NCBI GenBank assembly: GCA_041640075.1
Contig: JBEQAY010000026.1
Location: 1 to 15,525 of the forward strand
Length of the DNA: 15,525 nucleotides
DNA from: Candidatus Nanohaloarchaea archaeon
GTDB lineage: Archaea; Nanohalarchaeota; Nanosalinia; Nanosalinales; Nanosalinaceae
Direction of reading: 5' to 3'
Part shown: positions 1 through 15,525 of the stretch, piece by piece
Numbering within the stretch: the stretch's first letter is position 1
Layout of the letters: every line of letters begins with the position of its first letter
Made by a program: the position numbers and the translations under genes
Notes under the pieces: generated by a model
Seen by the model: only the letters and a program-made list of their open reading frames with translations
What the model was told of the DNA's origin: nothing
Database searches by the model: none

Positions 1-511
1 TGATCTCCGCTCTGCTCTTAGCTCCCATCGCGATACGTGACTTGGTATCAGAGAGATCCACGGAAAGATTTTCTCTTACATCGTCGATGCCACGTGCCCA
101 CTCCATCCTTTCCGGATCATTGGACACAAGCGCATGGTAACGGCCTTCATGTTCTATTGAGAAGACTTCCTGTTTCTCGTATGTTCTCTGAAGCCACTCC
201 AGGAAGTGTGGGTAGCTGCCTACCAGTCTAGTATATTTTTCTTTAAGCTCTTCCAGCGACAGATCAGAGTTCCAGATATCCATCTCCTGGACCTTGAACT
301 TGTAGTGGTCGCCCGAAGAAGTCTCCATGTGTGCGATGTTTGAGAACTCGTTCAACGTCTCATCATCAGGATCACTGAGTATAATTTCACGCTGAGGCTC
401 GAAAAATACCACGTCGTTACCTGACTCCTCCTTCATCAGGTCTATCAGTTCATCTTTTGAAAGCTCTTCAAGTTCTTCTCTTGACATCTCATCAATTTTG
501 TCGTCCGCCAT
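1..511 (-). CDS. 5' portion (170 aa, runs off the window) of a probable XPB/Rad25-family DEAD/DEAH helicase
   Basis: Not in the ORF track. Hand translation from ATG at 511 is open to base 1: MADDKIDEMSREELEELSKDELIDLMKEESGNDVVFFEPQREIILSDPDDETLNEFSNIAHMETSSGDHYKFKVQEMDIWNS...FLEWLQRTYEKQEVF...LSDTKSRIAMGAKSRAEI. This resembles the N-terminal region of haloarchaeal Rad25/XPB-like helicases as recalled (VVFPxxREIVVDxP...AHL...EDIW...ISDTE). The helicase motifs would lie outside the window. Confidence 0.65.
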   Translation of the reverse strand, partial: MADDKIDEMSREELEELSKDELIDLMKEESGNDVVFFEPQREIILSDPDDETLNEFSNIAHMETSSGDHYKFKVQEMDIWNSDLSLEELKEKYTRLVGSYPHFLEWLQRTYEKQEVFSIEHEGRYHALVSNDPERMEWARGIDDVRENLSVDLSDTKSRIAMGAKSRAEI

Positions 512-600
512 GCCTCTACGGTATGTAGGGAAAATCTTTTATCTATGATCATCCCTCTCAAAACACCCCACCACAGAACTTTTACAGCCGAGAAAACAGG

Positions 601-608
601 TTTAATAG
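601..608 (+). promoter_or_regulatory. Putative archaeal TATA box for the PP2C-METTL5-rpoL operon
   Basis: TTTAATAG starts 30 nt before ATG 631 and is preceded by purine-rich GAGAAAACAGG (BRE-like). No SD motif is present, consistent with a leaderless mRNA. Confidence 0.5.
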
Positions 609-630
609 GTTCAAACAAGCAAAACCTGGT

Positions 631-1524
631 ATGAGTAATGTAGAAATCTCCGGTACAACCGATCCTGGTGAAACAACTGACGAGGAAACGAACGAGGACT
701 ATCTCTGGACCAGCAAAGAACACAGAGCAGCCCTGATACTGGATGGAACCTCCGGAACAAGAGCTGATTTCGGGGCAGAAAACGGAAAACCTGGTGGAAG
801 AAACTATGTCGAAAAATTCACGGAAAACGTGGAAAAAACTCTCAGGGAGACTCCTGAAGCCGACATCGAAGGAATACTGGGAACTGCAGTCTCAAAGACC
901 TGGGATGACTTCCAGGAAATCGGTTCAAAAAAACGAGATAGCTATTTTTCCGGAGAAAAAACAGCTTATCCGACCTCAGAGACAGTCCCAGGAGCAGTCG
1001 GATGCATGGTCAGGTGGAGCGATGAAGAAGTGGAAATCGTACACGTCGGCGACGTAGAGACATACATAGTGAAAGAAAAAGATACAGATTTTTTCTGCAA
1101 CAGAATCCATCAGAAGTTCGATAAGATCTATGAAGATAAAATAAAGGAGCTGCGAGAAAACGGCGTGGAAAAACCTTCTGAACACGAAGAAGTACGTGAA
1201 CTGGTGAACAGACACCGCTCCGCATCCAACATGCCCGGTACCTATCCACAGTTCCAGTTCAATCCTCTTGTAATCGAAAAACAGGGCTTAAGAAAAAAAT
1301 ACGATCGGAAAAATGTTGAAAAAATAATAATGGGGACAGACGGTGCCACAGCACGGATGCGGAAACTTTTCGACCTGGAAAAAGATGATATACCAGGTTT
1401 CATCGAGGAAACAGGAGTAAAGCAGGCTGTGGAAGACCTGCGGAGTAAAGAAGACAGTCAAAATCTTGATACACTGAAAAACAGCGACGACGCAGCCCTG
1501 GCGTTAATCAAATTTACAAAGTGA
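631..1524 (+). CDS. PP2C/PPM-family protein phosphatase-like protein
   Basis: PPM metal-binding motifs occur in the correct order: NEDY, LILDGTSG, HVGDV, MGTDG and SDDAA near the C-terminus. Confidence 0.8.
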   Translation: MSNVEISGTTDPGETTDEETNEDYLWTSKEHRAALILDGTSGTRADFGAENGKPGGRNYVEKFTENVEKTLRETPEADIEGILGTAVSKTWDDFQEIGSKKRDSYFSGEKTAYPTSETVPGAVGCMVRWSDEEVEIVHVGDVETYIVKEKDTDFFCNRIHQKFDKIYEDKIKELRENGVEKPSEHEEVRELVNRHRSASNMPGTYPQFQFNPLVIEKQGLRKKYDRKNVEKIIMGTDGATARMRKLFDLEKDDIPGFIEETGVKQAVEDLRSKEDSQNLDTLKNSDDAALALIKFTK

Positions 1525-2129
1525 ATTCAGAGATGAAGTCAGAGCTGAAGAGAAAACTTTCCCAGGTAAAGGATTTTGAAAACCCGAGAATATCACTGGA
1601 GCAGTACGTTACACCTCCGGCCCTGGCAGCAGACCTCATCTTTACAGCCTACATGAACCAGGATCTGGAGGGAAAAGTTCTTGATCTAGGTACGGGTACA
1701 GGGATCTTCGCTATAGGTGCTGCTTTGACGGGTGCAGAGGTTACAGCTGTTGAGAAAGATGCAGAAGCACTTGAAATAGCAAGAGAGAACGCTGAAGAAA
1801 TAGGTGTAATTGATAATATAGATTTTGCGGAGAAAGATGTCAGCGAAGTCACAGGTGATTATGAAACTGTTTTGATGAACCCTCCGTTTTCCCAGCACTC
1901 AGAGGAAGGTTTGAAGTTCTGGGCGAAGGCGAAAGAGCTGGGTGAGAAGGTTTATGCAGTTTCTCCCAGCACAGGTCGTGAAGGTATTAAAAGTTTCATC
2001 GACTCTTCAAGTCATAGGGTCGTTGAGCTGGAGGAGTTCAAAGTTGATCTTCCCGCGACTTACGGTTTTCACACGCAGGAAAGCCGGGAGACCAGTATCG
2101 ACCTGATAATAACGGAGGCTAAAAAATAA
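1521..2129 (+). CDS. METTL5-family RNA N6-adenine methyltransferase
   Basis: LEQYVTP signature, SAM motif VLDLGTGTG and catalytic NPPF. GTGA overlap with the upstream gene; ATG 1533 is an alternative start. Confidence 0.9.
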   Translation: MNSEMKSELKRKLSQVKDFENPRISLEQYVTPPALAADLIFTAYMNQDLEGKVLDLGTGTGIFAIGAALTGAEVTAVEKDAEALEIARENAEEIGVIDNIDFAEKDVSEVTGDYETVLMNPPFSQHSEEGLKFWAKAKELGEKVYAVSPSTGREGIKSFIDSSSHRVVELEEFKVDLPATYGFHTQESRETSIDLIITEAKK

Positions 2130-2374
2130 TGATGGATATCGAAGCATTTGATAAAGAGGACAGGATGATCCTGGACATGAAGCAAAACCACTCTCTAGCA
2201 AACCTGATCAGGAAGATGGTCTGGGAGAACGGTGGAGAAGCAGGATACGACAAAGGACACCCACTTGGAGACGAATCCAACCTGGTAATCAAGTCAGACA
2301 ACCCTCAGGAAGTTCTTGAGGACGCAGTCGACTCAGCCCGGGATAGATTCGAGGAACTCCAGGGCGCACTCTAA
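2129..2374 (+). CDS. rpoL: DNA-directed RNA polymerase subunit L (Rpo11)
   Basis: HSLANLIR and AGYDKGHPL motifs, 81 aa, conserved position after METTL5 (TAATG overlap). Confidence 0.9.
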   Translation: MMDIEAFDKEDRMILDMKQNHSLANLIRKMVWENGGEAGYDKGHPLGDESNLVIKSDNPQEVLEDAVDSARDRFEELQGAL

Positions 2375-2394
2375 CAGATTTTTTCTCTTACCTT

Positions 2395-2928
2395 ATGAAG
2401 CCCGGAACAAGATTTCTCGGGATAGATGACTCTTCTCACGACAAATTCAACGACGAAACAGCCTTTCTCACAGGTGTCACTTACAGAGGCACAGAGTTCA
2501 TAGAAGACATTAGAAAAACAGAAGTAGAGATTGACGGCGGAGACGCTACCGAAAAAATCCTTGAACTCTACAGAACTGCAGAAGCCTCCGAGATCGGCTA
2601 CATACTTCTGGACGGCATCAACTTCGCAGGCCTGAACATCGTCGACCTGGAAGAAATCCATGATGAAACCGGAAAATCTGTGATCGCAGTCACAAGAAAC
2701 AAGCCGGACCGGGAAAAATTCTACGAGGCGCTGGAGATAGTCGGCAACGAGGACGGTTTCTGGGAACTCGAAGACCCTGTAAAACTGGAATTAAAGGATG
2801 GTGAAGTTTTCCTGCAGTTCGCCGGCTGCAGCAAGTCGGAGGCGAAAGAGGCGATAGAAAAATCTACTATCCATGGTTTAACCCCGGAACCGGTCCGGGT
2901 GGCTCACATCATCGGGAAAATCCTCTGA
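2395..2928 (+). CDS. DUF99 (UPF0215) family, endonuclease V-like protein
   Basis: RFLGIDDS, DGGDAT, ILLDGINFAGLNIVD and PEPVRVAH motifs; typical rpoL/tfs neighbourhood. Confidence 0.88.
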   Translation: MKPGTRFLGIDDSSHDKFNDETAFLTGVTYRGTEFIEDIRKTEVEIDGGDATEKILELYRTAEASEIGYILLDGINFAGLNIVDLEEIHDETGKSVIAVTRNKPDREKFYEALEIVGNEDGFWELEDPVKLELKDGEVFLQFAGCSKSEAKEAIEKSTIHGLTPEPVRVAHIIGKIL

Positions 2929-2954
2929 TTTAAAACAGACCGGATTCAATTTTT

Positions 2955-3731
2955 GTGACAGAGCCAATGAATCTACAGGACGTCAGAGAGTTTGTTGATG
3001 AGAACCGGTTTTTGGATGAGACGTATTTTTTGTTGCTTTCAGTGGTTCTGGCGTTTGGGATGTTGCAGACGCTGGGAACCGGTTTAGGTACTGAGAAGCC
3101 GGTGGTTACTGTTATTTCGACTTCCATGTGTCCTGCGCTTCATGTTGGTGATATTCTTCTGGTCAACGGTGCGAGTTTCGAATCTGTGGAGGAGGAAGAT
3201 GTAATCGTGTATGATGTTCCGAATCAGGTGGATTTCAGTGTTAATGATGTCGAGTACAGGTTAAGAGCCAATGACTCTGTTTCTACACCTTCTGTTTCGA
3301 CAGGTATCGGTGAGGTGGAGCTTTTGGATGTAAGGCCGGCCCGTGATCGTTCAAGAGATCGCGTAAGACTGAGTGTCGAAGATGAGGCTGTGGATATCGG
3401 TGGTTCTGGTGGTTGGCTGGTTGAAGGTGAGTCCTACCAGATTGGTAACGGCACTTTGAGTGTTGATTATGCTACCTCTCTGCCTTTTGACGGTGTTCCT
3501 ATAGTTCACAGGGTTGTAGAGAAGCGTGATGATTCTCTGGAGACTTTAGGTGATAATAATCCTCAGCAGATCGAGTTTGAGCGCAATATTCGTCCTGACC
3601 AGATTCAGGGCACCGTTTTCCTTAGGATTCCTCGTATAGGTCTTGTGAAGATTCTGGCGATGGATTTCCTTGGGCTGAGCGGTGATCAACCATTCGTTTT
3701 CGATAATACGCCGACCTGTGGAGGAAGTTAA
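2955..3731 (+). CDS. sec11: Signal peptidase I (archaeal/ER-type, S26) with an internal insertion
   Basis: N-terminal TM helix, VISTSMCP (catalytic Ser), GDILLV, DVIVY, PIVHRV (catalytic His), TLGDNN and RIPRIG. Start is GTG 2955 or ATG 2967. Confidence 0.88.
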   Translation: MTEPMNLQDVREFVDENRFLDETYFLLLSVVLAFGMLQTLGTGLGTEKPVVTVISTSMCPALHVGDILLVNGASFESVEEEDVIVYDVPNQVDFSVNDVEYRLRANDSVSTPSVSTGIGEVELLDVRPARDRSRDRVRLSVEDEAVDIGGSGGWLVEGESYQIGNGTLSVDYATSLPFDGVPIVHRVVEKRDDSLETLGDNNPQQIEFERNIRPDQIQGTVFLRIPRIGLVKILAMDFLGLSGDQPFVFDNTPTCGGS

Positions 3732-3766
3732 CCAATATAAAGATAAGGTAGGTATGATTCATACCC

Positions 3767-4117
3767 ATGGAGTTTTGCAAAGACGAAGAATGCGGCGGAC
3801 TTTTAGTGTCTGAAAAAGTAGAAGGAGAATCAGTAATGAAGTGCCGTGACTGTGGAACAGTTCACGACGTCGACGGCAGTTACAGAGTCACTGAAGAGAA
3901 AGAAGAAGACCCCATGGATCGTTTAAACGTCAACGACGACATGGACGAGGAATCCACACGACCAACCACTAACAAGGAATGTCCTAACTGTTCTGAAGAC
4001 TCAGATGATGAGAAAGAGCATGAATGGTGGATGGAGCAGACACGTTCAAGTGACGAGCCACCTACAAGATTCTACAAGTGCCGTAAATGTGGAAACGTCC
4101 ATAAAGAATACGATTAA
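3767..4117 (+). CDS. tfs: Transcription factor S (TFS/RpoM family)
   Basis: Two zinc ribbons (CKDEEC...CRDC and CPNC...CRKC) plus the QTRSSDEPPTRFYKC signature with the acidic DE pair. Confidence 0.93.
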   Translation: MEFCKDEECGGLLVSEKVEGESVMKCRDCGTVHDVDGSYRVTEEKEEDPMDRLNVNDDMDEESTRPTTNKECPNCSEDSDDEKEHEWWMEQTRSSDEPPTRFYKCRKCGNVHKEYD

Positions 4118-4145
4118 GGCCTAGAGTATATTTTACGGTTTAATT

Positions 4146-4754
4146 TTAATCCACTCGATCGGCAAACTGCTTGATGGAGCTTCTCAGATCCTTTAGTTCT
4201 TCTTCAACGTCTTCAGTTCTCTCTTGGAAGTCTCTTTCTTCTTCCGCACCTTTTATTTGGCCGTGGTTTTCGATGTTTTCCAGTTCTCCCTTGATCTCCT
4301 CTGTTTCCTGGATTTTGTCCTCATGTTCCTGAAGCTTTTTTTCCAGCCTGGTCTGTTTTTTCCCCATTTGAAGTACTTTTTGCTCGAGCTTGTTGTTCCT
4401 TTCATAGGTTTTCTTCAGGGTTCTCTGCATACTCCTCAAAGTGTCTACGAGCTCGGAGTTCAGGTCTTCTACATCTTGCAGTTTCTTGGCGTTCTTTTCT
4501 TGATCCTCGGATAGCTGAACGAAGAACCTCCGAAGCTGCTGGAGATCGACTTCTTCCTGATCTTCCGGTGTTTCCAGCATCTGTGTAAGCTGCTGCTGGG
4601 AGACAAAGTTCTGCTGTACGTTCTGCATTTGGTTTCCTATATCCTGGACGGCGTTATCCACCGCGTTAAGATGTGATTCAAGATTGTTTAGGCGTTCAGC
4701 TATTGATTCCAGGCCTTCCGCGGCTTTTTCACCCTCCATCCCTAGAAGATCCAT
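4146..4754 (-). CDS. Hypothetical coiled-coil protein
   Basis: 202 aa, rich in E/Q/K/L heptads throughout, no TM segment and no recognisable motif. ATG 4739 is a possible alternative start. Confidence 0.75.
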   Translation of the reverse strand: MDLLGMEGEKAAEGLESIAERLNNLESHLNAVDNAVQDIGNQMQNVQQNFVSQQQLTQMLETPEDQEEVDLQQLRRFFVQLSEDQEKNAKKLQDVEDLNSELVDTLRSMQRTLKKTYERNNKLEQKVLQMGKKQTRLEKKLQEHEDKIQETEEIKGELENIENHGQIKGAEEERDFQERTEDVEEELKDLRSSIKQFADRVD

Positions 4755-4800
4755 GGATTAAGTTTTCCTCTCCACCTATTTGAAGCTTAATGTGACCCGG

Positions 4801-5010
4801 TCAGGCTTCTCCGTCTCCGGAACCTTCAGACTGGTTTCGAATCGCAAGTTCCACGCCGAAGACAAACATGATTATTCCAAGTACAACAGAACTCATACCT
4901 GCTGCAGCTGGCAGATTCATCGCCGAGTACATTAAAACTGTGAAAATTACAAGTAGAAACCCTAAAAATCCAGTCAAGCGTCCTGCCCTGTGCTTATCTT
5001 CTCTTTCCAC
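4801..5010 (-). CDS. Small two-TM membrane protein (paralog A)
   Basis: 69 aa, GTG start directly preceded by GAGGT, two hydrophobic segments, ends GVELAIRNQ plus a short acidic tail. Confidence 0.75.
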   Translation of the reverse strand: MEREDKHRAGRLTGFLGFLLVIFTVLMYSAMNLPAAAGMSSVVLGIIMFVFGVELAIRNQSEGSGDGEA

Positions 5011-5041
5011 ACCTCAATTTTATTTTCACAGTTGAAGTAAA

Positions 5042-5065
5042 TTCCCTGCACTCAGAAACAGGGAA
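5042..5065. repeat. Short inverted repeat between the two membrane-protein paralogs
   Basis: TTCCCTG (5042-5048), 10-nt loop, CAGGGAA (5059-5065). It is next to an A-run that reads as an oligo-T just after the paralog B stop on the minus strand. Confidence 0.4.
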
Positions 5066-5074
5066 AAAACTAGT

Positions 5075-5278
5075 TCAAGGGAAATGTTCTTCATGTCTCT
5101 GATTCCTGAGAGCAAGTTCAGCGCCCACTCCAAACATGACTACTCCGAAAATCACTACGAAGAGCACTAACTGTGTGTCGAACCAAAGAAATGATCCGAA
5201 GAGACCTCCTATGACTACTGTTGCTGCTCCCAGTATGGTCATCCAGTAGCCGATGTCATGCTTTACCTGTCTCTCCAC
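5075..5278 (-). CDS. Small two-TM membrane protein (paralog B), start revised
   Basis: The ORF track gives 5075..5419, but that extension overlaps the RPA gene and its promoter. GTG at 5278 gives 67 aa, MERQVKHDIG...GAELALRNQ, which is colinear with paralog A (MEREDKHRAG...GVELAIRNQ). Confidence 0.75.
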   Translation of the reverse strand: MERQVKHDIGYWMTILGAATVVIGGLFGSFLWFDTQLVLFVVIFGVVMFGVGAELALRNQRHEEHFP

Positions 5279-5329
5279 AACGGTTTTTTGGAGCCGCTGG
5301 AATAAAAACATCGTCGTGCCAGAGTTACA

Positions 5330-5358
5330 GTTAAAACATTTGCAACCAGTTTTAACGT
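5330..5358 (+). promoter_or_regulatory. Putative promoter of the RPA-PCNA operon
   Basis: GTTAAAAC starts 29 nt before ATG 5359, and TTAACGT lies immediately before the ATG. Confidence 0.5.
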
Positions 5359-5685
5359 ATGCCTGAAAACCAGAGAAGAGCTCCAGCAAGGCCGAAAAAT
5401 ATTGAAGAAATCGATCCAAAAGATGATATCCGTGTAAGAGTTATCGGGACAGTACTTTCAGTTGAAGACGACTCGATCTCACTCGACGACGGAACCGGAA
5501 CAGTAGAGATATTTCTTGAAGAAGAGAAGATGGAGGATCTTGAAGAGAACCAGCGCATCAGAGTCCTTGGACGCGTACTTCCGACACCGGACAGTTTCGA
5601 GATCCAGGGCGAGATAGTGCAGGATTTCTCCGATGTAGACCCGGAGCTCTACAGCAGGGTTAAAAAAGTTGTATCCACTACTTGA
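5359..5685 (+). CDS. Replication protein A small subunit (RPA14/Rpa3-like single OB fold)
   Basis: RRAPA...RVRVIGTV...LDDGTG...RVLGRV...EIVQDFSDVD matches the recalled pattern of Thermococcales RPA14; 108 aa. Confidence 0.75.
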   Translation: MPENQRRAPARPKNIEEIDPKDDIRVRVIGTVLSVEDDSISLDDGTGTVEIFLEEEKMEDLEENQRIRVLGRVLPTPDSFEIQGEIVQDFSDVDPELYSRVKKVVSTT

Positions 5686-5700
5686 TAACAAAGGTGAATC

Positions 5701-6456
5701 GTGTTGTTCAAAGCTGAACTAGAAGAAGTCGGACTACTCAAGGATTCCATGAAAACCATTTCAGACCTAATTTCAGAAGGACTTTTCCAGTTGAAAGACG
5801 ATGGAATCCATCTCATCGCGGCAGATCCAGCGATGGTCGGACTTGTCGACTTCAAACTTGAAGAAGAAGTTTTCGAGAACTACGAACTTGACGAGGAAAC
5901 CAAGGTAGGACTCAACCTGGAAAACTTTTACTCAATCCTCAGAAGAGCGAACAGCGACGACACGATCACACTAGAACTGGACGAAGATAACTCCCAGTTC
6001 AAGATAATAATGGAAGGCATGAGCACCAGAAACTTCTCACTGCCAATCCTCAACCTTTCAGAGGACGACATCCCAAGCACAGACCAGCTCGACTTCTCAG
6101 TAGAGGCAGAACTCGAGACTTCCGTACTTGAAGGAGCAATAAAGGATGCAATGGTCGTATCCGACTCAGTTACGATTTCAGCTGACTCTGAAAACATCAA
6201 TATAATCTCAGAGGGAGATCAATCGAATGTCAACTTCCAGATCTCAGGAGACTCCGACGGAGTCATCGAACTCGAGGGAGACGAAGCCAAGTCCATGTTC
6301 AGCCTTGACTACCTGAACAAGATGATCGGGGCAAAAAGTCTGTCCGACACAGTAGCAGTAAAGCTTGGAGAAGACTTCCCGATGAGACTGGAATTCATAG
6401 TACCAGATAAAGCCGATCTAAGCTTTGTACTGGCACCTCGAATCGAAGAGGATTAA
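5701..6456 (+). CDS. pcn: DNA polymerase sliding clamp PCNA
   Basis: FKAE, ADPAMVGLVD, FSLDYL, DFPMRL and LAPRIEED motifs. SD AGGTGA at 5692-5697 favours TTG 5704 (MFKAE) as the real start. Confidence 0.97.
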   Translation: MLFKAELEEVGLLKDSMKTISDLISEGLFQLKDDGIHLIAADPAMVGLVDFKLEEEVFENYELDEETKVGLNLENFYSILRRANSDDTITLELDEDNSQFKIIMEGMSTRNFSLPILNLSEDDIPSTDQLDFSVEAELETSVLEGAIKDAMVVSDSVTISADSENINIISEGDQSNVNFQISGDSDGVIELEGDEAKSMFSLDYLNKMIGAKSLSDTVAVKLGEDFPMRLEFIVPDKADLSFVLAPRIEED

Positions 6457-6474
6457 TAACGGAGGACTGAGAAA

Positions 6475-7236
6475 TTGTCCGCAGATTCTTCACCTTTTAT
6501 CTCTATCAACTATGAAGGAGAGGAATTTCCAGACGCCCATGAACATAGCCAGATGGGGTATGACCCGGACAGAGTATTTCTTTCAGAGGTTCGGAAGAAT
6601 AACAGAATGCAAGAAGGCCTCAGTATAGAGGCAGATGGCCTTCAGGAATTTTTCTCACAGATAGGCGATGTGGAACTTACTTTCCGCTATCAGAATGGAA
6701 GAGCCACGCGGAAAAGGCTTGAAGCGGAAGAGGAAGATGAGGAAATAAACGAGTTCTTGACTGCTCCAGCCTACAGCTTTGAATCATGTGAGGCTGAACT
6801 CGATCCTAACGAAGAGTGGATGGAATGGCTGGATTCAGTCCATGGACCTGTCTCAGAGTACGGAATAGAACAGATACAGCTTGAGACAGCAGGTAGTCCA
6901 TACCATGACATTGAAAGCCTGGAAGAAGGACTTCAGAAGAAAGACCTGACAGTGGTTCCTGATATACAGGGTGTTGCCGGTATAACTTACAGCTGGAGGG
7001 ATGAAACCGCTGAGATTGAGTTCTACAGCGACACATACCTGCTCGAGGATATGCCTCCGATGCGAGGTCTTATGGATCTGCACAGAGATCACCAGCAGAG
7101 AACCGTCAGGTACGGAGTGGATCACGAGGATATATTCAATCTTCAGGAAGAGCTTGAGGAAAACCTGGAGGAAGTTGAAATCACGCAGCTTCCCCAAAGA
7201 ATTATGCCTCCTGAGATAGAAAAACATATTCAATGA
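6475..7236 (+). CDS. Hypothetical acidic protein
   Basis: 253-aa open frame with host-like acidic composition. GGAGG at 6461-6465 precedes a TTG start, and the stop overlaps the Nudix start (ATGA). No family recognised. Confidence 0.75.
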   Translation: MSADSSPFISINYEGEEFPDAHEHSQMGYDPDRVFLSEVRKNNRMQEGLSIEADGLQEFFSQIGDVELTFRYQNGRATRKRLEAEEEDEEINEFLTAPAYSFESCEAELDPNEEWMEWLDSVHGPVSEYGIEQIQLETAGSPYHDIESLEEGLQKKDLTVVPDIQGVAGITYSWRDETAEIEFYSDTYLLEDMPPMRGLMDLHRDHQQRTVRYGVDHEDIFNLQEELEENLEEVEITQLPQRIMPPEIEKHIQ

Positions 7237-7655
7237 CAGAAGAGTACGCAGTTCCTGCAACCGGAGCCCTAATCCTAAACGAGGATGATGAGATTTTCCT
7301 GATGAAGTCTCCAAAATGGGAGAACCAGTGGCTGGTTCCTGGCGGAAAAGTCGAGAAAGGTGATTCAATGCAGGAAACAGTCAGAAAAGAGGTCAAGGAA
7401 GAGACAGGTCTGGAGGTAGAGGACGTGGAACTACTGAACGTGAAAGACGGCGGCAACCCGGACGATTTCAGCCGTAATACACATTTTATCTTCCTGAACT
7501 TTACCTGCAGGGCGGAGAACCAGGAAGTTGAACTGGATCAGCGTGAGGCTGTCGACCATACCTGGATCGACCCTGAAGAGGCTCTTAAGTCAGATCTAGA
7601 TATAAATGACAGCAGTGAAGAGTTTATAGAGAACTTCCTGGCCGAGAGAAAGTGA
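7233..7655 (+). CDS. Nudix hydrolase
   Basis: Nudix box GGKVEKGDSMQETVRKEVKEETGL; also WLVPGG and HFIFLNF. Confidence 0.93.
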   Translation: MTEEYAVPATGALILNEDDEIFLMKSPKWENQWLVPGGKVEKGDSMQETVRKEVKEETGLEVEDVELLNVKDGGNPDDFSRNTHFIFLNFTCRAENQEVELDQREAVDHTWIDPEEALKSDLDINDSSEEFIENFLAERK

Positions 7656-7658
7656 AGA

Positions 7659-8381
7659 TCAGTCTTCAAAAGTCACGGAAGTGTAGATAACAGAGTTTGG
7701 ATCAGGTAAATCTGTTTTACCCCATTCCTCTAATTTCTCGTTTACACCGTGTGCAAAGTTTACCCAGGGTTCAATATCCGATTTCTTGTAGGCTCCAAAA
7801 GGTATGAAAAAGTCTGAGAAAGTTTCAGTGTCCTCATACTCTACGTCGTCAAGCCATCCTTCTAGAGGTCCGTAGCCGTGGATTTCGGGTTTGCTGGAGA
7901 GATTGCTCTTCGGCATGTCATCATTGATGATATGCATAATCGGGTTGTGGATCCTGGTGCTGGATCTGCTGAAAGAGTCGAACGCCATACCTTTCTCGGC
8001 GACTCTGGCAGCTTCCTCAAGCACCTGCGGCTCATCAACGACGTCAAGATGAAGCATACGGGGCATAATCACGTATTCAAAGCTATCTTCCTGGAAAGGA
8101 AGTCTGTGGCCGTCGACCTGGTACTGCTGTTCCGCTCTACCGTTTTCACGGGCCTTGAGAAGAGCGTTCATCTCTACGTCAGCTGCATGCATCTCGTACC
8201 AGTCTGAAAGATACTCCGAAGTCATCGCATCGTTAGAGCCAAGTTCAAGGACTCTATCTCCTTCTTCAGCCCCGAGTTCTTCCAGTATGTCTCTGTAGTG
8301 CTGGTTCTCTTTTTCAAGTATTTTCTGGCCTCCGAGCGCGCCGTAGCGTTCCTCGGAGTAATCTCCATCGTAGTCGGCCAT
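7659..8381 (-). CDS. Class I SAM-dependent methyltransferase (Methyltransf_11-like)
   Basis: RVLELG motif I, AADVE acidic beta-2 residue, DGHRLPFQEDSFEYV, MLHL and LEEAARV. Confidence 0.85.
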   Translation of the reverse strand: MADYDGDYSEERYGALGGQKILEKENQHYRDILEELGAEEGDRVLELGSNDAMTSEYLSDWYEMHAADVEMNALLKARENGRAEQQYQVDGHRLPFQEDSFEYVIMPRMLHLDVVDEPQVLEEAARVAEKGMAFDSFSRSSTRIHNPIMHIINDDMPKSNLSSKPEIHGYGPLEGWLDDVEYEDTETFSDFFIPFGAYKKSDIEPWVNFAHGVNEKLEEWGKTDLPDPNSVIYTSVTFED

Positions 8382-8475
8382 AGGAAAACTTCAGCGATTA
8401 CAAGATTTTTATACTGTGACGACTCAGGAGCAAACACGGGTTACCCTTTTACAGTTTATTTCAGCTAAATCAAAC

Positions 8476-9843
8476 ATGGGGGAAATAGGGGAGAAGCCTC
8501 AGGACTGGAAGATCAGACAGTACTACGAACAGGACGAGATAGTAGAGAAATTCCTGGAGCTGGGGCAGTACAGGGAAGTAGTGCCTACTTATGAACACGG
8601 GTACGGCAGACGCCCCGACGCCATAAACTTTCCCGGAGACTTCGAACAGTTCGTGGAAGACGGTGCAGTAGCTTTCCATGCTTCCGTTGAACAGTGGAAA
8701 AACCCTTTACTCATAGATTCTGTATCAGACCTTGACGATCTAAGAGAAAACTGGGATCTCGTACTTGACATCGACTGTGACGAAAGCTTTGAGCTTGCAA
8801 AGGAGACAGCAAAACTTGTAATCGAAGAACTACACCAGCACGGGATCGAAAACGTCTCTGTAAAGTTCTCAGGCAACAGAGGGTTCCACATCGGGGTCAG
8901 AGCTGAGGCGTTCCCGGAAAAAGTTGATAACAAGGAAATTACCTTGCTCTACCCCAACCTGGCGCGTGGGATTGTGGATTACCTGCGAGACCAGCTTGAA
9001 GAGCAGATGACGGAGAAAGCCATCGAATATGGTTACTCAGAGGAAATTCAAACTGATGGAGGTCAGGACCCTTACCAGGTTTCAGACATAGAGAACGACT
9101 GGGGTCAACGCCACCTTTTCAGGATGCCCTACAGCCTTCACGACGGTAGCTGGCTCGTATCACTTCCTATAAACGAGGAAGAAATAGAGGATTTCGAGAA
9201 GAGAGACGCGAAGATGGAGAGTATTGACTTCGAAACTGATTTCCTGGATGAATACGAGGAGAATGAAGCTACAAACCTCGTTGTACAGGCCATGGACTTC
9301 CTTGAACAGCGTCGTGAGGAAAGAAAAGAAGAAAGAACCACTCAGGACGGTGAGTTCGAGACTCCTGACGAGGCGATAGCCGAGAAACATTTCCCTCCGA
9401 CCATAAAAAATATTTTGGAGGGCCTGGAGGACGGCAGGAAACGTGGACTGTTTATACTCATCAATTTCTATCTGACCGTTGGCTACGAGATGGATGAAAT
9501 CGAGTCGAAGATCTGGGAGTGGAATGAGCGGAACAAGGAGCCTTTACGCGAAGCTTACGTCAAAAGTCAGTTGAGATGGCATAGAAACCGTGAAGAGATT
9601 GTACCACCACCAAACTATGATTCAAACGGATACTACGAGGATATGCAGGTATACGAAGGCGACAACCTTGAGGAACAGGTGAAAAACCCTGTCAGCTACG
9701 CCTTCAGGATGGCAAAGAACAGGAATCCTGAGGAAGACAGTGAAGACGGGGATGGAGAGGATGATCTTGTTTGTCCGTACTGTGGGAAGGAGTACGAGAT
9801 CGAAAGCTACTACAAGAAACACGTGCAGGAGTGTTTCGAATGA
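8476..9843 (+). CDS. priS: Single-chain DNA primase (PriS catalytic domain fused to PriL C-terminal domain) with a C-terminal CCHC zinc finger
   Basis: AEP motifs WDLVLDID, KFSGNRGFHI and RHLFRMPYSLH, followed by PriL-CTD-like FPPTIKNIL..DGRKRGLFILINF...PPN...KNPVSY. Start revised from GTG 8416 to ATG 8476, which leaves room for the divergent promoter. Confidence 0.9.
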   Translation: MGEIGEKPQDWKIRQYYEQDEIVEKFLELGQYREVVPTYEHGYGRRPDAINFPGDFEQFVEDGAVAFHASVEQWKNPLLIDSVSDLDDLRENWDLVLDIDCDESFELAKETAKLVIEELHQHGIENVSVKFSGNRGFHIGVRAEAFPEKVDNKEITLLYPNLARGIVDYLRDQLEEQMTEKAIEYGYSEEIQTDGGQDPYQVSDIENDWGQRHLFRMPYSLHDGSWLVSLPINEEEIEDFEKRDAKMESIDFETDFLDEYEENEATNLVVQAMDFLEQRREERKEERTTQDGEFETPDEAIAEKHFPPTIKNILEGLEDGRKRGLFILINFYLTVGYEMDEIESKIWEWNERNKEPLREAYVKSQLRWHRNREEIVPPPNYDSNGYYEDMQVYEGDNLEEQVKNPVSYAFRMAKNRNPEEDSEDGDGEDDLVCPYCGKEYEIESYYKKHVQECFE

Positions 9844-9886
9844 GAAAATCGGAGTTAAAAATCTTTGACGCGGTGTCGTAAATAAG

Positions 9887-10609
9887 ATGAGTGAAGAAGG
9901 AAACATCCTAACTTTCAGTGAACTCAGGAAAACACAGAAGGAAGAAGACAGAGAGGAAGAACTCACTAATTTAGATGACAAGTTTCTACTAAGAGTTTCA
10001 AACTACTTTGACAAGAAGAAAAAAACTGAAGGAGAGAACTCAAGAGAGTACAGGAACGCCAGAAGAGTCCTGGACAAGATAATCTCACTCAGAGAGGAAA
10101 AAATAGTGAAGGAAGCACGTCTATCTGTCAAAACAGATGAAAGAGGTAAAGAAGTAAATTTACTTCCTGAAGAACAGGAACTTTTCCGCAAACTGAAATC
10201 GGACTTCGAAAAACACAGGTCAAGAGTAGACGAGAAAGTTGACTCAGAATCACTACCTAGTGGAGATAGAGAACCCTCAGAAGAGGTAACACAGGAAGTA
10301 GAAAAACCAGAAACGGATGAAAAACCTGTTGAAGAGGAAAAAAATACTGGAGAAGTAGATAAAGAGAACAGCCCCGAAGTAGAGGAATCTAGCACCGACG
10401 AAGATTCCGGGATTGAAGAAGATTCTGAAAGTGTAGATGAAGCTGAAGAAGGTTACAGCATCGTTAAAACCACTTCTAACGTGCCAGAGTTCATGGGGAC
10501 CGACCTTGAGGCTTACGGGCCGTTTGATGAAGGTGAAAAAGTTGAGATACCGGATGACAACGCAGAAATCCTTGTGAACCGGGGTAACGCAGAGAGGATT
10601 GAAAATTAA
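9887..10609 (+). CDS. GINS complex subunit (Gins51/Gins15 type: A domain, acidic linker, B domain)
   Basis: LTNLDDKF, LREEKIV and NLLPEEQELF in the A domain; VPEFMGTDLEAYGPF...NAEILVNRG in the B domain. It follows the primase as in the conserved archaeal cluster. Confidence 0.9.
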   Translation: MSEEGNILTFSELRKTQKEEDREEELTNLDDKFLLRVSNYFDKKKKTEGENSREYRNARRVLDKIISLREEKIVKEARLSVKTDERGKEVNLLPEEQELFRKLKSDFEKHRSRVDEKVDSESLPSGDREPSEEVTQEVEKPETDEKPVEEEKNTGEVDKENSPEVEESSTDEDSGIEEDSESVDEAEEGYSIVKTTSNVPEFMGTDLEAYGPFDEGEKVEIPDDNAEILVNRGNAERIEN

Positions 10610-11250
10610 TGGAAAGAAATAGAGTAGTATATGCAGTCGGCGGATCAGTGGTGCAGGAAAACCTGGAAAACCTGGAAATATTCGCTGAAGCCCTGCAATC
10701 AGATAAACAGGCGATCATAGTTACAGGTGCAGGAGGATTGAACCGTTACCAGTCAGCAGCAAGCGGAAACAACGGTGAAAAAGACTTGATAGGTATCAAG
10801 GCTACCAGGCTTCACGCACAGACAGTTCTGACAGAGATGGAAGATGTTTACCCTTCCGTTCCTGAGACTCCTGAGGAGTTGAAGGAGGCGGCATCAACCG
10901 GTAAAAACGTTGTTATGGGCGGCCTGGTACCTGGTTACTCGACAGATGCTGTTGCAGCGACAGCTGCCGAGTTGCTCGATGCCGAGCTCTACATTGCCAC
11001 AACAGTAGACGGCATCTATACAGGCGATCCTGAGAAAGATGAAGACGCGGAGAAGTTTGATGAGATAAGTACAGATGAGCTGAGAGATATCACTGATGGA
11101 AGAAACGAGCCCGGTACTTATTCAGTTATTGATGAGGCTGCTGTAAGGATTATAGAGCGTTCTGGTATCAGGACTACAGTTTTCGAGGCTATACTGGAGA
11201 ATCTTTCAAAACCTGAGAATGCAGAAAAAACGGAAATCATCCCTAAGTGA
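10609..11250 (+). CDS. pyrH: Uridylate (UMP) kinase, archaeal type
   Basis: VGGSV, DLIGIKATRL, MGGLVPGYSTDAVAA and ATTVDGIYTGDP (amino-acid kinase fold). Confidence 0.92.
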   Translation: MERNRVVYAVGGSVVQENLENLEIFAEALQSDKQAIIVTGAGGLNRYQSAASGNNGEKDLIGIKATRLHAQTVLTEMEDVYPSVPETPEELKEAASTGKNVVMGGLVPGYSTDAVAATAAELLDAELYIATTVDGIYTGDPEKDEDAEKFDEISTDELRDITDGRNEPGTYSVIDEAAVRIIERSGIRTTVFEAILENLSKPENAEKTEIIPK

Positions 11251-11277
11251 CCGGTCGATCAGTTGACTGGGATGGCC

Positions 11278-11306
11278 TTTTAAAGATTAACAAAGGAGTT
11301 TGACGT
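11278..11306 (+). promoter_or_regulatory. Putative promoter of rpl44e-rps27e
   Basis: TTTTAAAG starts 29 nt before ATG 11307, and TTGACGT lies directly before the ATG. Confidence 0.55.
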
Positions 11307-11609
11307 ATGGTTAAGATTCCAAAGGAACAGAACCGTTACTGCCCTAACTGTGATGAACATACTGAGCAGACAGTTAAGGAAGTAACTAACAGGTCTGGTA
11401 GTCCCTGGAGTAAGAAATCCAGAAAGAGGCAGAGAAAGATCGATAATGGTTACGGAAGCTTTCCGTTCGAAAACCCTGCTAACAGGGCGAGAGGAGGAAG
11501 TAATCCTACATCCAGTAAGAAAGATCTCCAGTTCACATGTACAGAATGTGGGAAGGCCTGGAAACCAAGAAACACTTTGAGAGCAGCAAAGTTCGAGATA
11601 GAAAGATAA
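11307..11609 (+). CDS. rpl44e: 50S ribosomal protein L44e (eL42)
   Basis: KIPKEQNRYCPNCDEHT, GYG and KKDLQFTCTECGK; conserved position before rps27e. Confidence 0.95.
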   Translation: MVKIPKEQNRYCPNCDEHTEQTVKEVTNRSGSPWSKKSRKRQRKIDNGYGSFPFENPANRARGGSNPTSSKKDLQFTCTECGKAWKPRNTLRAAKFEIER

Positions 11610-11623
11610 GAGGTGAACCAGTA

Positions 11624-11797
11624 ATGACAAGAAACTTCATCAAGGCAGAATGCGACGAATGCGGCAACCAGCAGATAATTTTCTCAAGACCTGCACAACA
11701 GGTTGACTGCCTGGTATGCAGCAGCCCACTTGCAAAGCCGACAGGCGGCAGAGCAGAGCTCAACGCAGAAGTAGTCGAAGAACTCGAAGTAGAGTAA
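11624..11797 (+). CDS. rps27e: 30S ribosomal protein S27e (start revised)
   Basis: MTRNFIKAECDECGNQQIIFS...CLVC...PTGGRA. SD GAGGTGA at 11610-11616 supports ATG 11624 over 11537. Confidence 0.95.
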   Translation: MTRNFIKAECDECGNQQIIFSRPAQQVDCLVCSSPLAKPTGGRAELNAEVVEELEVE

Positions 11798-11804
11798 ACA
11801 ACAA

Positions 11805-11841
11805 ATTTTTCTCCAGTACATTTTCCTTTCAGGGCTTTTTA
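11805..11841 (+). terminator. Probable oligo-T archaeal terminator after rps27e
   Basis: Several T4-T6 runs directly after the stop codon. Confidence 0.45.
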
Positions 11842-11861
11842 TTCTAGAAGCGTGTTCAGTC

Positions 11862-11890
11862 TTTTAAGAATCACTTCCTATTCTTGACGT
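11862..11890 (+). promoter_or_regulatory. Putative promoter of aIF2-alpha-nop10-PAC2
   Basis: TTTTAAGA starts 29 nt before ATG 11891, and TTGACGT lies directly before the ATG. Confidence 0.55.
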
Positions 11891-12646
11891 ATGAGATGGT
11901 ACAAAGAAGAGCCGGAGGAAGGAGATTTTGTTGTAGTGACTTTGACAGATGTTGACCAGAACTCGGCTTACGCAGAGCTTGAAGAATACGAGGACATAAC
12001 AGGGCTGATCCATATTTCAGAGGTCTCACGTTCCTGGGTTCAGGACATCAGGAAGGAACTTGACGAAGGCGAGAAAACTGTTGCACAGGTAATTGATACT
12101 GAAGGAGATACTCCTACGCTTTCATTGAAGCGTGTAAATGACAAGAAGAAGCGTGACACGATGCAGCGCTGGAAGAAGGAGCAGAAAGCTGAAAAATTTA
12201 TAGAAGATCTTGCAGACAAGCTAGGTAAGGATAACGAAGACATTTACGAGGAAATCGCGTTCCCTATGCAGAAGGAGTTCGGCACCAGTTTCCACGGCTT
12301 TGAGATAGCTGACGCTGAAGAAGAAAAGCTCCTGGAGATGTTTGATGAGGAAGTTGTTGAGATGATCCAGGAAGTTGCACGTGAAAATATTGACCTGAAG
12401 CAGGAGAAGCTGGAAGGTACCCTAGAGATGACTTTCCCACAGGGAGACGGTCTTGAACGTATCAAGGAATCACTGGAAGATATCGAGGAAGGTGTCGAGG
12501 TAAAGTACATTTCCGCGCCGGAGTACTCCATCACTGCCTGGGGGCGTACACAGGAGCTTGCGAAGAAGCGTATTGATTCTGCTGTAAGACAGGTGCGTGA
12601 AAAAGTCGACGATTTAGACGGCAACTTCGAGTTCTCAAGGGCTTAG
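11891..12646 (+). CDS. eif2a: Translation initiation factor 2 subunit alpha
   Basis: S1 domain (PEEGDFVV, LEEY, GLIHISEVS, LSLKRV) and C-terminal YISAPEY; conserved context. Confidence 0.95.
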   Translation: MRWYKEEPEEGDFVVVTLTDVDQNSAYAELEEYEDITGLIHISEVSRSWVQDIRKELDEGEKTVAQVIDTEGDTPTLSLKRVNDKKKRDTMQRWKKEQKAEKFIEDLADKLGKDNEDIYEEIAFPMQKEFGTSFHGFEIADAEEEKLLEMFDEEVVEMIQEVARENIDLKQEKLEGTLEMTFPQGDGLERIKESLEDIEEGVEVKYISAPEYSITAWGRTQELAKKRIDSAVRQVREKVDDLDGNFEFSRA

Positions 12647-12656
12647 GTGAAGTCCT

Positions 12657-12803
12657 GTGATTAAAAAGTGCCCAGAACACAACAATTACACACTGAAAGA
12701 TGAGTGTGACGGAACCGAGACCGTGCCAGCAAGACCACCTAAATTTTCTTACCCTGACAGGCACGGAGATTACCGTCGCAAGACCAAGAAAGAGGTAGAA
12801 TAA
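12657..12803 (+). CDS. nop10: H/ACA RNP protein Nop10
   Basis: Not in the ORF track. GTG start after AGGTGA; MIKKCPEHNNYTLKDECDGTETVPARPPKFSYPDRHGDYRRKTKKEVE (48 aa) carries the YTLK and PPKFS..D..G.YRR motifs; lies between aIF2-alpha and PAC2. Confidence 0.92.
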   Translation: MIKKCPEHNNYTLKDECDGTETVPARPPKFSYPDRHGDYRRKTKKEVE

Positions 12804-12806
12804 ACA

Positions 12807-13586
12807 ATGGAGACCACAAGAATCGAAATAGATAACGAATTCAACGTAGAAAACCCGATCTTTCTAGAAGGACTTGCAGGAATAGGTCACATCGGCCGGA
12901 ACGTCGTAAGCTACATAGCAGAACACACAGACTCCGAAAAAGTCGGAGCAATATACTCACACCATTTCCCACCTTTCACAATGGTGGAAGACGACAAAAC
13001 GGTAAAAACCATAAGAAACGAGATCTATCAGCTGAAAAGAGAAGAAAAAGACGACATCGTGCTCCTGGAAGGTAACGCACAGGCAAACACACCACAGGGC
13101 CACCATGAAGTCGCTGAAACACTGATCGACCTTGTAGACGATCTTGAAGCCTCTCAGATAATCACAGTCGGAGGATACGGAACAGGAGACGTAGTTGAAG
13201 ATCCTGACGTTTTCGGAGTCACAACTTCTACAGAACCACAGGAAGACTACAAGGAACTGGGCATCACTTTTGACCACGATGTTGGTCAGATAGTCGGAGT
13301 ATCAGGACTTCTGCTTGGTATGGGTGAGGAAAGAGGATACGAAGGAGTCTGCGTACTTGGAGAGACACCAGGTTTCCTCCTCAGCGATCCAAAATCCACT
13401 GAAGAAGTCTTGAAAGTTGTAGAACAGCTTGTAGATGTTGACCTAGATTACTCAGAGCTTGATGAAAAAGTGGAGGAGTCTCAGGACGTCCTGAAAAAAG
13501 TTCAGAACCTCAAAAAGAATTCAAGCCCACCTGAACAGGATCAGCAGGGACAGGGAAGCGGCAACGACCTAGGGTACATAGGATAA
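12807..13586 (+). CDS. PAC2-family proteasome assembly chaperone homolog
   Basis: EGLAGIGHIG, HFPP, IITVGGY, IVGVSGLLLG, LGETPG and DPKS motifs; C-terminal LGYIG; conserved position after nop10. Confidence 0.92.
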   Translation: METTRIEIDNEFNVENPIFLEGLAGIGHIGRNVVSYIAEHTDSEKVGAIYSHHFPPFTMVEDDKTVKTIRNEIYQLKREEKDDIVLLEGNAQANTPQGHHEVAETLIDLVDDLEASQIITVGGYGTGDVVEDPDVFGVTTSTEPQEDYKELGITFDHDVGQIVGVSGLLLGMGEERGYEGVCVLGETPGFLLSDPKSTEEVLKVVEQLVDVDLDYSELDEKVEESQDVLKKVQNLKKNSSPPEQDQQGQGSGNDLGYIG

Positions 13587-13611
13587 AAAGATTGCCATAG
13601 AGGATGATAAT

Positions 13612-13779
13612 ATGACCGAATACACCAGATACGAGAGAGCTCGAATCCTGGGAGCAAGAAGCCTTCAACTTGCACAGGGCGCACCATCATTTGTAGAAGC
13701 CAAGGAACACGAGAAACCTCTCGACATCAGCAAGAGGGAACTGGAGAAAGGTAAGCTTCCTATTACTGTAAAGCAGTAG
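13612..13779 (+). CDS. rpoK: DNA-directed RNA polymerase subunit K (Rpo6)
   Basis: Not in the ORF track. MTEYTRYERARILGARSLQLAQGAPSFVEAKEHEKPLDISKRELEKGKLPITVKQ (55 aa) has the classic TRYERARILGAR and LPIT motifs. Confidence 0.96.
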   Translation: MTEYTRYERARILGARSLQLAQGAPSFVEAKEHEKPLDISKRELEKGKLPITVKQ

Positions 13780-13787
13780 CCGGGAAG

Positions 13788-13795
13788 TTTAAACC
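13788..13795 (+). promoter_or_regulatory. Putative TATA box for enolase
   Basis: TTTAAACC starts 30 nt before ATG 13818. Confidence 0.45.
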
Positions 13796-13817
13796 CGGAA
13801 AACTACAATATTTTTTC

Positions 13818-14942
13818 ATGAAGATAGATTCTATAGAGCTTAGAGAGATCATAGACTCACGTACAAAACCTACACTGGAGGCTGAGATCAATGGGAGCTA
13901 CGGTAAAGCACCTTCAGGCGCCTCTACAGGAGAGCACGAGGCAAAATGTTTCGTGCCAGACGATCTCGAGGAAGTTAAGCAGGACTTCAAAGATCTTGAA
14001 GACGATGACCTCTCTCAGGAAGAATTTGACGAGAAACTGAAGGAAATAGACGGTACAGACAACTTCTCTGAAATTGGCGCAGCTGCAATCGCTTCAAGCT
14101 TCGCGTTCAAGAACGCTGACGGCTTCGAAAGCTCTGGAAAATTTCCTCTACCTCTGAGCAATGTTATCGGCGGTGGAGAACACGGAGGAAATACTTCCAT
14201 TCAGGAGTTCCTGGTTCTCCCTGTGAACGCTGAAACATTTCCTGAAGCACTGGAAACTAACGTGAAAATTTACCAGGAGCTGAAGGATCGCTATTCAAGG
14301 AAAATTAAGGGTATGAACGATGAAGGTGCTCTAATCACTTCTATGGACGATGAGGAAACTCTGAAAGCTCTGAAGAAAGTTGCGGACAAATATGATGCAA
14401 GGATAGGGCTTGATATCGCTGCTTCAGAATTTTACGAAGACGGAGAGTACAATCTTGACTCAATGAGGCGTAAACATACTCCAGAGGAGCATCTTGATTT
14501 TGTGCAGAAGCTAATCGATACTTTTGACCTTATCTACGTCGAGGATCCTTTTGACGAGGAGGATTTCAGGATGCATGCAGAGCTTACCTCCGACAACCCT
14601 GATGTACTGATCTGCGGAGACGATCTTTTCACAACAGATAAGGAAAGATTGCAGGAGGGTATAGAGAACGGTTCATGTAACTCTCTTATCGTGAAGCCGA
14701 ACCAGATTGGAACTGTCAGCGATGCCCGTGAAACAGCGGAGCTGGCCCACGAAAACGACTACGTGCCTGTGATCTCTCACAGGTCCGGTGAGACATGTGA
14801 CGCCACGATAAGTCATCTTGCATTGGAGTGGGAGTGTCCTGTTATCAAAGCAGGTATCGCAGATATCCGAATCGCGAAACTTAACATATTGCTCAGGTTA
14901 TGGGATAATGCAGAGTCTCCGGAGATAAACTCTATTTACTGA
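13818..14942 (+). CDS. eno: Enolase (phosphopyruvate hydratase), compact form
   Basis: REIIDSR, PSGASTGEHEA, GGGEH, QEF, DEG, GLDIAASEF, EDPFDEED, GDDL, KPNQIG and SHRSGET motifs. Confidence 0.96.
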   Translation: MKIDSIELREIIDSRTKPTLEAEINGSYGKAPSGASTGEHEAKCFVPDDLEEVKQDFKDLEDDDLSQEEFDEKLKEIDGTDNFSEIGAAAIASSFAFKNADGFESSGKFPLPLSNVIGGGEHGGNTSIQEFLVLPVNAETFPEALETNVKIYQELKDRYSRKIKGMNDEGALITSMDDEETLKALKKVADKYDARIGLDIAASEFYEDGEYNLDSMRRKHTPEEHLDFVQKLIDTFDLIYVEDPFDEEDFRMHAELTSDNPDVLICGDDLFTTDKERLQEGIENGSCNSLIVKPNQIGTVSDARETAELAHENDYVPVISHRSGETCDATISHLALEWECPVIKAGIADIRIAKLNILLRLWDNAESPEINSIY

Positions 14943-14950
14943 AAAACACA

Positions 14951-14998
14951 CTTTCAGGCCTTTTAACTGGATTTTCTTTTTTCTAATTTCTACTTTAG
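14951..14998 (+). terminator. Probable oligo-T terminator after eno
   Basis: TTTTCTTTTTTC and further T-runs downstream of the stop codon. Confidence 0.45.
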
Positions 14999-15016
14999 TT
15001 GATGGTTCCAGAGGGG

Positions 15017-15024
15017 TTTATTTA
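15017..15024 (+). promoter_or_regulatory. Putative TATA box for the rps2 transcript
   Basis: TTTATTTA after a purine-rich GAGGGG, starting 32 nt before ATG 15049 and 82 nt before the rps2 ATG. Confidence 0.45.
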
Positions 15025-15098
15025 ATACTTAGCTATCAATGCGTCTACATGAGCACACGTAAAGCTGGCCTCCGGACCTATTCAAGAGGTGAACAGGT

Positions 15099-15525
15099 AT
15101 GAGCGAAGACGAAGAACTACTTGTAGACAGAGAAGAATACTTGAAAAACGGTGTACACATCGGAACGCAGTCACAGAACGCTGACATGGAAGACTACATC
15201 TTCCACGTCAAGAAGAACGGACTGGCAATTCTTGACCTGAACACCACAGATAAACAGATCAGGGCTATCGCCCAAACCCTTGCAGACTACGACCCAGAGG
15301 AAATCCTGGTTGTAGGAAGAAAGGACGAAGCTTACCAGCCAATCAAAACTTTCTCAGAAGCTATCGGCACACGAACAGTTAACGGCAGATTCATGCCCGG
15401 TACACTGACGAACCCAAAGTCCGATAACTTCATGGAGCCAGAGATCATCCTTGTTACAGATCCTGAAGAGGATAGACAGGCTATTACAGAGGCTTCAGAT
15501 GTAAACATCCCTGTAATCGCTATCG
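15099..15525 (+). CDS. rps2: 30S ribosomal protein S2 (uS2), 3' end outside the window
   Basis: Not in the ORF track. MSEDEELLVDREEYLKNGVHIGTQ...GRFMPGTLTNP...VTDPEEDRQAITEASDVNIPVIAI; SD GAGGTGA at 15086-15092. Confidence 0.97.
   Translation, partial: MSEDEELLVDREEYLKNGVHIGTQSQNADMEDYIFHVKKNGLAILDLNTTDKQIRAIAQTLADYDPEEILVVGRKDEAYQPIKTFSEAIGTRTVNGRFMPGTLTNPKSDNFMEPEIILVTDPEEDRQAITEASDVNIPVIAI

Follow-up and report, generated by a model that had tools for sequence, protein, structure and literature searches.

The role of the primase [4Fe-4S] cluster is described as debated between that of a structural core and that of a redox switch acting via DNA charge transport (PMC10250227), and the locus analyzed here raises the question of whether a cell can prime replication without it. 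The window, i.e., the whole stretch of 15,525 nucleotides that was analyzed, is contig C26 of the nanohaloarchaeal genome G000 (979,576 bases in 58 contigs, 89% complete). It contains a primase gene whose product, according to the initial annotation, has lost all four expected cluster ligands.

Architecture and genomic context

The primase gene (8476..9843, forward strand) starts with ATG and encodes 455 amino acids, and a Pfam scan places PF01896 (residues 100-233) and PF04104 (residues 272-361), both above cut-off, in this one frame. Together with the fold matches obtained for both parts, this bears out the annotated fusion of PriS and PriL, and the open reading frame is confirmed to encode a nanohaloarchaeal PriS-PriL primase of the fused DPANN type. 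The 455-residue form is covered to 98-100% by homologs in most rows, and an in-frame GTG upstream at 8416 would add 20 codons that homologs leave uncovered. The nearest named homolog, from Ca. Nanosalina sp. VS9-1, is 79% identical, and the remaining named matches among those listed are from Nanohaloarchaea, for which, as for DPANN cluster 2/Undinarchaeota, a fused primase is known (PMC3914693, PMC7414124).

Directly 3' of the primase lies gins51 (9887..10609, forward strand; PF22090, E 5e-15), which provides a replisome context, and a priS-gins operon is known from H. volcanii (PMC7776575). A GINS match follows within at most 600 bases downstream of the primase in 31 of the 41 relative loci with room for one. 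Elsewhere in the window, positions 5359-6456 encode a small OB-fold protein with an RPA3-like match under cut-off (PF08661, E 6e-4), and the gene directly downstream of it is one that we take to resemble PCNA. The open reading frames at 631-1524 and 6475-7236 have no Pfam match at E 0.1, the former presumably resembling a PP2C-type phosphatase.

Substitution of the cluster ligands

The PriL-CTD-type helical domain (residues 297-417; 9364..9726, forward strand), assigned from Pfam and the predicted fold, contains no ligand cysteine. The motifs read in the initial annotation, FPPT at 9391-9402 and PPPNY at 9604-9618 followed by YYEDMQVYEGDNLEEQVKNPVSY, are correctly placed, as is its description of the C-terminal domain (CTD) as cysteine free: residues 296-432 are without any cysteine. 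The four cysteines of the primase are C101, beside the catalytic DxD motif, and C433, C436 and C453 in a C-terminal finger.

The ligand sites were mapped onto an ortholog from the same order, L043 (genome G040, family f5), which has four cysteines in the expected motifs and 45% identity to the query. In the BLASTP alignment, which is gap-free over residues 317-415, the ligand cysteines of L043 fall on T309 (9400..9402), Y381 (9616..9618), Y393 (9652..9654) and E399 (9670..9672), all on the forward strand, i.e., on the proposed T/Y/Y/E positions and not elsewhere. Across 121 rows, comprising the query and the best 120 of 1968 homologs, position 309 is Thr in 100 and Ser in 21, and positions 381, 393 and 399 are Tyr, Tyr and Glu throughout, the ligand-free state being common to all 120 homologs listed. 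This fixation argues that the substitutions reflect neither chance nor assembly error. A non-ligand cysteine is present at position 334 in 38 of these 121 close rows.

The primases fetched from other families are also cysteine free (f2, 1/1; f3, 9/9; f4, 5/5 with the whole domain), and the sister families have T/W/Y/T or P/F/I/L at the four ligand sites. A named bearer of the state is primase P0113 of Ca. Nanohalococcus occultus, which, like Ca. Nanohalobium constans, we take to be cultured.

Catalytic site, initiation site and predicted fold

Residues 1-290 (8476..9345, forward strand) comprise the PriS/AEP catalytic domain and a linker helix, as assigned from Pfam, invariant residues and fold. 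The AEP motifs hhhDhD, sxH and hD/E are all present, the catalytic residues being D98 (8767-8769), D100 (8773-8775), H138 (8887-8889) and D204 (9085-9087), on the forward strand. D98, D100, H138, R212 and H213 are invariant in 150 sequences, and D204 aligns with residue 306 of human PriS, which we take to be its third catalytic aspartate. In the predicted model, the catalytic part matches Prim-PolC (6sa0, Z 20.6) and archaeal PriS (1v33, Z 17.7).

Within the CTD, D319-G-R321-K-R323 together with F326 (9430..9453, forward strand) is likely to form the initiating-NTP site, judging by a pattern as in PriX and a spacing as in NEQ395 from N. equitans. R323 is kept in all 52 cysteine-free and all 178 cysteine-bearing rows of the tree alignment described below, N404 and P405 are likewise invariant in the 52 cysteine-free rows, and the DGRKR, PPN, NP and further CTD columns are equally conserved in the two groups.

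The whole primase was modeled with AlphaFold2, which predicts folds irrespective of cofactor, from a 150-row alignment that includes many cysteine-bearing rows (mean pLDDT 92.9). When aligned with VIA-align, the modeled CTD matches yeast PriL-CTD (6di2; Z 7.9, rmsd 4.1, 121 aligned), human PRIM2 (8d0k; Z 7.4) and PriX (5of3_C; Z 7.0, 98 aligned); Z values of 7-8 are middling, derive from the whole-protein model and are consistent with the Pfam hit. The prediction is that the helical fold of PriL-CTD and PriX persists in this domain, and the suggested likeness to the cluster-free PriX extends to both the predicted fold and the D-x-RKR motif. A PDB sequence search with the primase returned only weak PriS matches (best E 0.13), and Foldseek with the whole model returned just catalytic-domain matches among the matches listed.

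From typical residue volumes, T/Y/Y/E would add about 208 cubic angstroms relative to four cysteines. The idea that bulky side chains fill the former cluster cavity is plausible because the second ligand position is Phe, Tyr or Trp in 51 of the 52 cysteine-free sequences.

The only primase detected in the genome

PF04104 has a single match in the 89%-complete genome G000, namely this gene, and neither a fused-primase profile nor one made from 87 canonical PriL open reading frames hits any other G000 gene. A separate priL, which the initial annotation had considered, was found neither in G000 nor, at E<=1e-12, in any of 49 same-family genomes, and profile search gave no second AEP or PriL in G000. 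A single motif scan, too weak to show absence, gave no DnaG. At 89% completeness, the assembly could lack a further primase gene.

Repeated ligand loss among fused primases

The cysteine consensus given for DPANN primases in the initial annotation is correct, and ligand cysteines are not generally absent from DPANN fused primases. Among representatives at 50% clustering (the best 150 of 643, of which 141 were kept and nine fragments or duplicates dropped), 108 have at least four cysteines in the ligand window, 27 have at most one and six have two or three. Seven cysteine-free primases occur among the 79 CTD-holding loci of the named GTDB set (the best 80 of 590), i.e., four from Woesearchaeota, two from Pacearchaeota and one from Nanoarchaeia. 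In the cysteine-free fused primase L049 (G060:C39), the CTD is tandem-duplicated and carries short internal repeats, and the ABCE1 of that genome keeps eight cysteines.

A FastTree phylogeny of 236 rows, from which the ligand regions were excluded and in which many inner branches are weak, requires a minimum of 26 changes between the 52 rows with at most one cysteine and the 178 with at least four. L073, L091, L096, L056 and the nine representative fragments or duplicates were left out of this tree. The apparent truncations of L073, L091 and L096 turned out to arise from the alignment: L073 and L096 are complete and have four cysteines, and L091 has a frame break and keeps its cysteines. A quick IQ-TREE tree of a 49-row subset needs 19 changes, and in it the sister of each of five cysteine-free rows is cysteine bearing, with support of at least 98 under LG+C20. 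The AU test rejects the grouping of the cysteine-free rows in one clade (p-AU 0.001, with comparison rows chosen after the first tree was seen). Change counts give no direction; loss rather than gain is indicated because none of the canonical PriLs of other archaea (40 + 20) is cysteine free in the windows examined, where they have 3-7 cysteines. The trees thus indicate that ligand loss occurred many times independently among fused primases. The replacements are non-random yet lineage specific, the Cys1 site being Thr, Pro, Ser or Ala in 48 of the 52 cysteine-free rows and the Cys2 site aromatic as given above, which argues against a conserved alternative metal site.

Companion losses in ABCE1 and UDG

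The primase is not the only protein of G000 to have lost cluster ligands. Its ribosome-recycling factor ABCE1/Rli1 (G000:C3:54864-56651, i.e., L137:1471-3258; NF009945, 726 bits with a cut-off of 469) is without the Fe-S cysteines and has no PF04068 match. It aligns through the Fe-S domain of the P. abyssi protein (3bk7) with all eight ligand cysteines replaced, and its model (pLDDT 88.8) matches 3bk7 over 583 residues with an rmsd of 2.6, the N-terminal domain included. The ligand cysteines are missing in 34 of the 35 f1 genomes with a match (one cut at the start), G007 keeping five, and in all eight f4 genomes; G040 keeps eight. A query with the first 100 residues gave 120 listed homologs, all of which lack cysteine in their first 85 residues, and P0400 of Ca. 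Nanohalobium constans is a named bearer of this cysteine-free ABCE1. The cluster domain of ABCE1 is reported as crucial in yeast, where most of its eight ligand cysteines are essential, and loss of all eight is arguably the more surprising because this domain counts as crucial in those organisms in which it has been tested (PMC3442406).

Among genomes of Woesearchaeota type, a one-cluster ABCE1 is found in 3 of 4 with a cysteine-free primase and in 6 of 21 with a cysteine-bearing one. The bearers of one-cluster ABCE1s are L202, L208-L211, L214-L216 and L218 of Woesearchaeota type and L315 and L316 of the haloarchaeal class; the first ligand set is gone in some and the second in others. A DPxNRS motif is common to L208, L209, L315, L316 and nanohaloarchaeal ABCE1, by transfer or convergence.

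In family f3, ABCE1 was found in 0 of 10 genomes by protein query (G038, G041, G043, G045, G047, G049, G051, G053, G055 and G056) and in 0 of 4 genomes 91-93% complete by family search; it is possible that this family has truly lost ABCE1, which is otherwise described as conserved in archaea. The family-4-type UDG of G000 (G000:C12:22854-23441) is also without cysteines. In a survey in which 30 of 50 UDG matches were examined, the cysteines are missing from 20 of 20 f1 and 3 of 3 f4 loci and are kept in four f3 genomes and in G040. The differing ligand state of primase, ABCE1 and UDG among families indicates that the Fe-S losses are stepwise and protein specific and do not go back to one event.

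Alternative explanations

The protein might still bind a cluster or a different metal, either with ligands other than cysteine or with the three cysteines of the C-terminal finger folded back onto the domain. This finger, a putative zinc-binding CxxC-x12-H-x3-C motif (9772..9834, forward strand) assigned from its pattern and a PF00096 match under cut-off (E 0.028; 15.3 bits, cut-off 25.2), follows an acidic, low-confidence linker (pLDDT about 51 at residues 421-430). The invariance of Y381, Y393 and E399 in the close rows and the presence of the finger in 116 of these 121 (and in 6 of 150 representatives) would fit such binding; however, the sister families have other residues at the ligand sites, the finger coexists with four intact ligands in L043, and it is missing from f3, in which the open reading frames L041 (cut by the contig end) and L042 are wholly cysteine free. 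The finger is therefore not a substitute ligand set, and retained metal binding is very unlikely. That the CTD is a decaying relic and primers are started by another enzyme is hardly conceivable: the assembly is just 89% complete, which leaves this reading some room, but the DGRKR, PPN and NP columns are as conserved in cysteine-free rows as in the others, the gene adjoins gins51, and G000 has no second AEP or PriL match.

The other alternatives concern the cause of the loss. The initial annotation had pointed to a small genome with limited Fe-S biogenesis, and several observations in relatives are in line with ligand loss following from a reduced or missing supply: in f3, SufBD gives two weak and one strong match in 10 genomes, Dph2 is found in 0 of 4 and ABCE1 in 0 of 10, and 3 of 7 cysteine-free Woesearchaeota, Pacearchaeota and Nanoarchaeia genomes have no SufBD match. 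However, contig C8 of G000 encodes SufB, SufD, SufC, SufU and SufS (SufC and SufU identified from sequence alone), and Fe-S clients are kept, Elp3 with CxxxCxxC, Dph2 with three motif cysteines and XPD with four. SufBD (PF01458) is present in 36 of 36 same-family genomes and has no match in the cysteine-keeping G040 (93% complete), and outside the order it occurs in 4 of 7 cysteine-free vs 12 of 23 cysteine-bearing genomes. Furthermore, the f3 genomes G038 and G041, which have a cysteine-free primase, contain 16 and 14 radical-SAM matches, respectively, and the motifs are intact at the loci examined. The gene content thus largely refutes limited biogenesis as the cause in G000, and as a general explanation it is improbable. 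An Nth/EndoIII-like protein of G000 (G000:C50:774-1499) has three cysteines with altered spacing; the ligand assignments in this protein, Elp3, Dph2 and XPD follow the motifs expected for these protein families. In G038 and G041 (L344-L355), genomes of 0.8-0.9 Mb with no SufBD match, several radical-SAM genes are clustered.

Adaptation to an oxic, hypersaline life, with cluster lability and low iron availability as the pressures, had also been suggested, and finds its best evidence within the order. With protein acidity (acid/base ratio) used in place of habitat, 19 cysteine-free primase rows inside the order have a median of 1.41 vs 0.85 for L043, and the acidic families are cysteine free, while the non-acidic member keeps its ligands in primase, ABCE1 and UDG; this contrast is that of a single branch. 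ABCE1 clusters are moreover a known target of oxidative stress in yeast (PMC3442406). Haloarchaea, represented by 27 genomes from a class whose genes are acidic and GC rich and which is taken to be Halobacteria, speak on both sides: PriL Cys4 is replaced in 8 of 27 (one window ended before Cys4) and ABCE1 has only four cysteines in 2 of 27, but both cysteine sets are kept in the other 25, Cys1-3 are kept in 27 of 27 PriLs, and 0 of 27 PriLs and 0 of 27 ABCE1s are cysteine free. Outside the order, the median acid/base ratio is the same for cysteine-free (0.92, n=33) and cysteine-bearing primases (0.94, n=177), and the radical-SAM-rich G038 and G041 also argue against an oxic or salt adaptation. 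Salt may contribute to ligand loss in this lineage, but the comparisons indicate that it is neither sufficient nor necessary, and as the explanation of the loss it is rather doubtful. In L334-L340 and L343, the haloarchaeal PriL has Met or Trp in place of Cys4 and a His just ahead of that residue, which may form a 3Cys-1His site.

Proposed mechanism and significance

The combination of four lost ligand cysteines and retained priming residues points to a primase that works without a cluster; as the sole primase found in the genome, it very probably primes replication without one. By analogy with NEQ395 and PriX, PriS would form the phosphodiester bonds and the CTD would hold the initiating NTP and the primer 5' end via D319, R321, R323 and F326. 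The cluster would have been a structural core that is now replaced by protein side chains, with a small residue at Cys1, an aromatic residue at Cys2 and a remodelled loop at Cys3 and Cys4. The likely driver would be that reduced DPANN genomes have a relaxed need for a cofactor without catalytic function, and in this family the loss would have reached ABCE1 and UDG step by step, with retention of Fe-S assembly and of the clusters of radical chemistry. The XPD cluster is not known to be a radical catalyst, and as XPD of G000 keeps its four cysteines, there is no clean structural-versus-catalytic rule for loss. Retention of the cysteines in L043, the lone non-acidic member of the order, likewise fits a salt effect and speaks against a relaxed need.

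Taking the proteins together, we lean towards a broader reading in which both the primase and the ABCE1 of this family are without any Fe-S cluster. Three clusters regarded as conserved or essential, and that of UDG, would have given way to protein cores, with Suf kept for radical enzymes and XPD; in living cells, the clusters would then act as structural scaffolds that can be replaced, and not as redox switches, and DPANN would offer dozens of independent natural solutions, one-cluster ABCE1 intermediates included. A natural, repeatedly evolved ligand-free primase together with a cysteine-free ABCE1 and Suf makes the in vivo role of the clusters directly testable, and the many independent losses provide matched pairs with and without ligands for structural and biochemical work.

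Comparison with known systems

The open-access literature, to which the search was confined, gave no report of a natural cysteine-free replicative or fused primase or of a cysteine-free nanohaloarchaeal ABCE1, and natural ligand loss goes unmentioned in the relevant passages of PMC12770985, PMC7776575 and PMC6514570. With respect to whether priming needs the cluster, the in vitro part of the question raised by the initial annotation has been pre-empted. In NEQ395, each of the single substitutions C289A, C364A, C376A and C384A removes the 410-nm band, yet primase activity is undiminished or even raised, and the role of the cluster is called enigmatic by the authors (PMC10250227); the same paper quotes a growth defect in vivo for yeast with two PriL ligands mutated. 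Normal priming in vitro is also reported for a chimera of PriX and PriL that has no Fe-S domain (PMC5700102). These earlier cases of cluster-free priming concern mutants that were engineered, or a third subunit; the in vivo type of evidence, so far missing, comes from a lineage in which the one replicative primase detected appears unable to ligate a cluster.

Like NEQ395, the present primase combines an AEP catalytic domain, a linker helix and a PriL-CTD in one chain with the same catalytic motifs, and R321, R323 and F326 correspond, in a comparison by residue spacing, to the NEQ395 initiation residues R301, R303 and F306, at equal distance from the Cys1 site (PMC10250227). It differs in having T/Y/Y/E in place of the [4Fe-4S] ligands C289, C364, C376 and C384, and in its additional C-terminal CxxC..H...C finger. 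The predicted cluster-free CTD fold is shared with PriX of Sulfolobus solfataricus (5of3), and D319-G-R321-K-R323 resembles D70/72-RKR-74 of that protein (PMC5700102). Unlike PriX, however, it is not a stand-alone third subunit beside a cluster-bearing PriL: the CTD is fused to PriS, would descend from cysteine-bearing fused orthologs and has no other PriL detected beside it. Canonical ABCE1/Rli1 has eight ligand cysteines (3bk7; PMC3442406), whereas the G000 protein has none in an otherwise aligned fold. A parallel in pattern is clusterless MutY/MutYX, another DNA enzyme with repeated independent loss of a [4Fe-4S] cluster, for which bulky fillers have been proposed; its crystal structure reveals helix remodelling rather than simple cavity filling, which counsels caution for the primase model (PMC12631127). 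MutY is a repair glycosylase, whereas the enzyme described here belongs to replication.
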